In this document: in pieces, positions 1 through 64,000 of the stretch | How the letters are laid out: every line of letters begins with the position of its first letter | Position numbering within the stretch: position 1 is the first letter of the stretch | Origin: a virus | Lineage: Duplodnaviria; Caudoviricetes | Virus record (IMG/VR): IMGVR_UViG_3300037466_003648 | Coordinates: 96,001-160,000 of that record | Direction: 5' to 3' (one strand) | DNA: 64,000 nucleotides | Made by a program: the position numbers and the translations under genes | The notes under the pieces: model-generated | The model's input: only the letters and a program-made list of their open reading frames with translations | Database searches by the model: none | Told to the model about the DNA's origin: nothing

Positions 1-123
1 GACCGCCCCGAGCTGCGAGAGCGGCTCGTGGCTATCGCCGAGCAGGCGTACAAGGATGCTGTGACTGCGTTGACGCCACCCCCGGCGCCCCAGCAGTCCG
101 CTCCGAGCAAGAAGAAGCGCTAA
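1..123 (+). CDS. 3' end of a gene truncated by the window edge
   Basis: Open frame from position 1 to TAA at 121-123 (DRPELRERLVAIAEQAY...KKKR), followed directly by the next ATG. Confidence 0.6.
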   Translation, partial: DRPELRERLVAIAEQAYKDAVTALTPPPAPQQSAPSKKKR

Positions 124-125
124 CC

Positions 126-500
126 ATGGCCACCCTGATCATTCCTGTCAGCGAGCAACCTTACCTGCTCATTCTCCCGACTGGGTACGACTCGCTGCAC
201 ATCGGTGGTGTTCCCATCGAACCCAGCTCTGCTACGGACTTGGCAGCCATGCTGTTCGCTAATCCCTTCCTGCCACCGCCCAGGTTCCCCTTTGCCCAGG
301 TCATCGACCGAGCCGAGGTGAAACTGGTGGTGCCTGACACGCTGGCCCAGGTCATCGTCAAGAACCTCGCCACCGGCCACGGTAGGATTGTCCTGGCGCC
401 GGTGGATACAGTTATTGACACGCACGATCAGGTCCACATCACGGACCCCTTGCAGTCGTTGACCTTGACCACCTACTACGGCACCTTTTACATCATCTAA
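126..500 (+). CDS. hypothetical protein
   Basis: 124-aa ORF packed between neighbouring genes; no recognised motif. Confidence 0.6.
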   Translation: MATLIIPVSEQPYLLILPTGYDSLHIGGVPIEPSSATDLAAMLFANPFLPPPRFPFAQVIDRAEVKLVVPDTLAQVIVKNLATGHGRIVLAPVDTVIDTHDQVHITDPLQSLTLTTYYGTFYII

Positions 501-509
501 GGAGCACCC

Positions 510-1631
510 ATGTTCGTTCGCATCCAGAGCGCTGACCGCCTCGCCAAGGCGCTGGGTTCCGCCAACAGCGCCATCACGGCGAAGGGCACGGACAACCCGA
601 TCCCGAACTCGATGCTCTTGGAAGCACAGGGCGAAGAGCTGACCATCACCGTCGTCGACACGAGCAGCCACCAGCTCAAGTTGGTGGTTCCGGCGGAGGT
701 GAACCTGCCCGGCTCCGTCATGTTACCGGGTGACTACTTCACCAAGATCATCGCGCGACTGGGCAACCAGCCCGTGGTGCTCAAGACCGAAGGCAGTCAG
801 CTGCACGCCCAGTCGGGTGCGAGTGACACGCACAAGTTCGATCTGACGCAAGGCGATCCCGAGGACTTCCCTCTGGAGACGGACCTGCCGCCCATCATGG
901 GGACGGTCGACGGCGACGGGTTGCACGAGGCACTGAAGGCGGTGCTGAAGGCAGCCACCGAAGCCGAGCAGGAGGTCATCTTCCACAGCGAGACGGGCAC
1001 CCTGGCGATCTACACCTCGCACTGGATCAGCTGCCGCTCGCGGTTCCAGATGATCGATATCGCGCAGGCGTTCACCTTCGCGGTCAAAAAGACGGCCATC
1101 GCCGGAGGTCGCCTCCCCCAGTGGAGTGGTCCGGTCAACATCCACCACGAGGACGGCAAGGCCGCGTTCAGTCAGGGCAACGAGCACCTGCTGATCAAGA
1201 TGCCACCGACCGAGATCGACATCGAGGGGCTGGACGCCATCATCTCCGTGAGCCCGATCGGCCACCTGGTCGTGCACACGGCGACCATCCGCAACCGCAT
1301 CCACACCATCGCCATCGGCAAGCAGCGCTGCGTCATCAAGACTACCGGCAAGGCGCAGAAGAAGCTGCAGATCGTGGCGGAGACCAGTGGCTCCGGTGGC
1401 TCGCGGATGGAGGTGCCCATCAACGGCGAGATTCGGGGCAGCGTACCCGAAGTTCACCTGAGCGTCGAGTTGCTGGAGAAGGCGCTCGCGACGGTAGATG
1501 GCGACGACATGCGTCTGGAGTTCATCGACTACGATGGCACCGGGCAGAGCATCGCCGTGCGGATCTCCAATGATGGCAACCCGGAGAAGCGGCAGACATT
1601 CGTGTTGCCCTTGCAGGATACCCAACAATAA
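510..1631 (+). CDS. dnaN: DNA polymerase III beta sliding clamp-like protein
   Basis: 373 aa; N-terminus (NPIPNSMLLEAQGEELTITVVD...PGSVMLPGDYFTKII, GDPEDFP) follows the DnaN pattern; AAGGAG RBS. Confidence 0.8.
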   Translation: MFVRIQSADRLAKALGSANSAITAKGTDNPIPNSMLLEAQGEELTITVVDTSSHQLKLVVPAEVNLPGSVMLPGDYFTKIIARLGNQPVVLKTEGSQLHAQSGASDTHKFDLTQGDPEDFPLETDLPPIMGTVDGDGLHEALKAVLKAATEAEQEVIFHSETGTLAIYTSHWISCRSRFQMIDIAQAFTFAVKKTAIAGGRLPQWSGPVNIHHEDGKAAFSQGNEHLLIKMPPTEIDIEGLDAIISVSPIGHLVVHTATIRNRIHTIAIGKQRCVIKTTGKAQKKLQIVAETSGSGGSRMEVPINGEIRGSVPEVHLSVELLEKALATVDGDDMRLEFIDYDGTGQSIAVRISNDGNPEKRQTFVLPLQDTQQ

Positions 1632-1635
1632 AGGC

Positions 1636-1664
1636 TTGACGGATCGTCTGGTAGGAGCTACAGT
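1636..1664 (+). promoter_or_regulatory. sigma70-like promoter upstream of the first HU gene
   Basis: TTGACG-17 nt-TACAGT in an intergenic gap. Confidence 0.65.
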
Positions 1665-1719
1665 AGTCCGGTAACCACTACCCATCTACTTCTCCCTAGG
1701 GAGTAAGAGGAGGACATCC

Positions 1720-1998
1720 GTGAACAAGGCCGAGCTGATCGACGCCATCGCCGCCAAGACCAAGCAGTCCAAGAAGGACACCGAGGAGACCCTGACCGTC
1801 GCGCTCGACGTCATCGCCACCTCCGTCCTGAAGGGCAACAAGGTCCAGCTGAAGGGCTTCGGCACCTTCGAGCAGGTGGAGCGTGCCGCGCGTAACGCCA
1901 AGAACCCCCGCACCGGCGCCGAGATCCAGGTGCCCGCCAAGAAGGTTGCCCGCGCCAAGCTGAGCTTCGGCAAGGAGCCCAAGTCCGCCAAGGCGTAG
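1720..1998 (+). CDS. hup: HU family DNA-binding protein
   Basis: NKAELIDAIA...VQLKGFGTFE...RAARNAKNPRTG is the HU signature; GTG start with GGAGG RBS. Confidence 0.92.
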   Translation: MNKAELIDAIAAKTKQSKKDTEETLTVALDVIATSVLKGNKVQLKGFGTFEQVERAARNAKNPRTGAEIQVPAKKVARAKLSFGKEPKSAKA

Positions 1999-2014
1999 AC
2001 CTTCGCCACCCGCC

Positions 2015-2050
2015 AGGCGGGGTCGACTTGTTCGACCCCGCCTTTCACTT
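2015..2050 (+). terminator. intrinsic terminator after HU
   Basis: 12-bp perfect stem AGGCGGGGTCGA/TCGACCCCGCCT followed by TTCACTT. Confidence 0.75.
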
Positions 2051-2060
2051 GAGAGAGCCC

Positions 2061-2696
2061 ATGACCCAAACCGCTCTGACCATCGCCTGTACAGGTACCC
2101 ACTGCTCCGGCAAGTCCACGCTGACCAACGCGCTTGCCAAGCGTCTGCAGCTAGACCCCATCAACATCAGTCGCCCGACCACGGCTGCCCAGCAGCTGGG
2201 CTACGTCAAGGCGGCGGATGTGCCGCCAGAGCAGGTGCAGCTCTTCCAGTGGATGGGGTTGATGGAGCAGATTCACCAGGAGCGCATCCGGCTGGAGCGT
2301 CCTCTGCCTAAGCTAGCGGATGAGCAGCCTAAGATCGGACCCCTCGTGTATACCACGTTGCGTCCTGGCTTCGTGTCGGATCGTGCTACCATCGACTTCC
2401 TGGCGTACTACGCCTACCGGTTGCCGGTGGACGAGCGCGTGCCGACTTACAACGACCTGGTCCTGGCGTACGCTCGCAAGTACAGCGTCATCTTGTACCT
2501 GCCCCCGAACCCCAACGGCGTCGAGGATGACAACCGCCGGTTCGTCGAGGGCACGGAGCAGATCGACAAGAACATCACCAAGATCCTGGGCATGTGGTCC
2601 AAGGGACTGCCGCCGGTGATCACCGTGCCTTGGCTCCCCATCGAGGAGCGCACCAACTTCGTCATCGACGAGCTGACCCGCCTCAAGCTCATCTAG
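2061..2696 (+). CDS. P-loop nucleotide kinase, AAA_28/NadR-like (copy 1)
   Basis: Walker A GTHCSGKST, DRATIDFLAY, EDDNRR; start reassigned to ATG 2061. Confidence 0.75.
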   Translation: MTQTALTIACTGTHCSGKSTLTNALAKRLQLDPINISRPTTAAQQLGYVKAADVPPEQVQLFQWMGLMEQIHQERIRLERPLPKLADEQPKIGPLVYTTLRPGFVSDRATIDFLAYYAYRLPVDERVPTYNDLVLAYARKYSVILYLPPNPNGVEDDNRRFVEGTEQIDKNITKILGMWSKGLPPVITVPWLPIEERTNFVIDELTRLKLI

Positions 2697-2704
2697 GAGG
2701 ACCC

Positions 2705-4186
2705 ATGCTTCCCGATCTCTGGCTGGCGAACTCGCGCGTGCGGTCGCTCTGGAAGGACAAGTTCCCGGAGCAGCCCAAGATCGCGCTGGTCAACCTGGCC
2801 GAGGCGTTGTTCGGGACGGCTGACCTCACCCGCAACCAGGTCTCCATCCTCATCAACACGCTGGCCGAGGCCACGGTGTGGCCGACGGGTGTGGCCGACG
2901 ATGGCATCGACGTGACCATGCCGGACGAGATGTACGGCGAGGAGTACGTGGCCGCGGCGAATCACCCGAGTGCTAACGTCGAGACGTGGGTGCTCGAAGT
3001 CCTCTCGATGCTGCTCGCGATCCCGAACGACGTGAGCGTGCTCGACCTCTACTGTGGGGACGGCACGCTGCTCGACGTCTTGCCGGAAACCTCCTTCTAC
3101 GAAGGGCACGATCCCAATCCGGTTCACGTCGCACGCGCCCGGCGCGCTCACCCGGAAGCGATGATCCGTCACACGGATCTAACGCAACTGGTGAACCAGG
3201 AAGTAGACACTACCTACGGGTTGGTGTTCTGCCACACGACCGTGCAGCGGAGCGAAACCGCGCCCACCTGCTTGGAGCTGCGTCCTCATCTGGAAGCGGC
3301 AGCTGCTCGTCAGCGGAGTCTCCTGGAGGACGTACCCACCCAGCGTGAGCACAGCGAACCCGGCTACCGCATGGGTTGGGCGATGGCCGAAGCAGCGGTC
3401 AAGGCGTGCGTGCCTGGTGGCATCGTTGCCATTGCCAGCCTGAGCCAGCGCGACTTCGTACTGGACTACCTGCGCTCCAAGGGCACGGTGCTGGCTCAGA
3501 TCGGCTCGCAAGAAGCGATGCTGACGCTCACGATCTTCCGCAAGATGCGCGTCAAGAACCACGTCGAGGAGGACATCTTCCTGCCGACGCTGGACGAGGT
3601 GCGCGAATGGGCGGCGACTCGCGGCGTGCTCGCGCGCGTGCCGGTCTGTCCAGACGATCCTCGTCCCATGGTGATCCGACCGTGGGACATTCAGCTCACC
3701 CCCAACCCGGCAGGCAAGAAGTTCGGCAACTGCGCTCTGGGGCGTGATGCCGAACTGTACCTTGCCAAAGGCCGCGTGGGTGTGCGCTGGGCGGACCGTC
3801 TGGTGGCCTTCGAGTGGGCGCAGCATCAAGCGCTGACTGCACCGCCGGAGGAGTCGTGGGATAAGACCGTGGCGCGCTTCAACGAGCGGCTGACGCCGGA
3901 GTCCTACCTGCGTCTGCGGCAGGGCAACCTCAACGTCATGTTGAACCTGCCGCCTGCCTACACGGTGCGGGAAGACCCCGCGCTGGGTACGCATATGGGT
4001 AAGTTAGGTCGTCGCTTGGAGCGTGCCCAGCTCAGCTACCCGGAGAAGACGACCCTCGACAATCGGTACTACACGCTGGGCGTCGGGTCGGTCCTGATGC
4101 AGGGCGAGGACCGGTACGAAGTGCGCTTCTCCGAGCCGGACTTCTCCAACTCCAAGCCGCCCAAGGTCCATATCGAGAAGGTCTAA
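2705..4186 (+). CDS. SAM-dependent methyltransferase-fold protein with atypical catalytic motif
   Basis: Motif I VLDLYCGDG; motif IV position reads VFCHTT rather than NPPY/F; AGGAGG RBS before ATG 2705. Confidence 0.55.
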   Translation: MLPDLWLANSRVRSLWKDKFPEQPKIALVNLAEALFGTADLTRNQVSILINTLAEATVWPTGVADDGIDVTMPDEMYGEEYVAAANHPSANVETWVLEVLSMLLAIPNDVSVLDLYCGDGTLLDVLPETSFYEGHDPNPVHVARARRAHPEAMIRHTDLTQLVNQEVDTTYGLVFCHTTVQRSETAPTCLELRPHLEAAAARQRSLLEDVPTQREHSEPGYRMGWAMAEAAVKACVPGGIVAIASLSQRDFVLDYLRSKGTVLAQIGSQEAMLTLTIFRKMRVKNHVEEDIFLPTLDEVREWAATRGVLARVPVCPDDPRPMVIRPWDIQLTPNPAGKKFGNCALGRDAELYLAKGRVGVRWADRLVAFEWAQHQALTAPPEESWDKTVARFNERLTPESYLRLRQGNLNVMLNLPPAYTVREDPALGTHMGKLGRRLERAQLSYPEKTTLDNRYYTLGVGSVLMQGEDRYEVRFSEPDFSNSKPPKVHIEKV

Positions 4187-4188
4187 CC

Positions 4189-4755
4189 ATGCAACTCCCA
4201 GCCCACCGTGGTGGCGGTCCCCGACTCGAAGCGTTGAGGCACTTGGCAGCGGATGTTCGCGAGGACCCTTGTCTTCGGCTCTTCGCGTTGGTCGTCTTGT
4301 CGATTGCTGGGATGGCGGACGTGCGGGAGATGCCCTTCGTGGTGGAGGGTCGGAATGACCTGAAGCGGGAGTTCGTAGAGACCCAAACCATCCTGCTGGG
4401 TACGGACCAGCGTCAGGTCTTCGTGGAACTGCACAAGATGATGGGCAAGCACGGACGGGCGCGTGCCTGCATCAAGGTCGGCGTCTACCGCAATGGCAAC
4501 ACCCTGCGCCTCACCCGCGATGGCGCGTTGGTGCACGAGGACGACCCGGCGTGGGACGATGCCACCAAGTACTGGACGTTGGACGAGAGTCACATGGACG
4601 AGATCGGTCCGGTGTCACGCAAGATCGCGTTGACCTTGATCGAGTGCGGCATGTGGCACTCGACCGACATGGGTGGGTTGATGCCTCGTTGCGAGACCTG
4701 CCCCCACCAGCTCACCTGCATGGTGGTGCCCCAGTACTTGATCAAGCGGTCCTGA
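4189..4755 (+). CDS. hypothetical protein with C-terminal 4-Cys module
   Basis: C-x14-C-x2-C-x5-C at the C-terminus; contiguous with neighbours. Confidence 0.65.
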   Translation: MQLPAHRGGGPRLEALRHLAADVREDPCLRLFALVVLSIAGMADVREMPFVVEGRNDLKREFVETQTILLGTDQRQVFVELHKMMGKHGRARACIKVGVYRNGNTLRLTRDGALVHEDDPAWDDATKYWTLDESHMDEIGPVSRKIALTLIECGMWHSTDMGGLMPRCETCPHQLTCMVVPQYLIKRS

Positions 4756-4758
4756 TCC

Positions 4759-5238
4759 ATGGTAGACTCTCATCCTACCCTCGATCATGAGTTGCGGGAC
4801 GCGATCCTGAAGCCTCTGGTTGCCAAGCTTCTGTCGGCGTCGTTCCACCAGAATCTGCTGGGTTTGGGAGACTTCCGAGTGGGGCACGATCTGACCATGG
4901 GTCGGGTCGAGATCGAGGTCGAGAACCCCCGTTACTTCATCGTCCTGATCTACCAGCTCGTGCCCACCATCGAGGTCGTGGTGACCATCACCCGCGGCAC
5001 CAAGTCGGGCGGCACCTCGCGCAAACTGCTCTACTACCTGGGGTCGGATGGTCGGCTCATGACCGAGCGCACACCCTGGCCGGGCAGCGCCGTAACAGCT
5101 GACCGGTTGTGGGATGTGATGATTGTCTGTGGGCTGGGCGCCATCCGCGAGCGTCGTGGTACCCAGGAAGCGCACTGTGACAAGTGTGCCTACCAGTTCT
5201 CCTGTTTGACGGACAAACCCTTGTCGAGGAAGCGCTAA
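4759..5238 (+). CDS. hypothetical protein with C-terminal 4-Cys module
   Basis: C-x15-C-x2-C-x5-C at the C-terminus; TAATG coupling to the next gene. Confidence 0.65.
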   Translation: MVDSHPTLDHELRDAILKPLVAKLLSASFHQNLLGLGDFRVGHDLTMGRVEIEVENPRYFIVLIYQLVPTIEVVVTITRGTKSGGTSRKLLYYLGSDGRLMTERTPWPGSAVTADRLWDVMIVCGLGAIRERRGTQEAHCDKCAYQFSCLTDKPLSRKR

Positions 5239-5900
5239 TGCCCACCCCCAAGAATTGTAAGCTGTGTAAGCTCGGCTGCGGCAAAGCGGTCCCCGGTCAC
5301 GGCCCCAAGGCGCCGCGGCTGATCGTGGTGTCGGACTACCCCGGCAAGAACGAGACCGAGCAGGGGCTGAACATGGTCGGCAAGGCAGGTCAGCTGATGC
5401 GCTCCGCGCTGAAGAACGTGGTCGGTGTCGATCCCGAGACCGAGGTCTTCTTCATGAACGTCATTCGGTGTGAGCCAGGCGATCAGAAGGTGACTCCCGC
5501 GATGCTCACCTCGTGCCGTCGCTGGACGCAGGAAGACCTGCGCGAGGTCGACTGCAACCTGATCCTGATCGCGGGTGCCCAAGCGTTCGAGACCATGCTG
5601 CCGAACATCTACGAGCAAGAAAAGCTCAAGGACAAGAAGTTCGGTGTGGGTCATGCACACGGCTCGGTCTATCAGCATCTGGGCAAGACCTACATGGTCA
5701 CCTGGAACCCGGCTGCGATTGAAGCCAATTCCTTCCGCGCACCGGACGGCAACATCCTCAAGATCCTGGATGGGTTGCCTAAGAAGGCAGAGCTGTCCAC
5801 CTGCTTCCCGACCGGCTCGATGCCCAAGCTGTTCGTTCAAGACCTCGAACGACTCAAGATGATTGTGGAGACGCACTATGGAATCCCAGCTCAAGCGTGA
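5238..5900 (+). CDS. uracil-DNA glycosylase family 4-like protein
   Basis: CxxC...VPGHG...DYPGKNE...VGKAGQLM...NVIRCEP...C matches the family-4 UDG Fe-S pattern. Confidence 0.85.
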   Translation: MPTPKNCKLCKLGCGKAVPGHGPKAPRLIVVSDYPGKNETEQGLNMVGKAGQLMRSALKNVVGVDPETEVFFMNVIRCEPGDQKVTPAMLTSCRRWTQEDLREVDCNLILIAGAQAFETMLPNIYEQEKLKDKKFGVGHAHGSVYQHLGKTYMVTWNPAAIEANSFRAPDGNILKILDGLPKKAELSTCFPTGSMPKLFVQDLERLKMIVETHYGIPAQA

Positions 5901-6159
5901 AGTCGCCGTCGATGCGACGCATGACTTCGGCATCACCCACAGCCACGAGAACGCCAACATCTTGGCAGACGCTATCCGTCAGCAGGTGCAAGAGCGCTAC
6001 GATGCGGGGTACAACCTGGACGGCATCATCCCCGACATCGGTTCGGACGACAGCCACTACCCCTACGCCTTCCTGATCTTCAGCCGCCCCCAACCCACCG
6101 AGATCGACGATGCCTACGAGGTTCGTCCGGTCACCCGTCCCCGAAAGGACAAGTCATGA
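5878..6159 (+). CDS. hypothetical protein
   Basis: Small ORF with GGAG RBS; ATGA overlap with the next gene. Confidence 0.55.
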   Translation: MESQLKREVAVDATHDFGITHSHENANILADAIRQQVQERYDAGYNLDGIIPDIGSDDSHYPYAFLIFSRPQPTEIDDAYEVRPVTRPRKDKS

Positions 6160-6911
6160 GCCTCTCCATCAACCTGCTCACCACCGTTGCTCCCGCCGTC
6201 CAGTGCTCTGCCTGTGGGCAGTGGCACGGCATCGATGCTGCGAGCTACATTACGATCGTCGGCGACATCCGCCTGGGCGCCAACTTCAGCATCTATCCGA
6301 CCAATCTCGATGAGAGCGGCCGGGTGGAGAAGGCCACGATCCTGTGTCGCAACGACAAGTGCACCCTCGCCTTGATGGAAGCGCTGACGAAGGCGGACCC
6401 CGACTACGAGAAGATCGCGGATCGTACGCGCGCCTGGCGGCCCCAGTTCGACCAGCCGACTACTACGCGCGAGAAGGCGGTACTCCTGACGCCTGCACCG
6501 GTTGGTAGTCCTTGGGACTACGTGCCCTCTGTTCCGCCGGGCACGCCTTTGGATGATGGCCCCTTGATCCTGAACGCCCAGCAGCAAGCCGCGGTAGATG
6601 CGTTGGCCGAGCACCTGGTCAAGACGACCGAGCCGGTCACCAAGGAGATGATCGAGGAGGCCATCAGCGCCACGATCGTCCCCGCCGACCAGCGGAAAGC
6701 CATGGACGCGGCGTTGCCTGCCGAGCCTGCTCCCTCGATCGAGAGGTCCGTGGGTGATCCCCTCGTTGGGGTGCCCTTGGGTGACCCGGCCAACGTGGAG
6801 GTCGCCACGAGCCCCGAGGACCCTACGCCTGCTACTTCTGCGGCCAGCGATGCTGGGACTCCTGCGGCATCGAGTTCTACGAACTCCGATGACGACATCC
6901 AGAAGTTCTAG
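6156..6911 (+). CDS. hypothetical protein with N-terminal CxxC and acidic Pro-rich tail
   Basis: CSACG motif; low-complexity C-terminus. Confidence 0.6.
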   Translation: MSLSINLLTTVAPAVQCSACGQWHGIDAASYITIVGDIRLGANFSIYPTNLDESGRVEKATILCRNDKCTLALMEALTKADPDYEKIADRTRAWRPQFDQPTTTREKAVLLTPAPVGSPWDYVPSVPPGTPLDDGPLILNAQQQAAVDALAEHLVKTTEPVTKEMIEEAISATIVPADQRKAMDAALPAEPAPSIERSVGDPLVGVPLGDPANVEVATSPEDPTPATSAASDAGTPAASSSTNSDDDIQKF

Positions 6912-7111
6912 TGAAAGGACCGGACAGCTGGGAGGGTCGGCCCCGCGACATCGAGACGATTGCTGTCAGCAAGCTTTCGCCCGACCTACGTGCTGACTTC
7001 AAGCGGCTGATCGGGAAGCGACGCTGGACCACCTCCACGGAGGTCCAGCGTCTGCTCGACCTCCGCAAGATTCGCTTCAAGCAAGGAGACCCTGATGGCA
7101 GCCCTTCGTGA
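6911..7111 (+). CDS. small hypothetical protein
   Basis: 66 aa; GTG start overlaps the previous stop codon. Confidence 0.45.
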   Translation: MKGPDSWEGRPRDIETIAVSKLSPDLRADFKRLIGKRRWTTSTEVQRLLDLRKIRFKQGDPDGSPS

Positions 7112-7547
7112 TGGCTTCGCTCCTGCGATCGCGCAGGAGAAGACCGAGCTTCCCACCTACACCGTCCCGGAGAGCATCGACCTCTTCAAGTACCCACGGG
7201 TCATCCGCGACTTCGAGAAGCACCTGCGCAAGCTGCAGCGCCGCCTCGCCGAGGACGAGCGTATGCGCGATGCGCACCGCGACCTGCTTCACAGCACGGA
7301 GTGGCACGCGGGCGGCACCAACGACAAGCAGCGTGACAGCCGCTTCAAGGTGCTGCTCCAAACCGACCGGGTCTTCCAGGGACTGGAAGAGGGCATCATC
7401 GAGTTGTACTGGCACATCAAGGACGAAGAGGCCGAGTACAACAAGCTGATCAGCGAGTCCGTGAACGCCCGCCTGCGCTACCGCAACAACCTGGTAGCAG
7501 CCGAACTGTTCGCCGGTGTCCCGGTCAACCCCTTCGAGGACGAGTAG
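7095..7547 (+). CDS. hypothetical helical protein
   Basis: AAGGAG RBS; strongly GC3-biased codons. Confidence 0.65.
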   Translation: MAALRDGFAPAIAQEKTELPTYTVPESIDLFKYPRVIRDFEKHLRKLQRRLAEDERMRDAHRDLLHSTEWHAGGTNDKQRDSRFKVLLQTDRVFQGLEEGIIELYWHIKDEEAEYNKLISESVNARLRYRNNLVAAELFAGVPVNPFEDE

Positions 7548-7550
7548 CCC

Positions 7551-8240
7551 ATGTCCATCTTCGACCGCGATCCGCGCCAGCTCACTACTGAAGAACTGCT
7601 CAAGATGCCTGTAGCCGAGTTCAACAAACTCGACGTCAATAAGCTGAGCATGCGACAAATGATGGACATGTGGGCTATGTTCGAGGCCGAAGAGACACAA
7701 GCAGATCGTTACGCTCCGCAGAAGCTGTGGCACGATCGGGAAAGCCGAGCCCAGTGGGTCACTGCTGGGATCGAGCCGCCTGTTCAGATCCAACTTACCC
7801 GCACGGTCGCAGGCGTGTGGTATGATCAGACCGGTGCGTACTACACACCGGAGGAAGTCAACGATGGTGAGACGGCCGCCAACGCTGTTGGTCGCCGTCG
7901 GCGCAGCTTCCGGGAGAAGCTGGAGCATACGGATCGCCTATTGAATCAACTGACCATCAGGGTTGGTGATGTTCTCAGGAACCAGTCCAGTAACACCATT
8001 CGTCAGGTCGAACAGATCTGCCACCAGATGCAGCAAGAGATGAAGCGGCTGCAGCTGTTCGTCCCGACCTTCGAGATGACCAACCATGGGGCGAAGGGCA
8101 TCCACTTCGCGTTTAGCGGACCGCCCGACACCCCCGACTACTACGCCCTCAAGTACGGGACCGACGTCCAACCAGACCCCCACCACTTCCCTTCGTTCTG
8201 GTTGGACGAAGACGCCTTCAAGCCAAAGGACAAACCATGA
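7551..8240 (+). CDS. hypothetical protein
   Basis: 229 aa; ATGA overlap with the helicase gene. Confidence 0.65.
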   Translation: MSIFDRDPRQLTTEELLKMPVAEFNKLDVNKLSMRQMMDMWAMFEAEETQADRYAPQKLWHDRESRAQWVTAGIEPPVQIQLTRTVAGVWYDQTGAYYTPEEVNDGETAANAVGRRRRSFREKLEHTDRLLNQLTIRVGDVLRNQSSNTIRQVEQICHQMQQEMKRLQLFVPTFEMTNHGAKGIHFAFSGPPDTPDYYALKYGTDVQPDPHHFPSFWLDEDAFKPKDKP

Positions 8241-10069
8241 GCAAGTTGGTTCTCACCGGTCCTGACGACCTGACTGCTCAGGGCTTCACCATCGTTGACG
8301 AGCCGACGCTGCTCGACACCGCGCTGTTCGACGAGCAGCACAAGCTGGTGACCCAGTGGGCAGGCGCGTTGCCGCGTCTCGACGGCAAGGCAGCACGTCC
8401 GTACCAGATCCGCTACGCGGCGATGGTCGCGTGCCGAACCCGTAACCTGCTCGCCCACGAGCAGGGCTTGGGCAAGACCTACGAGACGATCCTGGCAATC
8501 CTGGCACGCTACGGTCCTGCCCTGTTGGGTGGTCAGCGCAAGCTGCGTCGTGGGGCCATTCAGCTGGTCGTTCCGCGTCACACGATGGAGCTGGCGTGGC
8601 TCGCAGAGTTCAAGATGCTCCAGCTGGACGAGCACGTCGAGTTGATCCTGTCGGAGCGCGACGTGCGCATGAGCACCAAGCCCATCTGGTTGATCGACTA
8701 CGACTTCCTCAAGCGCCAAACGGACGCGGGCAGGAAGATGCGGCGCGCCGGTCGGCAACGCGTCCAGGTCAACCGCAAGAAGGAGGTCGAGCCCTTCTTC
8801 GTCGGCAAGCCGATGTGGAAGCTCATCCGCCAGACGGCTCGCCCGCACTTCGTTGCCTTCGATGAGATCCACATGCTGCGGTCGGACTCCGATCGCACCG
8901 AGGCAGTGGAGCAGTACGTCCGGGGTGTGAAGAACCGGTTGGGTCTGACCGGTACCCCGGTGGACGGTTGGATCGAGCACCTGGCGACCATCCTCCGCAT
9001 CATCTACGGTGAGAACAACGCCACGTTCCCCTGGACAGAGAAGACGTTCACCAAGCGTTTCACCCGCGAGCGGGTCATCGACCAGGACTACGTGACGGGC
9101 GAGGTGGGTGGTGCGACGCCGCGCAAGGTCAAGGCGCCGGGCATCAACCCCGACCAGATCCCCGAGTTCTACCGGGCGACCCGCCACCTGTTGCACCGCC
9201 TGATCATCCGCGACCCCGAGGTTGCCGGGCAGGTCACGTTCCCGAAGGTGAACTACCACCTGGAGGTGGTCGACCTCGACCCCGACCATCAAGAGTTCTA
9301 CATGGCGGCGCACGAAGCCATGATCGAAGCCATGACGCGCGAGCTGCAGAAGATCGAAGCCAACCAGACGAACTACGAGCGTCTCAAGGCCAACGTCTTG
9401 CAGCACATTACCCTGCTGCGCGAAGCGGCTTCGACGCCCTGGACGTTGAACAAGATGGGCATCACGCCCTTCCCGCACCGGATGACCAACAAGGTCATCA
9501 AAGCCATCGCGTTGGCGCACGAGGCGGCCGACCAGGGACGCAAGTCGATCATCTTCACGAACCAGATTCCGACGGGCTCCGTGCTGATGAAGCACGCCAA
9601 GGAAACCGGCTTGAAGGCGGTACGGGTGTTCGCGTCGGACCCCTTGGAGAAGCCCAACACGCTCGACCAGATCGCACGCAACCATCGCATCGAGCAGTTC
9701 CTGGTGGATCCCGATGTCAACCTGTTGGTCGGCAACCTGGGGTTGTTGGCGACCGGGTTGAGCCTCCAGACCGCCGCGTCGGTGGTCATCCACCACGACC
9801 ATGACTGGAAAGCCAACAAGTACCGGCAAGGCAACAGCCGCGTCATCCGCCCCAGCTACTGCTGGCCGGATGGTGTGGACGTCTACGACCTGGCGGGCGC
9901 GGGCACCGTCGACAACTACGTGCTGGCCGCCATGCTGCGCAAGGCCAAGGCCAACGACGAGATGATCGACCGCCGCTTCAGCTTGGAGATCCAGCTGACC
10001 CCCGAGGACGAGGTAGACGCCGTGGCCGTTGCACGCGCCCTGATCGCTGGAGACTCCGGTTTGTTGTAG
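8237..10069 (+). CDS. SNF2-family helicase/ATPase
   Basis: LLAHEQGLGKT (Walker A), FDEIH (Walker B), LGLTGTP, TGLSLQTA, QGNSRVIR. Confidence 0.85.
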   Translation: MSKLVLTGPDDLTAQGFTIVDEPTLLDTALFDEQHKLVTQWAGALPRLDGKAARPYQIRYAAMVACRTRNLLAHEQGLGKTYETILAILARYGPALLGGQRKLRRGAIQLVVPRHTMELAWLAEFKMLQLDEHVELILSERDVRMSTKPIWLIDYDFLKRQTDAGRKMRRAGRQRVQVNRKKEVEPFFVGKPMWKLIRQTARPHFVAFDEIHMLRSDSDRTEAVEQYVRGVKNRLGLTGTPVDGWIEHLATILRIIYGENNATFPWTEKTFTKRFTRERVIDQDYVTGEVGGATPRKVKAPGINPDQIPEFYRATRHLLHRLIIRDPEVAGQVTFPKVNYHLEVVDLDPDHQEFYMAAHEAMIEAMTRELQKIEANQTNYERLKANVLQHITLLREAASTPWTLNKMGITPFPHRMTNKVIKAIALAHEAADQGRKSIIFTNQIPTGSVLMKHAKETGLKAVRVFASDPLEKPNTLDQIARNHRIEQFLVDPDVNLLVGNLGLLATGLSLQTAASVVIHHDHDWKANKYRQGNSRVIRPSYCWPDGVDVYDLAGAGTVDNYVLAAMLRKAKANDEMIDRRFSLEIQLTPEDEVDAVAVARALIAGDSGLL

Positions 10070-10077
10070 GAGGTAAC

Positions 10078-10263
10078 GTGAAACAGGCAATCGCGATCGT
10101 CGACCGCATGGTCGAGGGTTACATCAAGAAGAACCAGGAAACACAGACCTACACGGATGCGCACGACAATGCGCTCCGCCAGGTGTTGTACGACCTGATG
10201 GACCGGGTGATGACGCTCGAAGCCTCGCTGGCTCCCGCGCTCTCGCCCACGATCAAGCACTAG
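10078..10263 (+). CDS. small hypothetical protein
   Basis: AGGAGG RBS and GTG start. Confidence 0.55.
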   Translation: MKQAIAIVDRMVEGYIKKNQETQTYTDAHDNALRQVLYDLMDRVMTLEASLAPALSPTIKH

Positions 10264-10271
10264 GAGCTACC

Positions 10272-10568
10272 ATGACCAAGCGCATCGAACTCTCCTGCCA
10301 ACCCGCCGCCTGTGTGCCAGGCAATCTCGTCTCGACCTTGATGGTCGTCGAGACCTTGGAGCACGGGTCGAAGGTCTGGCCGCAGAACCAGCGACCAGCA
10401 ACGGTGCAGGATCTCGAAGCGCTGGGTTACCTGGCTCCCGAAGCGGTCGAGAAGCTGCGCGCGGCAGGTGCGGCTCTGCTACGATGGATCTACGAGGGTG
10501 GTCTCGCCTACGACAACCCCGAGATCGAAGCTGCCCTCAAGGCATTTGCCGATAAACAGAAGGAGTAA
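10272..10568 (+). CDS. hypothetical protein
   Basis: AGGAG RBS; 98 aa. Confidence 0.55.
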   Translation: MTKRIELSCQPAACVPGNLVSTLMVVETLEHGSKVWPQNQRPATVQDLEALGYLAPEAVEKLRAAGAALLRWIYEGGLAYDNPEIEAALKAFADKQKE

Positions 10569-10571
10569 CCC

Positions 10572-10997
10572 GTGGACAAGATCACCGCCCCGTTCACCGA
10601 TGAGCAGGTGCGTGCGCTCAACGAGTACCAACACAGCGGCCTCTTCCACGAGTACACCTGTGGCAACGACAGCCGCCACCGCGTGTTGGTTGCGTCCACC
10701 GAGGGTTGGTCCTGCCCCGACTGCACCTACACGCAGAACTGGGCGCACGCCTCCATGGCCGTGCCGTTGACATCGGAGCAGAAGCGCCAGGCGCTCGCCA
10801 TGGGTGGACAGGTTTCCGTGCCGGACTTGGCAATCCGATACAACGACAACGGCACCCGCGACCTCGTCTCCGAAGAGTTGGGGTTGGAACTCAAGAACTT
10901 CAAAGTAGATTCGTTCAGTTTCGGTGCAACCACTGGTCGCCATGTTGTCGCCGAGTCCTGGCAAGGTGTCGCCCAACCCGATAAGGAGAACCCATGA
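10572..10997 (+). CDS. hypothetical protein with Zn-ribbon-like motif
   Basis: YTCG...WSCPDC motif; AAGGAG RBS. Confidence 0.6.
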   Translation: MDKITAPFTDEQVRALNEYQHSGLFHEYTCGNDSRHRVLVASTEGWSCPDCTYTQNWAHASMAVPLTSEQKRQALAMGGQVSVPDLAIRYNDNGTRDLVSEELGLELKNFKVDSFSFGATTGRHVVAESWQGVAQPDKENP

Positions 10998-11125
10998 TCC
11001 GCTTGATCGCATCCGTCATCGTACCCGCTACGATCGCAGCCTACCTGGTACCTCAACAACCAGGATCGTTGATCCTTTCTATCACGGGTACGGTCGTCAT
11101 GCTCGCCCTCTGGCCCAGCAAGTAG
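10994..11125 (+). CDS. small hydrophobic membrane peptide (43 aa, absent from the ORF track)
   Basis: AAGGAGAACCC-ATG; MIRLIASVIVPATIAAYLVPQQPGSLILSITGTVVMLALWPSK; fills the gap exactly. Confidence 0.6.
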   Translation: MIRLIASVIVPATIAAYLVPQQPGSLILSITGTVVMLALWPSK

Positions 11126-11136
11126 AAGGAGAACCC

Positions 11137-12393
11137 GTGACAACTCCTCCCATCCTGGGCGACGTGCCCACCATCTCGAAGTCCGACAAGGGCGAGCTGG
11201 CCGCCAAGACCACCACCCTCGCACTGGAGAACCGCCCCAAGAAGTGGTCCCAGTTGGTCGGCCAACCCATTCCGGTGACGGTGCTCACGAACTCGATCAA
11301 GCTGGGTGACATCAAGCCCGGCTACGTGTTCGACGGCATCACCGGCTGTGGCAAGTCGTCGGCTGCGTACCTGGTCGCCAAGCGCCTCAACTGCGATAAC
11401 CCGGACCTGGTAGCCCAGGATCCCTGTGGTGACTGCCGGTCGTGTCGTACCATCGACAAGGGCACCAGCCCCGATGTCAAGTTCGTCGATGGTGCCAGCG
11501 ATCGCAGCGTGGCCTTCGTGCGCGAAACGCTGAAGCCGTTCCTCTCGACCGCGCCGATGGGCAAGTACCGCGTCGCCATCATCGACGAGGCGCACCTGTA
11601 TGGCAAGGATGCGATCAGCGCCTTCCTCACCCTGCTGGAAAACATGCCGCGCTTCACCGGCAAGTCCGTGGTCATCCTGACCACCACGGAGAGCGAGAAG
11701 ATGGACCCGGCGGTGATGAACCGCTGCATGAACTTGCACTTCGCCTCCATCCCCAACGACATGTTGGCGGAGCAGATGGCCGCGTACACCGGCGAGGACG
11801 TCGCTGCATTGCGCATCCTGGCCGAGGAAGCAGGCAACTCCTTCCGTTCGATGTGGTCCTACATCGAGGTCTGGCAGCACCTGGGCGAGCCGCTGACCGA
11901 AGCCGTGGTCATGAAGCTGATCGGGGGCGTAAGCCTGGCCGAGCGGCACCGCTTGTGGGGCGACCTCACCAGCGGCAAGGTGGACAAGATCGGCGAGCGC
12001 TGGCGCGGTTGGCTCCAGGGTGGTGCGCGTGCGAGTGTCGTGGGCGCGCTGCTCCTGCGGGACCTGATTGGCGTTGCCGCGAAGTGTCCCGACCGCACGA
12101 CGTGGCACGATCCCATGCGCCTCCTGGCGGGTGCGCAGCAGCAAGGCTCAGATTCCGCCTGGCTGCCAGCGCTATACCTGATGGTGGGGCTGCCACTGGA
12201 CGTCCAAGTAAGCCACCGGCAGGAGCCAGCAGAAGGGCAGCCCCATCTTTCGCAACCCACCGTGCGCCACCCCGCCGGGCGGTTGTCCCCACCCGAAGGT
12301 ACACCAGCAGTGGCTGGGGTGGGACTCACCAGAACGAACAACACCGTTGAGATTGCTCCAGTTCACGACCGCCTGTTGTTCTTTGGTGCGTAA
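11137..12393 (+). CDS. dnaX: DNA polymerase III gamma/tau-like clamp loader ATPase
   Basis: RPKKWSQLVGQ, GITGCGKSS, PCGDCRSC, IIDEAH, NRC; start reassigned to GTG 11137 after AAGGAG. Confidence 0.88.
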   Translation: MTTPPILGDVPTISKSDKGELAAKTTTLALENRPKKWSQLVGQPIPVTVLTNSIKLGDIKPGYVFDGITGCGKSSAAYLVAKRLNCDNPDLVAQDPCGDCRSCRTIDKGTSPDVKFVDGASDRSVAFVRETLKPFLSTAPMGKYRVAIIDEAHLYGKDAISAFLTLLENMPRFTGKSVVILTTTESEKMDPAVMNRCMNLHFASIPNDMLAEQMAAYTGEDVAALRILAEEAGNSFRSMWSYIEVWQHLGEPLTEAVVMKLIGGVSLAERHRLWGDLTSGKVDKIGERWRGWLQGGARASVVGALLLRDLIGVAAKCPDRTTWHDPMRLLAGAQQQGSDSAWLPALYLMVGLPLDVQVSHRQEPAEGQPHLSQPTVRHPAGRLSPPEGTPAVAGVGLTRTNNTVEIAPVHDRLLFFGA

Positions 12394-12397
12394 GGGG

Positions 12398-12426
12398 TTG
12401 ACTTCGTACCTCGTATCGTGGAGAAT
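12398..12426 (+). promoter_or_regulatory. sigma70-like promoter inside an inverted repeat, upstream of the Hfq-like gene
   Basis: TTGACT-17 nt-GAGAAT; the spacer (12405-12415) is the reverse complement of 12448-12458. Confidence 0.55.
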
Positions 12427-12461
12427 GGGATCGCTCCCATCCTGAAGTACGAGGTACGTTC

Positions 12462-12719
12462 GTGGCAAGCCTTCAGACCCTGCTCACCGCCTGGATGACC
12501 AACGCCCAGGTGGTCACCCTCACCCTCCAGAACGGCCAGGCCGTGTCGGGCGTCGTGACGGACGACGGGGCTGCGGGTGACACGATCACCATCAAGCAGG
12601 GCAACGCGCGCACCAACGTCCCGAAGTCCGCGATCTGCACGCTGCCCGATCCCAGTGACATCACCCCGGCCGTCGGCACGCCGGGCCAGGGCACCAACAG
12701 CATTCGTCTCTTGCCCTAG
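12462..12719 (+). CDS. Hfq/Sm-like protein
   Basis: SLQ..L.A...V.L.L.NG...G.V...I.IK...V.K.AI.T aligns by eye with the Hfq Sm1/Sm2 motifs. Confidence 0.65.
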   Translation: MASLQTLLTAWMTNAQVVTLTLQNGQAVSGVVTDDGAAGDTITIKQGNARTNVPKSAICTLPDPSDITPAVGTPGQGTNSIRLLP

Positions 12720-12728
12720 TTCGCGGCG

Positions 12729-13085
12729 ATGGCTACCTACCGTCGCCGCAAGAAGCGTGAGGCTGACAGTCTCCCGCTTCCCTGGGGTCGCGATCCACTC
12801 AAGGGTCTGCTGGGAGACACACCGCGTGTCGAAGCTGTGGTGCCTACGCGTAAGCGCACGCGCTACTACTCGCCGCTCAAGGAGCGTGGTTGGTGTCCGC
12901 GGTGCGGTGCTCAGCGTTGGTCGGTGATCCTCGATGACACCCGTTACCGAGACATGTTCCTCGCGTGCGGGCAGTGCCACGAAACCTTCAGGATGGACAT
13001 GACGCCCCTCGACTTCCAGTACGCCTGGCGTGACGGCATCCCGATGCCCAAGGAAGTCAAGCTCAAGTACCATCGGAGGCACTAG
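12729..13085 (+). CDS. basic Zn-ribbon protein
   Basis: CPRCG...CGQC; Arg/Lys-rich termini. Confidence 0.6.
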   Translation: MATYRRRKKREADSLPLPWGRDPLKGLLGDTPRVEAVVPTRKRTRYYSPLKERGWCPRCGAQRWSVILDDTRYRDMFLACGQCHETFRMDMTPLDFQYAWRDGIPMPKEVKLKYHRRH

Positions 13086-13763
13086 GTGAAGTCGAACGCG
13101 TACGGCGATCCGTTTCCCAACGAGCAAATGACCATCGGTCTGATCGGCTCGCACTGCACGGGCAAGACCACGGCCGGGCAGTTGCTGTCCGCTTGGACGG
13201 GCTTCCCGCTGCTGGCCGAAGGAGTGCGCGACATCGTGCACCTGATGGGCTACCAGCAGATTGCCGACGTCCCCGACCAGGCACTCATGCAGTGGAACAT
13301 CATGCGCCACCAGATCAACCAGGAAGAGTCCATCGTGCGGCTCCAGGAAGTGCAGGGTGCACCGACGATTGCTTACATCACCGACCGTACGACGCTGGAC
13401 AACGCGGCGTACTTCCAGATGTACCAGTTCGGCAAGATCTCCCAGGCGGAGTTCGACGCCTACACGGGCAAGGCGTTCGACCACGCCCAGTTGGCCTACT
13501 CGCACTTCATTTACTTCCCCATCCTGTGGGACGAGATCGAAGACGACGGCTTCCGTGACACCGCACCCGGTCCGCGCCGCGAGATCGATGATATGATCCG
13601 TGGGCAGTTGACCGCGCTGAACCTTTGGGACCGCACTTTCACGGTCGGCGCGGGCTCGACCGCCCAGCGCTGCACCGCGATCATGGAGCACCTGAACCTC
13701 TGGCCGCGTATGCGCGAGCTGGCGCACACCCTCAAGCCTCACCGGGAGATCCCCACGTCATGA
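13086..13763 (+). CDS. P-loop nucleotide kinase, AAA_28/NadR-like (copy 2)
   Basis: GSHCTGKTT, DRTTLDNAAY, EDDGFR; clearly related to 2061-2696. Confidence 0.75.
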   Translation: MKSNAYGDPFPNEQMTIGLIGSHCTGKTTAGQLLSAWTGFPLLAEGVRDIVHLMGYQQIADVPDQALMQWNIMRHQINQEESIVRLQEVQGAPTIAYITDRTTLDNAAYFQMYQFGKISQAEFDAYTGKAFDHAQLAYSHFIYFPILWDEIEDDGFRDTAPGPRREIDDMIRGQLTALNLWDRTFTVGAGSTAQRCTAIMEHLNLWPRMRELAHTLKPHREIPTS

Positions 13764-14515
13764 TGAACCAGAACAACGACCAGCCCACGACGGAGACGGT
13801 CCGCCTCAACCAGCCCCTGGACCCCGGTGCTCCTGCCGAACCGGGGGACGACATGTTGGCCGACCTGCCCACCGCGGCGGAAGTGGGGCAGACAGGTCCC
13901 GTGCGCAACCCCAATGCGCCGCCCAGGAGCGACGAGATGACCGCGGGCTTGCCCCGTACCATCAATCCACAAGGCAACGGCCCGACCGTCGTGCCCGCCT
14001 ACGACATCGCGCCCAATGCGCCGGAGGTGGTGATCGGCTTCGGTCCCCCGGTCGCGCCCGAGCTGGCCGACATCGATCCGCCCCTCGTCGCGCCCGTGAC
14101 GAACGTGGGCGGCAAGTCCGACATGTTGCGCTCCGATGCGCTGGGTCCCATGAGCATGCAGAAGCAGTCGGAGAAGGAGCGCATGGCGCTCTTCCTGAAC
14201 GACCTGGTCGACGACCTCAAGCGTCTGGCCCACGGTCCCGTCAACCCGGTCAAGCGCATCATGGGTCGCCAGACCTTGGGCGCCGACCTGCTGCGCTTGT
14301 ACCAGGACCACGAGTACACCATCGATCACTGCATGACGATGGTGGAGATCGAGTCTGTCGGCCACCACACCACCCAGATCTCGCTCACGCTGCCCGCCAG
14401 CAAGATGACCAGCCGCATTCAGATGAAGCTGATCGCCTTGGGCTACAAGACGACGAAGACCGAGAACGGTCTGGTTCTGCGCTCTCCCGTGGAGGCCGCT
14501 GGTGCCGATTCGTAA
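13760..14515 (+). CDS. hypothetical protein with Pro-rich N-terminus
   Basis: ATGA-type overlap with the upstream gene; start reassigned to 13760. Confidence 0.6.
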   Translation: MMNQNNDQPTTETVRLNQPLDPGAPAEPGDDMLADLPTAAEVGQTGPVRNPNAPPRSDEMTAGLPRTINPQGNGPTVVPAYDIAPNAPEVVIGFGPPVAPELADIDPPLVAPVTNVGGKSDMLRSDALGPMSMQKQSEKERMALFLNDLVDDLKRLAHGPVNPVKRIMGRQTLGADLLRLYQDHEYTIDHCMTMVEIESVGHHTTQISLTLPASKMTSRIQMKLIALGYKTTKTENGLVLRSPVEAAGADS

Positions 14516-15257
14516 CGACCTCAACCTCGAAGGCGAGGGCTGGCGGAAGTACAAAGGCATCATCCACACCGGTACGCTGCGTCTCATCAACAAGCGCGGT
14601 ACGGGTGGTAGCGCGAACTACCCCGGCAACTTCAGCCCGGAGATTCCGCGCAACGAGATGTTGCGCTACTCCAAGACGGGTGACCTGATCGCAGACCTGT
14701 TCGCGGGTTCCGAGACGACCTTCCACGTCTGTCGCGAGCTGGGCCGCATCTACTGCGGCTGCGACTTGCGCCCGCACAGCGATGCCACCGATCTGGGTGA
14801 CGCTCGCACCTGGGACCCCGGCTGCGAAGTCCAGATGGTCTTCCTGCATCCACCCTACGCGGACATCATCGACTACAACGAGAAGCTGGGCGCGCAGCCT
14901 GGTGACCTCTCGCTCCCGTGGCAGCAGTTCCTGGTGGAGTTCGAAGCGGTTGCCGTCAACGCCGCCCGCATGCTTGCCCCCGGCGGCTTTGCGGTACTCG
15001 TCATCGGTGACCTGTACACCAACAGCGAACATGTGATGCTGGCCTTCTACACCGCCGAGTTGCTGCGCAAGGCGGGTCTCCGGCTTAAGCATGACACCAT
15101 CAAGAACTTCGGCGACGAGGTAGCGAACAAGAACAAGAACGAGAACTTGTGGTACCTTCGGTCTCTCAAAGGCGGCTTCGGCGTCCTGGAGCACGAGCAT
15201 ATCTTCGTGTTCGAGAAGCCCGCAGTATCCAAGAGAAAAGCGAAGCAGCCGTCTTGA
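14502..15257 (+). CDS. N6-adenine/N4-cytosine DNA methyltransferase
   Basis: DLFAGSET (motif I) and FLHPPY (motif IV); ends with HEHIFVFEK. Confidence 0.82.
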   Translation: MPIRNDLNLEGEGWRKYKGIIHTGTLRLINKRGTGGSANYPGNFSPEIPRNEMLRYSKTGDLIADLFAGSETTFHVCRELGRIYCGCDLRPHSDATDLGDARTWDPGCEVQMVFLHPPYADIIDYNEKLGAQPGDLSLPWQQFLVEFEAVAVNAARMLAPGGFAVLVIGDLYTNSEHVMLAFYTAELLRKAGLRLKHDTIKNFGDEVANKNKNENLWYLRSLKGGFGVLEHEHIFVFEKPAVSKRKAKQPS

Positions 15258-15280
15258 CCGGATGATCCGGTTGGGTTGGT
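15257..15280 (+). terminator. possible weak terminator hairpin
   Basis: ACCGGA-TGA-TCCGGT followed by a T/G-rich run. Confidence 0.3.
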
Positions 15281-15304
15281 TGCTCTAGGTTGAAGGAGAT
15301 CCCC

Positions 15305-15505
15305 ATGGACATCAACAGTACCATTCGTCCCATCAACACGATCGTGCACCGGACGGGCAGCCACATCACCGCCTCCGACGTCAGCTCGTGGGAGCGCGCG
15401 GGCGGCCGTCACGGTATCTGCGCGCATTGCAAGGGCTGGCGGCGCTTGGGGCTCGACACCTGCTACATCAAGGAGGGTGTCGAGCTGAAGGTCTGCTACG
15501 CATGA
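15305..15505 (+). CDS. small hypothetical protein (CxxC)
   Basis: AAGGAG RBS before ATG 15305; CAHC motif. Confidence 0.55.
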   Translation: MDINSTIRPINTIVHRTGSHITASDVSSWERAGGRHGICAHCKGWRRLGLDTCYIKEGVELKVCYA

Positions 15506-16287
15506 CCCAGATCCTTTTCGGTGAGCGTGAGCTGCTGGTGCGAGCCATCGGCGACGCGCAGCTGATCGTCGCCCCCGACGAGGGAATGGTCAAGGGTCAG
15601 GAGCTGCGGCTTCGGTGGGCGCAACGGTCGCTCAAGCCGAAGCCGCTTGCCATCATGGACCCGCCCGAGCCGTTGAAAGGGTTCAACCCCATCGACGGCT
15701 ACTTCTTGCTCTTCACCAAGGACAAACTCCCCGCTGCGTGGGGCCGCTGGGCGCAGGCGAACAAGATCACGCCGGTCGCCAAGCTCTTCCCCAGCGAGGA
15801 CCAGATGCGCGGCTACCTGGCATCGGGCAAGGCCCCGGTCAAGTTCACGCCGGACGCGGCCGAGTGGTACACGCGGGTCGTGGGCACCTCGCCCATGCGC
15901 TTGGACAGCGAGCTGCGCAAGATCCTCTTGTTGGGTCGCCAGCACGTCGATCTGAACGAGTTGCTGGACCTGATCGGCACCCAGGAAGAGATGAAGGCCG
16001 AGCACATCCTCAAGGCGTTGGGTACCCGACGAGCGCTGGATCTAGCGCGCGAGGTTCCTGACAAGCGGTCGATCCCGCTCATGGCCTACCTCGACAAGGC
16101 GCTGGAGAACCGGAAGAATGGGTGGTCGTTGCTCTTGAAGGCCATCCGCATCGGTGCAGACCGCAAGCGGTACAGCTACTGGACGGGCGTCCAGCTGTTC
16201 GTACATGCTTGTTACCGTATCGAACATGGGAGCAATCAAGTTTCTGTCGCACTGGAGCTACTAGAGGCGGCAAATGTGGTAAAATGA
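15502..16287 (+). CDS. DNA polymerase III delta (HolA)-like clamp loader subunit
   Basis: AAEWYTRVVGTSPMRLDSELRKILLL...VDLNEL resembles the HolA collar region; same module as the dnaX-like gene; start reassigned to ATG 15502. Confidence 0.55.
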   Translation: MTQILFGERELLVRAIGDAQLIVAPDEGMVKGQELRLRWAQRSLKPKPLAIMDPPEPLKGFNPIDGYFLLFTKDKLPAAWGRWAQANKITPVAKLFPSEDQMRGYLASGKAPVKFTPDAAEWYTRVVGTSPMRLDSELRKILLLGRQHVDLNELLDLIGTQEEMKAEHILKALGTRRALDLAREVPDKRSIPLMAYLDKALENRKNGWSLLLKAIRIGADRKRYSYWTGVQLFVHACYRIEHGSNQVSVALELLEAANVVK

Positions 16288-16291
16288 ATCT

Positions 16292-16861
16292 GTGTCTGGA
16301 GGTTACGTGATCGATCCCATCCACCTGATTAGCTTCGACGTGGACGCCGAGATCCCAACGGTGACCTTCAAGGCGGACTACCGACCCACGACGGGTCCGC
16401 TGCCGGAGTTGTCCTACCCCCTCGTGGGTCTTTGGGTATACAACGGTTTGGTGGTCCGCGCGCTGTTCGAGGCGCCGACCGTTCCCACCCACGAGCGCGA
16501 GCCCATCCTGCACCGCTACGAGGGACCCACGATCGTCCACCAAGGCCAGGCGCGCTATCGCTACTTCACCGTCCCCGGCTACGCTGGGATGGTTCTCACC
16601 CCGAAGGGCTTCGCCGCGGCAGGCGTCCCGGTTCACCACATGTGGGCGTCGTTGTCGGAAGCCACCAACAGCCTTGCCTACCAGGAATGGGCGAACAACC
16701 ACGATACCCACATCGGTGGTCTCGCCCCATCCATCGTCCGTCTGAACGACTTGCTTGGCGGACTTCCCCCCATCCACCTGTGTGTCCCCATCCTCCCCGA
16801 AGAAAGGCTTGATCCCCTTGAGCACCGAGACCCAGACCCGCAACCCTTGGACCGCGCTTGA
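16292..16861 (+). CDS. hypothetical protein
   Basis: 189-aa ORF; start uncertain (GTG 16292 or 16307). Confidence 0.55.
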   Translation: MSGGYVIDPIHLISFDVDAEIPTVTFKADYRPTTGPLPELSYPLVGLWVYNGLVVRALFEAPTVPTHEREPILHRYEGPTIVHQGQARYRYFTVPGYAGMVLTPKGFAAAGVPVHHMWASLSEATNSLAYQEWANNHDTHIGGLAPSIVRLNDLLGGLPPIHLCVPILPEERLDPLEHRDPDPQPLDRA

Positions 16862-17468
16862 ACACACGCAGCAGCGCGTGAAGAGCGTGCTGCACGCCTT
16901 GAACGTCACCACCCGTCGAGGCAACACCACGACCCTGGTGCGCGGTATCCGCGCGCAGGAGAACGACATGGCCCTCGTGGTCGGCTCCCACGAGCTTGGT
17001 GAGTCGTTCTTGAAGAGCGAGAACTACCGCGTGCCCACCGTCTGCGTCGAGCACTTGCAGTACGCGCTGCAAGGCACGCAGCGCGGGCTCGTGTTCGACA
17101 ACAGCGCCGTGACTTCGATCCTGTCCGAAGTCGACCGCTCCATCACGGACGCCCTGGCCGCCGCGGCGCCTCGCAGCGTCGACAGCGTGGGTGCCGAATT
17201 GGATGCCCTCAAGCAGCAGCTCGGCGAGACCCAGCGTACGCTGGAGACGGCGCAGCGGGGCAACGTCCGCCTCAAGAACGCGTTGGTCAGCGCTAACGCC
17301 ATCATCAAGTCCATGATGATGGCCGGTGACCAGGTCTTCGGCGCCCAGAAGGACGAGATCGAGAAGCAAGCCCACACCATCCATCTGCTGGACGAGCAGG
17401 TGCAAGTGCTGACCCGTGCCCTGGGCGACTCCCAGGACCGCATCGCCGAGCTGACCGCTCGGAACTAA
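16818..17468 (+). CDS. coiled-coil hypothetical protein
   Basis: Heptad-like C-terminal half; TTG start after GAAAGG is inferred and uncertain. Confidence 0.55.
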   Translation: MSTETQTRNPWTALEHTQQRVKSVLHALNVTTRRGNTTTLVRGIRAQENDMALVVGSHELGESFLKSENYRVPTVCVEHLQYALQGTQRGLVFDNSAVTSILSEVDRSITDALAAAAPRSVDSVGAELDALKQQLGETQRTLETAQRGNVRLKNALVSANAIIKSMMMAGDQVFGAQKDEIEKQAHTIHLLDEQVQVLTRALGDSQDRIAELTARN

Positions 17469-17482
17469 GGAGAACACACCTC

Positions 17483-18550
17483 ATGTCCGAGCAGACCCCG
17501 GAAACCACGGATCTCACCACCCAAGGCACCACGGCGCTCAGCACCGGCGCGGAGAACGCGCTGGCTTTGCTGATGCAGGCGGAGGAGAGCCTGGAGCAAG
17601 TCTACGACCAGATGACCGCCATGTCGGAGAACAACATGGGCGGCGCGGGTGCGGGCTCGTCTGGCTACGACTTCACCGGCAAGGTGAAGGTCGAGGTCCA
17701 GCGTAACGGCACGCTGGTCTTCCAGAACCCGTTCACCGGCAAGATCGACGGCGGCAACTCGATCAGCATCGTCCCCATCTCCGTCAAGTTCCAGCTGCAG
17801 CGCTGGTTCGGCGAGAAGGAGGAGATCGAAGGCATCGACAAGGAGAAGCAGAAGGGTCCCCTCTGCCGCTCCGTCATGTTCGAGGAGCCCGTCCCGACGC
17901 GCAACGCCGAGACCGGCGAGATGGAGAACGCCATCAACGAGACCGGCTGGTTCCACCAGCCTGCGATGTCCGCCTACAACGCGCGTCGCATGCTGCCCAC
18001 GCTCACCGGCAACCACGGCTGCGACGGCAAGAGCGGCATGACCCTCTGTGCCGACTGCCCGATGGCTGTTCAGGGCTACAAGGGCAACGAGCAGGGCGGC
18101 AAGTGCGGCCCCATCGGCATGGTCGAGTGCGTCATCTTCCAGGTCAACGACGAGTTCCTGCCGCAGCCGGTCTACGCGTACGTCAAGATGTCGGTCACCT
18201 CGATCATCGAGTACGTGGAGTTCCTCAAGCAGATCAAGAAGGTGCACAAGGACCCACGCACCGGCAAGGAGCTGCAGTCGCCCGTGATGCGCCTGATCCT
18301 GAAGCTCACCTGCGAGTCGCAGACCAGCGGCGCGAAGAGCTGGGGCAAGCTGAACTACCACGCCTTCGGCGCGGTCAACCCCAGCACCGAGCAGGGCCAG
18401 AACATCACGAAGACCATGGCGACCGCCATCGAGCTGACGACGGCCAAGCTGGCCGAGATCGCCGAGAAGGACGCCAGCAAGGCCAACAACAAGGGCAACG
18501 CGGGTGGTGGCGGCACCACCCAGGTTGCCAAGGCGGGCGCGCCCTTCTAG
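17483..18550 (+). CDS. hypothetical replication-module protein, possibly ssDNA-binding or annealing
   Basis: 355 aa, very biased codons, CADCP...KCG Cys cluster, flexible tail ending in PF. The function is inference only. Confidence 0.4.
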   Translation: MSEQTPETTDLTTQGTTALSTGAENALALLMQAEESLEQVYDQMTAMSENNMGGAGAGSSGYDFTGKVKVEVQRNGTLVFQNPFTGKIDGGNSISIVPISVKFQLQRWFGEKEEIEGIDKEKQKGPLCRSVMFEEPVPTRNAETGEMENAINETGWFHQPAMSAYNARRMLPTLTGNHGCDGKSGMTLCADCPMAVQGYKGNEQGGKCGPIGMVECVIFQVNDEFLPQPVYAYVKMSVTSIIEYVEFLKQIKKVHKDPRTGKELQSPVMRLILKLTCESQTSGAKSWGKLNYHAFGAVNPSTEQGQNITKTMATAIELTTAKLAEIAEKDASKANNKGNAGGGGTTQVAKAGAPF

Positions 18551-18568
18551 GCGATCCCACCCTTGGGG

Positions 18569-18613
18569 TTTACAACGAGCGCTGGAGTGGTATACTCACT
18601 CCAGCGCTTGTTG
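18569..18613 (+). promoter_or_regulatory. promoter whose -10 box forms the loop of a 17-bp hairpin (also a possible terminator)
   Basis: TTTACA-16 nt-TATACT with extended TG; arms 18573-18589 and 18597-18613 pair with one G-T. Confidence 0.7.
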
Positions 18614-18635
18614 CTTATCTGCTAAGGGAACAACT

Positions 18636-18857
18636 ATGACGACGATCCAACAGGACGACTCGTGGAAGAACATGCTCTCGGCCGCTCTTGACCCGTGCAA
18701 GAACGAACCCGTGACGCTCTACTTCTCGGAGGACTCCAACGCCAGCCGCGGCGTCTTCGAGGTGTTGTACACCTCCGGCGACGACGTTATCGTCTCCATC
18801 CCCAAGGACCAGATCGACCAGGTGCTCGCACCCCACGTCAACCTCAACCGCCACTAG
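18636..18857 (+). CDS. small hypothetical protein
   Basis: AAGGGA RBS before ATG 18636. Confidence 0.6.
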   Translation: MTTIQQDDSWKNMLSAALDPCKNEPVTLYFSEDSNASRGVFEVLYTSGDDVIVSIPKDQIDQVLAPHVNLNRH

Positions 18858-18866
18858 GAGGGCACC

Positions 18867-19277
18867 ATGGGCCATTTCAAGATCGGCGTCGCGCGTCTCG
18901 ACAACGCCAGCGATCCGCACCCGGACCCTGCTCAAGGGTTCGACACCTACGTCAAGTTCATCGACGACGAGGGCAAGGAGCACAGCATCCCGGCAACCGG
19001 GGTCGACGTCCAGCTGCGCGCCGGTCGCGCGGTGAACCTCGTCGCCATCACCACCGGTGCGTTCGAGCTGGATCTGCCTGGTTGCGTGGTCGACTTGATC
19101 CGCGATCCCGACGTCAATATGGAGAACACCTTCGACGCCAACCGCCGCAGCCACGTCCTCTCCGTCACCCCGGACGACCAGTTCAAGGCGGCTATCCTCG
19201 AAGCCATCGAAGTGGAAGCTCCTGGCACGAAGGCGAAGGTCTTGAAGCGCTTGGCCGAGCTGAAGGGAGAGGTGTAG
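18867..19277 (+). CDS. hypothetical protein whose C-terminal module is shared with 33976-34578
   Basis: AGGAGG RBS; C-terminus FKAAILEAIEVEAPGTKAKVLKRLAEL. Confidence 0.7.
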   Translation: MGHFKIGVARLDNASDPHPDPAQGFDTYVKFIDDEGKEHSIPATGVDVQLRAGRAVNLVAITTGAFELDLPGCVVDLIRDPDVNMENTFDANRRSHVLSVTPDDQFKAAILEAIEVEAPGTKAKVLKRLAELKGEV

Positions 19278-19278
19278 C

Positions 19279-20196
19279 GTGGCGCCCCGTGGTAAGTTCA
19301 TCCCGCCGTCCGGCATCGTCGTCGTGTTCGACTTCGAGACCACCGGCCTCGACCCCGCCGACGGCTCCGAGCCCATCGAGATCGCGGCCATCGCGATCGA
19401 TACGCGCAAGTGCCCGGAGTACCCCGAAGTGGGTCGCTTCCCGGCGCGCGTGATGCGCGTCACCAACACCGCCAAGTTGACGGAGACCTATGATGTTCGC
19501 GTAGGCGACACCCTCGACTCCATCGCGGGTGCGCACAAGACCACCACCGCCTGCCTGCGTGAGCTGAACCAGGTCGACTGGATCGACAGCATCAACCCCG
19601 GCGACGAGATCATCGTGCCGAGCGGTGCGCTGGGCGTGAACGGCAAGACGCCCCGCCAGGTGCTGGAGGGCGAGGACCCGGTTAAGGTCTTCCAGGAGTT
19701 CATCGACTGGTGTGGCAAGGTCACCGGTGCCCGCCACGGCAGCGTCAAGTGCATGCTCGCGGGCCACAACACCCAGTTCGACGTGCGCTTCCTCAAGGCG
19801 GCGCTGAAGCAGCACCTGCCGACCTTCGACTACGAGTCGTTGTTCGACTACCACGACCTGTGCTCGCACAAGGTCTTCCACTTCCGCCACGTCATGGTCA
19901 GCAAGCGCTCGCAGTTCTCGAACCTCGTGCGTGCCACCAAGATGTACGGCATCCCACACAGCGCCCACGAGGCGATGGGCGATGTGGAAGCCACGGTCGA
20001 AGTGTTCCGTCGCATGGCGACCGAAGAGAAGCAACTGGGCAGCGTCCAGCAGCTGGCCGCGGCTCTGCCGCACGTCCTGTACGGCTCGGCCGGTGACATC
20101 GACATGGTGAAGCTGGAAGCCCTGATCAAGCAGGTCTACCCGTCGATCAACACGAGCGACGAGTCGACCTTCCCCGTCCCCGCCCTCGCCGACTAG
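19279..20196 (+). CDS. DEDDh 3'-5' exonuclease (DnaQ/epsilon-like) with an inserted LysM domain
   Basis: DFETTG, GHNTQFD, HEAMGD; LysM-like YDVRVGDTLDSIA...LRELN...INPGDEIIVP at 19486-19620. Confidence 0.85.
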   Translation: MAPRGKFIPPSGIVVVFDFETTGLDPADGSEPIEIAAIAIDTRKCPEYPEVGRFPARVMRVTNTAKLTETYDVRVGDTLDSIAGAHKTTTACLRELNQVDWIDSINPGDEIIVPSGALGVNGKTPRQVLEGEDPVKVFQEFIDWCGKVTGARHGSVKCMLAGHNTQFDVRFLKAALKQHLPTFDYESLFDYHDLCSHKVFHFRHVMVSKRSQFSNLVRATKMYGIPHSAHEAMGDVEATVEVFRRMATEEKQLGSVQQLAAALPHVLYGSAGDIDMVKLEALIKQVYPSINTSDESTFPVPALAD

Positions 20197-20204
20197 GAGG
20201 TCTT

Positions 20205-20774
20205 ATGTCCGCACCGACCCGCGAAACCCTCATCGTCAATCTGTTCGCCGGACCCGGTGCGGGCAAGTCTACCCTCGCGGCGGGCTTGTTCTACAAGCTC
20301 AAGATGGACAAGCAGCTGCAGGTCGAGTACATCCAGGAGTACGCGAAGGACAAGACCTGGCAGTCGGAGGCGTTCACCCTCCAGTGTCAGCCGTATATCA
20401 CCGCCAAGCAGCTCTACCGGCAGCACCGCCTGTTGGGCAAGGTGGACGTGGTGATCACCGACGCACCTCTACTGCACGGCTTGATCTACCCCGGTCACTA
20501 CACCGGCCCCGACTTCGAGAAGTGGTTGGTCACCACCTTCCACAGCTTCTGGAACCAGAACATCCTGCTCGTGCGCGATGAAGACCCCGCCAACTACGAA
20601 GGTTACGGACGCTCCCAGACCTTTGACGAAGCGCGTGCCATCGACGAGCGGACCAAGGAGATCCTAGAAACGGCTGGTGTCGGTTACTGCACCGTACCTG
20701 CCCAGGGTCACGAGACCGTTGATCGTCTGGCCGACCTCGTGAACGCTGTCTACCGAGAGGCGAACAAGTCGTGA
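20205..20774 (+). CDS. P-loop kinase, AAA_28-like (copy 3, different subfamily)
   Basis: NLFAGPGAGKST, EYIQEYAK, ITDAPL, GRSQT. Confidence 0.75.
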   Translation: MSAPTRETLIVNLFAGPGAGKSTLAAGLFYKLKMDKQLQVEYIQEYAKDKTWQSEAFTLQCQPYITAKQLYRQHRLLGKVDVVITDAPLLHGLIYPGHYTGPDFEKWLVTTFHSFWNQNILLVRDEDPANYEGYGRSQTFDEARAIDERTKEILETAGVGYCTVPAQGHETVDRLADLVNAVYREANKS

Positions 20775-22348
20775 GTTACACTCTCACCTGCGACGGGCGC
20801 CAGGTGTCCATAGGACCCCGGCTGCCCGACGCGATCTACGAGACCTTGAAGAAGGTCTTGAGCTACGAGCCCACGGGTGGCGAGTGGGCACCGAACCACC
20901 AGCGCAACCAGTGGAAGACGGGTGCGGACGGCAAGCGGCAGTACAACCGGCAGGCGCACTGGGACGGCAAGGTCGCGGTCATCAAAAAGAACCGCCAAGG
21001 CCAGCCTCACACCTTCCCGCTGGGTCTTCTGGACGTGGCGATGGAAACCCTGCAGCAGTTCAAGGGATACCAGTTCATGGTGGTCGACGAGATCACCCAC
21101 GTTCCGCCCACCGAGGACACACTGCATGGCCGAACGGTGCCCCTCAAAGGCGAACCCACCACCATCGAGATCCGTGACTACCAGGCACGGATCACCACCG
21201 CGTTGCTCAAGCGCACGCACGCCATGGCCGAGCTGGCTACGGGCGGTGGCAAGAGCATCATCATCGGCGAGCTGAACATCAAGTTCCCCACGCTGCGTCG
21301 GTTGGTCACCGTTCCCTCCAAGTCCCTGATGCACCAGACCGCGGCCGACCTGGAAGCGATGCTGGGCGTCAAGGTGGGCCGGTTGGGGGATGGCCTTCAC
21401 CAGGTGGAGGACATCACGGTTGCCATCATCAACTCGGTCTCGTACGCACTGACGGAGAAGGGCCGAACCGCCCGCCCCGACATCGCTGCGTGGATCGAGG
21501 GTGTCCAGATGTGGGTGTGTGACGAGAGTCACCTGTCCTCCACCGACCAGTACAAGGCGGTGGATGAGGCAATGCCACTCACGCAGCGTCGCTACGGTGT
21601 GTCGGCCACGCTGATCCGCGAAGACGGTGCGGAGATGGTCTTCCACGGGATGTTCGGACCCATCGTCGAGCAGGTCCCCGCAATGGAGCTGATCAACCTC
21701 GGCTGGTTGGTGCGCCCCCGCATCGAGATGCACGTCATCGAGCACAACTACATCCATGACGGCGAGGGCAAGAAGCCCAAGTTCGATGATGTGTACGCCG
21801 CCTGCATCACCTACGACCTCGAACGCAACCTGTTCTTTGCGCGGCAAGCCAAGCGCTGTCTCGACGAGAACCGTTGGCCGGTGCTGATCCTGGTTTCCGA
21901 CCTGGAGCACGGCGCCAACCTGCAAGACCTCATCGCGCAGTATGGCCGCACGGCCTTCCTGCAGGGCGAGGACAAGCAGAAGGTGCGCGACAACGTGCTC
22001 AAGATGCTCAAGCGGGGAGAGCTGCCCTTCTTGGTGGCTTCGACCATCTTCGACATCGGTGTGGACATCCCGCCCCTGCGGGCGGTGTTGCTTGCCGGGT
22101 CTGGCAAGGCACAGAGCCGTGCCGCCCAGCGCGTTGGTCGCGGACTCCGTCCCGACGAGCGATCGGTCTTGGTGCAGCTCGTAGGCCCCAAGGATGAAGT
22201 GCTGATCATCGATGCCGAAGATCGCGAGAAGTACTTCCTTCACGGACACAGCGGCCTGCGCAGGAACTTCTTCGACATGTACTACCCCGGCTGCCGCAGC
22301 ACCTGGAAGAACGGCAAGAAGCTGCAAGAGTTCGGCGACCTCTTCTAG
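20771..22348 (+). CDS. superfamily 2 DNA helicase (UvsW/RadD-like)
   Basis: IRDYQ, ATGGGKS, DESH, SAT, QRVGRGLR. Confidence 0.88.
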   Translation: MSYTLTCDGRQVSIGPRLPDAIYETLKKVLSYEPTGGEWAPNHQRNQWKTGADGKRQYNRQAHWDGKVAVIKKNRQGQPHTFPLGLLDVAMETLQQFKGYQFMVVDEITHVPPTEDTLHGRTVPLKGEPTTIEIRDYQARITTALLKRTHAMAELATGGGKSIIIGELNIKFPTLRRLVTVPSKSLMHQTAADLEAMLGVKVGRLGDGLHQVEDITVAIINSVSYALTEKGRTARPDIAAWIEGVQMWVCDESHLSSTDQYKAVDEAMPLTQRRYGVSATLIREDGAEMVFHGMFGPIVEQVPAMELINLGWLVRPRIEMHVIEHNYIHDGEGKKPKFDDVYAACITYDLERNLFFARQAKRCLDENRWPVLILVSDLEHGANLQDLIAQYGRTAFLQGEDKQKVRDNVLKMLKRGELPFLVASTIFDIGVDIPPLRAVLLAGSGKAQSRAAQRVGRGLRPDERSVLVQLVGPKDEVLIIDAEDREKYFLHGHSGLRRNFFDMYYPGCRSTWKNGKKLQEFGDLF

Positions 22349-22356
22349 GAGCCCCC

Positions 22357-23607
22357 ATGGACATCAAGGACATCAAGGCGGAGATCGAGTCGTCGATCCC
22401 CATCTCCGCATTGGCGAACAGCCGCGACCGGCAGATTCAGTGCCCCTTCCACCACTCGCGCGACCCCGACATGAAGCTCGCCCACGACACCAACATGTGG
22501 CGTTGCTTCGGGGCGTGTGACGACGGGAAGTGGCACTCGATCTACGACTGGGTCATGGTGCGCGACGGCGTCGACTACAGCTCCGCGCTCAAGATCCTGG
22601 CCGACGAAGCCGGGGTGTCCTTCGCTCCCAACAAGGAGCGGACGCAGGTGCTGTCCGCTTCTCAGAGCTACTACTACGAGCAGCTGCTGAAGGCGCCGCA
22701 CGTCTTGGAGTACCTGCATCGGCGGGGCTTCCCGGACAGCCTGCTCTTCCAGCGGCAGATCGGCTACGCGCCGGAGGGGTTCTTCCCCAACACGGTCACC
22801 CTGCGTCAGCTGACGGACGTCGGTCTGATGAAGGTCGGTATGTACAAGCCCTACCCCTTCTTCTCCGACCGGATCGTCTACCCTGTCTACGACCATCAGT
22901 ACAACCTGGTGCAGATGCAGGGACGGTTGGTGGGCAGCCCCGAGGTTCCCGAAGGCAAGCACATGCCCAAGTACCTGGCGCTGTCGACCGAGGTCGAGCT
23001 GAAGGGGCGGTCGATCTACCACTGCCTGGGTGGCGAGGAGATCCTGAAGAAGGGCGGCATTCCCTACGTCTTCCTGGGCGAGGGATGGCCCGACCGCGAG
23101 ACCCTGACCGCCTGGGACCTCAACGCGGTCAACCTCTTCGGCCACTCCGGCATGGAGAAGCACGCGTCGAAGCTCAAGGGTGTCAAGGAAGTCTATGTGG
23201 TCCTGGACCCGGACGAGGCGAGCCAGCGCAAGTTGCTCAACGGCTTGTACGCGCTCGCCATCAAGATTCCCGAGGTTTCGTTCTTCGTGATCGACTTGGG
23301 ACCTATCACCAACGGCCTCGACCTCAACGACTGGGGGATGAGCGGCAAGCCTGCTGGTGAGCTGCTCGGCGTGCGCAAGGACGAAGCCAAGATCGACGCG
23401 CTGCGCAATGCCTGCGTCAACGCCACGCCCCTGCCCCAGGCGCTCATCAACACCTGGGGTCAGCACCCTCATCTCATCGAGATGGTCGCGCGCTTCGTGG
23501 CCCGGATGCCGGACCGCGAGCGCTGGGTGCACGCGTTGGCCCAGCGTGTTGGAGAGCCTGCCCGTTCCATCGAGTTCTTGATCCGTGTGTTGACCCCCGA
23601 GAGTTAG
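22357..23607 (+). CDS. dnaG: DNA primase (CHC2 zinc finger plus TOPRIM)
   Basis: CPFH...WRCFGAC, YL..RG, FSDRIVYP, GRLV..P...KY, EGWPD. Confidence 0.88.
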   Translation: MDIKDIKAEIESSIPISALANSRDRQIQCPFHHSRDPDMKLAHDTNMWRCFGACDDGKWHSIYDWVMVRDGVDYSSALKILADEAGVSFAPNKERTQVLSASQSYYYEQLLKAPHVLEYLHRRGFPDSLLFQRQIGYAPEGFFPNTVTLRQLTDVGLMKVGMYKPYPFFSDRIVYPVYDHQYNLVQMQGRLVGSPEVPEGKHMPKYLALSTEVELKGRSIYHCLGGEEILKKGGIPYVFLGEGWPDRETLTAWDLNAVNLFGHSGMEKHASKLKGVKEVYVVLDPDEASQRKLLNGLYALAIKIPEVSFFVIDLGPITNGLDLNDWGMSGKPAGELLGVRKDEAKIDALRNACVNATPLPQALINTWGQHPHLIEMVARFVARMPDRERWVHALAQRVGEPARSIEFLIRVLTPES

Positions 23608-23615
23608 GAGAACCC

Positions 23616-24020
23616 ATGCCCTGGTACGAAGAGTTCAAGATCAACGTCCGCGCCGATGAAAACGGCAACCCCGTCCCCCAGCACCAGATCAACCTGAGCA
23701 GCAAGATGCCGCCCATCCCGCGTAACCCCGGCAACGTGTGGGTGTTCGTCGAAGGGCGTTTGTTGGCGCCCGAGCTGCAGTGGCGGCAGGTCGGTCAGCG
23801 TGAGATCGCGTGTCTGCCGATCAACCCCGGTCAGCATTGGCACGTCAAGATCTGGCTCGATAAGCCGTACGAGGGCACCACCTACACGACGCCCGACAGC
23901 ATGCAGAACGCGGACCCCAATTCCGCCCATGTGCAGGGCATCGTCGAGCAGGGGCGGCATGCCGATCCGAACGCCAACATCAGCATCGGTCGCACGCACC
24001 AAGGGCCGCGGTACCAATGA
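23616..24020 (+). CDS. hypothetical protein
   Basis: AGGAG RBS; ATGA overlap with rnhB. Confidence 0.6.
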   Translation: MPWYEEFKINVRADENGNPVPQHQINLSSKMPPIPRNPGNVWVFVEGRLLAPELQWRQVGQREIACLPINPGQHWHVKIWLDKPYEGTTYTTPDSMQNADPNSAHVQGIVEQGRHADPNANISIGRTHQGPRYQ

Positions 24021-24760
24021 GCAACGTCATCGGCATCGACGAGGTCGGTTGGGGCGCGCTCGCGGGTCCTGTGGTCGTGTGTGCGGCCAGCGTTCCGTTC
24101 GGGCAGTGGGACGTGCTCAAGGGCTGGGGCTTCCGGGACTCCAAGAAGGTCGGCAACGATCCTAAGAAGGTGTCACCCAACCCCCGCACCCGCTACTCGG
24201 CCAACACCTGCGATAAGCTGGTTGACCTGTTGGAGTCGGATGCTGGGAAGGGTTTGGCAACCTGGGCAATCGGCCACGCGGACGCAGCCGATGTCGACCG
24301 CGAGACCCCGCTCTCTGCCAAGAACCGCATCATCCGCACGGCGTTCATGCAGCTGTGTCTCGCCAATGGGTGGGACATGGCGCACGACGTCGAGGTGATC
24401 ATGGACGGCCAGGACAAGGTGCCGACCCTGCCCGAGTGTGTGCCGCAGGAAGCCATTCCCAAGGCGGACGACCTCATCCTGCCCGTGTCGGTCGCGTCGG
24501 TGATTGCCAAGAGCTACCGGGACAAGCTGATGCGCCAGCTTCACACGCGCTACCCCGCCTACGGCTTCGACACCAATGTCGGCTATGGGACGGAGAAGCA
24601 CTTCGAGGCGTTGATCAAGTACGGCCCTATCCCCGGTGTTCACCGGCTTTGCTACGTCAAGAGCCAGGTGGAGAAGTACTACTACCGCACGTACACCGAC
24701 CGCGACCAACGGCGTAAGGCGCTCCCCAAGTGGGTAAATGACCTGGGTTGGGCGCGCTAA
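24017..24760 (+). CDS. rnhB: ribonuclease HII
   Basis: GIDEVG.G.LAGPVV, DSKK, MDG, KAD, ASVIAK..RD, YGF..NVGYGT, HR. Confidence 0.93.
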   Translation: MSNVIGIDEVGWGALAGPVVVCAASVPFGQWDVLKGWGFRDSKKVGNDPKKVSPNPRTRYSANTCDKLVDLLESDAGKGLATWAIGHADAADVDRETPLSAKNRIIRTAFMQLCLANGWDMAHDVEVIMDGQDKVPTLPECVPQEAIPKADDLILPVSVASVIAKSYRDKLMRQLHTRYPAYGFDTNVGYGTEKHFEALIKYGPIPGVHRLCYVKSQVEKYYYRTYTDRDQRRKALPKWVNDLGWAR

Positions 24761-24770
24761 AGGAGAACTC

Positions 24771-25007
24771 ATGGAAAAGTTTGGTGTCATTGCTCTGTTG
24801 GTGCTCGTCGCTTTGTGCGGCTGCCCGGAGAAGAAGGCGGAATACCTCAATCCGGGTTGGAACTACGAGTCCATCAACATGATTCATGACGAAGGCACCT
24901 TGGTGTACCGACTGAACAGCGGTTGGGCGATCTACGACAAGACGAACGAGGGCCGCATCGTCATCATCCGTCGGTGGGGTGGCCCCGGTCCCGCGCCGAA
25001 GGAGTAG
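24771..25007 (+). CDS. predicted lipoprotein
   Basis: Hydrophobic signal ending in LCGC lipobox; AAGGAG RBS before ATG 24771. Confidence 0.6.
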   Translation: MEKFGVIALLVLVALCGCPEKKAEYLNPGWNYESINMIHDEGTLVYRLNSGWAIYDKTNEGRIVIIRRWGGPGPAPKE

Positions 25008-25010
25008 CAC

Positions 25011-25268
25011 ATGTACTTTCAGAAAGCGTCGGAGGCCGTTCACGCGGTGCTCCGCAAGTGCGAACTGCAGACCCAGAAGGGCACCCACCCAGATGACCAG
25101 AGCCACTTCAGCGACGACCTCCAGATCGACGATCTCGAAGAGCTGGAGCTGATCATGTTCCTCGAAAAGGAGCTGGACATCGAGATTCCCGACGAAGATG
25201 TCGCCGACCTGCGTAATCAAACTGTCGACTGGCTCATCAAGTACCTGATGATCAACCACCATCACTAG
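25011..25268 (+). CDS. acyl carrier protein-like protein with Asp replacing the attachment Ser
   Basis: DDLQIDDLEELELIMFLEKELDIEIPDED aligns with the ACP pattern DLG.DSLD..EL.M..E.EF.IEIPDE. Confidence 0.82.
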   Translation: MYFQKASEAVHAVLRKCELQTQKGTHPDDQSHFSDDLQIDDLEELELIMFLEKELDIEIPDEDVADLRNQTVDWLIKYLMINHHH

Positions 25269-25280
25269 AAGGAGAACCCC

Positions 25281-27395
25281 GTGGCAGACCTCCAAGACGG
25301 CTTCGGCAGCGCCCCCGTAAAGATGCGCAGCGCCGATGCCGAGGCGCCCAAGGAAAAGGCGGCGCCGACCGTGAGCCTGCCCGATGGCTTCGGCAGTGGC
25401 GAGAAGCGTGCCCCGCGCAGCCTCGAACGCCTCAACGATGACCAGCGCGAGATCATCGCGTCCAAGGCGAAGCGCAAGCTCGTCGTGGCGGGCGCGGGCA
25501 GTGGCAAGACCTCCGGTGTCTTGCTGCCCGCCTGTGACCAGCTGTACCTCGATCGACCCGGCCGCATCGGCATCTTCTCGTTCGGCAAGCTCATCAAGGA
25601 GGAGCTGGAGGAGAAGATCCAGACGGTCCTCGATCCCATAGCAGCGAGCAAGACCAAGGTGTGGACGAACCACGCGATTGGTTTGCGCATGGTCATGAAC
25701 AACCTGGAAGAGCTGGGGCTGCCCAAGGACACCGAGTTGGAGGGCACCCTCTGGAAGATGGTGGCCTGGCTGCGTGAACAAACCGCCGAAGAGACGCGCC
25801 AATCGGCCGCCAACCGGACGCCGCATTTCCGCTTGGAGTTCGGTGGCTTCTCGGATCCCCAGATCAAGGCGCTGCTTGCGATCGAGGAGACCTTGATCGC
25901 CAACGGTGAGCCGCTCGACGGCGAGAAGATCGGGCAGCAGCTGTCCGCCTTCAAACCGCTGGAGCAGTTGATGCGGAGCCCGGATGGTAAGCGCATCGCG
26001 TGGAGCTACATCCACTGGGCGCGCACCATGCGCATGGTGCGCGGCAAGCTGATGTTCCGGGACCTGCTGCCCCTGGCGGCGCTGTTGCCCGATGAACGCT
26101 TCCGTTCGCTGAACCTCAAGCACATCCTCGTGGACGAGGCGCAGGACTTGTCGGCCGACCAGCACGCGGTCATGCGCAAGCTCTCGAACGTGGTAGAAAC
26201 CACCCTGTTCGTGGGCGACCCGGCCCAGTGCATCTACCGCTTCAGCGGCTCGCGTCCCGATCTGTTCATGGGCATCAAAGACTCCTACCAGGATGTCCAG
26301 ATGTTCACGATGGGTGTGAACTACCGCTGTGACGAGCCAATTCTGGACCTCGCCAACCACATGCTCAAGAACGTCATCCAGTCCCCGGTGCGCTTGTCGC
26401 CCCCGGAAGACCGGATGGGCGGTCCCATCGAAACAGGCAACGCCACGGGCAAGGAACTGTGCGGTTGGATCGAGAAGCGTATAGCCGACGGCGAGCAGAA
26501 GCGCGACATTGTGGTGCTCACCCGCACCAACGCCCAGCTGTTGACCATCGAGTTGGCGCTGACGCGCGCGGGCATCACCTACAACTGCTGGAAGGGTTCG
26601 CTCTTCGAGCACCAGGCGGTTGACGACTTCTTGGCGTACGTACGCTTCCTGGCCTCCGAGCGCTCCGCGAGCGACTGGAGCAAGATCGTCACGCACATCA
26701 AGTTCCTGGGGAAGAAGACGGCCGACGACGCTTGGGACATCTCGCAGGGCGACCCGCTCAAGATGCCCAGCAGTTGGTACCCCTCGACGGTTAAGGGCGA
26801 CGCGGCGAAGAAGCGCTGGTTTGATCTCACCGGTCGCCTGCGCGAGCTGCGCGACCGGATGCAACCGCGGGAGTTTGGCAGTGCACAGGTCACCTGGCCG
26901 TCCGTATTGTTCAACCAGCTCAAGGGTGTCTGGCTGGAGCGCTGGCCGGATGACCCGGACAGGTTGCGTGAAGCGGAAGAGATCGGCGAGGTCTTCGTCG
27001 AGTGGGCCAGTGAGATTGCCGATCCCATTGCCTTGCTCGACCAGATCGAGACGATGTCCGTCCAGGACCCCAATGGTGTCGTGCTCTCTACCCTGCACAA
27101 GTTCAAGGGTTTGGAGCGCAACTCCGTTGTTGTCTGGAACGTGGGCATGGGCAAGTCCAAGGGTCTCTTCCCCCGCAATGGTGGCGACGCCGAAGAGGAA
27201 GCGTGCATCTTCTACGTGGCCGTCACCCGCGCGCGGCACCATCTCCTGTTGCTCAAGAACATCGAGTGCGCCTGGCCCTACGGGATTGACACGATGTTCT
27301 GCCAGCAAGGTCTCTTGCTCCCAGTCCACGGTACACAGAAACCCTGTGTCTCGTGTCCCTACGAGTTCTCGTGCCTAGCCAAGCTAGGTGCATAG
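25281..27395 (+). CDS. UvrD/Rep-family SF1 helicase with C-terminal 4-Cys module
   Basis: AGAGSGKT, VDEAQD, VGDPAQCIYRFSG, NYRC, STLHKFKGLE, YVAVTRAR. Confidence 0.92.
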   Translation: MADLQDGFGSAPVKMRSADAEAPKEKAAPTVSLPDGFGSGEKRAPRSLERLNDDQREIIASKAKRKLVVAGAGSGKTSGVLLPACDQLYLDRPGRIGIFSFGKLIKEELEEKIQTVLDPIAASKTKVWTNHAIGLRMVMNNLEELGLPKDTELEGTLWKMVAWLREQTAEETRQSAANRTPHFRLEFGGFSDPQIKALLAIEETLIANGEPLDGEKIGQQLSAFKPLEQLMRSPDGKRIAWSYIHWARTMRMVRGKLMFRDLLPLAALLPDERFRSLNLKHILVDEAQDLSADQHAVMRKLSNVVETTLFVGDPAQCIYRFSGSRPDLFMGIKDSYQDVQMFTMGVNYRCDEPILDLANHMLKNVIQSPVRLSPPEDRMGGPIETGNATGKELCGWIEKRIADGEQKRDIVVLTRTNAQLLTIELALTRAGITYNCWKGSLFEHQAVDDFLAYVRFLASERSASDWSKIVTHIKFLGKKTADDAWDISQGDPLKMPSSWYPSTVKGDAAKKRWFDLTGRLRELRDRMQPREFGSAQVTWPSVLFNQLKGVWLERWPDDPDRLREAEEIGEVFVEWASEIADPIALLDQIETMSVQDPNGVVLSTLHKFKGLERNSVVVWNVGMGKSKGLFPRNGGDAEEEACIFYVAVTRARHHLLLLKNIECAWPYGIDTMFCQQGLLLPVHGTQKPCVSCPYEFSCLAKLGA

Positions 27396-27421
27396 TGCAT
27401 AACGATCCCGAGGAGGGTACA

Positions 27422-27826
27422 ATGACCAAGACCGATCCGCGTACGGCAGGTTTCCTCCGGGCGTACCACAGCTACAAGCTGCGCTACACAGGTGACTCCG
27501 AGCTGCAGTTGCTGCGTCGGATGGACGCCCGGATTCTCCCTTGCTTTGCCACTACGATCGAACACCCCCCGCTCTCGCCCTTGACCACCAAGACCCTCCT
27601 CAACGGGCTCGTAGACTTCGTCACTGCCATGGACAACCGCCTTGCGGAGCTGGGGCACGCCGAGTTCGTCGAGCACAGTCGGATCGTCGGCGCGAAGAAC
27701 TTCTTCGGCCGAGAGGGCATCGATGTCGAGGATGTGATGAAGCCAATGGTGGAACTGGACAACCAGAGCCCCATGCAAGCTTTCATCGCCGTCCGCAAGA
27801 GCCTGTGGGATCAGATCCCCACCTAA
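27422..27826 (+). CDS. hypothetical protein
   Basis: AGGAGG RBS before ATG 27422. Confidence 0.6.
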   Translation: MTKTDPRTAGFLRAYHSYKLRYTGDSELQLLRRMDARILPCFATTIEHPPLSPLTTKTLLNGLVDFVTAMDNRLAELGHAEFVEHSRIVGAKNFFGREGIDVEDVMKPMVELDNQSPMQAFIAVRKSLWDQIPT

Positions 27827-27846
27827 CCCATCAGGAGAAGAACTGA

Positions 27847-30558
27847 ATGTTCACCGAAGAGCTGCCGAAGGCTGCCCGCGCTCTACTGCCCACGCTCCGA
27901 CCAATGTCGGACAACTCCCTCACCGTCCTGAAGAAGCGGTACTTCGACAAGGACGACAACAAGACCTTCAAGGAAGACGAGAACGGCCTGTTCTGGCGGG
28001 TCGGCGAGTTCCTCGCCCGTGCCGAGCAGCTCTACAACTTCGGGTACAATCACCACCCCGAGATGGCGGTCGAGTTCTTCCGCCTGATGCGCGGCGGCTA
28101 CTTCCTCCCCAACTCCCCCACGTTGGCAAACGCTGGCACGCGGACCGGGCAGCTCTCCGCGTGCTTCGTGCTCCCGATTCTGGACTGCCTCTCGAACGGC
28201 AAGAACGGCATCATGGACACGCTCACCAAGGCACAGCTGATCTTCCAGACCGGCGGTGGTGTGGGCTACGCGTTCAGCCGCCTGCGCTCGGCCAACGCGC
28301 TGGTCGGCAGCACCAAGGGCACGTCGACCGGTCCGGTCTTCTACATGGACGTGTACGACGTCGCCTGCGAGAACATCAAGCAGGGTGGGATGCGTCGTGG
28401 TGCCCAGATGGGCATCCTGCGCGTCGACAGCCCGGACATCGTCACCAACCCGGACGCGCCCCTGGTCGATGGCAAGCCGTCGCAGGTGGGCTTCATCGAG
28501 CGCAAGAGCGACCTGACCAAGCTCACGAACTTCAACGTGAGCGTGGGCGTGACCGATGCGTTCCTGGAGGCCGTCGAGCGCGGTAAGCGCGGCGAGGACG
28601 ACACCTACGAGCTGATCGATCCCAAGTATGGGCCGACCGGTCGTCGCCTGTCCGCTACCATGGTCTGGAACCTGATCAAGGAGCGTGCGCACGCCACCGG
28701 CGAACCGGGTGTCGTGTTCCTCGATCGCATGAACGACGAGAACCCGGTGCCGGGTCTGGGCGAGTACGAAGCGACCAACCCCTGCGGCGAGCAGCCTCTG
28801 GTGCCCTACGAATCCTGCAACCTGGGCTCGATGGTCCAGGATCGCTACGTCAAAGAGCTGAGTGCTGCCAGCGATCGCCACGACGTGTTCTTGTACAGCC
28901 AGGACGGCAAGCGGGTCTTCGACCTGACTGCTTACCAGGCTGACATTCGCCTCTCGACGCGCGCCATGGACGACGTGGTAGACATGAACGAGTACGTTCC
29001 CGCGCGCGGCACGCCGGGCACGGAGAACTACTCGCCGGGCGTCCCCGAGATCAAGGAGACCACGCTCAAGACTCGCAAGCTGGGGCTGGGCATCATGGGC
29101 ATGGCACGCGCCTTGTTCATGATGGGTCTCAGCTACGACAGCGACGAAGGTCGCCGGATGGCGGAGTACCTGTACGCCATCCTGGACGTCACGTCCAAAG
29201 AAGCGTCGGTGCAGCTCGCCAAGGAGCGTGGCGCGTTCCCGTACATGCAAGAGAACTGGGACGAGTGCGTAGCGTTCTACACGCGCATCTGGTCCAAGCG
29301 CATCGCGCGTGCACGGGCGGCGGGTTTCCACACGATCGCCGATCGTTACGAAGCGCTGATCCCGCTGATGGCGGAGTACGGTATGCGCAACTCGACGACG
29401 ACCACGATCGCACCGACCGGCACGATCAGCATCATCGCCGAGACGTCGGGCGGCTGCGAGCCGGAGTTCTCGCTCTACACCTCGCGCTGGCAGGCTGGCG
29501 TCGAGATGGTCGAGCTGAATCCCGTCTTCATCGCCGAACTGCGCGAGCGGGACTTCACGGCTGCGGAGATCGATCTGCTGATCACCGTGCTGAAGGACCG
29601 CAAGCGCGGCAAGGGTTCGCTCAAGCAGACCCTCAAGTACATCGGTGCGGAGTTCAGCCCCGCGTCGGTGGCGCACCTCCACCAGTTGAAGGACATCTTC
29701 GTGGTGGCGGGCGACATCGCCCCGCGCGACCACGTCCTGATGCAGGCGGCGCTCCAGAAGTACAACGACAGCGCGTGCTCTAAGACGATCAACTTCCCCG
29801 AGGAAGCGACGTTGGAGGACGTGTCCGAGGCGTACGACCTGGCGGTCAGCGAAGGCTGCAAGGGCATCACGATCTACCGCGACAACTGCCGCGCGTTCCA
29901 GCCACTCACGGCCGGTTCCAAGGAAGAGGTCAAGGCGACCGTGCCGCTGGACGAGTTCAAGTTCGGTACCGCGCTTGTACTGGAGGAGCCCAGCGCCCCG
30001 CGTCCTCGCCCCGAACGCCTGCCCGGCTTCAACGAGCGGGTGGACACGGGCGACGGCACCCTGCACCTGCAGGTGGGCTACGACGAGTTCGGCATCCGCG
30101 AGGTGATTGCGAACGTCGGCAAGGGTGGTGGCACGATCAACGGACTGGTCGAAGCCATCGGGCGGCTCGTGAGCCTCGCGCTCAAGTACCGCGTGCCGGT
30201 GGGCGAGATCGTCAAGCAGCTGCGCGGCATCCGGTCTGCCAATCCCCAAGGGATTGGTCCGCGTCTGGTGTTGTCCGTCCCGGACGCGCTGGGCAAGGTG
30301 CTCGCGGCGGCGCCTGTCGAGTTGGTGGCGGCGACTTGGGGCGAAACCGAAGAGGAACCGAGCGAGGGTATTACCCACGCCGAGATCCCTCTGATGGAGA
30401 GCGTCACGTTCGCCAAGACCCAACCCGACAACTTGCACAGTGTGCACGACCTGGGCGAGAGCCCGGAGTGCCCGCAGTGCAGTGCCCCGATGAAGTTCGG
30501 GGAAGGGTGCCGGGGTGGTAGCTGCACCGATCCGACGTGCGGCTACGCCAAGTGCTAA
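27847..30558 (+). CDS. nrdJ: class II (B12-dependent) ribonucleotide reductase with C-terminal TSCPD-like and Zn-ribbon domains
   Basis: PNSPTLANAG, SACFV, NPCGEQPL, CNLGS, TIAPTG, SKTIN, GITIYR; C-terminal CPQC...C...C. Confidence 0.92.
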   Translation: MFTEELPKAARALLPTLRPMSDNSLTVLKKRYFDKDDNKTFKEDENGLFWRVGEFLARAEQLYNFGYNHHPEMAVEFFRLMRGGYFLPNSPTLANAGTRTGQLSACFVLPILDCLSNGKNGIMDTLTKAQLIFQTGGGVGYAFSRLRSANALVGSTKGTSTGPVFYMDVYDVACENIKQGGMRRGAQMGILRVDSPDIVTNPDAPLVDGKPSQVGFIERKSDLTKLTNFNVSVGVTDAFLEAVERGKRGEDDTYELIDPKYGPTGRRLSATMVWNLIKERAHATGEPGVVFLDRMNDENPVPGLGEYEATNPCGEQPLVPYESCNLGSMVQDRYVKELSAASDRHDVFLYSQDGKRVFDLTAYQADIRLSTRAMDDVVDMNEYVPARGTPGTENYSPGVPEIKETTLKTRKLGLGIMGMARALFMMGLSYDSDEGRRMAEYLYAILDVTSKEASVQLAKERGAFPYMQENWDECVAFYTRIWSKRIARARAAGFHTIADRYEALIPLMAEYGMRNSTTTTIAPTGTISIIAETSGGCEPEFSLYTSRWQAGVEMVELNPVFIAELRERDFTAAEIDLLITVLKDRKRGKGSLKQTLKYIGAEFSPASVAHLHQLKDIFVVAGDIAPRDHVLMQAALQKYNDSACSKTINFPEEATLEDVSEAYDLAVSEGCKGITIYRDNCRAFQPLTAGSKEEVKATVPLDEFKFGTALVLEEPSAPRPRPERLPGFNERVDTGDGTLHLQVGYDEFGIREVIANVGKGGGTINGLVEAIGRLVSLALKYRVPVGEIVKQLRGIRSANPQGIGPRLVLSVPDALGKVLAAAPVELVAATWGETEEEPSEGITHAEIPLMESVTFAKTQPDNLHSVHDLGESPECPQCSAPMKFGEGCRGGSCTDPTCGYAKC

Positions 30559-30575
30559 CCTGCTCCTGACGTGTG

Positions 30576-30614
30576 AAGGGGTGAGCTGGTGACAGCTCAC
30601 CCCTTTAGCGTTAT
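30576..30614 (+). terminator. intrinsic terminator after nrdJ
   Basis: 13-bp perfect stem AAGGGGTGAGCTG/CAGCTCACCCCTT. Confidence 0.75.
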
Positions 30615-30762
30615 GGTGACAAGTTTACACTTGTTGACATACACACGTTACAATACTTAATTGTCAATGCGAGCTAGGGATCTAGCAAGTTGCACAAGGT
30701 TCAGGGTATAGTCCTTTCGTCCACCAACCGAAGTTGTTGGTTAACCGAAAGGAACCTACTAC
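30615..30762. promoter_or_regulatory. AT-rich regulatory region with several inverted repeats
   Basis: TTTACA, TTGACA, TACAAT, TGTCAA and TATAGT elements; CCTTTCG/CGAAAGG stem covers the RBS. Confidence 0.5.
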
Positions 30763-31197
30763 ATGTCTGAGATGTCCGAGATTCCCATGGCCGAGCAGCT
30801 GGCAACGCCGGATGAGGTCATGATCGTGACCACCGAAGACTTTCTGCAGATGATGAAGGATCACTTCGAGAAGGTGCCCTTCGTTGCCCTGAACCTGACG
30901 CGGTCGCAGACCATGTCGCCTGCTGACGGCGAAGAAGGCTACACAATGGCGACCCTGGTGGCCGTGGCCTTCGAGCGCGAAGAGATCACGATGGTCCCTG
31001 GTGCGATGTCAATGCTGACCAACCACTCCCCGCTGGTCGTTGGTGCCGAAGCCGACGACACCGACATCCAGACCATGATCGACCAGGAGCTGTACGCCAA
31101 AGTCCCCGGCGCCATGAAGGTGCTGGAGGCCGACGTGCCCCAGCAGCTGCAGAGCCACCCGGAGCTGCCGCCCGGCACCACGGTGATGCAGTTCTAG
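30763..31197 (+). CDS. acidic hypothetical protein
   Basis: AAAGGA RBS; 144 aa. Confidence 0.7.
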   Translation: MSEMSEIPMAEQLATPDEVMIVTTEDFLQMMKDHFEKVPFVALNLTRSQTMSPADGEEGYTMATLVAVAFEREEITMVPGAMSMLTNHSPLVVGAEADDTDIQTMIDQELYAKVPGAMKVLEADVPQQLQSHPELPPGTTVMQF

Positions 31198-31200
31198 CGC

Positions 31201-31229
31201 TTGACACTTGGCAGCGCCTGCTCTAACGT
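31201..31229 (+). promoter_or_regulatory. sigma70-like promoter
   Basis: TTGACA-17 nt-TAACGT. Confidence 0.65.
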
Positions 31230-31258
31230 AGGATCAACTTGCTCCCGTTGGAGGAACC

Positions 31259-31990
31259 GTGGCCCACAAAACTGAAAGTGGTAAAAACAGTCGGGCGCCC
31301 CAAGCCCTGGAGAACCGCGTCGCCGAGTTGTTTCGCAAGTTCGGCTTCCGTCGCGCGGAACGTGTGATCAAGGAAGCCCACGACTCCCGTCCTGACGTCG
31401 AGGTTCCCGAGTTGCCAGGACTCGCGGTCGACAGCAAGTACTCCAAGGACGGCTGGACCAAGGCGCACAACTTCTTCATGAACCAGGTCGAGACCTACGT
31501 CGGCCAGCGTCGCAAGAACGAAGACAAGACGTACGAGTGGGCGGTGATGCCCATCCGTCCGGGTGGCAGCCCTGACATCCTTGTGGTGATGCGCATCGAG
31601 AAGTTCCTGGAGATGCTCCAGCAGCTCTTCCTGCGCAACAAGGATGGCGCCTGGGGTTGCATGCGCTGCGGCAGTCCGCTCGAAGAAACTGCCTGTTTCG
31701 CCGGTCAGTACCACTACCGCTGCACCGTGTGTAGCATGGAGTGCAGCACCAGCGAGACGCCGGACCCCAAGCACCGGGGCAGGATCTCCTCCCAGCGCGA
31801 GAAGCTGCGCGCCGCGGCACCCAAGCACGAGAAGTCCGTGATCAAGGACCACACGGTCCCTGCTACGACGGGTGATGGGCATCACCCATTGCCGGGTCAG
31901 TTGTCCGTCAAGGACGCCATCGAACGCTTCAAGAACCCACCCGCTGCCCCATCCACGCCCCGGCGCTCGAAGAAGAAGGAGACCCCATGA
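31259..31990 (+). CDS. PD-(D/E)xK Holliday junction resolvase-like nuclease with Zn ribbon
   Basis: ENRVAELF..FGF, PDVEV, VDSK; CMRC...CTVC. Confidence 0.6.
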   Translation: MAHKTESGKNSRAPQALENRVAELFRKFGFRRAERVIKEAHDSRPDVEVPELPGLAVDSKYSKDGWTKAHNFFMNQVETYVGQRRKNEDKTYEWAVMPIRPGGSPDILVVMRIEKFLEMLQQLFLRNKDGAWGCMRCGSPLEETACFAGQYHYRCTVCSMECSTSETPDPKHRGRISSQREKLRAAAPKHEKSVIKDHTVPATTGDGHHPLPGQLSVKDAIERFKNPPAAPSTPRRSKKKETP

Positions 31991-33225
31991 CGACCAACGG
32001 ATTGAACCTCAAGGGGATCGACTTCGCCTCCCACTCCAAGATGAACGTCTTCAACGAGTGCGGGCAGAAGTTCTTCTACGAGTACATCGACAAGTCGCGC
32101 GTCCGCATCGAGAAGGACTACTTCATCATCGGCAGCGCGTGCCACAAGTGCATCGAAATGTACTACCTGGACGACTCGGGCAGCATCAACCACCCGCTCG
32201 ACTACACGGACATTTACTGGCGCGACTGGCTGCGCTCCAAGCAGCTGGGCTTCCTGCTGGGCGACCTCAAGGTCATCGCGGCCGAGATCGCCCAGATCAA
32301 CAAGCGCTGCCGGGCAGACTACACGGGCGAGGATGCCATCCGCCGCGGCGCCAAGCCCGAGAAGGGCGAGAAGAAGTACCCGCGCGGCAAGGAGTACCAC
32401 AAGAACCCGGTCGCCGACAACCCGGCGATGACCGGCGACTACAAGCGCGCGATGGAAGAGCTGGACCTCGACCGGCGCATCCACGAGATCGATGTGCAGC
32501 TCGTCGCCAAGGGGCCGGAGTTCGCCAGTGTGTCGTTGTCCAACTGCTACGCCGAAGTGCAAGAGATCCTGAAGCACTACAAGGACCCGGAGTGCTTGGC
32601 CTCGGTCGATTACGTCGAGTTCCCCGTCTCCCACCGCGTGTGGGAGGGCAAGACCGTCGTGGACGTCATCAACCTGGTGAAGCTGCCCGGCAGTGATACC
32701 GACCTGATGAACGGCTACATGGACCTCGTGGGTACCATGACCGCGAAGTACGGCGGCGGCGTCGGTCTGGGCGATTACAAGTCGTCCAAGAAGGAGTGCA
32801 CCGTCCTGGAGGTGATGTACCACGCGCAGCTGAACAAGTACGCGTACATGTACTACGTCCTGTTCGGGGTCTGGCCGACGCATCTGTTCATCAACAACCT
32901 GCGCTTCGGTACCGTTACCATCGCGCCCTGCAAGCCGGAGATCGCCATGGCGATCGTCGAGCAGTACGCGGCCGACGTCAAGGCGTCCAAGATCGCGGCC
33001 AACTACCGCAAGAAGGACCCGTTTGGTTTCGACTCTCCGTGCCTGACGTTCGAGAAGGACGGCAGTCTGAAGGAGCACTGCCCGCACCTCGTGAAGTGCT
33101 TCAAGCACATCGCGGAAGAGCTGGGCGTCGCACCCAAGCCGCTGGCTGATGGGTTCGGTACGGCCGAGAAGGTCGTGCGTGCCGAAGCCCCGATCGCCAG
33201 TCCCACGCTGAAGGATGGCTTCTAA
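31987..33225 (+). CDS. PD-(D/E)xK exonuclease (RecB/Cas4-like)
   Basis: SHSKM.VF.EC, IGSACH, GYMDLV, GDYKSS, QL..Y; C-terminal Cys cluster. Confidence 0.8.
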   Translation: MTTNGLNLKGIDFASHSKMNVFNECGQKFFYEYIDKSRVRIEKDYFIIGSACHKCIEMYYLDDSGSINHPLDYTDIYWRDWLRSKQLGFLLGDLKVIAAEIAQINKRCRADYTGEDAIRRGAKPEKGEKKYPRGKEYHKNPVADNPAMTGDYKRAMEELDLDRRIHEIDVQLVAKGPEFASVSLSNCYAEVQEILKHYKDPECLASVDYVEFPVSHRVWEGKTVVDVINLVKLPGSDTDLMNGYMDLVGTMTAKYGGGVGLGDYKSSKKECTVLEVMYHAQLNKYAYMYYVLFGVWPTHLFINNLRFGTVTIAPCKPEIAMAIVEQYAADVKASKIAANYRKKDPFGFDSPCLTFEKDGSLKEHCPHLVKCFKHIAEELGVAPKPLADGFGTAEKVVRAEAPIASPTLKDGF

Positions 33226-33243
33226 GTCACTCCTCGTTAAAAC

Positions 33244-33321
33244 CCTCTCCTGAAGCGGATCTTGACAGACTCTACTCCTGTAGTATTATAGGAGTAATCG
33301 ATCAAGTCCATTCAGGAGAGG
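33244..33321 (+). promoter_or_regulatory. promoter embedded in a long imperfect hairpin that covers the RBS
   Basis: TTGACA(33262)-16 nt-TATTAT(33284); stems 33244-33254/33311-33321 and 33273-33282/33287-33296. Confidence 0.7.
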
Positions 33322-33323
33322 TC

Positions 33324-33671
33324 ATGACCACAAAGCCAACCCCACCGCTGCGCCACATGGAGTGGGTGCGCCTCGTCTGGAAGCAGACCGATGGCATCGA
33401 GCTGGAGGTCGTCCGCAAGGTGCTGCGCGCCGCCGTGGATGTTCTGGTTCGCGAGCTGCTCGCTGGTCGGACGATCTCGATCCGCAGCTTGGGCAGCTTC
33501 TTCACCTACGATCGCCCCGAGCGTCGGTTCTACAACCCGGCCGCCGGTGCCTTCGTCGACAAGCCCGTCACCCGTTTGCCCCGGTTCAAGTACTCGAACT
33601 GGCTCAAGAACCAGGTGATGGGCCGTCGCGTGAAGACCAAGGCGAAGGGCACGGTGTCCCCGGATGCCTAA
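33324..33671 (+). CDS. HU/IHF-like DNA-binding protein (divergent second copy)
   Basis: ISIRSLGSFF...RPERRFYNPAAG...PRFKYS..LK. Confidence 0.8.
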   Translation: MTTKPTPPLRHMEWVRLVWKQTDGIELEVVRKVLRAAVDVLVRELLAGRTISIRSLGSFFTYDRPERRFYNPAAGAFVDKPVTRLPRFKYSNWLKNQVMGRRVKTKAKGTVSPDA

Positions 33672-33972
33672 GCCTCATCCCGTCCGCGACAAGTTCCTCA
33701 AGTACCTCAAGGGTCCACTGGCCCATGACACCCCTTGGGTAGATGTCTCGGGCGTGTATATGGCGCACGAGGTTCGCGCTGCAATCAAGAAGATCGCCGC
33801 GACCGATCCCATTCTCCACCAGATCATCGACCAGTACGTGCGTACCCGCAAGGCGCGCATGCAGATCGCGCAGAGCGTGTCCTACGACTCGTCCACCGTC
33901 AAGCGCAAGCTCGACGAGGCTGCCGATCTGGTGATGCACAACCTCAAGCTCGACGCTCCCGAGGTCAAGTAA
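33664..33972 (+). CDS. HTH regulator (sigma region 4/ArpU-RinA-like)
   Basis: C-terminal RMQIAQSVSYDSSTVKRKLDEA helix-turn-helix pattern. Confidence 0.55.
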   Translation: MPKPHPVRDKFLKYLKGPLAHDTPWVDVSGVYMAHEVRAAIKKIAATDPILHQIIDQYVRTRKARMQIAQSVSYDSSTVKRKLDEAADLVMHNLKLDAPEVK

Positions 33973-33975
33973 ACC

Positions 33976-34578
33976 ATGGTCAGCAAGCGCGTCCTCAAGT
34001 ACTTCAAGCGGCCTCTCCACGAGCCGTGCAAGGCATGCGCCGAGCGTGCCGTACAAGAGGCGACGGCGCTCGTCACCGTCGAGCTGCCTGCCTACGCGCG
34101 CAAGGGGCCACAGTCGGAGATCGACCAGTTCGGTCTGGGTGCCGAGGTCGTGCGCCTGTACACGGCAGGCATGACCCAACAGGAGATCGGCAACGAGCTG
34201 AACCTCACCAAGGACCAGGTTCAGCACTGGTTGGAAGGCTACCGCAAGATGTCGATCGACGACCGCAAGACGGTCCACAAGCGATCCATCTTCGACCTGG
34301 GTGATCGGCTGCAGGAAGCCTTCGAGATGATCTATCAGGAGCTAATCGATTCGAAGGAGAACAAGGATCTCAACAACAAGAACCTGCAGCTCCTGCTCAA
34401 GTGCATCCAGGTCGGTGGTGTCTTCATGGAGAAGCTCCACGCCCAGCAGGAGGATCGCCGCTACAAGGCCGCGATGCTCCAGGTGATGGAGGACATGGCG
34501 CCTGGTACCAAAGCCAAGGTGCTGCGCGCCCTCTCCGAGATGGACCTGAACAGCAACATCGTGCGGAGGCTGACGTAA
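33976..34578 (+). CDS. HTH plus helical protein, candidate terminase small subunit
   Basis: LYTAGMTQQEIGNELNLTKDQVQHWL HTH followed by helices. The TerS role is inference. Confidence 0.4.
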   Translation: MVSKRVLKYFKRPLHEPCKACAERAVQEATALVTVELPAYARKGPQSEIDQFGLGAEVVRLYTAGMTQQEIGNELNLTKDQVQHWLEGYRKMSIDDRKTVHKRSIFDLGDRLQEAFEMIYQELIDSKENKDLNNKNLQLLLKCIQVGGVFMEKLHAQQEDRRYKAAMLQVMEDMAPGTKAKVLRALSEMDLNSNIVRRLT

Positions 34579-34769
34579 TGTCGCTTCCGCGTGATCCCGA
34601 ACCGCGAGACATCGACGCCGAGCAGCAGATTCTGTTGGGTCGTTTCGACGTGGCGACCGAGAACTTGCGCGAGGCTCAAGCAGACCACGATCACACGAAG
34701 GCCGTTCGAGCGTTGAGCGACATGCACAACGCAATTCGGGGTGCAGGTCGTCTCCTGCAGGAGCTGTAG
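34578..34769 (+). CDS. small hypothetical protein
   Basis: TAATG coupling; start reassigned to 34578. Confidence 0.55.
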   Translation: MSLPRDPEPRDIDAEQQILLGRFDVATENLREAQADHDHTKAVRALSDMHNAIRGAGRLLQEL

Positions 34770-35294
34770 ATGGCCACCTCCGATTCTACCGACCCGTCGA
34801 TCTCAGCCAGCTTCATGGCCGGGTGGGTCTACGCGGGTGTCCCCTACACCAAGGACGCGAACCGGACGGCCAACCCGGTGGGCACACCAAACTGGTTCTC
34901 CCGCGGTTCCCTGCACCGTGCCAAGTGGATTCGGCAGGGTCCCTTCGTCGACGTCAATGGGATGTACGAAGTCCCGGAGGACCACGCGTTGGTCTACTGG
35001 GAGATCAAGCAGGGCACCCCGGAGTGGCAGCCCCCGGTCGAGGAACGCATCCCCGCCATCCTGGCGATTCTTCCGATCGACCTGGAGTTTGTCGCAGGCA
35101 ACTGGCCGGGGGCAACCAGCCCACCGCTGTTGTTCCAGTCGGTCGATCCCGACCTTGCACTCATCGCCCCACAGGACGATGTCGCGGTGTGGTTCGCCCT
35201 GAGCGGACCGGCCCACATCGTTGGGCGGTTCCGCGTACCTGACGAGGTGGATCTGGGCTTCGGCCGCAGCAACCTGGGTGGGTGGGGACTCTAG
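34770..35294 (+). CDS. hypothetical protein
   Basis: 174 aa, contiguous with neighbours. Confidence 0.55.
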   Translation: MATSDSTDPSISASFMAGWVYAGVPYTKDANRTANPVGTPNWFSRGSLHRAKWIRQGPFVDVNGMYEVPEDHALVYWEIKQGTPEWQPPVEERIPAILAILPIDLEFVAGNWPGATSPPLLFQSVDPDLALIAPQDDVAVWFALSGPAHIVGRFRVPDEVDLGFGRSNLGGWGL

Positions 35295-35295
35295 C

Positions 35296-35964
35296 ATGAG
35301 TGCCACCAAGGACATCGACCAACTGATCGCCGACATCCGTCTCGCGACTGACTTGGTGGCCGAGAAGTCCTTGGTACGTCGCCTGCGTGGCGGTGCTGGA
35401 ACCCTGGACATCTTGAAAAGCGCGTTGGCACGCCTGGCCGAGATCCGTCAAACGTTCTCGATCCCCAACGACGTAGAGATTCTGGACTGGCTGAAGACAC
35501 AGCTTGCCGATCCACCGGCTATCACTGGTAAGGTGATCACTCCCGAAGTTGCGGAGCGCAGTGCTCAACGGTGGCTGCCTTCACCGGATGGTCCCGAACC
35601 TCCTGTTGTGGTCGAACCAGCCTCATTGGAACGGTTGCGACGTCGTCGTCCCAAACAGTGCGCTCGCTGCCCCAACAGCTTTATCCCGACGGGCTACCAA
35701 CAACCCTTCTGCCCTTCGTGTGTCGCTGCAATTGACATCGAGAACGCAGAGATCCGTCGCCAACAGATCGCGGCCGATCCAGAAGACGACAAACGGTCCG
35801 AGTCCGACACCTGGCCCAGCAGCAAGGTGAAGGGATTCCCTTGTGGCAGCTGCGTCAACGGTAAGAAGAACGACCTGTCCGAGAGCGGCTTCGAGTGCAC
35901 CACGAGCTGCGCCCGTGCGTGCGCCCCATGGGGTCCTGCGTGGAAGTACGAAGCGAAGGCTTGA
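35296..35964 (+). CDS. Cys-rich hypothetical protein
   Basis: CARC...CPSC and CGSC...C...C...C; start reassigned to 35296. Confidence 0.55.
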   Translation: MSATKDIDQLIADIRLATDLVAEKSLVRRLRGGAGTLDILKSALARLAEIRQTFSIPNDVEILDWLKTQLADPPAITGKVITPEVAERSAQRWLPSPDGPEPPVVVEPASLERLRRRRPKQCARCPNSFIPTGYQQPFCPSCVAAIDIENAEIRRQQIAADPEDDKRSESDTWPSSKVKGFPCGSCVNGKKNDLSESGFECTTSCARACAPWGPAWKYEAKA

Positions 35965-35989
35965 CAGGATTGCTTCTTGGTGCGATGAT
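35961..35989 (+). promoter_or_regulatory. promoter A (small RNA)
   Basis: TTGACA-17 nt-GATGAT with extended TG; the -10 box lies in the loop of TGGTGC/GCACCA. Confidence 0.65.
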
Positions 35990-35995
35990 AGCACC

Positions 35996-36078
35996 AGCCT
36001 GAGCTTCGGTTCCGTGTCCCAAACATTCCCGAAGCCTTCGCACGAAGCCCCTGCCCGCACAGGGGCTTCGTGCTGTTG
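35996..36078 (+). ncRNA. candidate ~80-nt small RNA
   Basis: No ORF; hairpin GCTTCGG/CCGAAGC with a 19-nt loop, then a 14-bp hairpin at 36040-36073. Ends are inferred. Confidence 0.5.
36040..36078 (+). terminator. 14-bp hairpin, possible terminator with a weak U-tract
   Basis: GCACGAAGCCCCTG/CAGGGGCTTCGTGC followed by TGTT. Confidence 0.5.
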
Positions 36079-36104
36079 ACACATGGATCGATCCATGGTA
36101 ACTT
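36076..36104 (+). promoter_or_regulatory. promoter B with a perfectly palindromic spacer
   Basis: TTGACA-17 nt-TAACTT with extended TG; the spacer contains the 16-bp palindrome CATGGATCGATCCATG. Confidence 0.7.
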
Positions 36105-36110
36105 ACATAC

Positions 36111-36397
36111 ATCAGGCTCTGTCGGAGTGCGGGACACGGAAGACAACCTGCTGGGAGCGAAGGGGCCGCTAGACGCCTGACGCCCTCGAAGGAAGAACCC
36201 GCGGAGTTCTTCACCGTTGTCCCTACCCTCCAATCGTACCCACGGGTCGAGCGGAGTTCCCGAAGGCTGGCCTTGACGGCCTGTACGACTGGAACGTGGG
36301 GGTAGGGGGACACGGTTACTTCGAGGGAGACTCAGCTAACCACTTCCGCCTGACGGGCGGGCGCGCGAGACGAGCCACACGGCTCGTCTTTTTGTTT
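36111..36397 (+). ncRNA. candidate ~285-nt highly structured RNA or attenuator leader
   Basis: No credible ORF; nested helices CCCTCGAAG/CTTCGAGGG, GAAGAAC/GTTCTTC, ACCGTTGTCCCTACCC/GGGTAGGGGGACACGGT, TCGTAC/GTACGA. Confidence 0.6.
36367..36397 (+). terminator. intrinsic terminator
   Basis: AGACGAGCC-ACAC-GGCTCGTCT followed by TTTTGTTT. Confidence 0.85.
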
Positions 36398-36425
36398 GGG
36401 ACCGCGGGTCCTGGGAGGAGATCCG

Positions 36426-36707
36426 TTGCTAAAACTGTACGCCCTGCTAATGATCGTGGGAGCGATCATCGCCTTGACCGGCTTGCTCTGGGCGATCCCG
36501 GAGTACGGTCAGCTGTACCGCACCTGGTTCGTGCTTTCCTCCACCAAGTCGACCGATGCGGTTTGGTTGACACGGCTCTCCGCCCAAGTGCAGATCCACC
36601 GCCTCAACTGCTTTGCCGAGGCGCTGGGTTCCTTGGCCGGACTCTTCATGATCGTGGGCGCCTTGTTAGGCATCTCGATCGAGCGGTTGCGTTCGGCGCC
36701 GCGTTAG
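36426..36707 (+). CDS. small membrane protein with two TM segments
   Basis: GGAGGAG RBS, TTG start at 36426; two hydrophobic stretches. Confidence 0.65.
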   Translation: MLKLYALLMIVGAIIALTGLLWAIPEYGQLYRTWFVLSSTKSTDAVWLTRLSAQVQIHRLNCFAEALGSLAGLFMIVGALLGISIERLRSAPR

Positions 36708-39700
36708 AACCATCCGGTGTGAACCAGGGCATCGTAGACGACGTTGGAAGCACGGTCCAGCACACCGGAACGTGTCGGGGTCGGCGGTGCCACGTCCGCG
36801 CGGGCAGCGTGTGGGCTTGGGGTGTGTCCCTTGATCTGGGCACGACCGCCCTTGACCGTCACCGTTGGGCGCGGCTTTGGCTGCGCCTTGTTGGCGGAGT
36901 CGTTGCTGCCCTGTCGTCCCTGGGGCGTGTTGGTCTGGAGGGTGACGACCATCTTCTTCTTGGCGTTCTTGGGCGCCAGGGACGGCGGCTTGGGCAGCGG
37001 AGACATCTGCTCCAGAATGTCTGGTGCCAGCACCAAAGGCGGGTGGGTGTTCTCACCCTCCCGATCCTTGCGCACGCGCTCGCGCATCTGCAAGTTCTGG
37101 ACGACCAGGTCCGGCGACGGGTGGTTACGACGCCAGAACTCGACCATGTCTCGGTCCGCCTGACGCATGGGGCTCTGGGGCACCAACAGGTCCGTCTGGA
37201 ACGTGCGTTCGTAGTGCCAGGAACCCGCCGCGCCCATCAGCACTTCGAGACCCTTCTTCTTGTTTGCCCATGCGGCCTTCGCGTAGTCGCTCAGGTGCGT
37301 TGTCACCTGGTTGTACTTGTCCTCGTCGCGTGCGTAAGGGCTCAAGCCGCCCGACGCCTGTGGGAACGCCTCGAAGACGGCACGCGCCAAGCCCGTCTGC
37401 CAGTTGCCGGGCATACGCTGGAACTTGTAGGTGTCCATCACACGGTAGTAAGGCACGCCTTGAATGACCGCCGGGCGGACCAGCGCACGACCGATGGCGA
37501 GCTTCTCCGCCTCGACGTCGATGCCGCGCTGGGACGTGCTGACGTAGTCGGCGTACTCGATCGAGTGCGTCTTGCGCTTCGCAGACTCTTCCAGTGCGAA
37601 GCGGTAGCGGTTCAGCTCGTGGCTGGTGAAGCTGCTCTCCGTCATGGCGCCCATGTACGAGTTGTCGTGGCGGCCGAGACCGGCCCAGAACTGGCCTTGG
37701 TAGCGCACGAAGGACGGCACCGATGCACGACCAATCCAGCGCAGCACCTCACCAGGTGCGCTGGCAACGGTACCCACCGTGTTGGTCAGCAACCCCTTGG
37801 TGGCCGTGTTGATCTTGTTGATGCCCCACACGGTCGCACCACCCGCAACAACCGCGGCACCCAACCCAGCCGCCACAGGTGCCCACGCGGGAGCGGTGAT
37901 CACACCGGCCGCGATCAGCCCGGCGGTGCCCGCAGCCGCGGCACCAAAGGCGAGACTGCCCGTGTACATACCGGTAGCACCCGACACCACGTTCAGACCC
38001 GCCTCGCGGCGCTGGGTCTGCGAGGTACCAAAGACGGTTTGCAGGGCGTCCCAACCCACCGCAAGCCCCATCGAGACACGACCGAATGCCTTCGAGGCCG
38101 CCCAGGTCGCTACACGACCCAAGACCCGCATGCCCCGCGAGAGCTTCTGACCCATCCAGTGTGCCGCGTGTCCGGTTGCCGTCGCCAACTGACCCAGTGC
38201 ATGCAGCGCGGTCGACGTCGTCACCATGCCCAGGTTCCAGGTCGCACGGCTCCGCTCTTCGGGGGACGACGTCGAATCGGACAGGGTGTTGATGTCCAAG
38301 GCCGCGAAGGCCGCGCTCAAAGCGAGCGTGCCACGCAATCCCGCAAACGTGTTCGGTGCGCGACCGGGACCGGGTACTGGACCCAGCGGGATGACAGCAG
38401 GCGCCACTGCCGTGTTGGGACGACCCCGGACGGCAGCTGTTGCCCCAGAGCCCAACAAGAGCTGGGGAGTCGAACCCAGAGGAATGACACCGGGCGTGAC
38501 CGCCGTGTTGAGACGACCCCGCGGGGCTGCTACCGTACCAGGACCCAACAAGAGTGGATCGGCGTTCACCGGACCCAAGGCGATCAGGTCGGGCGTGTGC
38601 GCCCCGTTAAGGCGTCCACGGATCTGGGAGGTGGCGGGAGTACCCATGCCCAACACCAAGGGGTTTGCCGGGGCTCCCAGTGCGATCACTTCGGGCGTCA
38701 CGGCACCGTTGAGACGACCCCGCGTGATGGGTTCGGCCGTTACGCCCGGACCCAACAACAAAGGCGCCGTTCGCGTCTGCAGAGAACGCAGCCCCATGCC
38801 ACGGCTGTAGGTGCGTGCCGCGCTGGCAGACTCTTCCAATGGAGCTGCTGCCACGCTCAAGCCGCCGCCCATGGTCAACCCACGGCCCCGCAGCAGCTCG
38901 TAGCCGATCGGCTGACGGGTGGCGGGAGCGGGTTGGTCGGGATGCAGCATGCTCAACCCCGGTCCGTAGGTGGCTCCGTTCCGAGCCAACAGACTGACCG
39001 TCCGGGTCGACAGGCTACCGGGAACACGGCTCTCGGCCATCGCCATTGCATCTTCAATCAGGTGCATCGTGGGCGTTGGACGTACCGCGAAACGTCCTGT
39101 GCTTGGGTCGCGGTAGCGACCTGGCTGCATGATGGGATCGGGACGGAAGCGTGGACGACGCGGCACCACCCCGTAGGTCATTTCGACCAGGTCGGGGTGC
39201 GTAGGGTAGCTCTCACCTTCAACCGGCATGAAGCCGAAGCGCTCACGGCCGGTGGTCCACCGATAGCCATGATCATTCACCAGACGATCGAGAATGGGCA
39301 GCATGCCGCCTCGCTGACCCGCAGGGGCGGGACGGAACCGGCCATCAGGACCACGGTGCGGCAGTACTCGACCGGGCAATTCGATGACATCGGGCGTCGC
39401 CACCGCGTTGGCGCGACCCACCCCGCCCGTTTCCATTTGCTGGCGGAGTACCGTCAACTGCTTGCGAACGGGATCGGTGTGCGGCGCATGCGTACCGTTG
39501 AACAACGCGCCCAACACGTCGTTCTTGGAATGTCCCCACGGGAGACTCCAGACACCCTTGTGTTGGAAGGCCACAATGTGGTCGGTGTTCATCACACCAC
39601 GACCCAACAGACGGGGGTGCAGGTCCCGACGCGGGGCAGCGTTGACCCGATTGTACTCGGGCGTGAACGAGGGATGATCCCCGCGATCGGGCGAACGGAA

Positions 39701-42700
39701 GCGGCCCTGCGAGAAACCAATACCTCCTTCGCGCATGCCGTCCATGACGATGCGCAGGTTGCTGTCACCCAACACCTGCGACACGGAGGTTGCACGCGGC
39801 ATGGCCAAACCATGGGCGCCCGTACGCTCCAAGGGTGCGTCGAAGCGCAGACGCGCATCTCCGTGGAATGGGGTTGCGTGTGCGGGCGCCGCGGGACGCA
39901 GCCCGGCCGCGCGTGCCTGCATATCTTCGCGCAGCGCCACCAATTCTGTGCGAACGGGGTCGACGCCGATCATTCCCTGTTGGGTAGAGACGTGGGCAGC
40001 CACCGTTTGTGGAGCCGCCTCGGGCTTGCGCCAGCCCATCACGGTTGCCAACTGGCGTCCGACCATCGACAAGCCCTTACGGGCCAGCTGCGCAGCGGCG
40101 ATCGTGCCAAAGATCAACGTCGTCCCTGCCGCGAGCGTCGCCAGGTACTGCAACGTGGTCTGGTCCGCATTGCCTTGCGTGGGGTTCTTGCTCATGTCCC
40201 GCACGCCGTACGCGATCGGACGACCTGCACTGTCGTGGGTCGTGCCCGTGAAGAAGCCCCGCTCGCCCAGCATCTGGCGGTACTTTGTCTGCACCTGCTC
40301 GGCGCGCTGACGATCGTACCCCATGCGCTCCTGCAGCAGGTCCGCAATGCGGTCACCCCCAAACTTGCTGTCGACGCTGCCCGCGATGGCTTCCTGCAAC
40401 GCCTTGAACTGGGGGCTGGGGGCCGCCGTGCCGAACGGATGGAAGATCGCGTCGATCTTGCGACCGGGAATGAAGCTGTTCATTTCCGCTGCCGTCTGGA
40501 CCGTCTTGTTGCTGTTGTCCGCGAACTTACCATCACCAATGTAGGTGAACCAGTGCCGTCCGCTGGAGGGGTTCATCGACATCGGATCGGAGCCGGGCAC
40601 GAAGGTCGCGTACAGCACGTCGCCGACGTGCACGCCACCCGTTGCCACCAGGGTGCTGAGCTGAGAGATCGGCACGCCGCGGTGCGCCAGGTCAGCGGGA
40701 ACATCCGTGCGGATGTCCTTGCCGCCCATGCGCATGATCAGGTGACGCGAGTACTGGAAGCATTCGTGCGCGGTCGCAACGAACGGGCCGTTGAGGTGTG
40801 CAATCATCTGCTCGCGAGAAGGTGCCGCACTGGGCGGCTGAATGCCCGCGGCTTCTAGGATCGCATCCGCCTTCTGCTGCGGCGTGGCGATGCGACCCAG
40901 GCTCGCGTTCAGCTTCTTGCTCCAGTAGCCGGGATCGTCTTGTGGGAGCCAACGGCTCTCGTTGTAGAGGTTGGCACGCACGCGACCGGCCATGGTCTGT
41001 GCGATCGCAGGAGACAGCCCCGCACGCTCGACCATGAACTTGTCCAAGCTTCCCTTGTAGCCACCCTTCATGTACTCCGGCAGCACGCGCTCCAAGGTGG
41101 ACTGCTGCTCCTTGGTTAGCAGTGGCTTGTCCTGCGCGACCGAACTCGGTGCCAGGGTGCGAATCTCGCGGATCGTCTGCTCGATGTGGCTGCCGTACGT
41201 GCGGTCGGTCGCGTAGATGCCCGTGATGTTGTAGCCGAAGGCAACGGCATTGTGGTCCTTCTTGTACTGGGCCAACGCCTGTGCGTAGACGGGGTTCTGT
41301 ACGAACAGCTTGCCGTGCGCCACCATCGCCTCTTCCAGCGAACCGTAGTTGGCGAAGTCCGCGTACGTGGTCACGCGCCGACCGCCGACGTCTTCCCAGG
41401 TCTTGAGGTGCAAGCTGCCCCGCGAGCCACGACCCTTGATGCCGAACAGGTTAAAGTCGCCGATCTTGGAAGCGCCCCAACCAGATTCCCACGCCGCCTG
41501 AGCCAGTGTCACTTCGGCCGGTACACCGTACAGCTTCTCAGTCATCTCGGCACCGGCGCGCAGGCTCGCGACGAAGCCCGCCGCTCCCTGACCCAGGTGC
41601 GTACGAGGCGCGTTCGCCAACAACACCGCGTTGCGCATGTCGGTGCCGCTCGCGGGCTTGATGACCTCGCCCGTGAAAGGCTTCTGTGGGCGACCGCGAC
41701 CAGTGGTCCCAATCGTCGCGTCACCACCCACGAACCCACCGTAGGCATGACCCGTGCGATGCCAAACACCACCCAGGATGCCGGTTTCGTAGATCAAGCC
41801 GCGGCGCAGCAGCTCGCCTTGGATGATGCTGTCGGGACCGGACGCCGACCGGTAGCGGAAGGCACGCGCTGCCTGGGCGTTACCCAACCCACCCGTGCCG
41901 CGACCCCGTTGCATGTAGAGCGACTTGAGGCTGTAGTCGTGGGCGGGCATGTCGTTGCCACCCTCCATCAGCCCCAGCGCGTCGCGACCGACCATGTCCA
42001 GCACGGTCTCGTGACCCATCGCACCCGACAGGCGCAGACGCTCCTGTTGGGCGAAGGCCAACGCCCCCGCGTCCATCATCCAGCCAGTGCCGCCACCCTC
42101 CGGCGTGGCCGAGTTACGGCCCCAGAAGATCGGGCTTGCCTGCGCCCACAAGGGCGACAGCGAGAAGCTCCACCCTTCCTGGTTCGCCTTCGCCGCCTCG
42201 AAGAGATTGCCCGGCGCGAGCATAGGACCGATAAAGTTGGCGGTGCCGATCAGGAAGCTCGCAAAGCCGGTCGGCTGCGTCTGTCCCTTGGGCGTCAGCG
42301 TACGTGCCAGTCCGTAGAGTGAACCGGTGACATTCGCCTGCAGCCCAATCGCGGCACGGCTGATGGCATTGCCTACCATCGACGAGCCGGGGATCGAGGC
42401 TGCCGCGCGACCGCTGGCACTCACCACGGACGTCATGGTCGTGCCCAGCGAGGTCGAAGCCCGCTCCGCCCAATTGCGCTCTTCGGGGCGCTTGCTCAGC
42501 GCGCTCTCCGAGAGGTGGTGCTGCGCCATCATGCCGCCGAAGCCCAACGCGGCGAGGCCACCACCCACCAACAACGCAGGCAATCCCACCAAACCGAAGT
42601 AGCCAACAGCCGCGGCGCCCGCCACGGCGCTGCCACCCAAGAACAGTTCGGCCGTCAGCGAGGCACCACCCGCCTCCGCGAACTTCTCCTTCTGCTCCGT

Positions 42701-45700
42701 CGTCAGGAAGTCCGACGACTGGGCGGCCATGCCCGTCGCCACCTGGGCGATCGAGAGTCCTTGCATGACACGACCAAAGCCGTCAAAGGCACCCAACCCC
42801 AGACCCACAGCACCGGCAGCACCCCGACGCAGGTAGCCGGGTGCCGTGGACTTGATCTCGGTCAGGCGAGCTTCCACCGCCGCGCGATGCGCCGCGTAGC
42901 CGCCGGTCGGATCGTTGCGGAAGAGGTAGTCCGCGGGCTTGGTCGTGGCGCCGGGGATGTGCATCCCTGGTGTGTGGGGTGTGAAGGCGGGCTCCAAACC
43001 GGCTCCCGCAACCACGTTCTTGGCGAGTCCCGCGCCTGTCATCCCTGCCTCGCGGAACACCGCGTTCATGTCGATCGGTGCGGTGCCCGCGATCGTACCG
43101 AACTCGTTGAGCATGCGACGCATGATCTGCTCGTACTCGCTCATGAGATCGTCGGTGATCGCGGCCGTCGACGTCGTGGGCAGGCGCAGACCCAGGTCGC
43201 CGATGGCCTTCTGGGTCTCGAACCACGCCGCACTGGGCATGTGACCTGCAGGCATCGAGGTCGGGTGCAGCTTGTCCAACACGTCGAGCACACGTCCCAG
43301 CGACGCACCCATAGCACCCGCCGTGCGGATCTGGGGCAGACCCTCGTAACGCGCGAGCAGCGTGTTGAAGCTTCGCTCAACGAGCTTCGCCTTGTCGCGT
43401 CCGGCCATCACCGTACCGCGAGGATCGGTGCTGTCGGCAAAAGGACGGCCTTGGTAGTCGCCGTAAGCGCGCAACCCATCGCCACCCATCACGGGCAGGT
43501 CGACGCGGTACAGCCCCGCCTTGTTACCGGACAGTGTCCAATGGGGATGGGCGCCCGGACCATGCGGCGCCTCTGGCGAGAGCAGCACGCCGTGCGTCTT
43601 CGCCTGGTGCGTGGGCATGTAGCGCTCGACACGCTCCTGCCAGGTCTCGCGCTCGCCACGCACCCCACGCCAGGCAGCGAACATGGGACGCGCCATGAAG
43701 TGTGCTGCAAACGGTACCGCCGCCAGCGCACCCACCGCCGCGGCGCCCACCAGTGTCGTGGGGTTGGCGAGCCAGTTGACCTGGTACTCGCTCAGCGTGC
43801 GTGCGCCGGTCGGGATGCCCAGCAGGGTGCCTTCCTCCGTGCGAGGTGCTCCCATCAATGCGGCAATGTCGTCTTCGGCCTCCACGTCGCTCGTGCCGGT
43901 GCGATCGGCCTGACGCTGCCCCGCGTACGTCTTGCTGAAGTCCGCCTGGTCCAGCGCTCCGGCCTTGCGCCAGATACCGCCCATCAGGTTGCCCCAGCGG
44001 AACTGCTGGGTCACGCCACCGTCCATACCTCGCACTTGTGCGGTGTAGGTAACTTGGTGCAAGAACGCGGGCTTCGCGCCACCCGGCAAGAACTCGCCGC
44101 GGTAGCGACGGTACTCCGACGGCCACATGCCCAGTGCCGCACGCGACTCGTTGTAGCGCACGGCCATGGCCAGCTTGAGTGCGGGGTCCGCTTCGTACAT
44201 GGGCGAACCCGGCATGAACATGCGACCCATGAATGCGGCGCGCTTGCGGCCGACCCATTCGGTCTCCAACACCTTGCGGGAGCCCCCGATCGCGGCAGCC
44301 AATTGCGAGTCGATCTCACCCGACGACTTGGTGCGCGTGACGTGCCAACCCGTGTTGTAACCGATCGACATGAGTCCGCCGAAGAACATCTTCGTGATCT
44401 TCCAGGTCGCCATCTCCATCGAGTCGGGACCCGTCTGCTTGAACGCAGCGTGCAGACCCAAGTCGCTGTAGGCTTCCGCCGTCATGAAGAACTCTTCGGG
44501 CTTGCCCATGCCGACGGTCTGCTTGGCCGCGCGGTTGAGCATGTCCCAGATACCCAGGTAACCCGGACGGAAGCGGCCCTTGTCACCCGCCGCGCCCGAC
44601 TCGGCCGAGAGCGAGTCCGTGGGACCCGCCGCGAAGCGACGCGCTTCCTGTGGATCGATCGGGGCGGCCACGTTCTTGAGGTCGACGGTCTCGCCGAAGA
44701 GTCGGCTCGCCGAGTTGCCGATCAACGGGATCGCCTTGAGCATCTGGCGGTAGCCGCCCATCTGCTCGCGGTAGCCCTGAGGGTCACCTGTGCTCATCGC
44801 CCGTGCAAAGGCGTAGCCGGTGTAGCCCATGAACAGACCCACGGCGCCACGGGCACCCACACGGTAGCCCCGCGTCAGCTGACCGGTGCGGCGCGTCAAC
44901 TCGTTGACCCAGCCCACGTTGCCGCGGGTGATGCCCTGTGCAGCCACCGTGAAGCCCGCGTTCAGCGCGCGAGGTACCAGGGTCAGGGGCAGCTCGGCCA
45001 GCTCGTTCGCCAGTCCGAAGCCCACCGCCCCCATGCCATAGGCGAACTTGGCGATGCCCCGAGACTTGACCATGCGCTCGGCCATCCCGCGGTTCATGTT
45101 GCCCAGCATACTGAACCCCGAGCCGCGCATCTCGCCCGTACGGATGTAGGCGGCAACGTTGCGTCCCGCATCGAGCAGGCTGCCCCCGTTGCGTGCGAAC
45201 AGCCCCGCCCCGGCGTAGGCACCCAGAGGCGCAAAGCCGTAGGTCGTGGCGAGACCGACACCAATCATTCCAGCACCCAAGCGGACCGAAGCTTCCCAGT
45301 TGGTGTTGGGCTCGTAGCCGAAGCTCATGCCGAAGCGCACGGCATTCGCCGTCCAGCCGTCCTCGCCGCCGGTCGCGTCGATGAGGGCACGCAGGGCGCC
45401 GTCCATCGGGATCTCTTCTTCGTTCTTGTGGTCTCGGTACCAATCCCGGAAGCCCTTGCGACCGCGCAGATCGGAGTAGTAGTACGGGAGCTTGACACTG
45501 CCGTGGATGCCCGACGGCATGCCCAGCATCGCCGTCAGCATGAAGGTGGTCTTGCCACCCTCGACGACGGCGCCGCCCCAGACCGAGCCCAGGGGCAGGT
45601 AACCAATACGCATACCGTACGCCAGCGACAGCGAGACCTGTGCCTTGTCGGCCTGACCCGCCCATTGCTGCGCCATGTCGAGCGTCGCCCGGATGGCACC

Positions 45701-48622
45701 CAGTTCTGCCTGGTCACGAGGACCGGCGCCAGCTGCCACCAGCTTTTCCATGCGCCCCAACGACATGCGCTCCGTCTCGTTGACCATCATCGTGGTCGCC
45801 ATGGTCTTGGTGACGACCTTGTACATGAGGTCTTCACGACTGGCCATGAACGACATGGTCATGTCGCGCTGCATCGCGGTCAGGCGATCGACAAAGTACC
45901 CGGCGATGCCAGACGCCGACCAGTCTCGCAGACCCGCACGCTCCACCTCGCGGTAGGGGTTGTAGCCCCGCAGGTCGCTCGCCACCGAGACCATCTTGGT
46001 CGCGCGCTGGGCAGCCCCCAATGGGTTGAAGGGGTTCATCGACATCCCGGCAACGAACTGGGCACCCCAACTCAAGCCGGTGCTCAGCCCCACCGCGAGC
46101 GCGGGCATGATGTCCAGGATACCCGCCAACCCGCTGCGCGGTGCCAGGTCGGCCCAGCCAAAGTTGGTGACCGTCCCCGCCGCCCCGTGCAGCGTGTTCT
46201 CGCGGTCGATCTGGGTCTCCAGGGTCTCGCGCTTGGCAGACGCCAGCATGCCATAAGCGTGGGTCGCCACCGCGCCGACAAACAGTGCCTGGACGCCACG
46301 ACGGGCCAAGGCACGTCCGGGAGTCAGGCCGGTCTCGCCGTAGAGGTGTCCATAGGAACGCGCGAATTGACCTTGTGCGTGGGCATCACGCCACAGCTCT
46401 TGGGCGCGCGACCAGTCGCCCCGCAGCGCCGCACCCCACCCCGCGCGGCGTGTCGCGCGCATCCCCGCGATGTGAGGGTTTGGTGCCAGGTTGAGCACGT
46501 CGGCGACGAGCCCGCCACCCGGCAGCTCGCGAATGAAGCGATTGGCAACTTGGTTGACCGCCCGAAAACGCTCGTGCAGCGTCATGCGCTTGGCGTCGTG
46601 CTCGATCTCGTAGATCGTGTGAACATGCCCGCTAGGCAGCGTCACCGTCTTGACGTTGATCTTGCCGCCGCGCTGACGACGCAGGTCGAGCGCGAGTTGG
46701 CGGTCGGTGACCTGGACCTTCTTGAGCGACGACTTGTGGTCGTACACGCCCATGACATCGTCGATGAACTTGCGGCCAACGTCCCCCGCTACCGCCCCGT
46801 AGGCTTCGCGCTGGACGCCCCACAAACCCTTGGAGATGCCCGCGTGCACGTCCATCGCGTACTCGCCCGCCTGACCAGCCGCCACCGTCGCGTCACGCAC
46901 GAACGCCGACACCGGGCCATGCACGGGCGCGTTCAGCACCCGATCCCCGATGGTACGACTGATCCGCCCCATCCCGGAAGCCGCCCGCGCACCGATCTCG
47001 GCCATGAACATGGTCGACCGGATCAAGCCGATGTTCATTCCCAGGTTGAAGAGCGTGTCGTCTACCCAACGAGCGCCATCGGCATAGGTGCCCTCCGCCT
47101 TCGCGTCGATCGGACGGTAGTCGGCAGAGCCGTAAACCCGCAGCTGCTCGTCTTGATGGTTCCGACGATCGATCTGGGCGCCCAGGTTGACCAGCAGCGA
47201 GCCCAACGGCCCGCGGTTACCGCGTGCCTCGGTCAGCTCGCTCGCCGTGGCCGCCCAGCCACTGCCGAAGCGCTGGTTGACGTAGTCCGTGATCTGACCG
47301 CGCCACAGCTCGCCGAAGGTGGGCAGCATTGCCTCGCGGTCGCTTCGCGTGATGACGTCCGGCATGGACGACGGCAACTGCCCCTCGTGTCCACCTGCGT
47401 ACATCTCGGTGTAGAGGTGGCGATAGAAGCGCCCGGCCGAACGCATCGGGTTGACGAACGATCCCTGCTCGTGCGTGGCCGCTGCCCACGCGTACGCCTT
47501 GCGCGTGTCGGCATCGAAGATGACCTGGGGGTCCACGACGTACTGCCACGCCTTGCGTTGGCCGCCCAGCGAGATGCCGTGCAGGGGCATCATCGACGGC
47601 ATGAAGGTGCCCAACTTCGTGAACGGCATGCGCAACTGCTCGCCCGCACCGAAGTCGAAGTTGGACTGAACCTGACGAGCGATGTCGGCTGCCACACGGG
47701 CATCGCGGGCGTGCAGCATCACTTCGGTGGAGCGCTCGCCGTTGTAGCCTTCCACCGCGGTCTTGGAGAAGCGCATGGAGCCCACCATGTAGGTGTCACC
47801 CATGGCGATGACGTTGGCGTGCCACGGGCGGTTGCCCCAACCCACATGCAGGTTGGTCAGCGTGCGTCCTGCCGCCGTTAGCTTCTGGAACGCACGACCC
47901 TCGTTATTGATGTCTTGCTGGTTCAGACCACCCAAGCCCACGTAGACCTGATCGCCGCGGCGCGCCTTCTGGATGATCGAGTCCAGGACGTGCGGATCGG
48001 AGAGCGTGGCCGACGCGATGTACAACGCTGCGTGGTTACCCCGATCCCCGATGATGCGGCTCAGCACGTCCAGCGCGGTGCCCGTGTCCTTGGGACTGGC
48101 GACCAGCAGATTCTGGGTCGAGACCGGCGCACGACCAGCAGCGATCGCGCCCAGCACCGTGTCCATCTGGCGGACGAGGTTGGCATCGCGGGTTGCCACG
48201 AAGTAGTTGAACTGGGTCTTGTCCTGGCCGGAGAAGCGGCTGTACTCCGGCAGCGTCGCCATGCCCAAACCCGTCTTGGTCATGTTGGCGGTGCCAACGA
48301 ACATCACACGATCGCCGGTCGGGCTCGTGAACTCGCCGACCTTGGCGTGCAGACGCGAGCCGAAGGTCTTGCGATCGGCTTCGATCAGGTTCGTGTGACC
48401 CTTCAGGGTCTCGTAGGCTTGGGGGTTGGACCACTTCGCGGTGGTGCGCTCCGAACCCACGATGCGACCGCCGCCGGACAGAACCGAACGCGTGAGCCGG
48501 TTGTCCTCCACCTCGTAAGTGGTCATGACCGAACGCGACGACATACCGAGCAGGCTCAGTCGAGCCTGCTCGTCATCCCGGCCAAACCAGGTAGGCGAGG
48601 TGCGATCGTCGAAGGTGGGCAT
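36704..48622 (-). CDS. giant virion protein (tape-measure or ejection-like) with PLD-like, GH73 and NlpC/P60-like domains
   Basis: 3972 aa; HAK...GTANMT and HAN...GSMRFS; AQAAWESGWG...NLFGIKG...YATD; ECFQY...GDVLY...HWFTYIGDG; several hydrophobic Gly/Ala segments. Confidence 0.8.
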   Translation of the reverse strand: MPTFDDRTSPTWFGRDDEQARLSLLGMSSRSVMTTYEVEDNRLTRSVLSGGGRIVGSERTTAKWSNPQAYETLKGHTNLIEADRKTFGSRLHAKVGEFTSPTGDRVMFVGTANMTKTGLGMATLPEYSRFSGQDKTQFNYFVATRDANLVRQMDTVLGAIAAGRAPVSTQNLLVASPKDTGTALDVLSRIIGDRGNHAALYIASATLSDPHVLDSIIQKARRGDQVYVGLGGLNQQDINNEGRAFQKLTAAGRTLTNLHVGWGNRPWHANVIAMGDTYMVGSMRFSKTAVEGYNGERSTEVMLHARDARVAADIARQVQSNFDFGAGEQLRMPFTKLGTFMPSMMPLHGISLGGQRKAWQYVVDPQVIFDADTRKAYAWAAATHEQGSFVNPMRSAGRFYRHLYTEMYAGGHEGQLPSSMPDVITRSDREAMLPTFGELWRGQITDYVNQRFGSGWAATASELTEARGNRGPLGSLLVNLGAQIDRRNHQDEQLRVYGSADYRPIDAKAEGTYADGARWVDDTLFNLGMNIGLIRSTMFMAEIGARAASGMGRISRTIGDRVLNAPVHGPVSAFVRDATVAAGQAGEYAMDVHAGISKGLWGVQREAYGAVAGDVGRKFIDDVMGVYDHKSSLKKVQVTDRQLALDLRRQRGGKINVKTVTLPSGHVHTIYEIEHDAKRMTLHERFRAVNQVANRFIRELPGGGLVADVLNLAPNPHIAGMRATRRAGWGAALRGDWSRAQELWRDAHAQGQFARSYGHLYGETGLTPGRALARRGVQALFVGAVATHAYGMLASAKRETLETQIDRENTLHGAAGTVTNFGWADLAPRSGLAGILDIMPALAVGLSTGLSWGAQFVAGMSMNPFNPLGAAQRATKMVSVASDLRGYNPYREVERAGLRDWSASGIAGYFVDRLTAMQRDMTMSFMASREDLMYKVVTKTMATTMMVNETERMSLGRMEKLVAAGAGPRDQAELGAIRATLDMAQQWAGQADKAQVSLSLAYGMRIGYLPLGSVWGGAVVEGGKTTFMLTAMLGMPSGIHGSVKLPYYYSDLRGRKGFRDWYRDHKNEEEIPMDGALRALIDATGGEDGWTANAVRFGMSFGYEPNTNWEASVRLGAGMIGVGLATTYGFAPLGAYAGAGLFARNGGSLLDAGRNVAAYIRTGEMRGSGFSMLGNMNRGMAERMVKSRGIAKFAYGMGAVGFGLANELAELPLTLVPRALNAGFTVAAQGITRGNVGWVNELTRRTGQLTRGYRVGARGAVGLFMGYTGYAFARAMSTGDPQGYREQMGGYRQMLKAIPLIGNSASRLFGETVDLKNVAAPIDPQEARRFAAGPTDSLSAESGAAGDKGRFRPGYLGIWDMLNRAAKQTVGMGKPEEFFMTAEAYSDLGLHAAFKQTGPDSMEMATWKITKMFFGGLMSIGYNTGWHVTRTKSSGEIDSQLAAAIGGSRKVLETEWVGRKRAAFMGRMFMPGSPMYEADPALKLAMAVRYNESRAALGMWPSEYRRYRGEFLPGGAKPAFLHQVTYTAQVRGMDGGVTQQFRWGNLMGGIWRKAGALDQADFSKTYAGQRQADRTGTSDVEAEDDIAALMGAPRTEEGTLLGIPTGARTLSEYQVNWLANPTTLVGAAAVGALAAVPFAAHFMARPMFAAWRGVRGERETWQERVERYMPTHQAKTHGVLLSPEAPHGPGAHPHWTLSGNKAGLYRVDLPVMGGDGLRAYGDYQGRPFADSTDPRGTVMAGRDKAKLVERSFNTLLARYEGLPQIRTAGAMGASLGRVLDVLDKLHPTSMPAGHMPSAAWFETQKAIGDLGLRLPTTSTAAITDDLMSEYEQIMRRMLNEFGTIAGTAPIDMNAVFREAGMTGAGLAKNVVAGAGLEPAFTPHTPGMHIPGATTKPADYLFRNDPTGGYAAHRAAVEARLTEIKSTAPGYLRRGAAGAVGLGLGAFDGFGRVMQGLSIAQVATGMAAQSSDFLTTEQKEKFAEAGGASLTAELFLGGSAVAGAAAVGYFGLVGLPALLVGGGLAALGFGGMMAQHHLSESALSKRPEERNWAERASTSLGTTMTSVVSASGRAAASIPGSSMVGNAISRAAIGLQANVTGSLYGLARTLTPKGQTQPTGFASFLIGTANFIGPMLAPGNLFEAAKANQEGWSFSLSPLWAQASPIFWGRNSATPEGGGTGWMMDAGALAFAQQERLRLSGAMGHETVLDMVGRDALGLMEGGNDMPAHDYSLKSLYMQRGRGTGGLGNAQAARAFRYRSASGPDSIIQGELLRRGLIYETGILGGVWHRTGHAYGGFVGGDATIGTTGRGRPQKPFTGEVIKPASGTDMRNAVLLANAPRTHLGQGAAGFVASLRAGAEMTEKLYGVPAEVTLAQAAWESGWGASKIGDFNLFGIKGRGSRGSLHLKTWEDVGGRRVTTYADFANYGSLEEAMVAHGKLFVQNPVYAQALAQYKKDHNAVAFGYNITGIYATDRTYGSHIEQTIREIRTLAPSSVAQDKPLLTKEQQSTLERVLPEYMKGGYKGSLDKFMVERAGLSPAIAQTMAGRVRANLYNESRWLPQDDPGYWSKKLNASLGRIATPQQKADAILEAAGIQPPSAAPSREQMIAHLNGPFVATAHECFQYSRHLIMRMGGKDIRTDVPADLAHRGVPISQLSTLVATGGVHVGDVLYATFVPGSDPMSMNPSSGRHWFTYIGDGKFADNSNKTVQTAAEMNSFIPGRKIDAIFHPFGTAAPSPQFKALQEAIAGSVDSKFGGDRIADLLQERMGYDRQRAEQVQTKYRQMLGERGFFTGTTHDSAGRPIAYGVRDMSKNPTQGNADQTTLQYLATLAAGTTLIFGTIAAAQLARKGLSMVGRQLATVMGWRKPEAAPQTVAAHVSTQQGMIGVDPVRTELVALREDMQARAAGLRPAAPAHATPFHGDARLRFDAPLERTGAHGLAMPRATSVSQVLGDSNLRIVMDGMREGGIGFSQGRFRSPDRGDHPSFTPEYNRVNAAPRRDLHPRLLGRGVMNTDHIVAFQHKGVWSLPWGHSKNDVLGALFNGTHAPHTDPVRKQLTVLRQQMETGGVGRANAVATPDVIELPGRVLPHRGPDGRFRPAPAGQRGGMLPILDRLVNDHGYRWTTGRERFGFMPVEGESYPTHPDLVEMTYGVVPRRPRFRPDPIMQPGRYRDPSTGRFAVRPTPTMHLIEDAMAMAESRVPGSLSTRTVSLLARNGATYGPGLSMLHPDQPAPATRQPIGYELLRGRGLTMGGGLSVAAAPLEESASAARTYSRGMGLRSLQTRTAPLLLGPGVTAEPITRGRLNGAVTPEVIALGAPANPLVLGMGTPATSQIRGRLNGAHTPDLIALGPVNADPLLLGPGTVAAPRGRLNTAVTPGVIPLGSTPQLLLGSGATAAVRGRPNTAVAPAVIPLGPVPGPGRAPNTFAGLRGTLALSAAFAALDINTLSDSTSSPEERSRATWNLGMVTTSTALHALGQLATATGHAAHWMGQKLSRGMRVLGRVATWAASKAFGRVSMGLAVGWDALQTVFGTSQTQRREAGLNVVSGATGMYTGSLAFGAAAAGTAGLIAAGVITAPAWAPVAAGLGAAVVAGGATVWGINKINTATKGLLTNTVGTVASAPGEVLRWIGRASVPSFVRYQGQFWAGLGRHDNSYMGAMTESSFTSHELNRYRFALEESAKRKTHSIEYADYVSTSQRGIDVEAEKLAIGRALVRPAVIQGVPYYRVMDTYKFQRMPGNWQTGLARAVFEAFPQASGGLSPYARDEDKYNQVTTHLSDYAKAAWANKKKGLEVLMGAAGSWHYERTFQTDLLVPQSPMRQADRDMVEFWRRNHPSPDLVVQNLQMRERVRKDREGENTHPPLVLAPDILEQMSPLPKPPSLAPKNAKKKMVVTLQTNTPQGRQGSNDSANKAQPKPRPTVTVKGGRAQIKGHTPSPHAARADVAPPTPTRSGVLDRASNVVYDALVHTGWF
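38360..38775 (-). repeat. four degenerate ~31-35-aa tandem repeats in the giant protein
   Basis: Repeated unit PLLLGPG...RGRLN.A.TP..I.LG; DNA repeat GTTGAGACGACCCCGCG. Confidence 0.8.
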
Positions 48623-48625
48623 GCG

Positions 48626-50605
48626 TTACCAGTCGGCTTGGGTCACCGACGTCTTCCGCCCCATGGTCCGAATCGTCGCCCCTGCATTTCTGGGCGCGTT
48701 GTTGATCAACCGTTGATTGCTGCGTGCGGCCATGGCACGACCCTCATCGAAGATGTCGGAGATGACGCCCGCCGCACGCACCTTGCCGACCGTGCGCATC
48801 TTGTCCGAACCCACTTCGAAGCTGCGGTACTTGCGCTCGTCCTGGGCGATCTTGTAGATGACGCAGGCCAGGCAGTCGGACAAGTCCTTCGAGCCGCGGG
48901 GCTTCGGGTGATCGATGCGACGACCGTTCATCAGCTTCAGCTCGATCAACTCCTTGTGCAGCTGGGCAGCGGCGGGCGACACGCTCGGGTCCGGTAGCTG
49001 GATGCGCTCGGCGTAGAGCCAGTCGCGCAAGGTCAGGTAAATGTCGCGCTGGACCTGCTGACTAAAGCTCGACTTCCACTCGCGGGTATTCACGCCCTTC
49101 GAGTACAGGCGTTGGATGATCATGGCACTCTGCCAGTGGTCGAAGGTCATGTCCCGCAGGGTGATGTAGGGAGCCAGCTCCAGGATGATCTCTTCCACGT
49201 TCATGAAGTCCGTGGGGTAGATGTTCTTGCGGCCCTTGTCGAGCGGCTGCCACTTCAGGATGGTGTGCACGTCCGCGTGCACCAACCCCGTGGCTGCGTC
49301 GTAGAAAGGCGAGGCGGCCACGAAACCGAAGCTGTCCTTCTTCAGACCGGGGTCTCCGTGCGCGTAGCTTTGGAAGCCGATCGGAACGCTGATCGCATCG
49401 CGGTCGACGTGGATCTTAATGCCTGCCTTGATCTGCACGCCATCGGGTCCGACCACCTGCGTCTCGATGGCCTCGTAGCCGACCGGCAGACTCATGCGCG
49501 TCGTGACCTTCTGGACCAGCGGCTTCTGGAAGTAGGACTCCTCCGAACCGGGGCGGACGCCTGCGTAGTCGCGCTGCGCCTCGATGCCGCGTGCAGCGAA
49601 CTCTTTGCGCATGAAGGGGTGCTCTTCGCCCAGCTTCGCGAACTCCGGGTTGATGTCCCAGGTGCAGAGGCGGAACGCCAGGATGTTGGCGCCCTCCTCG
49701 GTCTCTGCCATCTCGTACATCGTGTCCGTGATGTCGCCTTCCGCCCAGGCGGAGGAGATGACGATGCGCTTGGAGCCGAACTTCTGGAGGGTGGTGACAC
49801 CCTTGCCGACGTTGGCGTACATCTCCGCGCCCGACGCACCGCCTTGGGCTTCGACACCAAAGCGGTTGCCCTCGTCCATCGCGAAGATCATCAGGGTACG
49901 GCCGACCAGACCCTCGGAACGGCTGTGACCGGCCCAGAGCAGGAGGTTCTTGCTTTCGCAGTAGATCTCCAGCGCGTTGACCTGGATGACGCCGGTGGCC
50001 ATGAGACCCTGGAAGTAGGGGCTGTGCTCGATACGACCCTTGACGGCGGCGAACAGCGTGTCCTTGGACTGCTTCTCGGAGGTTGCCAACACGAGGAAGG
50101 CAATCAGGGATCCCGCCATCAAACCGAACGACGCGGCAGGGTCCTTGAGCTGCAGGAGCTTGTAGAACTCGAAGGTCACCATGATGGAGGTCAGCGAGGT
50201 CTTGGAGCCGCGCATCCCGCACTCCAAACACAGCTCTTGGTACTCCTGGCCTTCGACCCAGGTGGTCTTGTTGTCCAGTGACCACTGCTGGAGGATCTCG
50301 CGCTCGTCCCACGGATCGTCCGGGTGCATGTCGTAACGGGAGCACCAGCTGAAGATCTCTTCCTCGCGCTCGGCGCTCGTCCGGCCCGTGAGGTTGATGC
50401 ACAGGTCGCGCCAGAGCCCCTTCTCCAGCGGCAGGTTGTACAGCGCCTTGAGGATGGCACGCTGGGTCGGCCACAGACGGACGCCCAGGATCTCTGTAGC
50501 GAACTGGACAACGTCCATCGTTGTCTGGTCCTGCTGCATACCTTCTGCCACGATCTCGTGGATGAAGCTCTGTGCCTTGAGCAGTGGCTTGTTGATCTTA
50601 CTCAT
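48626..50605 (-). CDS. terL: terminase large subunit
   Basis: LWPTQRAIL, GMRGSKT (Walker A), AMDEG (Walker B), HGDPGLKKDSFG and KDLSD nuclease motifs. Confidence 0.88.
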   Translation of the reverse strand: MSKINKPLLKAQSFIHEIVAEGMQQDQTTMDVVQFATEILGVRLWPTQRAILKALYNLPLEKGLWRDLCINLTGRTSAEREEEIFSWCSRYDMHPDDPWDEREILQQWSLDNKTTWVEGQEYQELCLECGMRGSKTSLTSIMVTFEFYKLLQLKDPAASFGLMAGSLIAFLVLATSEKQSKDTLFAAVKGRIEHSPYFQGLMATGVIQVNALEIYCESKNLLLWAGHSRSEGLVGRTLMIFAMDEGNRFGVEAQGGASGAEMYANVGKGVTTLQKFGSKRIVISSAWAEGDITDTMYEMAETEEGANILAFRLCTWDINPEFAKLGEEHPFMRKEFAARGIEAQRDYAGVRPGSEESYFQKPLVQKVTTRMSLPVGYEAIETQVVGPDGVQIKAGIKIHVDRDAISVPIGFQSYAHGDPGLKKDSFGFVAASPFYDAATGLVHADVHTILKWQPLDKGRKNIYPTDFMNVEEIILELAPYITLRDMTFDHWQSAMIIQRLYSKGVNTREWKSSFSQQVQRDIYLTLRDWLYAERIQLPDPSVSPAAAQLHKELIELKLMNGRRIDHPKPRGSKDLSDCLACVIYKIAQDERKYRSFEVGSDKMRTVGKVRAAGVISDIFDEGRAMAARSNQRLINNAPRNAGATIRTMGRKTSVTQADW

Positions 50606-50813
50606 GGGACTTGCCCTCCGGGGACGCCTCGGGCAGCGCGTAGCTCATGATGGCGTCGAGGGGAACCTTGATCCATACGCTCTCCGCATCGGAAGCCATC
50701 ACCGTCACAGGTACCAGCTCCTGAACGAAGCGCAGCCCCACCGCGTTCGGCTCGTCTTGCACCACCTTGAACAGGCGGCGCATGAGGTCGAACGCGAGGG
50801 GAATGCGAGCCAT
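50598..50813 (-). CDS. small hypothetical protein
   Basis: 71 aa; overlaps the terL start. Confidence 0.55.
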   Translation of the reverse strand: MARIPLAFDLMRRLFKVVQDEPNAVGLRFVQELVPVTVMASDAESVWIKVPLDAIMSYALPEASPEGKSHE

Positions 50814-50817
50814 GGTC

Positions 50818-51585
50818 TTAGCCCTTGATGATGTCGAGCATCATGAACTTCTCGTGACCGGCCTTGAGCGCGTCGTAGATGCGCAGCAGCTCGGTCATGA
50901 TGCCGTTCATGTTCCCGGTACCCACATCCACACGGAATCGGCCGTAGCCGTCCTGCTGGGCGTAGCTGGCGTGGTCGCTAACGACCTTCATCTGGATCAT
51001 CTTGCCGGTCTTCCAGATGCTGTTGGCATTCGGCTGGTCGCAAGCCATCTGGTCGATCGTCTCCGTCGCGCGGGGGTCGATTCGGTGCCAGGCGCAGTAC
51101 TCCGCGGCCAGGCGGGCACCCACCATAAGCTGCGCCTTGGTGACCGGCTGGCCGGAGGCCATTGCCATGAACGAGATGCCGATCGAGCCCGTGTTGCGCG
51201 CCCAGAGGTGCTTGCCCTTCTGGTTGCCCTTGAGGAAGCGCACGGCGTACGCCTGACCGGTCTTCGCGTCGTACACCACGCCGAACTGGTAACCGTCCCA
51301 GCACTGGTTGTAGTTGCCCGCGCTCCAGTGGAAAATGATGCGCTTGGACGTACCGGGATCGCCGTCCTTCTGGTCGTTCTCGTAGCAGAGCTGCAGCGTG
51401 AGCGTGTTGCTCAACTTCACGGACGTGTGCCGTGCCGCGTAGTGACCGGTCAGGTCGTAGGCGATCGGTTGGGTGGTCGTCGGATGCACGACCGGCGCGA
51501 GCAACAGACCGGGTGCCTCGCACTCGGTCACCTCGTACCAGGTCGGGTGCTCCAGCTTCAGTTGGGTGAGGTTCTTGTCAGCCAC
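50818..51585 (-). CDS. N-acetylmuramoyl-L-alanine amidase-like endolysin
   Basis: IIFHWSAG, YQFGV, HLWARNTGSIGISF, SDH zinc-amidase pattern. Confidence 0.8.
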   Translation of the reverse strand: MADKNLTQLKLEHPTWYEVTECEAPGLLLAPVVHPTTTQPIAYDLTGHYAARHTSVKLSNTLTLQLCYENDQKDGDPGTSKRIIFHWSAGNYNQCWDGYQFGVVYDAKTGQAYAVRFLKGNQKGKHLWARNTGSIGISFMAMASGQPVTKAQLMVGARLAAEYCAWHRIDPRATETIDQMACDQPNANSIWKTGKMIQMKVVSDHASYAQQDGYGRFRVDVGTGNMNGIMTELLRIYDALKAGHEKFMMLDIIKG

Positions 51586-51598
51586 GGGGTCCTGCTTT

Positions 51599-52033
51599 CT
51601 AGAGTTGGGTCGGGTCGATCACCGCGACCATCACCACGCGAGGTGGCTTGAGGAGGGAGTCGTACCCAATGTAGAAGATGTCACCGTGCGAGCGCTGGAG
51701 CATGAAGGCCATGTCCAACAGGGCACGGCCAAAGCGCATCGTGCGGGTGTGGGGTGTGTTCAGGTCGTCGGTGGGATTCGAGACGTCCACCACCACCCGA
51801 TGGGATTCGGTAAAGGTCTCGTCATACACAACATACCCTTGCTGATCCACTTCTGGCAGATCGATCAAGTAGACGAAGGGTTCTACGACCTTGACGGCAT
51901 CCGCGTGCGTCAGGATCAACATCAGCTTGTGGTCACCCAACGTGTCCAGTCCCTGGAAACCGCCGGGCGCGGAAGCGGCTAAGGTCTTCAGGGCGTCGCG
52001 GACTTGGGGATCGAGCAGAACGAGCGAGTTCAT
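51599..52033 (-). CDS. hypothetical protein
   Basis: 144 aa within the virion operon. Confidence 0.6.
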   Translation of the reverse strand: MNSLVLLDPQVRDALKTLAASAPGGFQGLDTLGDHKLMLILTHADAVKVVEPFVYLIDLPEVDQQGYVVYDETFTESHRVVVDVSNPTDDLNTPHTRTMRFGRALLDMAFMLQRSHGDIFYIGYDSLLKPPRVVMVAVIDPTQL

Positions 52034-52038
52034 GGCGG

Positions 52039-53793
52039 CTACCTGTTGTTGTCGGCACGCAGCTGGTTCAGCTTCGTGTACAGCGGCTTGAGGCGCTCAC
52101 GCAGCCCGGATGCCTGGGCAATCGCAGCAGCCTTGACGGTCTCGTCCATCGACGTTGCACCGATGCTGTTGTTGTACTGGCTGATCGCCGTGTCGGCAGC
52201 ATCGATGGCAGAGGATGCGGCACCAATGGCTGCCGTACCCGCAGCTTGCAGCTTGGGATCTCCCTTGGTCAGGTCCACCGTATTCAGCTGCCGTTGGCCC
52301 GCCGTGGCCGCGTAAGCAGCAACAGCCGTGGCCGCCTTGGCAACCTTGCCCTCGGCCGCGGTCACCAGTTGGGCGGCCGACTCGAAGTTCTTGCCGTTGG
52401 GTGTTGCCGTGCGAGTGCGCGGGGCCGGGTCGGTGATCTTGCCACCGCCGCCCAGCACCTGGTTGCTGGCACCGCCCGCGGGGATCTTGGTGTCCTGCTT
52501 GGCCTGCAGGGTCTCCTTGGTCGCGCGCTGCACCAGGGTCGTGTCCGCATCCGAACCACCCTCGATGCCGCCCACGGCAAAGCACTGGAACTTGTAGTAG
52601 GTACGGGCATCGTCGCGGTACCAGCGGGTGTAGTTGGTCACGATGACCTGGTACTTGATGCGCACCACGCCGCTGAAGATCTCGAAGTCGACCGCCGTGC
52701 CGCCCTTTACCGCGTTGTCGAGGAACACCCGCGACACCTGCCACGAGCCGCCCTTCTTCTCCGGGTCCGTGTAGAGCGGGTCGGGGTTGTAGGGATCGTG
52801 GTAGCCGACCTTGTGCAGATCTTGGTTCAACAGACGCGCCTGGTCCCAACCCAAGAACGCTCCCACGAACTCGATCATCAAACCCTGGATGCCCAAGGAC
52901 TGGTAGACAGGCGCACCGCCGGGAATGAGCAGCGTCGCGTAGTTCTGGACGTGCACGAAACGGATGCCCGCCTCGGCACCGGGTGCTTGCTGACCCTGTA
53001 CCCCACCGTGGATGGGCAGGATCGAGTTGGTGGCAGGGGGCAGCTCGAACGGCACGTTCGCGAGCTTGACCTCCATGTGACCTGCGTGACCCACGTTGAC
53101 CTGGTGCGTGGGTGGCGTGCGCGTGAAGGTAGGCGGCGTGTCGTCCGGCCAGTAGTACTCGACCAGCTGCGGCTGGGGTGGCCGGTAGCCGAAGTTGAGA
53201 CCGTACTGCTTGGCGAGCAGCCCCAGCGCCGCACCGGCCAGGTTGGGCAACAGGACGCCTGTGATCGCGTCGGCCGCCACACCCCCGAAATTGCCTTGCA
53301 AGATGTCGGCCAGGATCGTGTCGCGCGTCGAGGGCGACATGTTCGAGAGCACCGCCCCGACGGCCGGAATGTGCTGACCGAACGTGTCGAGCACACTGTC
53401 CATGACCTGGACGCCCGTGCCCGGCCACGAGAGCGTGGAGATCACCGCACCGGGGTTTTGGGCGACCGTGTCGATCGCGTCGATGCCCTTCTGATACAGC
53501 TCGCCGACGATGCCCTGCACGCCGCTGTCACCACTGGCGGGCAGGAGTCCCGTCTGGTAGAGCATACCGTCAAGGTAGGTCTGGCCGTCGAGGTAGTTGT
53601 TACCGGTACCCGCCTTCGCCTGTCGGATGCGATGGGCGACGTCCGGGGGCATCTCGTTGTTGTTGACCGAGGCCAGCAGGGTATCCCCAAGCGTTGGATC
53701 CCCGGAGAGTTGGTTGACGCCCAGAACTGTTGGCTGCTTCGTAACAGAAGCAGCCAGGTTCGCGAACTCGGCAGTCAGGAACTCCAGCCCCAT
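52039..53793 (-). CDS. putative virion structural protein
   Basis: 584 aa with Ala-rich C-terminus; the call rests on context only. Confidence 0.45.
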   Translation of the reverse strand: MGLEFLTAEFANLAASVTKQPTVLGVNQLSGDPTLGDTLLASVNNNEMPPDVAHRIRQAKAGTGNNYLDGQTYLDGMLYQTGLLPASGDSGVQGIVGELYQKGIDAIDTVAQNPGAVISTLSWPGTGVQVMDSVLDTFGQHIPAVGAVLSNMSPSTRDTILADILQGNFGGVAADAITGVLLPNLAGAALGLLAKQYGLNFGYRPPQPQLVEYYWPDDTPPTFTRTPPTHQVNVGHAGHMEVKLANVPFELPPATNSILPIHGGVQGQQAPGAEAGIRFVHVQNYATLLIPGGAPVYQSLGIQGLMIEFVGAFLGWDQARLLNQDLHKVGYHDPYNPDPLYTDPEKKGGSWQVSRVFLDNAVKGGTAVDFEIFSGVVRIKYQVIVTNYTRWYRDDARTYYKFQCFAVGGIEGGSDADTTLVQRATKETLQAKQDTKIPAGGASNQVLGGGGKITDPAPRTRTATPNGKNFESAAQLVTAAEGKVAKAATAVAAYAATAGQRQLNTVDLTKGDPKLQAAGTAAIGAASSAIDAADTAISQYNNSIGATSMDETVKAAAIAQASGLRERLKPLYTKLNQLRADNNR

Positions 53794-53802
53794 GGGCGTC
53801 TC

Positions 53803-54264
53803 CTACTTCGTGCGGCTTACCGCGGGCGGATCGGCCGGGGGTGCTGCCTTCTGCGGCGACCAGTTCATGATGAGCGTGAGGGTCAACCCCAGTGCCGACA
53901 ACCCAACGGTGATCAGGGTCACGTAGGTCGCCGTCGTGTTGGAGTGCATGCTCTTCAGCAGCTCCAGGTGGTTGTGGTTGGTCTCGGCAATGGCCTCTTG
54001 AGCGGCATTCACCGCGGTTCCCAGCAGCGCCATCTGCTGCTGGGTCGCATCCAGACGAGCTTGGATCTCGTGCCGCGGCACGAAGCTCTGAGGCAGTGCC
54101 TTCAACTCGTTCAAGGTCGCACGAATCTCGTCGAGCTTCGAGTTCAACACGGCCAGTTGCTGGTTGTTCTGACTGGTCTGCGAGGCCGTTTCTGCCAGGC
54201 GCTTGTCCAGCTCCTGCAGCTTCTGCTCCAGCAAACCAATTCGCTGCTCCAACACTTCGGACAT
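53803..54264 (-). CDS. coiled-coil protein with C-terminal TM segment (lysis- or holin-associated candidate)
   Basis: Heptad repeats followed by YVTLITVGLSALGLTLTLIM. Confidence 0.55.
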   Translation of the reverse strand: MSEVLEQRIGLLEQKLQELDKRLAETASQTSQNNQQLAVLNSKLDEIRATLNELKALPQSFVPRHEIQARLDATQQQMALLGTAVNAAQEAIAETNHNHLELLKSMHSNTTATYVTLITVGLSALGLTLTLIMNWSPQKAAPPADPPAVSRTK

Positions 54265-54274
54265 GGGCTTCTCC

Positions 54275-54601
54275 TTACGGCCGCAAGCTATCGAGAACCA
54301 ACACGCTGAAAAGCCCCGTAGACTGGGACTTCCCGTTCTGGAAGGTCACGACAACCTCCCCGGAGTAGGTACCAACAGTGTTGGTGTCGCCGTTCTGCCA
54401 GGCATACTCGGCCTTGCCGTCTTCGGCATCGGTCACGGTGCAGGCGCGATGGTCGATCAGGAGGTTCGTGGAGTCGGTGCCCATCGAGAACGTGATGGAC
54501 GAGACGTCTGTCAGGTCGACACAACTTCCATCTCGCTTCTTGAGATGGAACTGCAGGATCGGGAGCAAGTCCTTCTTGTAGATGGAAAATTCGATGGCCA
54601 T
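54275..54601 (-). CDS. BppU N-terminal-like baseplate/tail adaptor domain protein
   Basis: LPILQFHL...VDLT...ITFSM...TDAEDGKAEYAWQNGDT...GTY.GEV.VTF..G. Confidence 0.7.
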   Translation of the reverse strand: MAIEFSIYKKDLLPILQFHLKKRDGSCVDLTDVSSITFSMGTDSTNLLIDHRACTVTDAEDGKAEYAWQNGDTNTVGTYSGEVVVTFQNGKSQSTGLFSVLVLDSLRP

Positions 54602-54602
54602 G

Positions 54603-54734
54603 CTAGTCCCCCAGCACCAAGGTCAACACGACGGACGGCGTCATCACCAGTGCCAAGGGGGCACTGTCGATCACCAGACCGAGGGTCTGATCGTTCTCGA
54701 TGATCAGCACGAGCGAAGTCGTAGGATCGGTCAT
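54603..54734 (-). CDS. small hydrophobic hypothetical protein (43 aa)
   Basis: GGAGGAG RBS before ATG 54734. Confidence 0.45.
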   Translation of the reverse strand: MTDPTTSLVLIIENDQTLGLVIDSAPLALVMTPSVVLTLVLGD

Positions 54735-54779
54735 CGGCGTGGGGCTCCTCCACGAGCATGGTGGAGTGAAACTGCGTCT

Positions 54780-54821
54780 AACTTCTGGGCGACGCAACCG
54801 AAGCTGCGTCGCCCAGAAGTT
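54780..54821 (-). terminator. 17-bp perfect hairpin with a cUUCGg loop on the minus strand
   Basis: AACTTCTGGGCGACGCA/TGCGTCGCCCAGAAGTT; no clear U-tract. Confidence 0.55.
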
Positions 54822-54857
54822 GGAGTGAGGAGGAGAGGGAAGGAATGGAGCGGAAAA

Positions 54858-55142
54858 CTAGGCACGCGCCTTGTCGAGGACCGTGGTGATCAGCTTCTCG
54901 GCCAGCGCCTCGATGTTGGCCGCCACGCCGTGCAGCATGGCGTCGTTCTCCAGGAGCAGCTTGGCGTACGTGGGGATCTGGGGGATCGCTTCGATGGCCG
55001 CCTTGGCATCCTTGACGATGGTTTCGACAGCAGCCGCTGCATCGGCCGTGGCTTCAGCGGCGTTCAGCTTGCGTTCGACCGCGGCTTCCAGGATCGACGC
55101 GATGACCTGCTCCGCGTCCTGCAACAATTCGTTGGGGGTCAT
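54858..55142 (-). CDS. Ala-rich helical hypothetical protein
   Basis: AAAGGAG RBS; 94 aa. Confidence 0.65.
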   Translation of the reverse strand: MTPNELLQDAEQVIASILEAAVERKLNAAEATADAAAAVETIVKDAKAAIEAIPQIPTYAKLLLENDAMLHGVAANIEALAEKLITTVLDKARA

Positions 55143-55204
55143 GGGGATCTCCTTTCAGATCGACATGCCACATGGTGTCGCAAAACCGGGGTAAGAACTG
55201 GGCA

Positions 55205-58105
55205 TTACGGCAATGGATCGGCGATTGCTACTGGACGTCCGTTGGGTTCGTACAGTGCCACGCTCGCCGCGGAGGTGACCGCCGTACGGGCATCCGTACG
55301 GGTCTCGCGCACCACGAGGATCAGACGCCGTCCCTGGTAGGACACCAGCATTAGCATGACCGTCTCGTGCGCCCCCGCCGTGCTCAAGGCGTCGGACTCC
55401 ACCAGGAAGCTCGCATCCGCCAGGTCCGACAGGTGGAACACGCTGCCCTGCTGGAGTGGCACGCTGCCACAACGGTTCTTGGCAAGAGGCAGATCGCTCA
55501 GCACCGAGCGAACCGGCGTATGGTTGATCAAGGCGATCGCACGGCTGTCGAGGCTGGCCGCCCGCACGAACGGAGCGGTTCCCCAGTCGGGTGCCGCATC
55601 GGTGCCGCCCGTGCCCTTGGTGTGCGCCACCAGAACCAGGGCCGATACGGCCACCAGTGCCGCGGAAGGGTCCACCGTCAGTGCAAGCGGGACGTGCGAC
55701 GAGACCGCCACGTTGACATGGTCGGCCGGAACGAACTCGCGGCCCACCAAGGCGATCATCTGGACCTTGGTGCCGTCGGTCAAGGGTGCCGGGAACGTGA
55801 GCGTCACGAGCGGACCCGCGATCACCACGGTCACCGACAGTGCCAACGACACGGCCACGCCATCCAACAGGATCGAGGCGCACACCGCCGAGGCGATCTT
55901 GCCCTTGATCATTCCCGGTGCCGCGAGCGTCACGGTGTTCGTGCTGCCCTGTGCCACCGTCGAGAGCACGTACGCCTCGGCCAGGTCAGCCACCGAGGAG
56001 GCTTCGGCATCCCAGGTACACACCGGCGCGTCGAGCACGACATCCACCTCGAAGTAGGCGTTGCTCGCCACCGTGGTGCTGCCGCCCAGCACGATCGTGA
56101 CCGTGCCGTTGCTGTTGCGCTGCGAACTGAAGAGTGCCGTGGTCACGTTGTTGACCCGCACGTCGATCGGCCACAACACCGTCCGTCCGTACTTCGTCGC
56201 GGCGATTGTGTAAGTCGACGTGCCGTTTCCGGGGATCCGCAGGGTCGCTACAGTGCCCTTGACGGCCGACCCAGGGTTCCACGCGTTGACCGCTTCACCC
56301 GTGGCGAGCTGCAACCCCAACGCGGGACCGCTCAACGTCTGGCTCGAACTGGCTGCGGGCACGGGGTAGATGCGACCCCGAACGTCGGAAGCGCCCAACA
56401 CGCTGTCGAAGCGTACGGGCACACCACTGTTCGCCGCGTAGCTCACGCCCAGGACCAGGCGCACATCCGCGTGGGTGGGGGGCACCGCCGGGCGGAACTC
56501 CAGGTTGTTGCTCACCACGGCAATGGTGCCCGCGATGGTAGCGCCCGTGGTGCCATCGTACATGGCCGACTGCCCTGCATCGAAGCTGCCGCCCAGCGTG
56601 CTCAACGCGGAGGGCAGGAGCACCGGGTAGAACGAGCCATCCGTCACCTGCATCACCGGACGCAGTACGGCTTCGGGGCGCACATCCACGTAGTCCAGCG
56701 TGAGCGACGTCGTGCCGCCATCCACGTAGATGCGCAGCTCGAAGCTGGTCACCCACGAGGGGAGATTCAAGATGCTCTGCTGGAGCTGGGGCGTGTTGAA
56801 GGGGATCGAGGCCAGGTTCGCGATCGTGATGGTCGCCAAGGCGTTGTGCGTGACGGGGTCGGCCACCACGATCAACAGGTTGGCGCCGTTGGCGCTGTGG
56901 ACGGTGTAGCCCACCTGCACGGCCAACACATCCGTTGCCACCCCCGTGACCGTGGTCTTGATGCCGTAGGGATCGCCCGAAGGACCGCCGGTACGCTGCA
57001 TGTCTTCGCCGGTCGAGCCGTGCAGGGCGAGCACACCCGTGGCGCTGCCGCTCGTGTAGATCGTCCAACCATCGGGCACGCCGTCGGCGTTGGTGTCCAC
57101 CTCGAAGTGCGAGTGCTTGATCAGGTTCGCCGTGATAGCGGTCTTGTCGGCACCCGCCCGGTCCGAACGCCGCGTGCAGTAGGGCACCGTGTCCAGCGCC
57201 TGCAGCGTGGTCTGCAACACGCCACCACCCAGCTTGTTGGTGAGCACGTCGACCAGCGAGCGGCGGAACAAGATGTCGTCGTTGGGACGCAGCGTGGTGC
57301 GCTGGCGCAGATCCACCACCGATCGCACCATGTCCACCGCGTCGTTCCACCCACCATCCGGCCGCGTCGACGGCACGGTTTGGCTGGCGACGGGCGCCCC
57401 GTTCGGGTTGGTCACGGCATCGTACGCGGTCGTGTTGTGACGACGCACCCGCGCGATGGGCAGCGCGTAGGTGAAGCGGTACAGCTCGTTGTCCAGCCCC
57501 ACCTCCGACAGAATGTCATTCTCCAGGCCGTCGCGCAACGCAACCCACAAGCCGGGATCGGTCGCCAGATCGAAGGCGGAAGGACGCTGCACGTAGACCG
57601 CAGCCGTCGTGTTACCCTGCTCGTCATGTGCGACCACCGTGGGGTCGTCCATGCCATCGGGGTAGCTGCTGAAGTTGACGCCCGAAACCACGCGGAAGCG
57701 GTACTGCAAGCTGCGCCCGCTGCCCTCTGCACGAATGAACCATGCTTCCAGGAAGACCAGGTCATCGCGCGTACCGGTCGTCGGTGGTGCGGGCAAGGTG
57801 ATCGCCACCTGGTTGCGGGGCAATGGCAGACGGTAGCCGTCCAACAGCACCTCTGCCCCGTTGGTCGCGTCGAGGTAGAGCGTGTTGGCGACCGGCGGGC
57901 TCACCTCCGCACCCCCGCGCAATACCCCCGGCGCGAGCCAACCCGAGGGCGCCTGGAGCTTGACCAGGCGCGCCACCTCATCCGTCATCGTGCGGTGCAC
58001 GACCACGGGAACGCCGGGGATCTCGGCGTTCTCGTCACGCACGGGAACTTGGCCGGGACCGTTGCCGGTGTCGAGGTAGGAAGCCGGGATCGGGAACGTC
58101 GCCAT
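55205..58105 (-). CDS. tail/baseplate receptor-binding protein with carbohydrate-binding-like domain
   Basis: LPAPPTTGTRDDLVFLEAW; NLIKHSHFEVDTNADGVPDGW CBM-like start; beta-rich composition. Confidence 0.65.
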   Translation of the reverse strand: MATFPIPASYLDTGNGPGQVPVRDENAEIPGVPVVVHRTMTDEVARLVKLQAPSGWLAPGVLRGGAEVSPPVANTLYLDATNGAEVLLDGYRLPLPRNQVAITLPAPPTTGTRDDLVFLEAWFIRAEGSGRSLQYRFRVVSGVNFSSYPDGMDDPTVVAHDEQGNTTAAVYVQRPSAFDLATDPGLWVALRDGLENDILSEVGLDNELYRFTYALPIARVRRHNTTAYDAVTNPNGAPVASQTVPSTRPDGGWNDAVDMVRSVVDLRQRTTLRPNDDILFRRSLVDVLTNKLGGGVLQTTLQALDTVPYCTRRSDRAGADKTAITANLIKHSHFEVDTNADGVPDGWTIYTSGSATGVLALHGSTGEDMQRTGGPSGDPYGIKTTVTGVATDVLAVQVGYTVHSANGANLLIVVADPVTHNALATITIANLASIPFNTPQLQQSILNLPSWVTSFELRIYVDGGTTSLTLDYVDVRPEAVLRPVMQVTDGSFYPVLLPSALSTLGGSFDAGQSAMYDGTTGATIAGTIAVVSNNLEFRPAVPPTHADVRLVLGVSYAANSGVPVRFDSVLGASDVRGRIYPVPAASSSQTLSGPALGLQLATGEAVNAWNPGSAVKGTVATLRIPGNGTSTYTIAATKYGRTVLWPIDVRVNNVTTALFSSQRNSNGTVTIVLGGSTTVASNAYFEVDVVLDAPVCTWDAEASSVADLAEAYVLSTVAQGSTNTVTLAAPGMIKGKIASAVCASILLDGVAVSLALSVTVVIAGPLVTLTFPAPLTDGTKVQMIALVGREFVPADHVNVAVSSHVPLALTVDPSAALVAVSALVLVAHTKGTGGTDAAPDWGTAPFVRAASLDSRAIALINHTPVRSVLSDLPLAKNRCGSVPLQQGSVFHLSDLADASFLVESDALSTAGAHETVMLMLVSYQGRRLILVVRETRTDARTAVTSAASVALYEPNGRPVAIADPLP

Positions 58106-58114
58106 GAGGATCTC

Positions 58115-58564
58115 CTAAACCACGGGGTTGTCGTCGCGTGCCAGCTCGTCGGCGACCTGGTCGGACGCACGCGCCCCCGGCAGACGATGCAAGACGCTGT
58201 GGAAGACGTCGAGCCGCAGGAAGTCGATCACGACATCGATCATCGGATTGTGCCAACCCAAGGCCACCGAGACGCCCTTGACGTTCTGCAGCACGGAGAT
58301 GACCTCCTTGAGCAGCAGCAGATAGAAGCACGCGCTGCCCACATGGTCGACCAGGGGCAACCCGATCCCGCCGAAGAACACCTGCAAGACGGCGAGCACG
58401 CTCAGGTAGAGCGACAGCTTCACCAAGACCAGTGGAAGTCGGCGCACGTCGAAGCGCTTCTCCAGCACAGCCCGCGGCGTCCCCGTCAACCAGTCAAGCA
58501 GCAGCACGAGGTACAGCATCTGTGCCTCGGAACTCTGCAAGAAGACGAGAAAGGCGGCGTACAT
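58115..58564 (-). CDS. phage holin
   Basis: LDWLTG, K...Y..V, EVISVLQN pattern with three TM segments; start reassigned to ATG 58564 after AGGAG. Confidence 0.72.
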   Translation of the reverse strand: MYAAFLVFLQSSEAQMLYLVLLLDWLTGTPRAVLEKRFDVRRLPLVLVKLSLYLSVLAVLQVFFGGIGLPLVDHVGSACFYLLLLKEVISVLQNVKGVSVALGWHNPMIDVVIDFLRLDVFHSVLHRLPGARASDQVADELARDDNPVV

Positions 58565-58571
58565 GGGACTC

Positions 58572-58727
58572 CTAGTTGCCGGAGTTGTTGCTGATGATGC
58601 CAGGCCCCGGACCACTCGTGACGAGCGGTCGGGGCACGGTGGGTGCGGTAGGGCACACGACTTGCGGCGTGCAGCTGACGAACAGCAGGACCGCCGCGAC
58701 CATGAGCACCGTCGTGATCAGGCGCAT
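58572..58727 (-). CDS. small Pro-rich lipoprotein, o-spanin-like (absent from the ORF track)
   Basis: AAGGAGG RBS; MRLITTVLMVAAVLLFVSC lipobox, then a Pro-rich 32-aa tail; adjacent to the holin. Confidence 0.6.
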   Translation of the reverse strand: MRLITTVLMVAAVLLFVSCTPQVVCPTAPTVPRPLVTSGPGPGIISNNSGN

Positions 58728-58790
58728 CACTTCCTCCTTGGGGATAGTAGGCCCGATCGTAGCGAGCGGGGTCGCGTGGGTTCTGGGCGT

Positions 58791-59630
58791 CTACTGGTCG
58801 AAGTCGTTGGCGGTGTCCTGGTAGTAGTACTGGTGGGAGGTGGCACTGTCCGTCGGGTACACACCCAACCCGGCTACCGGGTAGACTTCGGCCAGGTTCA
58901 ACACCTTGGCGTAGTCGACCGCGGGGATGTTGGTCGTACCCGCTCCGGCACTGACACCCAGAACGACCAGGATCTTGGGCTTGGGCAGCGTGATGGCGTT
59001 GGGCGCGGGAGGTGCTGGCTTGGTCTTACTGATCGCATACTCCAGGCGCCCGTACATCGCCTCCTTGGGCTCGGCGGTCGGCGTGCTGCCCGCGAAGTAG
59101 AAGCCGTCCAGCAGAATGACGTCTTGACCGGAGCCCGTACCGATGACCGGATCGGCCAGCGAGTCATAGCTCTCCAATGCGTCCATTGGCTCGGTCGCGG
59201 AGACCATCACTTGCAGAGGCGTGCTCGATGCGAACTGCGCGTAGGTGTAGGTAACCGCCGCGTTCTGGTTGTCACGCGTGGCCGTGCCCACCCCATCCGA
59301 AAAGCCGAACTCGTCGATGAAGAAACCGTCCAGCACGCCTTGGACCGGCAGCGTGTTCACCCAGTTGTCCGCCTGCACCTTCCACTGGTCGAGGTTGGCC
59401 GCGCCGCCCAGCGCGGTGTAGCCAAAGAACTTGGCGTTCTCGTTGATCACCTTGACCGCGCGGATGACCTCCGCCAGATCGGCAGCGTCTTGCTCCACCT
59501 GGGGCGGCTCCACCACGATGAAGTCGTAGCGCGCGAGGATCCCGATCGCCCCCAACAGGTTGTTGACACCGCCGATCGTGGTGATCGTCGGGCTCGCGTA
59601 GCGGATGAAGTTGTTGCGATCGGTTTGCAT
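58791..59630 (-). CDS. TIM-barrel glycoside hydrolase-like protein (GH114/GH135-like)
   Basis: YDFIVVEP, FFGY...G, LDGFFIDEFG pattern. Confidence 0.55.
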   Translation of the reverse strand: MQTDRNNFIRYASPTITTIGGVNNLLGAIGILARYDFIVVEPPQVEQDAADLAEVIRAVKVINENAKFFGYTALGGAANLDQWKVQADNWVNTLPVQGVLDGFFIDEFGFSDGVGTATRDNQNAAVTYTYAQFASSTPLQVMVSATEPMDALESYDSLADPVIGTGSGQDVILLDGFYFAGSTPTAEPKEAMYGRLEYAISKTKPAPPAPNAITLPKPKILVVLGVSAGAGTTNIPAVDYAKVLNLAEVYPVAGLGVYPTDSATSHQYYYQDTANDFDQ

Positions 59631-59633
59631 GGC

Positions 59634-60491
59634 TTAGATCCTGTTGTAGCTAGGGGACCACGACTGCCAGCTGTAGCCATTCCACCAGTGCCAGCTGTTG
59701 TAGCCGTCCATGTAGACCCAGGTGCCGCTGGGTACCTGGAACATGAGATAGTTGCCGCCCCAGCTGGACGAACCCGCCTTGATGCCGTAGCTCTTGACCA
59801 TGGCACAAGCCTCGGGGTACCACTGGAAAAGCAACTTCCAGTCGGGATGGTTCTTGGGGTCCTCGAAGCCGGGGATGACGCCGTCCGGTGTGCCGGGACC
59901 CGAGGAGCCGCGGGTGTTGCCCGGTGCTTCGGTCGTGCCGCCGAAGAAGCGACCCGCATTGGCGAACTGCTCCCACGGACCTTCGTGACGCCCGTCCGGC
60001 ACCGCCCACGGCGCCTGGTTGGGGTCGTAGGTGGTGTGGTTGGAGCTGATCAGCCTCTCCCACAGGTGGGCCAGCTCTTCGCAGCCCTGCGACTGGTTGC
60101 CGTACAGCCCCATCCAGTTGTGGTACGCGTGGTACCACTCGTGCGAGAGCGCGGCCGGGAACTTGTAGCCGCCGTAGGTCTGCGGATCGAAGTACTGGAT
60201 GTCGATGTGCGAGCGGTAGTCGGCGTCGCTGTAGGTCAGCGCCAGCGCGATGTTGGCGTTCGGGAAGGGCAACCACTTCGAGTAGACGTTGACCGTCACG
60301 CGGCGCGTGAACTTGTTCGTCAAGTCCGGTTGGTTGTAGTACTCGTAGGTGTTCGTCCCCAGCTGGTTGATCCAGGAGGTCCACTGAGCGATGGAGCCGC
60401 ACTGGTTGTCGACCGGACCGTAGTCGGACTCGTAGTACCGGTTGAGCACGAGCCCGTTCGGGAACGTCGTGGTGATGAACTGTTGGGACAT
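59634..60491 (-). CDS. zinc metallopeptidase-like protein
   Basis: LSHEWYH (HExxH) with downstream WEQFA; Trp/Tyr-rich C-terminus. Confidence 0.6.
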   Translation of the reverse strand: MSQQFITTTFPNGLVLNRYYESDYGPVDNQCGSIAQWTSWINQLGTNTYEYYNQPDLTNKFTRRVTVNVYSKWLPFPNANIALALTYSDADYRSHIDIQYFDPQTYGGYKFPAALSHEWYHAYHNWMGLYGNQSQGCEELAHLWERLISSNHTTYDPNQAPWAVPDGRHEGPWEQFANAGRFFGGTTEAPGNTRGSSGPGTPDGVIPGFEDPKNHPDWKLLFQWYPEACAMVKSYGIKAGSSSWGGNYLMFQVPSGTWVYMDGYNSWHWWNGYSWQSWSPSYNRI

Positions 60492-60503
60492 GATCGACTC
60501 CTG

Positions 60504-61412
60504 TTAGGTGACCTGGGTAGGACCATCCACGATGCCCGCACCACCCGCACCACCGGGACCACCGTTGCCACCGGAACCCGAGCCCCCAGTACCGCCCGCA
60601 CCACCGTTGGCGTGAATGTTGCCGGAGCCGTTGTTGGTAAAGCTGGTGGTGTAGCGGATCTTGATGGTGCCACCGCCGCCACCACCGCCACCACCGCCGC
60701 TGCCCCAGAACGACGTGCCAGAACCAACACCGTTCGCGCCTGCCGCACCGTCGGCCGTGATCAGACCGTTGGCACCGATCGTGATGGTGACGGCCCAGAT
60801 GTCGATGATGCCGCCGCCCGCGCCACCCGCACCACCGGCACCAGACGTACCACCGCCGTTGCCCGATCCGCCGCCACCGCCGCCCGAGCCACCCGCACCC
60901 ATGCGACCGCCCGTAGACTCGGTGAACGTGCTACCAGCCGTACCGCCAGCACCACCGCTGCCCGAACCACCGGTTGTGCCGTTGGTGCCCGCCACGTTGT
61001 GCGAACCACCGGCACCACCGCCGCCGCCCTGGTTGTTACCCGCGCCGTTGTTGTACACACCGGCACCACCGCCCGTGGAGGCCGTGCCCGACGAGGTACC
61101 CGCGCCACCCGCGCCACCGGGGTTACCTGTCGAACTGGTGCTGGCACCGGCGGCGCCACCAGCCAGCCCCAAACCCAGCACGCTGATGGTGCCGTTCACG
61201 ATTAGGTTGGTGCAACGGATCTTCAGGAGACCGGCCGCGCTGAGCGTCAGCGTACCACCCTTCTCGATGAAGATCTCGTTGTACTGCTTGGTCGAGTCAT
61301 GGTTGATGCTCTGACCCGCGTACACGTACAGGTCGGGCAACGGCGTGCCCGACTGGGTCGGGAACACCGTCTGGCTGCCAGGTGCATTAGTCGATCCAGG
61401 AATGAACGTCAT
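60504..61412 (-). CDS. glycine-rich tail or fibre-associated protein
   Basis: Long GGAGG/GGGGG runs; I.A.G..G..G pattern. Confidence 0.75.
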   Translation of the reverse strand: MTFIPGSTNAPGSQTVFPTQSGTPLPDLYVYAGQSINHDSTKQYNEIFIEKGGTLTLSAAGLLKIRCTNLIVNGTISVLGLGLAGGAAGASTSSTGNPGGAGGAGTSSGTASTGGGAGVYNNGAGNNQGGGGGAGGSHNVAGTNGTTGGSGSGGAGGTAGSTFTESTGGRMGAGGSGGGGGGSGNGGGTSGAGGAGGAGGGIIDIWAVTITIGANGLITADGAAGANGVGSGTSFWGSGGGGGGGGGGTIKIRYTTSFTNNGSGNIHANGGAGGTGGSGSGGNGGPGGAGGAGIVDGPTQVT

Positions 61413-61422
61413 GATGATCTCC

Positions 61423-61749
61423 TTAGATCAGGTACCAGGCGCTGACGCCGTCGTACATCAACGTGATGGACATGCGGTTAAGGGTCATCAAGAGGCTGGT
61501 GTCGCCTTCGATCGTGTCACTGCCGCCCGGCAACACGGTAATGTTATGATTGGTTGCGTCGTTGTTCGCGTCCTTGATGTAGACGATCGCACCAGCTTGA
61601 GGAGCGGTGGGAAGCGTCACGGCGAAGGTGCCCAACACCGCGAGCTTGACCAGCACGGCTTCCCAGGCAGCAGCCGTGTAGGTACTACCTGTCGTCTTGA
61701 TGACAGGCGTCAGGAAGTTTTCCAGCTCTCGTGCAGAAATCTTGCCCAC
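61423..61749 (-). CDS. small tail-associated beta protein
   Basis: VTLPTAP..G..V.IKD...A..NITV...G.DTIEG pattern seen in tail-fibre modules. Confidence 0.65.
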   Translation of the reverse strand: MGKISARELENFLTPVIKTTGSTYTAAAWEAVLVKLAVLGTFAVTLPTAPQAGAIVYIKDANNDATNHNITVLPGGSDTIEGDTSLLMTLNRMSITLMYDGVSAWYLI

Positions 61750-61758
61750 GGTGCTCTC

Positions 61759-62049
61759 CTAGGTGTAGATCTCAACGAATCCGGTCGCATACGTAGCGGC
61801 TGCGATGAAACCCTTGATGAATTGCGGATCGCCCCAGCCGTCTGGCGCGGGCTTACGACTGTTGAAGGTCAGCTCGTACCGGGCACCTGCCGGACCACTG
61901 CAGCTGATGTACTGGGGATGCTCCCGCAGCAGATGCATGAAGCGGTCTTCATCGGATAGCAGCCACGTAGGGCGCGGACCGTCCGGGTTGGGGGGAAGGT
62001 GCAGCGTGTACACCGTCTCCTCGACGTCGATCTGAAGTGCCAGCACCAT
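61759..62049 (-). CDS. hypothetical protein
   Basis: Start reassigned to ATG 62049, immediately after the upstream stop. Confidence 0.5.
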   Translation of the reverse strand: MVLALQIDVEETVYTLHLPPNPDGPRPTWLLSDEDRFMHLLREHPQYISCSGPAGARYELTFNSRKPAPDGWGDPQFIKGFIAAATYATGFVEIYT

Positions 62050-62050
62050 C

Positions 62051-62311
62051 CTACTTGGCCTTCTTCGAGACGGGCTTCGGCTCTTTGGCCAACGCTTCCT
62101 CGACGGGGGCTGGAGCCGGTTCCGGCTTCGAGAAGGTATCCGTCGCGCGGTCGTAAACGTCGCCAATGGCAACTTCGGGATCGCGTCCAGTCACCTCTAC
62201 AGGATCGGGGTAGTCTTCGTGGTCCTCGAAAACGGGCACCAGGTCGTCATAGCGCTCGAAGAAGCACTTGACGACGTTGTCCTTGGTGAGTTCGGCGTAC
62301 CTGCGGGGCAT
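62051..62311 (-). CDS. small tail-fibre-associated protein
   Basis: AAGGAG RBS; YAEL...VV...V.IGDVYD...F..PEP pattern. Confidence 0.55.
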   Translation of the reverse strand: MPRRYAELTKDNVVKCFFERYDDLVPVFEDHEDYPDPVEVTGRDPEVAIGDVYDRATDTFSKPEPAPAPVEEALAKEPKPVSKKAK

Positions 62312-62370
62312 GTTTATCTCCTTGAGCATTTAGTGTGGAGTAAGCTCGCGCACAAGAAGTGCGCGCGTTA

Positions 62371-63663
62371 CTAAGCTTCCACCCAGTACACAACCACGAA
62401 ACCAGCACCACCTGCGGGCGGGGTCGTGCCGCTGCCGCTGGCACCGCCGCCGCCAAACCCGCCGCCGCTCAAAACGGTGGTGCCGCAAGCGTAGCCACCA
62501 CCCGCGCCGCCGCCAAAGCCCAAGGACCCGGTCCCTGCTACGCCACCGCTGGTGTTGCCACCCCCGCCGTTGGTGTCGCCGTTGACAGAACCACCGCCGC
62601 CGCCACCGGCTTGACCAACAGCACTGGTGGACGAGCCACCGCCGCCGCCACCGCCAGCACCGTTACCGCCAGTGGTGCCGGAGCCAGCCGTGCCATTGTT
62701 GCCCTTGCCACCACCGCCACCGCCCGCGTTGGCACTGGTGGCACCGGCATTGCCACCACCACCGCCACCGCCACCGCCGTAGGCGCTGCCGTTGCCCGAC
62801 GCTCCGTTGCCACCCGGCAGGTTGATGATACCCGCGGTCGTTTGGAACTGCCAGGCGCTGGCATTCAGGTTGGTATCCGTGATGTCCGACCAGCTACCAC
62901 CGCCGGTACCACCACTACCACCGGCAGCTCCAGAGCTGGTAGTACTAATACCACCACCGGCTGCCGACAGGAGGGCACCAAAACTGGACGTGCTGCCGCT
63001 GGAAGTGCCTACAGTGACCGTGATGGCTGCTGTGCTGGTGATCAGCGAGGTCACGTCAGCCATCTTATGCTGAGCGCCGCCACCGCCGCCCGAACCGTTG
63101 GCGGAATTGTAACCACCCGCACCCGACAGCCAGACAAGAACCCGCAAGAAACCACGAAGGTTGCCCTGCGGAATGCTCCAGCTGCCGCTGCCCGTGTACA
63201 CCGTCTTCTTGAGCTTTGCAGCTGGAAGCATGCACGCGTTCATGAGAATGGCGTAAGCACCTGCCTGGGTGAACATCGCAGCCTTGGCATACGGAGAGCC
63301 CAGCATCGCGCTAATCGCGGGGCCAACCGTCACCACGCGGTCCATGATGGCTTGAGAAGCTGCAAAGGTGTTCATGCCTGTGGAGCTGGTCGCGATCAGA
63401 CCCATGAACGTGGTGCTGCGCAGCATCTCGCCAAAGGCAATGGGCTCTGTCTGCACGACGGCCATAGCTGTAGCCGAACCGGCAATGGCCGTTGCGGCAG
63501 CGCTGCTGTCAGCCAGCGCGCGGCAATGGTAGCGCGACTCCAACATGAGTCGGAAGGCGCCCAGCTCATTGGCATCGGCCAGGCGAGTCTCCAGCTGGGA
63601 CGCGTTCAGGCTGCCCGCCAGAAGCAGGTTCACCGTCCGCAAACCACGAATAGAACCAGACAT
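62371..63663 (-). CDS. glycine-rich tail or fibre-associated protein
   Basis: 430 aa; VYTGSGSWSIP...RVLVWLSGAGG...GFVVVYW framing Gly-rich repeats. Confidence 0.75.
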   Translation of the reverse strand: MSGSIRGLRTVNLLLAGSLNASQLETRLADANELGAFRLMLESRYHCRALADSSAAATAIAGSATAMAVVQTEPIAFGEMLRSTTFMGLIATSSTGMNTFAASQAIMDRVVTVGPAISAMLGSPYAKAAMFTQAGAYAILMNACMLPAAKLKKTVYTGSGSWSIPQGNLRGFLRVLVWLSGAGGYNSANGSGGGGGAQHKMADVTSLITSTAAITVTVGTSSGSTSSFGALLSAAGGGISTTSSGAAGGSGGTGGGSWSDITDTNLNASAWQFQTTAGIINLPGGNGASGNGSAYGGGGGGGGGNAGATSANAGGGGGGKGNNGTAGSGTTGGNGAGGGGGGGSSTSAVGQAGGGGGGSVNGDTNGGGGNTSGGVAGTGSLGFGGGAGGGYACGTTVLSGGGFGGGGASGSGTTPPAGGAGFVVVYWVEA

Positions 63664-63673
63664 GGAGCCCTCC

Positions 63674-63997
63674 TTACGAGTTCATGACGCCGACGCGCCA
63701 GATGTTTCCGGGTACGGCAACCGTACCGCCACTGGGGTTGGAGATCGTCAGGGTGATGGTATCGGCACCTGTAACGACCGCTTTGTAAGTAATGGCCGTG
63801 GGCAGATCCATGGGCGGGCCGACCACCGTGCAATCGTTGGCACGCGCACCGGGCACCGAAACGGCCAGGGTGTACGACAAACCTGCCGTCAAGCTCTGGG
63901 TTGCAACACTGACGAGAACCGTGTTCGGACGGACTTCCTCGATCAAGGGATCGACATATGCCATTACGAAGTCGATGTTCGCCAACTCCATAAACAA
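63674..63997 (-). CDS. small tail-associated hypothetical protein
   Basis: Beta-rich 107-aa ORF at the window edge; true start uncertain. Confidence 0.6.
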   Translation of the reverse strand: MFMELANIDFVMAYVDPLIEEVRPNTVLVSVATQSLTAGLSYTLAVSVPGARANDCTVVGPPMDLPTAITYKAVVTGADTITLTISNPSGGTVAVPGNIWRVGVMNS

Positions 63998-64000
63998 GCG

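Follow-up and report, generated by a model that had tools for sequence, protein, structure and literature searches.

Among the RNA regulators of bacteria, Hfq holds a central place. What use would a phage have for an Hfq-like protein whose RNA-binding residues have been altered? The question is raised by a small open reading frame at 12462-12719 of the window examined here, a stretch of 64,000 nucleotides from an uncultured phage whose record, 205,180 bp with direct terminal repeats, was found in soil and rhizosphere metagenomes. The initial annotation, made by eye from the sequence, had likened the product to Escherichia coli Hfq and had offered two roles for it, as a chaperone for the phage's own small-RNA pair at 35996-36397 or as a decoy that poisons the hexamers of host Hfq.

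The reading frame is a real gene. Its GC content by codon position is 0.59/0.52/0.90, as is typical for coding frames in the window, where overall GC is 63 %; the third-position value is like that of the neighboring genes, all of which lie on the same strand (Table 1). Because the + frame is conserved as protein across relatives of 44-63 % GC, it is the frame under protein-level selection, and we rejected the minus-strand ORF at 12473-12703, which is a mirror frame of the conserved gene. A genome search found a single copy of the family in the phage; a second weak match to the Hfq_1 model (G000, 53799-53846) falls inside a 498-aa protein and was discarded as spurious. The gene sequence is identical on contigs from four other soil runs, and therefore these contigs supply no variation for testing selection. 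Among the public runs listed as containing the phage there was no RNA dataset.

Table 1. Features at and around the Hfq-like gene, in coordinates of the window.
Feature	Position	Strand	Remarks
Clamp-loader gene (DNA polymerase III gamma/tau/delta'-type AAA+)	11134..12393	+	start approximate; longest ORF from 10924
Sigma-70-type promoter-like element, TTGACT-17 nt-GAGAAT	12398..12426	+	just past clamp-loader stop codon
Predicted hairpin, 3' arm over ribosome-binding site	12404..12458	+	perfect 11-bp arms 12405-12415/12448-12458; inner hairpin 12422-12443
Shine-Dalgarno sequence GAGG	12452..12455	+	read from sequence; 6-7 nt before GTG (spacer 12456-12461)
Hfq-like gene	12462..12719	+	85 aa, GTG start
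Predicted Sm/Hfq-like core, residues 1-62	12462..12647	+	AF2 model, Foldseek, VIA-align, hhalign
C-terminal tail, residues 63-85 and stop codon, ending IRLLP	12648..12719	+	low model confidence
Basic zinc-ribbon gene	12729..13085	+	118 aa, pI 10.0; starts 9 nt past stop codon of Hfq-like gene

Exhaustive phmmer and profile searches, the former against 1.8 billion representatives, place the protein in a family of 17 clusters including the query; the 16 others are 64-101 aa long and 36-61 % identical. By phmmer alone we obtained eight small relatives, again of 64-101 aa, and four long proteins (P0003, P0006, P0010 and P0013), which were excluded as InlB-repeat, Ig-repeat or other unrelated multi-stretch proteins and are not fused forms. 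The 16 relatives are without a name and without a Pfam domain, and among the contigs found, with GC contents of 44-63 %, the family is confined to phage-like ones. Other routes to relatives were less productive. A word-based search returned only the query, megablast and tblastn against the INPHARED phages gave no match to the gene, and a search of IMG/VR for related loci with the single Hfq-like protein or the clamp loader gave none; repeating the IMG/VR search with a sub-alignment of the family recovered only a 72-kb contig that was already known. One match among genome contigs (L007) was set aside as spurious, because it falls within an enzyme-like ORF of 404 aa in a Bacillota MAG. The nearest clusters in the ESM Atlas are unnamed hypothetical proteins at 0.90, and BFVD yielded weak matches to uncharacterised small barrels of phages and nothing stronger. 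In the 17-row alignment A2, L4, Q5, L8, T9, T33, D34 and K55 are invariant, and G30, D35, G36, D40 and I58 nearly so. A tail with the motif PDPxxIT...RLL is common only to the protein of the window, P0020 and P0002; all other members stop just past beta5.

We believe that this gene very probably encodes a true Hfq-branch protein of the Sm superfamily, if a greatly diverged one, with its nearest kin in the cyanobacterial "Hfq-related" type. The initial annotation had proposed a search against Hfq profiles as a check, and members of the family do match such models, although in every case below the curated cut-off: Pfam Hfq (PF17209) is matched by 7 of the 17 (best E 0.012), Pfam Hfq_1 (PF21979) by three (best 0.00098), and TIGR02383 at E 0.018 by the best member. 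NCBIfam Hfq_rel_Cyano (NF047718) reaches 0.0018 and 3 of 17 members, the largest number in NCBIfam, tied with one unrelated model, and its E-value is the best there. The protein of the window has no Pfam match of its own even at E 10, and none in the genome search. Against PDB sequences, the family profile finds Anabaena Hfq (3HFN) as its best match (E 0.04), followed by the Hfq proteins of S. aureus and Aquifex.

For profile-profile comparison, we built hhalign references from 30 Hfq cores of Bacillota genomes and from 17 cyanobacterial Hfq sequences. The family aligns with cyanobacterial Hfq at 80.7 % (E 1.3e-5, score 32.2, 58 columns) and with Bacillota Hfq at 27 % (P 6.7e-4, score 23.6). 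The first of these exceeds the match of the two Hfq references to each other (52.7 %, 1.4e-4, score 25.7), and reversed or column-shuffled controls reached at most 6.4 % and a score of 19.2; among 30 column-shuffled controls, the scores were at most 19.2 against cyanobacterial and 16.1 against Bacillota Hfq. Because no curated Hfq model reaches its cut-off, the homology rests on concordant sub-threshold signals taken together with the predicted fold. Judged by these sequence comparisons the family is a relative of the cyanobacterial Hfq-related proteins, and the curated models do not admit it as a member. This closeness to the cyanobacterial type had escaped the initial annotation.

The fold on which the Hfq comparison depends is predicted as well. 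A template-free AF2 model (mean pLDDT 75.8) has a helix at residues 4-14 and strands at 17-22, 27-34, 41-46, 49-54 and 58-60, which is the Sm topology; in the model, the N-terminal helix and bent five-stranded sheet characteristic of Hfq are both present. Nearly all of the first 50 PDB matches in Foldseek are Hfq, at an rmsd of 1.1-1.4 A over 54-58 columns. With VIA-align, which is independent of Foldseek, the top seven are all Hfq at Z 9.2-9.8, on a scale where best values of 7-8 are common for models without clear kin; cyanobacterial 3HFO scores 9.5, and archaeal and eukaryotic Sm proteins rank below. Over both programs, matches to Hfq have an rmsd of 1.1-2.5 A. Model confidence falls in the tail, where block means of pLDDT are 47-67 over residues 61-85 and residues 72-79 lie below 50. 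The beta4 and beta5 edge strands, which form the Sm-Sm interface, are present and conserved in the family. A four-copy prediction of the core complex with the family alignment scored 0.30 (mark 0.42) and speaks neither for nor against a ring.

HMMER and hhalign reproduce the alignment that had been made by eye, and the claim of an Hfq/Sm-like protein with altered RNA-binding residues is borne out jointly by fold search, profile-profile comparison and residue mapping. L4-Q5 align with Hfq L7-Q8, LQNGQAVSG with LVNGxxxxG, and VPKSAICT (family consensus IPKAAI) with VYKHAIST, so that K55-x-A57-I58 corresponds to Hfq K56-x-A58-I59; Hfq's glycine in beta2 and aspartate in L3 are retained as well. 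Q5 and K55, whose counterparts Q8 and K56 are polar residues framing the proximal pore, are kept and are invariant in the family. The replacement of YKH by PKS was read correctly, as was the shortage of aromatic residues: Phe, Tyr and His are wholly absent from the protein, and W11 is its only Trp. Most of the proximal pocket is lost, with the F/Y42 aromatic gone, Tyr55 changed to Pro and His57 to Ser or Ala, and the Sm2 motif [YF]-K-H-[AS]-[IV] is absent, the protein having P-K-S-A-I and the family consensus being I-P-K-A-A-I. M12, T13 and Q16 replace rim residues R16, R17 and R19, although a single Lys occupies the R16 position in most members, and L22 replaces Y25 of the distal face. The beta2-beta3 loop exceeds that of Hfq by about four residues, with the invariant T-D-D-G in it. 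Per subunit, the Sm core of the family has a median net charge of -2, as compared with +3 for Bacillota Hfq and 0 for cyanobacterial Hfq.

The residues that the family preserves are not scattered. Q5, T33, D34, D35, G36, D40 and K55, all invariant or nearly so, map to the start of the helix and to loops L3 and L5, and in Sm rings these elements border the pore on its proximal side (PMC3710371). The conserved residues therefore gather at what would be the proximal side of a pore, a site whose chemistry is now acidic and polar.

Set beside canonical Hfq (PF17209, TIGR02383; 6GWK, 1KQ1, 1HK9), the model shares the Sm fold and the residues in register listed above, but the pocket, rim and distal residues F/Y42, Y55, H57, R16/R17/R19 and Y25 are lost and the core is acidic rather than basic. 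Cyanobacterial Hfq (PF21979, NF047718; 3HFN from Anabaena, 3HFO from Synechocystis), the best match by profile and by PDB sequence and with the same predicted fold, is more similar: both share the beta4-beta5 segment I-x-K-x-A-I-A-Y-L, both are without the canonical proximal pocket, and neither is basic. Even here there are differences. The phage family has an invariant A-x-L-Q-T-x-L-T helix motif and the T-D-D-G in its longer L3, is missing the cyanobacterial N-terminal FDxxLPS and the WQD loop, and is encoded in a replication module rather than beside host genes.

The phage itself may have a cyanobacterial host, which we consider plausible from its sequence. Its terminase is closest to those of the Microcystis Ma-LMM01 group (8e-77) and a Microcoleus phage (1e-61), with the next group at 3e-22 or weaker, and the cyanobacterial word HIP1 (GCGATCGC) is found 32 times where 6.8 occurrences are expected. 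A link to the cyanobacteria for this uncultured jumbo phage from soil is supported on three counts: its nearest Hfq type, the kinship of its terminase and its enrichment in HIP1.

The genomic neighborhood of the gene is markedly constant. An SNF2-type helicase gene and then the clamp-loader gene (Pfam DNA_pol3_delta2, 4e-24; PHROG 5846 "clamp loader", 1.4e-33) lie upstream; the zinc-ribbon gene, an AAA_28 gene and a DNA methylase gene follow, with exonuclease, helicase and primase genes farther along. A clamp-loader gene is directly upstream of the family member in 10 of 11 contexts. The exception, locus L044 (protein P0012), belongs to a different subgroup and is also without the zinc-ribbon neighbor. 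In all seven of the ten clamp-loader-linked loci that have readable downstream DNA, a zinc-ribbon gene lies 2-16 nt downstream of, or overlaps, the Hfq-like gene; the relatives with this homologue are L002, L005, L042, L043, L052 and L053, and the loci span 44-63 % GC. The encoded protein has CxxC...CxxC and an invariant YAWRDGIxMP motif, and shows weak similarity to the RNA-polymerase-associated zinc ribbons Elf1 and RPB9/TFS. Its pI is 8.8-10 in four of five cases, with a basic N-terminal part, and 6.4 in one homologue; the AF2 model is poor (pLDDT 62). PADLOC returned nothing meaningful. The initial annotation had passed over the fixed place of the Hfq-like gene between these two neighbors in the replication module.

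Phage Sm/Hfq-like proteins as such are already on record. They include T4 GoF, MotB.1 and Frd.2 (PMC12152347), mycobacteriophage Adephagia gp39, described as "Hfq-like" (PMC11373665), and a cyanophage-type Sm pentamer (Das 2009, as cited in PMC3710371). Like the family described here, these are small proteins whose Sm-type barrel is either predicted or solved and whose function is at most hinted at, and GoF is tied to the mRNA of a replication gene (gene 41). Our phmmer, profile, INPHARED tblastn and PDB searches detected no sequence relation between them and the family, and none is described as being nearest to cyanobacterial Hfq or as following a clamp-loader gene in company with a zinc-ribbon gene. 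What is new is an unnamed family nearest cyanobacterial Hfq, with a remodelled acidic pore motif and a fixed place between clamp loader and zinc-ribbon gene.

Because the usual RNA-binding residues are lost, the gene sits in a replication block and a zinc-ribbon gene nearly always accompanies it, the protein is probably not a small-RNA chaperone of the classical kind but works with a protein partner. The explanation that we favor, at a probability of roughly 0.4, is that a ring of the Hfq fold partners the zinc-ribbon protein in replication or in the early-middle programme. The Hfq-like protein would form an Sm-type ring, and the conserved acidic side of its proximal pore would dock a partner in place of U-rich RNA. 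The likeliest partner would be the strongly basic zinc-ribbon protein encoded just downstream, and the ring may serve to multimerise this nucleic-acid-binding protein during replication or the early-middle programme.

There is precedent for an Hfq that works by binding protein. Cyanobacterial Hfq acts through the C-terminus of PilB and through EbsA in type IV pilus assembly, and is deemed "unlikely to bind RNA" (PMC12288463), and in T4 the gp13/gp14 neck complex includes host Hfq as a structural component (PMC12929587). These two cases, together with the recurrent tight coupling to the zinc-ribbon gene, favor a role with a protein partner. Recent work on the cyanobacterial pilus motor and the T4 neck shows the ring put to new use as a component that binds protein alone, and a stripped-down, acidic Hfq-type ring locked beside a clamp loader and a zinc-ribbon protein would be a further reuse of the fold. 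The Hfq-like/zinc-ribbon pair would also be a small, tractable system in which to ask what an Sm ring does without its RNA pockets. Three observations temper this reading. These phages share synteny across the entire replication module, and therefore the adjacency may reflect shared descent rather than partnership; because the locus encoding P0012 has neither the clamp loader nor the zinc-ribbon neighbor, the Hfq-like protein can function without both; and the zinc-ribbon homologue with a pI of 6.4 is not basic.

The first alternative, which we regard as unlikely though well short of negligible, is a post-transcriptional regulator, a ring whose proximal site, though modified, has kept the ability to bind RNA. 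Its targets would be the small-RNA/long-RNA pair at 35996-36397 or, in the manner of T4 RegA or the GoF mutant, the stability or translation of replication-gene mRNAs. The Sm fold is mostly an RNA-binding fold, and Q5 and K55 are invariant across the family; because their counterparts in Hfq contact uridine and phosphate, a modified RNA site is conceivable. Position also offers an argument. In T4, the small regulator gene regA, which encodes a translational repressor, directly follows clamp-loader genes 44/62 in the replication cluster, the same place that the Hfq-like gene holds; RegA has a different fold and proven RNA binding, so that the likeness is one of position alone. A second T4 parallel is the LSm-like GoF(D25Y), which stabilises gene 41 mRNA (PMC12152347). 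Against all of this stand the missing aromatic stacking residues and rim arginines, the acidic core, and the fact that the nearest kin, cyanobacterial Hfq, is itself judged an improbable RNA binder (PMC12288463).

The part of this alternative that concerns the RNA pair is the one chaperone role put forward by the initial annotation, and it finds no support: most of the pocket is lost, the rim residues and the distal aromatic are gone and the core is acidic. Loop-loop (kissing) RNA pairs, moreover, usually form without a chaperone. A BLAST search with 35990-36400 against a relative whose genome is 35 % complete (G001) gave no match.

The second role proposed for the protein, as a mimic or decoy of host Hfq, we consider improbable. 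Such a decoy would mix into the host rings and poison them, or would compete for the PilB and EbsA of a cyanobacterial-type Hfq, with altered type IV pili, competence or superinfection as the consequence. The idea draws on the cyanobacterial Hfq profile as the nearest one, on the terminase and HIP1 signals given above, and on the strongest stretch of likeness, beta4-L5-beta5 (VIPKAAIAYL as compared with TIWKQAIAYL), which contains the strands of the Sm-Sm interface (PMC3710371). In precisely this segment, however, the protein of the window (NVPKSAICTLP) is among the members least like cyanobacterial Hfq, and the invariant TDDG loop has no counterpart there. The cyanobacterial host is a candidate only, the gene belongs to a replication module and not to a set of host-takeover genes, and the family was not found in MaMV-DC or Microcoleus phage My-WqHQDG, the nearest cultured cyanophages.

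Less probable again is that the protein owes nothing to Hfq by descent and is a convergent small beta-barrel of an SH3/Sm-like kind (YaeO/Rof-like, WYL-like or of the spore-coat type). The sub-threshold status of every match to an Hfq model fits this reading, as do the VIA-align scores of Z 7-9 obtained by non-Hfq barrels, namely designed SH3-like barrels, GerQ and YaeO, in and just above the range that models without clear kin commonly reach. Yet HMMER against PDB, Pfam and NCBIfam, hhalign with its shuffled controls, Foldseek and VIA-align all point to Hfq, and the LQ of the helix motif and the Sm2-like xKxAI fall in register with it. That the protein is a virion part, a phage-encoded substitute for host Hfq as the second gate under a T4-type neck, is very improbable: host Hfq does have that structural role in T4 (PMC12929587) and PDB 9LU5 is among the top VIA-align fold matches, but the gene has a sigma-70-like promoter and belongs to the replication block, about 36 kb from the terminase and head-tail genes, which are on the other strand, the basic distal and rim Hfq residues contacted in T4 (K31, R19) are missing here, and this use of Hfq is described as specific to the T4 lineage (PMC12929587).

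Partnership between the ring and the zinc-ribbon protein, the reading that we prefer, admits a bolder form that we put forward as a long shot. The acidic ring and the basic zinc-ribbon protein might constitute a dedicated replisome accessory, loaded or positioned by way of the clamp loader and the sliding clamp, that handles single-stranded nucleic acid at the fork or couples replication to transcription by the phage RNA polymerase. In T4, the sliding clamp couples replication to transcription together with gp33 and gp55. The flexible tail, with the conserved hydrophobic RLL at its tip in three members, could be a docking peptide. If this were true, the Hfq fold would have a role in DNA replication for which there is as yet no description.

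The Hfq-like gene appears to be driven by a conserved sigma-70-like promoter of its own. The promoter-like element is the only site on the + strand that a consensus scan returned in 10000-15500, and the box is kept in eight of nine loci: TTGAC[AT], a 17-nt spacer and a hexamer of the form xAxxxT occur at the same place in L002, L005, L043, L052, L053 and L054, and L042 has TTGACG. The hairpin, whose arms were 100 % complementary in a repeat search, has its 5' arm inside the promoter spacer, and its RNA folds at -37.8 kcal/mol (z -3.1), with none of 200 shuffles as stable. Because the 11-bp stem pairs the promoter spacer with the ribosome-binding site, a transcript reading through from the clamp-loader gene would mask that site, whereas RNA begun at the gene's own promoter would leave it unmasked.

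Directly 3' of the clamp-loader stop codon lies a promoter-like box (TTGAC[AT]-17-xAxxxT) that is conserved in 8 of 9 related loci, and it is preceded by a hydrophobic 'L(L)FFG(A/G)' tail that is itself conserved at the end of the clamp-loader proteins. In this phage, the promoter spacer pairs with the RBS of the Hfq-like gene in a perfect 11-bp stem. Because of this pairing, the sequence suggests that translation of the Hfq-like protein would be restricted to transcripts from the gene's own promoter, and read-through RNA would not be translated.

The same box bears on the start codon of P0002, the family member encoded at locus L054. There it takes the form TTGACT-17-GAGAAT and abuts the annotated start codon on its 5' side, and the family-type start V-A-T-L-Q is found 13 codons further 3'; from these two features, the annotated start is probably too far upstream.

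Basic zinc-ribbon proteins of an unnamed family are encoded 3' of the Hfq-like gene at all seven loci listed for them in the table. They share CxxC...CxxC and the invariant motifs YRD, PLD and YAWRDGIxMP, and they resemble the zinc ribbons of Elf1 and RPB9/TFS only weakly. Neither a clamp loader nor a zinc-ribbon neighbour is present beside the member at L044, which adjoins FGE-sulfatase-like and VWA/CobT-like genes; its subgroup (clusters P0012, P0017 and P0018) ends in KRKLLT.

Another C-terminal tail, 'PDPxxIT...(I/Y/L)RLL', is confined to three family members (this phage's protein, P0020 and P0002), and its sequence is one that may serve as a short docking motif. A single contig from soil run X5 lacks one base at 12681, a loss that would put only this tail out of frame; the deletion could be an assembly error.

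Coordinates of the features described
Feature	Locus	Position	Remark
Clamp-loader 'L(L)FFG(A/G)' tail	window	12370-12393	
Clamp-loader tail	L002	about 4100-4114	
Clamp-loader tail	L005	5935-5949	
Promoter-like box and RBS-pairing stem	window	12398-12458	
Hfq-like C-terminal tail	window	12648-12716	
P0002, annotated form	L054	2730-3035	101 aa
Hfq-like subgroup member	L044	4001-4207	
Zinc-ribbon gene	window	12729-13085	
Zinc-ribbon homologue	L002	4439-4834	
Zinc-ribbon homologue	L005	6195-6422	75 aa, no JGI gene call
Zinc-ribbon homologue	L042	4205-4687	
Zinc-ribbon homologue	L043	4224-4673	
Zinc-ribbon homologue	L052	3230-3598	
Zinc-ribbon homologue	L053	2145-2669	
Large terminase subunit	window	48626-50605	(-)

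The large terminase subunit has by far its nearest relatives in the Ma-LMM01/MaMV group of Microcystis phages (E 8e-77) and in Microcoleus phage My-WqHQDG (1e-61), at 31% identity; Streptomyces phages form the next group, at about 1e-22 at best. The cyanobacterial word HIP1 (GCGATCGC) occurs 32 times in the whole phage genome (in which the window spans 96001-160000) against about 6.8 expected, and 20 of the 32 copies lie in either the opening 10 kb or the final 1.2 kb of the record.

Follow-up and report, generated by a model that had tools for sequence, protein, structure and literature searches.

A LysM domain nested in the predicted DEDDh exonuclease of an uncultured phage

The DEDDh nuclease fold is common to RNase T (2is3, 3ngy), epsilon (1j53, 2gui), the PolC exonuclease and the DinG exonuclease of S. 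aureus (9ii8), none of which bears a domain in the loop between strand beta3 and helix A. The RNase T residues Gly28, Gln71 and Glu73 make up a "wall" that blocks the non-scissile strand and halts trimming at the duplex, and Phe29 and Phe77 make stacking contacts with the 3′ base (PMC3439924). The LysM fold, in turn, recognises GlcNAc-X-GlcNAc and touches about four sugars, for the most part through main-chain atoms (PMC4083421). A single LysM nested in another domain has been described for the MoCVNH-LysM lectin of Magnaporthe oryzae (Koharudin et al. 2011; PDB 5c8o; PMC4392113), and a LysM that docks on a partner domain, not on a glycan, is found in the E. coli potassium-binding BON-LysM protein Kbp (YgaU; PDB 7pvc), where the acidic residues of the LysM matter (PMC5681659).

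The exonuclease considered here, P0001, comes from an uncultured phage known from an IMG/VR virus record of 205,180 bp that has direct terminal repeats; the window, i.e., the whole stretch of DNA that was analysed (64,000 nucleotides), corresponds to bases 96001-160000 of that record. P0001 shares the DEDDh fold with the enzymes named above, and with the phage exonucleases of PHROG 192 (P0003-P0012 and the genes of loci L006 and L018) it also has in common the D-E-D-H-D residues and the slot between a 355-aa protein and a helicase-primase. However, where the insert-less PHROG 192-type orthologues have a loop of 5-8 residues, P0001 carries a LysM segment of 54 residues. As in MoCVNH-LysM, the LysM is inserted and, by the models, both folds are kept; the host domain there is a fungal sugar-binding lectin, whereas in our case it is a cytoplasmic phage nuclease. 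Kbp is cytoplasmic as well, but its domains stand in tandem and are unrelated to nucleases, whereas the LysM of P0001 is nested within one.

The exonuclease gene and its nuclease core

The gene, its start region and the motifs of the nuclease are located in the window as follows:

19265..19272 (+), Shine-Dalgarno sequence GGGAGAGG, 6 nt ahead of the exonuclease GTG
19279..20196 (+), gene of the DEDDh 3′-5′ exonuclease with a nested LysM (P0001, 305 aa; ORF, profiles and model)
19327..19350 (+), ExoI motif FDFETTGL, residues 17-24, with D18 and E20 (alignment)
19762..19782 (+), ExoII motif GHNTQFD, residues 162-168, with D168 (alignment)
19966..19983 (+), ExoIII motif H230-x4-D235 (HEAMGD), which defines the DEDDh subclass (alignment)

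The GTG start codon of P0001 is positioned 1 nt past the stop of an upstream gene encoding 136 aa (TAG at 19275-19277), and the Shine-Dalgarno sequence lies inside that gene. The single base between the TAG and the GTG, along with the internal Shine-Dalgarno sequence, implies translational coupling. Strand beta1 of the nuclease starts from residue 13, and we found neither a signal peptide, in agreement with the original prediction, nor a transmembrane segment in P0001 (the maximum Kyte-Doolittle value over 19 residues is 0.98). An extracytoplasmic location is a typical, not a defining, trait of the LysM family, and P0001 does not show it.

The residues D18, E20, D168, H230 and D235 are invariant in the alignment of 26 relatives. 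The protein matches Pfam RNase_T (PF00929) with 68.4 bits against a cutoff of 24, the match being split in two around the insert, and PHROG 192, "DNA polymerase exonuclease subunit", with an E-value of 1.9e-26. The whole-protein AF2 model (mean pLDDT 86.4, pTM 0.79) has the RNase H-like alpha/beta architecture of the DEDDh fold and superimposes on RNase T, epsilon, the PolC exonuclease and the DinG exonuclease with an rmsd of 2.0-3.2 A over 165-190 residues. In a structure comparison made by way of this model, DinG-exo, epsilon, PolC-exo, RNase T, Cap18 and Cas-DnaQ tie at Z 19-20.5. None of the curated NCBIfam equivalogs (epsilon, RNase T, Orn, ExoI, DinG) was reached by P0001 at cutoff, and PADLOC returned for it generic DEDDh matches only, with no defence or anti-defence name. 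As judged from the model, P0001 is a generic DEDDh enzyme.

Two more specific identities were considered and rejected. DnaQ proper, the Pol III epsilon subunit, is contradicted by scores of 31.2 bits vs. 71.5 (TIGR00573), 29.9 vs. 196 (NF004316) and 24.6 vs. 222.7 (TIGR01406). Ribonuclease T is contradicted by TIGR01298 (27.5 bits vs. the cutoff of 246.2), the likeness to RNase T being in fold only. Moreover, the partner expected of DnaQ proper, Pol III alpha (DnaE/PolC), is missing from the phage genome, to which this comparison is confined. Going by its sequence, the nuclease is a catalytically intact, cytoplasmic DEDDh 3′-5′ exonuclease with predicted activity.

The LysM segment: fold, authenticity and history

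The segment that interrupts the nuclease was delimited by alignment, and the LysM domain within it by Pfam, PDB matches and models:

19465..19626 (+), inserted segment, residues 63-116, missing from insert-less orthologues
19489..19620 (+), LysM domain proper, residues 71-114

The insert is located between strand beta3 and helix A, in the loop preceding the "A..[IV][HN]G" helix, with clean boundaries in the alignments against insert-less homologues; this is just where the original prediction had put it, between ExoI and ExoII. Pfam LysM (PF01476) covers residues 71-114 with its full model (1-43/43) at 31.4 bits, well above the cutoff of 20.9 (E 1.8e-7), and scores 35.2 bits in a six-frame scan. 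A control LysM HMM, built without P0001 and without the only other carrier of the insert, P0002, gave 68 bits for the former and 12.8 bits for the latter. The LysM of P0001 keeps the GDTL, IA, LN and PG..I.P elements and is thereby canonical. Its sequence alone matches solved LysMs, namely those of T. thermophilus P60 (4uz2, E 3e-5), Ecp6, LytE and YkuD, and is 38-40% identical to the ligand-bound LysM of T. thermophilus P60, which binds chitin and peptidoglycan (4uz2/4uz3). The insert has a net charge of -5 and a pI of 4.3.

In the whole-protein AF2 model, the pLDDT of the insert is about 89-95, and the prediction is confident over both junctions. The modelled topology is beta(68-72)-alpha(79-85)-alpha(90-97)-beta(110-114), and the same beta-alpha-alpha-beta arrangement is predicted for the insert folded alone. 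When the isolated insert was compared with the PDB by Foldseek, the top matches were all LysM (TM 0.69-0.78, rmsd 0.7-1.8 A, about 48 residues); the matches include 5c8o and 7pvc as well as the LysM folds of contractile-injection baseplates and of the mitoribosome. The models thus indicate that the insert is a true LysM fold nested in a DEDDh exonuclease. A LysM at 19486-19620 (residues 70-114) inside a DnaQ-like exonuclease had been predicted from the outset, and with the Pfam score above cutoff, the DEDDh residues intact and a LysM fold in both the whole and the isolated model, this structural part of the prediction holds.

The exact protein of 305 aa occurs on 4 recorded contigs (JGI/IMG), the 304-aa P0002 from an independent Logan assembly (63% identical) carries an in-frame insert at the identical site with a length within 2 aa, and the GC and GC3 of the insert are those of the rest of the gene; given also the confidently modelled junctions, the chance that we are dealing with an assembly chimera or a frameshift artefact at the LysM junctions, a danger to which the original prediction itself had drawn attention, is practically nil.

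The search for further proteins with an internal LysM in a DEDDh nuclease, proposed in the same prediction, was run over 1.84 billion representatives by HMMER and yielded one more carrier: P0002 was the sole protein matched in one stretch over both nuclease and LysM, and the other strong matches were insert-less exonucleases or multi-LysM wall proteins. A collection of 5.8 billion clusters contains seven homologues of P0001, with the insert only in P0002. Likewise, in the alignment of 26 relatives the LysM is confined to these two proteins, and about 100 other relatives, syntenic orthologues included, are devoid of it. It was found in none of the 75 exonuclease ORFs from the 74 viral and metagenome loci fetched, where the best identity to P0001 does not exceed 37% (IMG/VR and metagenome scans). 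A tblastn search of 50,697 phage records gave no match to P0001, the ESM Atlas holds no cluster uniting RNase_T and LysM, and we found no report of such a fusion in the literature on LysM with DnaQ or exonuclease. Taken together, these results allow us to conclude that the nesting of LysM in a DEDDh nuclease is real and very rare (two proteins in billions), though neither the host enzyme nor the inserted fold is unusual in itself.

The maximum-likelihood tree of the core, with the insert columns removed, has the topology (P0004,(P0003,(P0001,P0002))), with P0001 and P0002 as sisters (support 82/63; 79% of bootstrap trees). A single recent gain of the LysM after the split from P0003 fits this tree and is the simplest reading of the sequences. 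Since the gain, the two copies would have drifted apart: between P0001 and P0002 the core is 74-83% identical and the insert 33%. The P0002 insert scores 12.7 bits on Pfam LysM (E 0.13), below the 20.9 cutoff, and has lost the glycine of GDT and the register of the buried Asn. Because the P0002 branch is longer overall, the faster change of its insert does not by itself prove that selection differs between the lineages. A donor search seeded on residues 60-120 returned P0001 itself only (5.8 billion clusters), and a scan of the phage genome revealed no second confident LysM, the match in an 812-aa frame being a 14-position fragment (E 0.02) with no Pfam support. In a distant relative, P0036, an unrelated Pro/Asp-rich insert of about 12 residues occupies the same beta3/helix-A loop (alignment columns about 165-212), thus showing that the loop is permissive.

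Probable position of the LysM at the substrate cleft and its possible roles

To relate the insert to the active site, the family profile was aligned to E. coli RNase T (2is3, native numbering), which gave the following correspondences:

RNase T D23 / E25: P0001 D18 / E20
RNase T G28 / F29: P0001 G23 / L24
RNase T Q71-P72-E73: P0001 P114-S115-G116
RNase T F77: P0001 V120
19618..19650 (+), junction and helix A, P114-S115-G116-ALGVNGKT (alignment to 2is3)

The positions contacting the substrate in RNase T are kept in kind in P0001 (G23/L24 for G28/F29 and V120 for F77), whereas the wall residues Q71-E73 are replaced by the LysM exit. According to this alignment and the model, the last LysM strand (110-114) enters the wall position with essentially no linker, from which we infer that the LysM sits at the rim of the substrate cleft. 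This placement follows from the connectivity of the chain and the alignment to RNase T.

We tentatively favour the view that the LysM is a rigid appendage of the cleft rim, steric or docking in nature, that is tolerated or neo-functionalised, and not a wall sensor; we give it a probability of roughly 45%. A LysM module of about 50 residues would have entered the beta3/helix-A surface loop in the common ancestor of the two sampled phages; the N and C termini of a LysM are adjacent, which makes a nested seat possible without breaking the host fold. The chemistry would be that of the insert-less orthologues, probably the two-metal trimming of 3′ ends. The acidic LysM may act as a larger wall or gate, altering which DNA ends enter, or, alternatively, as a docking knob for a candidate partner among phage or host proteins. 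It would not be a conserved peptidoglycan-binding module. The fast divergence of the LysM suggests that it is perhaps only weakly selected. Since LysM-glycan contacts are mostly made by main-chain atoms and the P0001 copy is canonical, binding of GlcNAc oligomers may nevertheless persist. If the LysM is functional, a glycan-binding fold would have been put to new use in the cytoplasm, at the entrance to the active site of a nuclease, and P0001 would join the few LysMs that work away from the wall, such as those of Kbp and baseplate proteins; a graft at the position of the RNase T duplex wall would also offer a handle on substrate choice by DEDDh enzymes. At present, the architecture is a rare curiosity found in two proteins of a tiny carrier clade, and any function of the LysM is putative.

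The main rival, possible though in our opinion doubtful, is that the LysM is a neutral passenger, i.e., a LysM-coding fragment that illegitimate recombination placed in a permissive loop and that persists only since it folds without causing harm, while slowly decaying; it accounts for the data almost as well as a steric or docking appendage does. The insert has diverged two to three times as much as the core, and in P0002 the LysM signature is almost gone. The residues common to both inserts are mainly those that determine the fold (Y, V, DT, IA, L, PG, P). The closest insert-less relative P0003 and all the syntenic orthologues manage without a LysM, and the loop tolerates the small insert of P0036. 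On the other hand, the segment has stayed in frame and within 2 aa in length across two lineages whose cores are about 0.5 substitutions per site apart, useless DNA is usually purged from phage genomes, and the copy in P0001 is still fully canonical. Should the LysM prove functionless, the locus would represent a clean, datable case of a phage enzyme that took up a domain in a permissive loop.

Another explanation, which we consider unlikely, is that the LysM reports on the state of the cell wall by binding a cytoplasmic GlcNAc ligand (anhydro-muropeptides, UDP-MurNAc-peptide, or lipid I/II of the inner leaflet), thereby coupling the activity or localisation of the nuclease to it. The close match of the canonical P0001 LysM to the ligand-bound 4uz2/4uz3 speaks in favour of this, as does the mode of binding, which, being mostly main-chain, is hard to lose (PMC4083421); in addition, the modelled LysM is rigidly joined to the substrate-binding helix, which would suit allostery. 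However, the cytoplasmic precursors are mono- or disaccharides and P0001 has a single LysM module, so that a sensor of muropeptides or lipid II is possible but not favoured. Furthermore, much of the signature is gone from P0002, where both the GDT glycine and the buried-Asn register are missing, and the neighbourhood of the exonuclease is purely replicative, with no wall-related gene. A more definite version, in which the LysM senses a wall precursor or a product of wall recycling that contains GlcNAc, or ties the protein to lipid II at the membrane, and switches the exonuclease via the rigid junction in line with host wall status, appears to us improbable. Such a sensor, if it exists, would tie phage DNA metabolism to the state of the envelope in a new way. 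For the functional part of the original prediction, which had proposed that the LysM binds cytoplasmic muropeptides or lipid II, glycosylated DNA, or a protein partner, we found no support: the cytoplasmic precursors offer no GlcNAc-X-GlcNAc ligand of about four sugars, and the signature is decaying in P0002. Of these proposals, the protein partner is still conceivable.

There is also very little to recommend a role outside the cytoplasm or in the virion, where the protein would be packaged or released and anchored to peptidoglycan, e.g., for breaking down DNA at the wall while a phage enters, in superinfection or once the cell has lysed. LysM domains are a usual feature of proteins anchored to the wall, and LysM folds do occur in contractile-injection baseplates. 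Many wall-binding LysMs, however, are unlike the insert with its acidic pI of 4.3, and the protein lacks both a signal peptide and a transmembrane segment; the gene, moreover, is translationally coupled within a replication operon, and its orthologues occupy the same replication slot. The least credible of the proposed roles is recognition by the LysM of sugar-modified phage DNA, or nucleic-acid binding of some other kind: by the alignment the domain probably adjoins the 3′-end pocket, but its acidity (net charge -5, pI 4.3) argues against nucleic-acid binding, and a scan of the phage genome for the ThyA family (dCMP-hydroxymethylases included) and for GT-1 and GT-2 glycosyltransferases found none, leaving sugar-modified DNA, and with it the glycosylated-DNA binding proposed earlier, unsupported.

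The replication module and the C-terminal extension

In the window, the exonuclease is followed by an AAA_28 NTPase, an SF2 helicase and a DnaG primase. In the related phages L006/L039 and L018, an insert-less orthologue of about 209 aa is found in the order delta-like protein, 355-aa protein, exonuclease, helicase, primase. The exonuclease is a fixed part of the replication module of this phage group, which comprises the delta-like clamp-loader, the 355-aa protein, the exonuclease, the SF2 helicase and the DnaG primase.

Two neighbours deserve mention in their own right:

17483-18550 (+), 355-aa protein with no match in Pfam, PHROGs, NCBIfam or PADLOC
20205-20774 (+), AAA_28 / PHROG 2107 "thymidylate kinase"-like NTPase, between exonuclease and helicase

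The 355-aa protein holds a Cys cluster (C-x8-C-x2-C region) and has counterparts of 37-38% identity directly upstream of the exonuclease in L006/L039 and L018; it appears to be an as yet unnamed core member of the replication module. The NTPase gave no tblastn match (E 1e-5) in the related loci, and in L006 the helicase ORF begins 13 nt past the exonuclease, both of which indicate that the NTPase is a lineage-specific addition to the module.

The phage genome encodes no Pol III alpha (no PF07733 match) and no family-B polymerase. Its polymerase belongs to family A (717 aa; L005:457-2610 (+) = G000:C1:93625-95778, just upstream of the window) and has its own DEDDy proofreading domain with intact motifs LALDTET, HNLKFD and YAADD. 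The idea that P0001 serves as a trans-proofreader for a dead exonuclease site in Pol A was rejected: the "ALDPKK" aligned by phmmer is a look-alike, and the true LALDTET is upstream. The intact proofreading site of Pol A leaves no need, on this count, for proofreading by the stand-alone exonuclease. The look-alike lies about 12 residues past the true ExoI and misleads pairwise alignment.

Beyond the nuclease core, P0001 has a further segment:

20014..20193 (+), C-terminal extension, about 60 aa, predicted helical (alignment and AF2 model)

This extension, with a conserved LPH[VI]LYG and a terminal E-[SL]-T-F-P, is common only to the closest relatives P0002-P0004. The C-terminal tail may be a docking peptide, e.g., for a clamp or a polymerase. 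In the more distant exonuclease relatives, the C terminus is often a short [FL]-P tail.

What the first reader, a model, noticed from the sequence alone, without database searches (positions are those of the whole stretch)
25011..25268. ACP-like protein that cannot be phosphopantetheinylated (DSL changed to DDL)
Seen: strong ACP similarity around helices II-III (ELELIMFLEKELDIEIPDED), but the invariant Ser position is a GAT Asp codon (25131-25133). No Ser codon is one substitution from GAT, so a single-base error is unlikely. Established: holo-ACP needs this Ser, and ACP also binds partners such as AcpS, Fab enzymes, SpoT and MukB. Inference: an acidic ACP mimic, with Asp imitating the phosphate, that titrates host ACP partners to alter lipid synthesis or the stringent response, or to block an ACP-dependent defence. 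It lies next to a lipoprotein gene in the replication module.
Basis: partly seen in the sequence, partly recalled or inferred. Interest (0 to 1): 0.75.

Follow-up and report, generated by a model that had tools for sequence, protein, structure and literature searches.

The report
Phage acyl carrier protein lacking its serine
A 205-kb soil phage carries a small, intact gene for an acyl carrier protein look-alike that keeps the protein's docking surface but has lost the serine needed to carry fatty acids, so it most likely works by binding other proteins, perhaps as a decoy for host enzymes.

Summary
Window 25011-25268 (+) is an 85-aa ORF with an AAGGAG ribosome-binding site and coding-type composition. 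It matches acyl carrier proteins (ACPs) and folds as an ACP four-helix bundle. Asp41 (GAT, 25131-25133) aligns with the phosphopantetheine serine, Ser36 of E. coli AcpP. The same letters stand in contigs of three further soil or rhizosphere runs, so this is not an error. The phage encodes no phosphopantetheinyl transferase and no second ACP.

New here: six related replication modules join RNase HII directly to the UvrD-like helicase. Only this phage and its nearest relative have an ACP-like gene in that slot, and the relative's copy is also serine-less (Pro). The gene is therefore accessory. The Asp itself is not conserved, which argues against "Asp mimics the phosphate" as a requirement. Helix II-III is 58% identical to the ACP consensus, against 11% for the N-terminus.

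Other serine-less (Asp/Glu) ACP-like genes occur in unrelated phages, a giant-virus-like contig and bacteria.

Best reading, at about 0.45: a permanently unmodified ACP that binds proteins which normally dock ACP. No target is known. This is a new variant of a known kind. The scan had noted this same stretch once before.

The parts
25011..25268 (+). ACP-like ORF, 85 aa plus stop, pI 4.5, 20 acidic and 7 basic residues
24999..25004 (+). Ribosome-binding site AAGGAG, 6 nt before the ATG; it abuts the lipoprotein stop codon at 25005-25007
25131..25133 (+). GAT codon for Asp41, at the position of the phosphopantetheine serine (AcpP Ser36), at the start of helix II
25116..25208 (+). Residues 36-66, the helix II to helix III recognition surface; 18 of 31 residues identical to the ACP consensus
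24771..25007 (+). Probable lipoprotein gene, 78 aa; together with the ACP-like gene it fills a slot that is empty in most related phages
24017..24760 (+). RNase HII gene, the conserved left flank of the slot
25281..27395 (+). UvrD/PcrA-like helicase gene, the conserved right flank; it starts 13 nt after the ACP-like stop codon

Best explanation
The gene encodes a permanently unmodified ('obligate apo') member of the acyl carrier protein fold. It cannot carry acyl groups because the attachment serine is Asp, and the phage has no transferase. It has kept the acidic helix II-III surface through which ACPs dock onto their partners. It most likely acts purely by protein-protein binding, as a non-productive decoy or adaptor for one or more proteins that normally dock ACP. 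Candidates are host AcpS, acyltransferases such as PlsB, PlsX or LpxA, other fatty-acid-synthesis enzymes, or a moonlighting partner. It would be expressed with the replication genes as an accessory host-takeover or counter-defence function.

Shown: the fold, the loss of Ser, the retained surface, the accessory status and the recurrence elsewhere. Inferred: that it binds ACP partners, which partner, and the consequence for the host.
For: 1. The fold is ACP and Asp41 sits at the Ser position.
2. The 205-kb genome has no PF01648 transferase and no second PP-binding gene. The other serines (S7, S31, S34) are not in a D-S-L context.
3. Conservation is lopsided: 18/31 identical to the ACP consensus in residues 36-66, against 3/28 in residues 1-28. 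D40, E46 and E52 correspond to the AcpS ion-pair residues D35, E41 and E47 (bioRxiv 10.1101/2025.01.28.635281).
4. The ORF is intact, has an RBS, and is identical across contigs from several soil studies.
5. The nearest relative (helicase 65% identical) has an ACP-like gene in the same slot. It scores 65.7 bits against an ACP profile but has Pro at the Ser position. Two serine-less copies are thus kept intact in one lineage.
6. Serine-less Asp/Glu ACP-likes occur in unrelated phages and prophages, near helicases, nucleases and recombinases, and in a giant-virus-like contig.
7. Precedents exist: an obligate apo-ACP (S39A) suppresses E. coli growth and apo-ACP inhibits PlsB (PMC4736557, citing Keating 1995); apo-AcpP stimulates the MukB ATPase as well as holo-AcpP (PMC8602292); Plasmodium mACP functions without the prosthetic group (PMC8547962).
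Against: No partner has been identified and the host is unknown. There is no expression or phenotype data. Six related replication modules lack the gene, so it is dispensable for replication. Some of the conserved helix II-III residues are structural, so their retention does not prove a live binding surface. The two copies in the same slot share only 43% identity over 49 residues and are not each other's nearest ACPs, so long-term selection on one shared function is not shown. Ser-bearing phage ACPs also sit near recombination genes, so the genomic position does not separate a decoy from an ordinary carrier.
Confidence: 0.45

Rival explanations
1. It is an accessory subunit or regulator of a phage DNA-metabolism enzyme, such as the adjacent UvrD-like helicase, RNase HII or another ATPase. 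The ACP fold would serve as a small acidic adaptor, much as AcpP serves MukB.
For: The gene sits 13 nt upstream of the helicase gene, and the same adjacency is seen in the nearest relative. Other serine-less copies lie next to SNF2, VapE-like, DUF87 or SbcC-like ATPases and PD-(D/E)XK nucleases. AcpP is a Ppant-independent cofactor of MukB (PMC8602292).
Against: Six related phage contigs have the same helicase and RNase HII without any ACP-like gene, so these enzymes do not need it. Neighbourhood in a densely packed, same-strand phage module is weak evidence.
Confidence: 0.15
2. It is a decaying remnant of a captured ACP gene that lost its serine and has no function of its own.
For: It is a singleton with no close homologue among 5.8 billion and 1.8 billion proteins. 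Its N-terminal third has diverged strongly. The residue at the Ser position differs between the two copies in this slot, Asp against Pro. The gene is absent from most relatives.
Against: The ORF is intact with a good RBS, and the fold is predicted with confidence. Conservation is concentrated on the recognition surface. Phage genomes tend to delete useless DNA quickly. A second intact serine-less copy occupies the same slot, and many independent serine-less copies occur elsewhere.
Confidence: 0.15
3. It is a generic acidic DNA mimic, in the manner of Ocr, ArdA or Gp5.9, that blocks a host nuclease, restriction enzyme or SMC-type complex by charge mimicry and not through ACP-specific contacts.
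For: pI 4.5 and a net charge of about -13. It is small and lies in an accessory slot of the early/replication region. One serine-less relative (P0088) sits directly upstream of a DNA methylase gene. A T7 DNA mimic that inhibits MukBEF is on record (PMC7617805).
Against: All structural matches are ACPs. What is conserved is the specific ACP motif and not merely acidity. Canonical ACPs are equally acidic, so charge does not discriminate.
Confidence: 0.08
4. It is still a carrier protein, modified at another residue or by an unusual host enzyme.
For: S31 and S34 lie in the loop just before helix II.
Against: Neither serine is in a D-S-L/I context at the N-terminus of helix II. No transferase is encoded. 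At least one other Asp-bearing ACP-like protein (P0135) has no serine at all.
Confidence: 0.03

Closest known systems
Bacterial type II acyl carrier protein (AcpP; Pfam PP-binding PF00550) and the phage-encoded ACPs annotated as auxiliary metabolic genes (phrog_5934, phrog_4154)
   Same: Same size, acidity and four-helix fold. The helix II-III motif is shared: D-D-L-x-x-D-x-L-x-x-x-E-L-x-M-x-x-E ... I-E-I-P-D-E-D.
   Different: The phosphopantetheine serine is Asp. The Pfam score is just under the cut-off. Helix I and the first loop are diverged, and the loop is longer. No transferase or acyl-ACP-using enzyme was found in the phage.
Engineered obligate apo-ACPs (E. coli S36T, Synechococcus S39A) and apo-ACP toxicity (PMC3340395; PMC4736557, citing Keating et al. 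1995)
   Same: An ACP that cannot be modified. Such proteins fold, inhibit growth when overproduced, and apo-ACP inhibits glycerol-3-phosphate acyltransferase.
   Different: Those are laboratory mutants of the host's own ACP. This is a natural, diverged, virus-encoded protein whose effect is untested.
Plasmodium falciparum mitochondrial ACP lacking the Ppant group (PMC8547962)
   Same: A natural ACP homologue that lost carrier function but kept an essential protein-binding role.
   Different: It is eukaryotic and organellar, and its partner (Isd11-Nfs1) is known. Here the partner is unknown and the gene is an accessory gene of a virus.
AcpP as cofactor of the MukB SMC ATPase (PMC8602292)
   Same: Shows that the ACP fold can act on a DNA-metabolism machine independently of the prosthetic group.
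   Different: No SMC-type gene was found in this phage, and MukBEF is confined to some gamma-proteobacteria (from general knowledge).

Membership tests
Acyl carrier protein / PP-binding (PF00550) | Four-helix-bundle ACP fold | tested here: met
   AF2 pLDDT 85 with helices 2-16, 41-55, 61-64 and 72-83. The top 50 Foldseek PDB hits are all ACPs, TM 0.6-0.77. The Atlas structure search agrees.
Acyl carrier protein / PP-binding (PF00550) | Sequence match above the curated family threshold | tested here: not met
   19.1 bits against a cut-off of 20.8. It is nevertheless significant against phrog_5934 (2.7e-9) and against solved ACPs (about 3e-6).
Acyl carrier protein / PP-binding (PF00550) | Conserved Ser of the D-S-L motif at the start of helix II, the phosphopantetheine attachment site | tested here: not met
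   Asp41 (GAT) aligns with Ser36 and is confirmed in independent runs.
Acyl carrier protein / PP-binding (PF00550) | Acidic recognition helix II and the following loop | tested here: met
   18/31 identical to the consensus in residues 36-66. D40, E43, E46, E52, E54, D56, E58 and D61-D63 are retained.
Acyl carrier protein / PP-binding (PF00550) | Actual carriage of acyl groups on a 4'-phosphopantetheine arm | not testable with these tools
   Needs mass spectrometry or an AcpS/Sfp labelling assay.
Phage ACP auxiliary-metabolism module | Companion transferase or acyl-ACP-using enzymes in the same genome | tested here: not met
   No PF01648 match and no second PP-binding gene in the 205-kb genome. 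Other lipid enzymes were not searched.
DNA-mimic anti-restriction proteins (Ocr, ArdA, Gp5.9 type) | A surface charge pattern that imitates B-form DNA, or similarity to a known mimic | tested here: inconclusive
   The protein is strongly acidic, but all structural matches are ACPs. The charge geometry was not analysed.

The most novel reading that the evidence does not exclude
Serine-less, usually Asp- or Glu-bearing, ACP look-alikes form a recurrent class of virus-encoded decoys. They would have arisen independently in jumbo phages, temperate phages and giant viruses, sit in replication or nucleotide-metabolism regions, and hijack or block a conserved host hub that docks ACP: lipid synthesis, the stringent response or an SMC-type machine. 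In some cases they may work together with a RelA/SpoT-type HD hydrolase.
Probability: 0.25. Interest if true: 0.8.

Novelty: new variant of a known kind. Interest (0 to 1): 0.55.

Why it matters
Phage ACP genes are routinely filed as auxiliary metabolic genes for lipid synthesis. This one cannot be a carrier, yet it is kept intact with the docking surface preserved. Similar serine-less copies turn up in unrelated viruses. If they are decoys, they would be a simple and testable way for viruses to interfere with a central bacterial hub protein whose unmodified form is already known to be toxic. They would also point to which ACP partner matters most during infection. It is a caution for annotation too: a PP-binding hit does not imply carrier function.

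Tried and rejected
- tblastn of the protein and megablast of the region against 50,697 GenBank phage records found no match.
- Peptide-pattern scans of IMG/VR with the UvrD-like helicase, primase and RNase HII found no relatives. Relatives came only from the protein database search.
The relatives could therefore only be searched within about 5 kb of the helicase, not genome-wide.
- The metagenome scan with the protein returned 80 loci, all canonical Ser-bearing ACPs found through the IEIPDEDV pattern, and no close relative.
- A homologue search with the relative's ACP-like protein (P0266) returned only itself.
- Complex prediction of the ACP-like protein with the UvrD-like helicase gave no verdict (score 0.00, controls not run).
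- The look-up of sequencing runs listed no RNA holder, so nothing can be said about expression.
- I considered whether Asp/Glu is enriched at the Ser position. Among the HMMER hits there were 14 Asp and 6 Glu against 8 other residues. However, a query bearing Asp favours Asp and Glu, and one IMG/VR pattern demanded them. Only 2 Glu among about 57 hits reachable by the position-neutral pattern is usable, which is too few.
- I considered that a replication-module position marks the serine-less forms. I rejected this because Ser-bearing phage ACPs also lie near RecT, RecE and methylase genes.
- No HD_4 (RelA/SpoT-type) or SMC-type gene was found in this phage.

Full report
**What is there**

The window is bases 96001-160000 of a 205,180-bp IMG/VR virus record with direct terminal repeats, 63% G+C. 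This is a jumbo phage. Near-identical DNA occurs in soil and rhizosphere metagenomes from several studies.

The ORF 25011..25268 (+) encodes 85 residues. AAGGAG lies six bases upstream of the ATG. GC3 is 0.80, like its neighbours. The gene lies in a tight same-strand run: DEAD-box helicase, primase, a 134-aa ORF, RNase HII, a 78-aa probable lipoprotein, the ACP-like ORF, a UvrD/PcrA-like helicase, a 157-aa ORF and ribonucleotide reductase. No promoter-like site lies inside this run, and terminator-like sites are no more frequent than in shuffled sequence.

**Is it an ACP, and is the serine gone?**

- Pfam PP-binding scores 19.1 bits, just under the 20.8 cut-off.
- The PHROG ACP family phrog_5934 matches at 2.7e-9.
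- Solved ACPs match at 3e-7 to 3e-6. The three best of these are tagged constructs whose His-tags align with the natural C-terminal HHH. Untagged E. coli AcpP gives 3e-6 over residues 28-78.
- An AlphaFold2 model built on 75 sequences has pLDDT 85 and helices 2-16, 41-55, 61-64 and 72-83.
- All 50 best Foldseek PDB matches are ACPs, TM 0.6-0.77. The ESM Atlas look-up agrees, and its nearest clusters are mostly viral ACP families.

In the HMMER alignment, D40-D41-L42 faces AcpP D35-S36-L37. Asp41 is the first residue of helix II in the model. The codon is GAT at 25131-25133, two changes from every Ser codon.

The identical protein is recorded on six contigs. Contigs from three further runs of different studies cover the codon without a difference. 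A sequencing error is therefore excluded.

The other serines (S7, S31, S34) are not in a D-S-L context. The phage genome has no PF01648 transferase and no second PP-binding gene.

**What is conserved**

| Residues | Region | Identical to consensus of 73 ACPs |
|---|---|---|
| 1-28 | N-terminus | 3 of 28 |
| 36-66 | helix II to helix III | 18 of 31 |
| 67-85 | helix IV | 6 of 19 |

The retained acidic residues include D40, E46 and E52. Their E. coli counterparts D35, E41 and E47 form ion pairs with AcpS (bioRxiv 10.1101/2025.01.28.635281). The protein is as acidic as a normal ACP, with pI 4.5, 20 acidic and 7 basic residues.

**Relatives**

No close homologue of the protein exists among 5.8 billion clustered proteins or 1.8 billion representatives. 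The next-best hits are generic ACPs at E 5e-10 or weaker.

The neighbouring helicase does have a clear clade of relatives at 38-66% identity. I read seven of their contigs.

- Six of them have RNase HII followed directly by the helicase. Their helicases are 63%, 56%, 56%, 44%, 44% and 42% identical to ours, and one is a 208-kb NCBI assembly.
- A profile search found no ACP-like ORF in the five of these six contigs for which DNA was available.
- The closest relative (65%, locus L013) has a 77-aa PP-binding gene exactly in this slot. It scores 65.7 bits against an ACP profile. Its motif reads D-L-G-A-D-P-L-D, with Pro (CCT) in place of Ser.

So the ACP-like gene, and in our phage the lipoprotein gene too, is an accessory insertion into a conserved module. 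Both carriers of the insertion have lost the serine, but to different residues.

The two proteins share 43% identity over 49 residues and are not each other's nearest ACPs by score. I cannot tell whether they descend from one insertion or were captured independently at the same spot. Either way, the identity of the replacing residue is not conserved. That argues against Asp being needed as a phosphate mimic in this lineage.

**Serine-less ACP-likes elsewhere**

Among the 145 HMMER hits, 150 domains have Ser. Another 14 have Asp (including the query), 6 have Glu and 8 have other residues. One Asp-bearing protein, P0135, has no serine at all.

| Protein or locus | Residue at Ser position | Setting |
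|---|---|---|
| P0088 | Asp | between a DUF87 ATPase and a DNA methylase, in a RecT/integrase region |
| P0097 | Glu | after PD-(D/E)XK and SbcC-like genes, before RusA |
| L118 (IMG/VR) | Glu | between a Toprim primase and an SNF2 helicase, near gp32 and DnaB |
| L130 (IMG/VR) | Glu | between a VapE-like protein and a PD-(D/E)XK nuclease |
| L146 (IMG/VR) | Glu | a few kb downstream of an SbcC-like gene |
| L141 (235-kb contig) | Glu | overlapping the end of an HD phosphohydrolase gene |
| L145 (476-kb contig) | Asp | flanking ORFs scanned had no informative PHROG match |
| P0077 | Asp | ACP-like domain, next to an RNase_T exonuclease and ribonucleotide reductase, in a contig with RING-finger and phospholipase B genes (giant-virus-like) |
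| P0084 | Asp | ordinary bacterial context |

Three cautions apply.

- A query with Asp favours Asp and Glu, and one of the two IMG/VR patterns demanded them. The Asp/Glu excess is therefore not established.
- With position-neutral patterns, 80 of 80 metagenome ACPs and about 55 of 57 viral ACPs keep Ser.
- Ser-bearing viral ACPs lie in mixed contexts that include RecT, RecE and methylase neighbourhoods. Position does not separate the two kinds.

**How it most likely works**

The protein cannot be a carrier, yet it is kept intact with the docking surface preserved. The simplest reading is that it works by binding.

- An obligate apo-ACP (S39A) suppresses E. coli growth, and apo-ACP inhibits glycerol-3-phosphate acyltransferase (PMC4736557, citing Keating et al. 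1995).
- The S36T mutant cannot replace acpP (PMC3340395).
- ACP can also act without its prosthetic group: apo- and holo-AcpP stimulate the MukB ATPase equally (PMC8602292).
- Plasmodium mitochondrial ACP, which lacks the group, stabilises Isd11-Nfs1 (PMC8547962).

I therefore favour, at about 0.45, a natural obligate apo-ACP that acts as a decoy or adaptor for proteins that dock ACP, most likely host proteins. It would be made with the replication genes as an accessory host-takeover or counter-defence function. The target and the effect are inferred, not shown.

Rivals are:
- an adaptor for a phage DNA-metabolism enzyme (0.15);
- a relic without function (0.15);
- a generic DNA mimic (0.08);
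- a carrier modified elsewhere (0.03).

A complex prediction with the adjacent helicase gave no verdict. No RNA run is listed.

**Comparison with what is known, and novelty**

Phage-encoded ACPs are known as auxiliary genes (PHROG families; PMC13573597 describes ACP, lipoprotein and phosphohydrolase islands in flavobacterial jumbo phages). My literature searches found no description of virus-encoded ACPs that lack the attachment serine. The library is incomplete, so this is not proof of absence.

I file it as a new variant of a known kind: an ACP-fold homologue that fails the defining carrier feature and probably works like an apo-ACP. Interest is moderate to fairly high. The mechanism remains open.

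An earlier first-stage note of this scan describes this same stretch (e1-5404297). Another agent's note that related phages exist (e1-5404307) prompted the search for relatives.

Noticed in passing
L013:17-613 and L141:4339-4911: An HD_4 (RelA/SpoT-type HD hydrolase) gene lies three genes upstream of the serine-less ACP-like gene in the nearest relative (40.8 bits). A weaker HD_4-like phosphohydrolase gene (23 bits, phrog_990) overlaps the start of the Glu-bearing ACP-like gene in an unrelated 235-kb phage contig. A published 'host-interface island' in flavobacterial jumbo phages also combines ACPs, lipoproteins and a phosphohydrolase (PMC13573597). This may be a functional pairing. Our phage has no HD_4 gene.
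   Followed up: partly
window 24771-25268, compared with L011, L012, L014, L015, L016: The lipoprotein gene and the ACP-like gene together form a two-gene insertion between RNase HII and the UvrD-like helicase. These two genes abut directly in six related contigs, so this is a variable slot in an otherwise conserved replication module.
   Followed up: yes
P0155, P0156 (L016:5001-8033) and L012:7532-11593: In related phages, inteins interrupt the UvrD-like helicase (Intein_splicing, 1010-1050 aa) and the ribonucleotide reductase (Hint/LAGLIDADG, 1353 aa). The copies in this window are intein-free.
   Followed up: no
window 36704-48622 (-): A single open reading frame of 3972 aa with coding-type composition (GC3 0.81). 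It is a giant protein gene and was not examined.
   Followed up: no
P0084, P0102, P0112: A small bacterial family of ACP-like proteins with an N-terminal extension, predicted hydrophobic in P0102 and P0112. P0084 and P0112 share a conserved D-D-L-E-P-V-E motif with Asp at the Ser position. P0102 has a shortened motif (T-D-L-E-P-V-E). P0084 lies near a phosphatidylserine decarboxylase gene.
   Followed up: partly
P0002, P0005: Proteins with a signal-peptide-like N-terminus and three tandem ACP domains. The first two domains keep D-S-L, while the third has Asp (P0002) or Glu (P0005) at the Ser position.
   Followed up: no
L159/L160:5001-5708 (P0077): A 235-aa protein seen on 31 contigs. Its C-terminal ACP-like domain has Asp at the Ser position. 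It lies between an RNase_T exonuclease and a ribonucleotide reductase, in a contig that also has RING-finger and phospholipase B genes and looks like a giant virus of eukaryotes.
   Followed up: partly
window 25257-25265: The protein ends in three histidines. They align to the His-tags of recombinant ACP entries and slightly inflate the best PDB sequence hits.
   Followed up: yes

Follow-up and report, generated by a model that had tools for sequence, protein, structure and literature searches.

To our knowledge, regulatory RNA of phages is known mainly from a few temperate coliphages, and the jumbo phages of soil are almost unexplored for it. In work by Citron and Schuster from 1990, the c4 RNA of phages P1 and P7 is said to recognise its target by short loop segments, which differ between the two phages and are matched by changes in the target, giving two specificities. 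This antisense RNA and its icd/ant target share an operon and a strand (PMC8198154). An initial annotation of the DNA studied here had pointed out that RNAs of the loop-loop antisense type are usually encoded on opposite strands, unlike the tandem pair that it described; c4 of P1 and P7 is a precedent for the same-strand arrangement (PMC8198154). The comparison of loci reported below points to a soil jumbo phage that carries two pairs, each of a small RNA and a structured RNA, which would form a new phage RNA-RNA partnership.

The stretch of DNA analysed (the window, 64,000 nucleotides) comprised bases 96001–160000 of a 205,180-bp IMG/VR virus record with direct terminal repeats, and its G+C content was ~63%. 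The phage genome contained 35 tRNA genes and no tmRNA as judged by ARAGORN, which found neither tRNA nor tmRNA in the window and in L051. Among the gene products encoded by the phage were a ribonucleotide reductase, a UvrD-like helicase, a PD-(D/E)XK exonuclease and a terminase, and its DNA came from soil and rhizosphere metagenomes only. BLASTN against GenBank phages gave no match. The best terminase among GenBank phages, that of Microcystis phage Ma-LMM01, was only 31% identical, indicating a little-known jumbo phage.

Four loci from three phages were compared: the window copy (W), a paralog in the same genome (P), a syntenic ortholog (S) and the copy in IMG/VR G001 (G). The window locus sat at a convergent gene junction, the whole two-RNA system occupied ~450 bp, and the stop codon of the upstream Cys-rich ORF fell within the −35 hexamer of promoter A. 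Its features were as follows (positions are those of the window).

35961–35989, + strand: promoter A, TTGACA, 17 nt, GATGAT, from a motif scan; the TTGACA −35 hexamer lies at the same place in all four loci
35996–36075, + strand: RNA A, a predicted small RNA of ~80 nt with predicted ends, consisting of a 5′ segment, the a-box hairpin and the terminator hairpin T1
36003–36035, + strand: A hairpin, stem GCTTCGG (36003–36009) with CCGAAGC (36029–36035) and a 19-nt loop that opens with the a-box
36010–36020, + strand: a-box, TTCCGTGTCCC = UUCCGUGUCCC; the complementarity runs on imperfectly to 36028
36040–36073, + strand: T1, a 14-bp hairpin rich in G+C that separates the two promoters; its U tail, UGUUG, is weak
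36076–36104, + strand: promoter B, TTGACA (36076–36081), 17 nt, TAACTT (36099–36104)
36082–36097, + strand: 16-nt perfect palindrome CATGGATCGATCCATG in the promoter B spacer
36111–36395, + strand: RNA B, ~285 nt with the terminator counted in, predicted to be structured and non-coding; its model R1 found homologs in S and G001
36113–36150, + strand: B 5′ hairpin, CAGG.CUC.UGUC (36113–36123) with GACA.A.CCUG (36142–36150) and an 18-nt loop that ends with the b-box
36131–36141, + strand: b-box GGGACACGGAA, the partner of the a-box
36183–36191, + strand: 5′ strand of helix H2, CCCUCGAAG, which pairs with 36319–36327
36192–36212, + strand: hairpin H3, GAAGAAC with GUUCUUC; at the same place with another sequence in all four loci
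36214–36228, + strand: c-box CCGUUGUCCCUACCC, which resembles the a-box and pairs with the d-box
36300–36315, + strand: d-box GGGUAGGGGGACACGG, which contains GGGACACGG as the b-box does
36319–36327, + strand: 3′ strand of helix H2, CUUCGAGGG
36357–36368, + strand: conserved 3′ block GCGGGCGCGCGA, with GCGCGA invariant in all four loci
36367–36395, + strand: T2, intrinsic terminator at the end of RNA B (10-bp stem, then a T-run)
36426–36707, + strand: gene for a small protein (93 aa) whose ends are hydrophobic, 3′ of T2; in W and S only, with no Pfam family

The short sequence GGGACACGG occurred three times in the 64-kb window, all inside one 300-bp stretch of the locus.

Locus P was found at ~83.2–83.7 kb of the same genome, directly 5′ of a large (32-tRNA) array, and had the layout of W from promoter A through the conserved 3′ block. 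A covariance model of the long RNA, RNA B (R1, built from W and P), matched S in a Logan contig with an E value of 8.7e-30, and over its full length matched G in G001 with an E value of 3e-5; the terminases of the two phages were 74% and 54% identical, respectively, to that of the window phage. S was syntenic with W, lying between the gene for the Cys-rich protein and that for a 90-aa membrane protein, beside a giant 4108-aa gene, while the position of G in G001 was non-syntenic. Common to W, P, S and G was the order promoter A, looped a-box, hairpin, promoter B, and b-box in a hairpin loop. Across 36 IMG/VR relatives picked by terminase, G001 was the sole match of R1. The more distant relatives L055–L058 had no intergenic gap at the syntenic site, and R1, run on L055 among these, did not match it. 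Relatives with terminases 55–79% identical are present in the Logan/SRA assemblies.

The DNA pattern GGGGACACGG..CTCAGCTAAC recovered from viral contigs just a fragment of the same phage, and a DNA pattern scan of metagenome contigs recovered none. A three-box DNA pattern gave 11 viral and at least 120 genome matches, all of which except the known loci failed the covariance model. No relatives of the upstream 247-aa protein were found, a word search with the giant protein returned the same phage only, and an alignment of the PD-(D/E)XK exonuclease, used as an anchor, yielded nothing in metagenome, viral or genome contigs. Four DNA runs returned identical contigs, without variants. Alignment of the 3′ half by MAFFT and RNAalifold was too poor for model building.

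The initial annotation had pointed out that TTCCGTGTCCC and GGGACACGGAA are exact 11-nt complements, each displayed in a hairpin loop of 18–19 nt, and this proved correct. The loop-against-loop duplex of W had an energy of −29.3 kcal/mol, a value reached by none of 1000 shuffled loops. When the four loci were aligned over the span that opens with the a-box and closes with the b-box, all 44 cells (11 columns in four loci) were standard pairs. Five of the 11 columns were variable; three of these had changed on both sides (U-A/C-G, C-G/U-A and G-C/C-G), and two showed a single-step change to U·G. Sliding the 3′ partner by 1–3 columns lowered the pairing to 25–61%, and column shuffles reached the observed value in 162 of 5000 cases (3%), the covariation statistics being thin with just four loci from three phages. 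W and S each had a contiguous a:b duplex of 11 bp, P one of 13 bp and G one of 14 bp, with imperfect extension to ~17–23 bp. Cognate loop-loop energies ranged from −24.9 to −45.5 kcal/mol, and at each of the four loci they were reached by none of 1000 shuffles. The W and P pairs differed at the centre of the duplex, and each preferred its own partner, by 5–23 kcal/mol. RNAduplex on the full-length RNAs was uninformative, shuffles being equally good.

The surroundings of the boxes had changed as well. The b-box lay in an 18–19-nt hairpin loop in all four loci, and the a-box in a 19–25-nt loop in W, S and P; in G it occupied a multiloop of the terminator hairpin, without a hairpin of its own. 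The stems of the A hairpin differed in sequence among the homologs around the same C-rich loop, and the inner stem of the B hairpin covaried (UGUC/GACA in W and S, UGGU/ACCA in P, CUGCGUU/AACGCAG in G). The predicted 5′ ends, AGCCTGA (35996–36002) and TCAGGCT (36112–36118), had also been described as complementary; this 7-nt match was present in W but poorly conserved: S kept six of seven pairs, two being G·U, P had a 5-bp match that was shifted, and none was seen in G001. A check for covariation in related phages had been proposed beforehand, and compensatory changes were found in both loops. The compensatory and G·U changes kept in four loci of three phages thus bear out the proposal that the two loops would pair as RNA. 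On this comparative evidence, the a:b contact is selected at the RNA level and kept by compensatory change.

Both promoters and the hairpin between them, as first annotated, were kept in position in all four loci. Promoter B read TTGACA-17-TAACTT in S, TTGACG-18-TAGGGT in P and TTGACA-17-TATTGT in G. The motif TTGAC[AG]-N16-18-TAnnnT was observed 12 times in the genome against 1.65 expected (~7-fold), always on the + strand, and the 12 sites included both P promoters and promoter B of W, i.e. three of the four A/B promoters of the genome. The inter-gene hairpin had the same place and unrelated sequences in the four loci, and after it came T11 in G and a U-rich tail in S and in P; only in W was the tail weak. 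At the place of T2, S had a terminator of its own, and P and G were without one. RNA A folded with a z-score of −7.3 in W, and in P, S and G the values lay between −6.1 and −8.1. RNA A and RNA B were both on the + strand, ~35 nt apart, at all four loci.

The Rfam search proposed in the initial annotation assigned neither RNA A nor RNA B to a family: nothing was returned over them from the window at the gathering score, from the region at E ≤ 10 or from the P and G001 loci at E ≤ 5. A coding explanation of RNA B was tried and rejected, the ORFs overlapping it on both strands having no Pfam match. Indels between W and S within RNA B were not multiples of three, and no ORF was conserved. Three helices (H2, H3 and c:d) recurred at homologous positions with different sequences; H2 was longest in S (13 bp), against 9 bp in W and 8 bp in P, and c:d measured 11–15 bp in all four loci. 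A 19-nt block at the d-box was identical between W and P. All four boxes had changed in concert in W, S and G (those of G, for example, read CUCUGUGUCCCC for a, GGGGACGCAGAG for b, CUCUGCGUCCCC for c and GGGGACGCAG for d), so that b is also able to pair with c, and this alternative b:c pairing was perfect over 9 bp in S and over 12 bp in G; the c:d duplex was 7–13 kcal/mol more stable than b:c. In P, the a and b boxes had diverged from the c and d boxes. Folded alone, RNA B had a z-score of −5.0 in S and G, and of −0.6 in W and −1.5 in P, the last two being no better than shuffles. The tails after the b-box and the d-box, compared as possible modules of RNA B, were not significantly alike by global alignment, and only short locus-specific blocks were common to them. 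We class the RNA A/RNA B pair as a new RNA family; loop-loop antisense control itself is already known.

The T11 tail after the G hairpin, together with the conserved promoters and hairpin, makes two tandem transcripts likelier, and we favour these predicted RNAs over one read-through RNA, with about an even chance of being right. The competing reading, possible though doubtful, is that transcription from promoter A reads through T1 to give a single RNA of ~400 nt, in which a:b would be an intramolecular helix forming a pseudoknot with two local stems; promoter B, if active, would just add a shorter isoform. It is consistent with a z-score of −6.5 for the 405-nt stretch, in which the a:b helix encloses T1 and promoter B, with z-scores of −4.7 to −6.7 for the stretch from A to B in all four loci, and with T1 of W, which lacks a U-run and so makes read-through possible in that copy. 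Most of the z-score is however supplied by the terminator hairpin, RNA A alone reaching −6 to −8; the −35 and −10 hexamers of promoter B are canonical, and their spacing (17–18 nt) is kept in four otherwise diverged loci; and the T11 of G and the U-rich tails of S and P also argue for termination between the genes. The name leader RNA, given to RNA B at first, fared poorly, because a small membrane-protein gene follows RNA B in W and S only. In P, a further promoter comes immediately after RNA B and the tRNA array comes next, and no membrane-protein gene was seen 3′ of RNA B in G001, where the flank was read by eye. RNA B thus looks like a module of its own and, judged from these flanks, is probably not a leader. 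An account in which RNA B is the 5′ leader of the gene at 36426–36707 and RNA A sets read-through of T2, possibly with a Q-like antiterminator 2 kb upstream, is unlikely on the same grounds. In its favour, a ribosome-binding site and the gene for the 90–93-aa hydrophobic protein lie directly 3′ of the RNA B terminator in W and S. The a-loop of W (GUCCCAAACA) is also complementary over 10 bp to UGUUUGGGAC past T2 (36393–36402), with 13 of 1000 shuffles as good, but this complementarity is not conserved in S, where 634 of 1000 shuffles were as good. The ORF at 33664–33972 and two orthologs matched Phage_antitermQ weakly (E 0.004–0.015, below the Pfam cut-off), which keeps antitermination alive at low probability; L055, however, keeps the Q-like ORF without an RNA locus at the syntenic site. 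Riboswitch and attenuator leaders in most members directly precede the gene they control, on a shared transcript, and here the downstream context differs in P and apparently in G. The ORF at 12462–12719 that had been called Hfq-like had no Pfam match at E ≤ 0.1.

Two further explanations do without any meeting of RNAs. The boxes could be inverted half-sites in the DNA on either side of promoter B, to which a dimeric or looping regulator binds, and their complementarity as RNA would be incidental. The repeats do bracket promoter B, and the spacer palindrome of W (36082–36097) could be an operator; this palindrome, however, survives only in degraded form in S and is missing from P and G, and the distance from a-box to b-box varies from 113 to 165 nt across the loci. 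Wherever the two arms differ (three cases), the + strand reads U·G and the opposite strand A·C, which argues for pairing at the RNA level and not for a DNA inverted repeat, in whose half-sites these differences would be true mismatches. As the boxes also lie in the loops of covarying hairpins, a DNA-level element is very unlikely. Chance complementarity in G+C-rich intergenic DNA has in its favour that a long-range perfect run of at least 11 bp arose in 46 of 2000 shuffles of the W locus (2.3%), so that W, taken singly, is suggestive at best. Complementarity kept at homologous positions in four loci with compensatory changes leaves almost nothing to this explanation, which is effectively refuted.

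The preferred reading, with two transcripts that dock, would run as follows. The locus would consist of two tandem non-coding RNA genes on the same strand, each with its own host-type promoter (TTGACA / TAnnnT). RNA A, ~80–117 nt, would end at the conserved terminator hairpin and present a C-rich ..GUCCCC.. in a large loop; RNA B, ~260–290 nt, would start ~35 nt past T1, and the loop of its 5′-most hairpin would show the G-rich complement. RNA A would then dock on RNA B via these loops, in trans. Since the loops can pair over 11–14 contiguous bp (extendable to ~17–23), RNA A would be a dedicated antisense partner of RNA B. With RNA A on b, c would be free for d and would not be captured by b, which is transcribed before d, and docking may in this way alter the folding of RNA B and change its activity or stability. 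Because RNA B holds both an a-like box (c) and a b-like box (d), control of its folding is the likeliest consequence of docking, and the box pattern suggests a folding choice within RNA B that RNA A could bias by occupying b. This docking model, with the control of RNA B folding included, seems to us about as apt to be right as wrong. What the sequences show is the complementarity, its compensated conservation, its strand and the retained arrangement of promoters and terminators; from these we infer the production of the two RNAs, their encounter in trans and an effect on RNA B.

A folding switch fits the copies unequally, since in P the a and b boxes have diverged from c and d. A bolder form of the docking model, which we consider rather unlikely, is a two-piece RNA switch, in which the small RNA would act as a 'ligand' that mimics a strand of RNA B (a being like c) and picks b:c or c:d during transcription, with two diverged pairs in one genome and each small RNA addressing its own partner only. 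If true, it would amount to programmable, orthogonal control of RNA folding by RNA, operating on a new class of structured phage RNA.

Complementarity of 11–23 nt that is no by-product of overlapping transcription and is kept by compensation makes the locus a clean case of selection on an RNA-RNA contact. Two further features would also be unusual: the predicted target of the small RNA is itself structured and non-coding and repeats both recognition boxes internally, and two pairs with different recognition sequences are present in one genome. If pairing redirects the folding of RNA B, the locus would be a natural, orthogonal RNA switch controlled by RNA, and would help to show what a new phage RNA family does; of this family, one copy stands at the head of a 32-tRNA array.

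Several described classes share single traits with this locus. RNA B was not recognised as tmRNA or tRNA-like by ARAGORN or Rfam. Like ROOL and GOLLD it is a predicted structured phage RNA, copy P lying directly 5′ of the 32-tRNA array, but it is much smaller, does not match their Rfam models and has a partner small RNA. RNA A, as a short terminator-ended small RNA with a looped C-run and a G-rich partner, resembles 6C RNA of Actinobacteria, RsaE and the UCCC loops of the RNAIII type; it gave no Rfam match to 6C, and its partner would be a dedicated neighbouring RNA instead of the Shine-Dalgarno regions of mRNAs. In type I toxin-antitoxin systems the target encodes a hydrophobic toxin, whereas RNA B has no conserved ORF; a gene for a 90–93-aa hydrophobic protein does lie past the RNA B terminator in W and S only, being absent in P and not seen by eye in G.

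The plasmid systems come closer. In ColE1 (RNA I/RNA II), R1 (CopA/CopT) and pT181, as proposed here, recognition begins between complementary hairpin loops, and the boxes of the present locus do lie in hairpin loops (for the a-box of G, in a multiloop). In ColE1 the larger partner is also a structured non-coding RNA whose folding is redirected by a small RNA, and the proposed switch between b:c and c:d follows the same logic. The RNAs of the three plasmids come from opposite strands, so that their complementarity is automatic and complete. The opposite-strand overlap of these plasmids and of type I toxin-antitoxin systems is lacking here: the promoters and terminators face one way, the G·U pairs fit the + strand only, and the tandem genes on one strand share a complementarity of ~11–23 nt that needs selection. 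No replication function is evident at the locus.

On present comparison, the closest analogue in logic is the c4 RNA of P1 and P7. The differences are that c4 is cut from the transcript of its own target whereas RNA A shows a predicted promoter and terminator of its own, that the target of c4 is the ribosome-binding region of icd/ant, where pairing blocks translation, whereas here it would be the first hairpin of a non-coding RNA without a conserved ORF, and that the locus does not match the Rfam C4 model. The likeness is that in both a small antisense RNA of a phage lies upstream of a target on the same strand, an arrangement met in all four loci here, and that the two specificities of P1 and P7 have a parallel in the diverged W and P pairs.

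A promoter-like motif, TTGAC[AG]-N16-18-TAnnnT, was found 12 times in the whole phage genome (G000) against 1.65 expected, always on the + strand (12/12), and it looks like a host-polymerase promoter class serving one gene block. Its copy in the window is promoter B, ahead of RNA B, the predicted structured non-coding RNA:

36076–36104, + strand, window copy of TTGAC[AG]-N16-18-TAnnnT

The spacer of promoter B was taken up by a perfect 16-nt palindrome, CATGGATCGATCCATG (36082–36097). This palindrome was partial in the syntenic ortholog on a Logan contig (S; CCTGGAGCGATCCGTG) and missing from the paralog in the same genome (P) and from the locus in IMG/VR record G001 (G). It could be an operator.

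Within RNA B, a short motif occurred twice, ca. 35–45 nt 3′ of the b-box and likewise 3′ of the d-box:

36174–36181 and 36347–36354, copies of the short repeated motif in the window, with homologous places in L054, L002 and L051

The copies were identical within each locus and different from locus to locus, reading CGCCUGAC in the window copy (W), CGCCUAA in S, CGCCAGUU in P and CCAAUAGCUGGA in G (two copies each). Both copies in P were complementary to AACUGGCG, the 5′ portion of RNA A (the predicted sRNA); no common partner for the repeated motif was found in the other loci. The conserved part of RNA B was closed by a palindromic GCGCGC followed by A (36361–36368 in the window), and GCGCGA was invariant in 4/4 loci. 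Through this self-complementary 3′ element RNA B could dimerise.

A 10-mer, GTCCCAAACA, had only three occurrences in the 205-kb genome, all of them inside 750 bp:

35648–35657, 10-mer
36016–36025, + strand, 10-mer, in the hairpin loop of RNA A (a-loop)
36393–36402, complement of the 10-mer

The complement lay directly 3′ of T2, the predicted RNA B terminator, and upstream of the small membrane-protein gene and its RBS. Complementarity of the a-loop to this post-T2 stretch was not kept in S.

Two genes lay next to each other in the window:

33324–33671, HU-like gene (Bac_DNA_binding, E 5e-10)
33664–33972, + strand, 102-aa ORF with a weak Phage_antitermQ match

The 102-aa ORF and its two orthologs matched Phage_antitermQ weakly (E 0.004–0.015), below Pfam's cut-off. 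The ORF called Hfq-like in the initial annotation, 12462–12719 (+), had no Pfam match at E ≤ 0.1.

Near the paralogous RNA pair (P) and the terminase gene lay, respectively:

G000 83958–87783 (outside the window), array of 32 tRNA genes
36704–48622, − strand, 3972-aa ORF adjoining the terminase gene

The array started ca. 280 bp 3′ of the pair. No tmRNA was called by ARAGORN anywhere in the genome. Relatives of the 3972-aa ORF (3038–4778 aa), at the same location in related phages, contained SLT and Peptidase_M23 domains. The ORF probably encodes a giant hydrolase of the cell wall that is associated with the virion.
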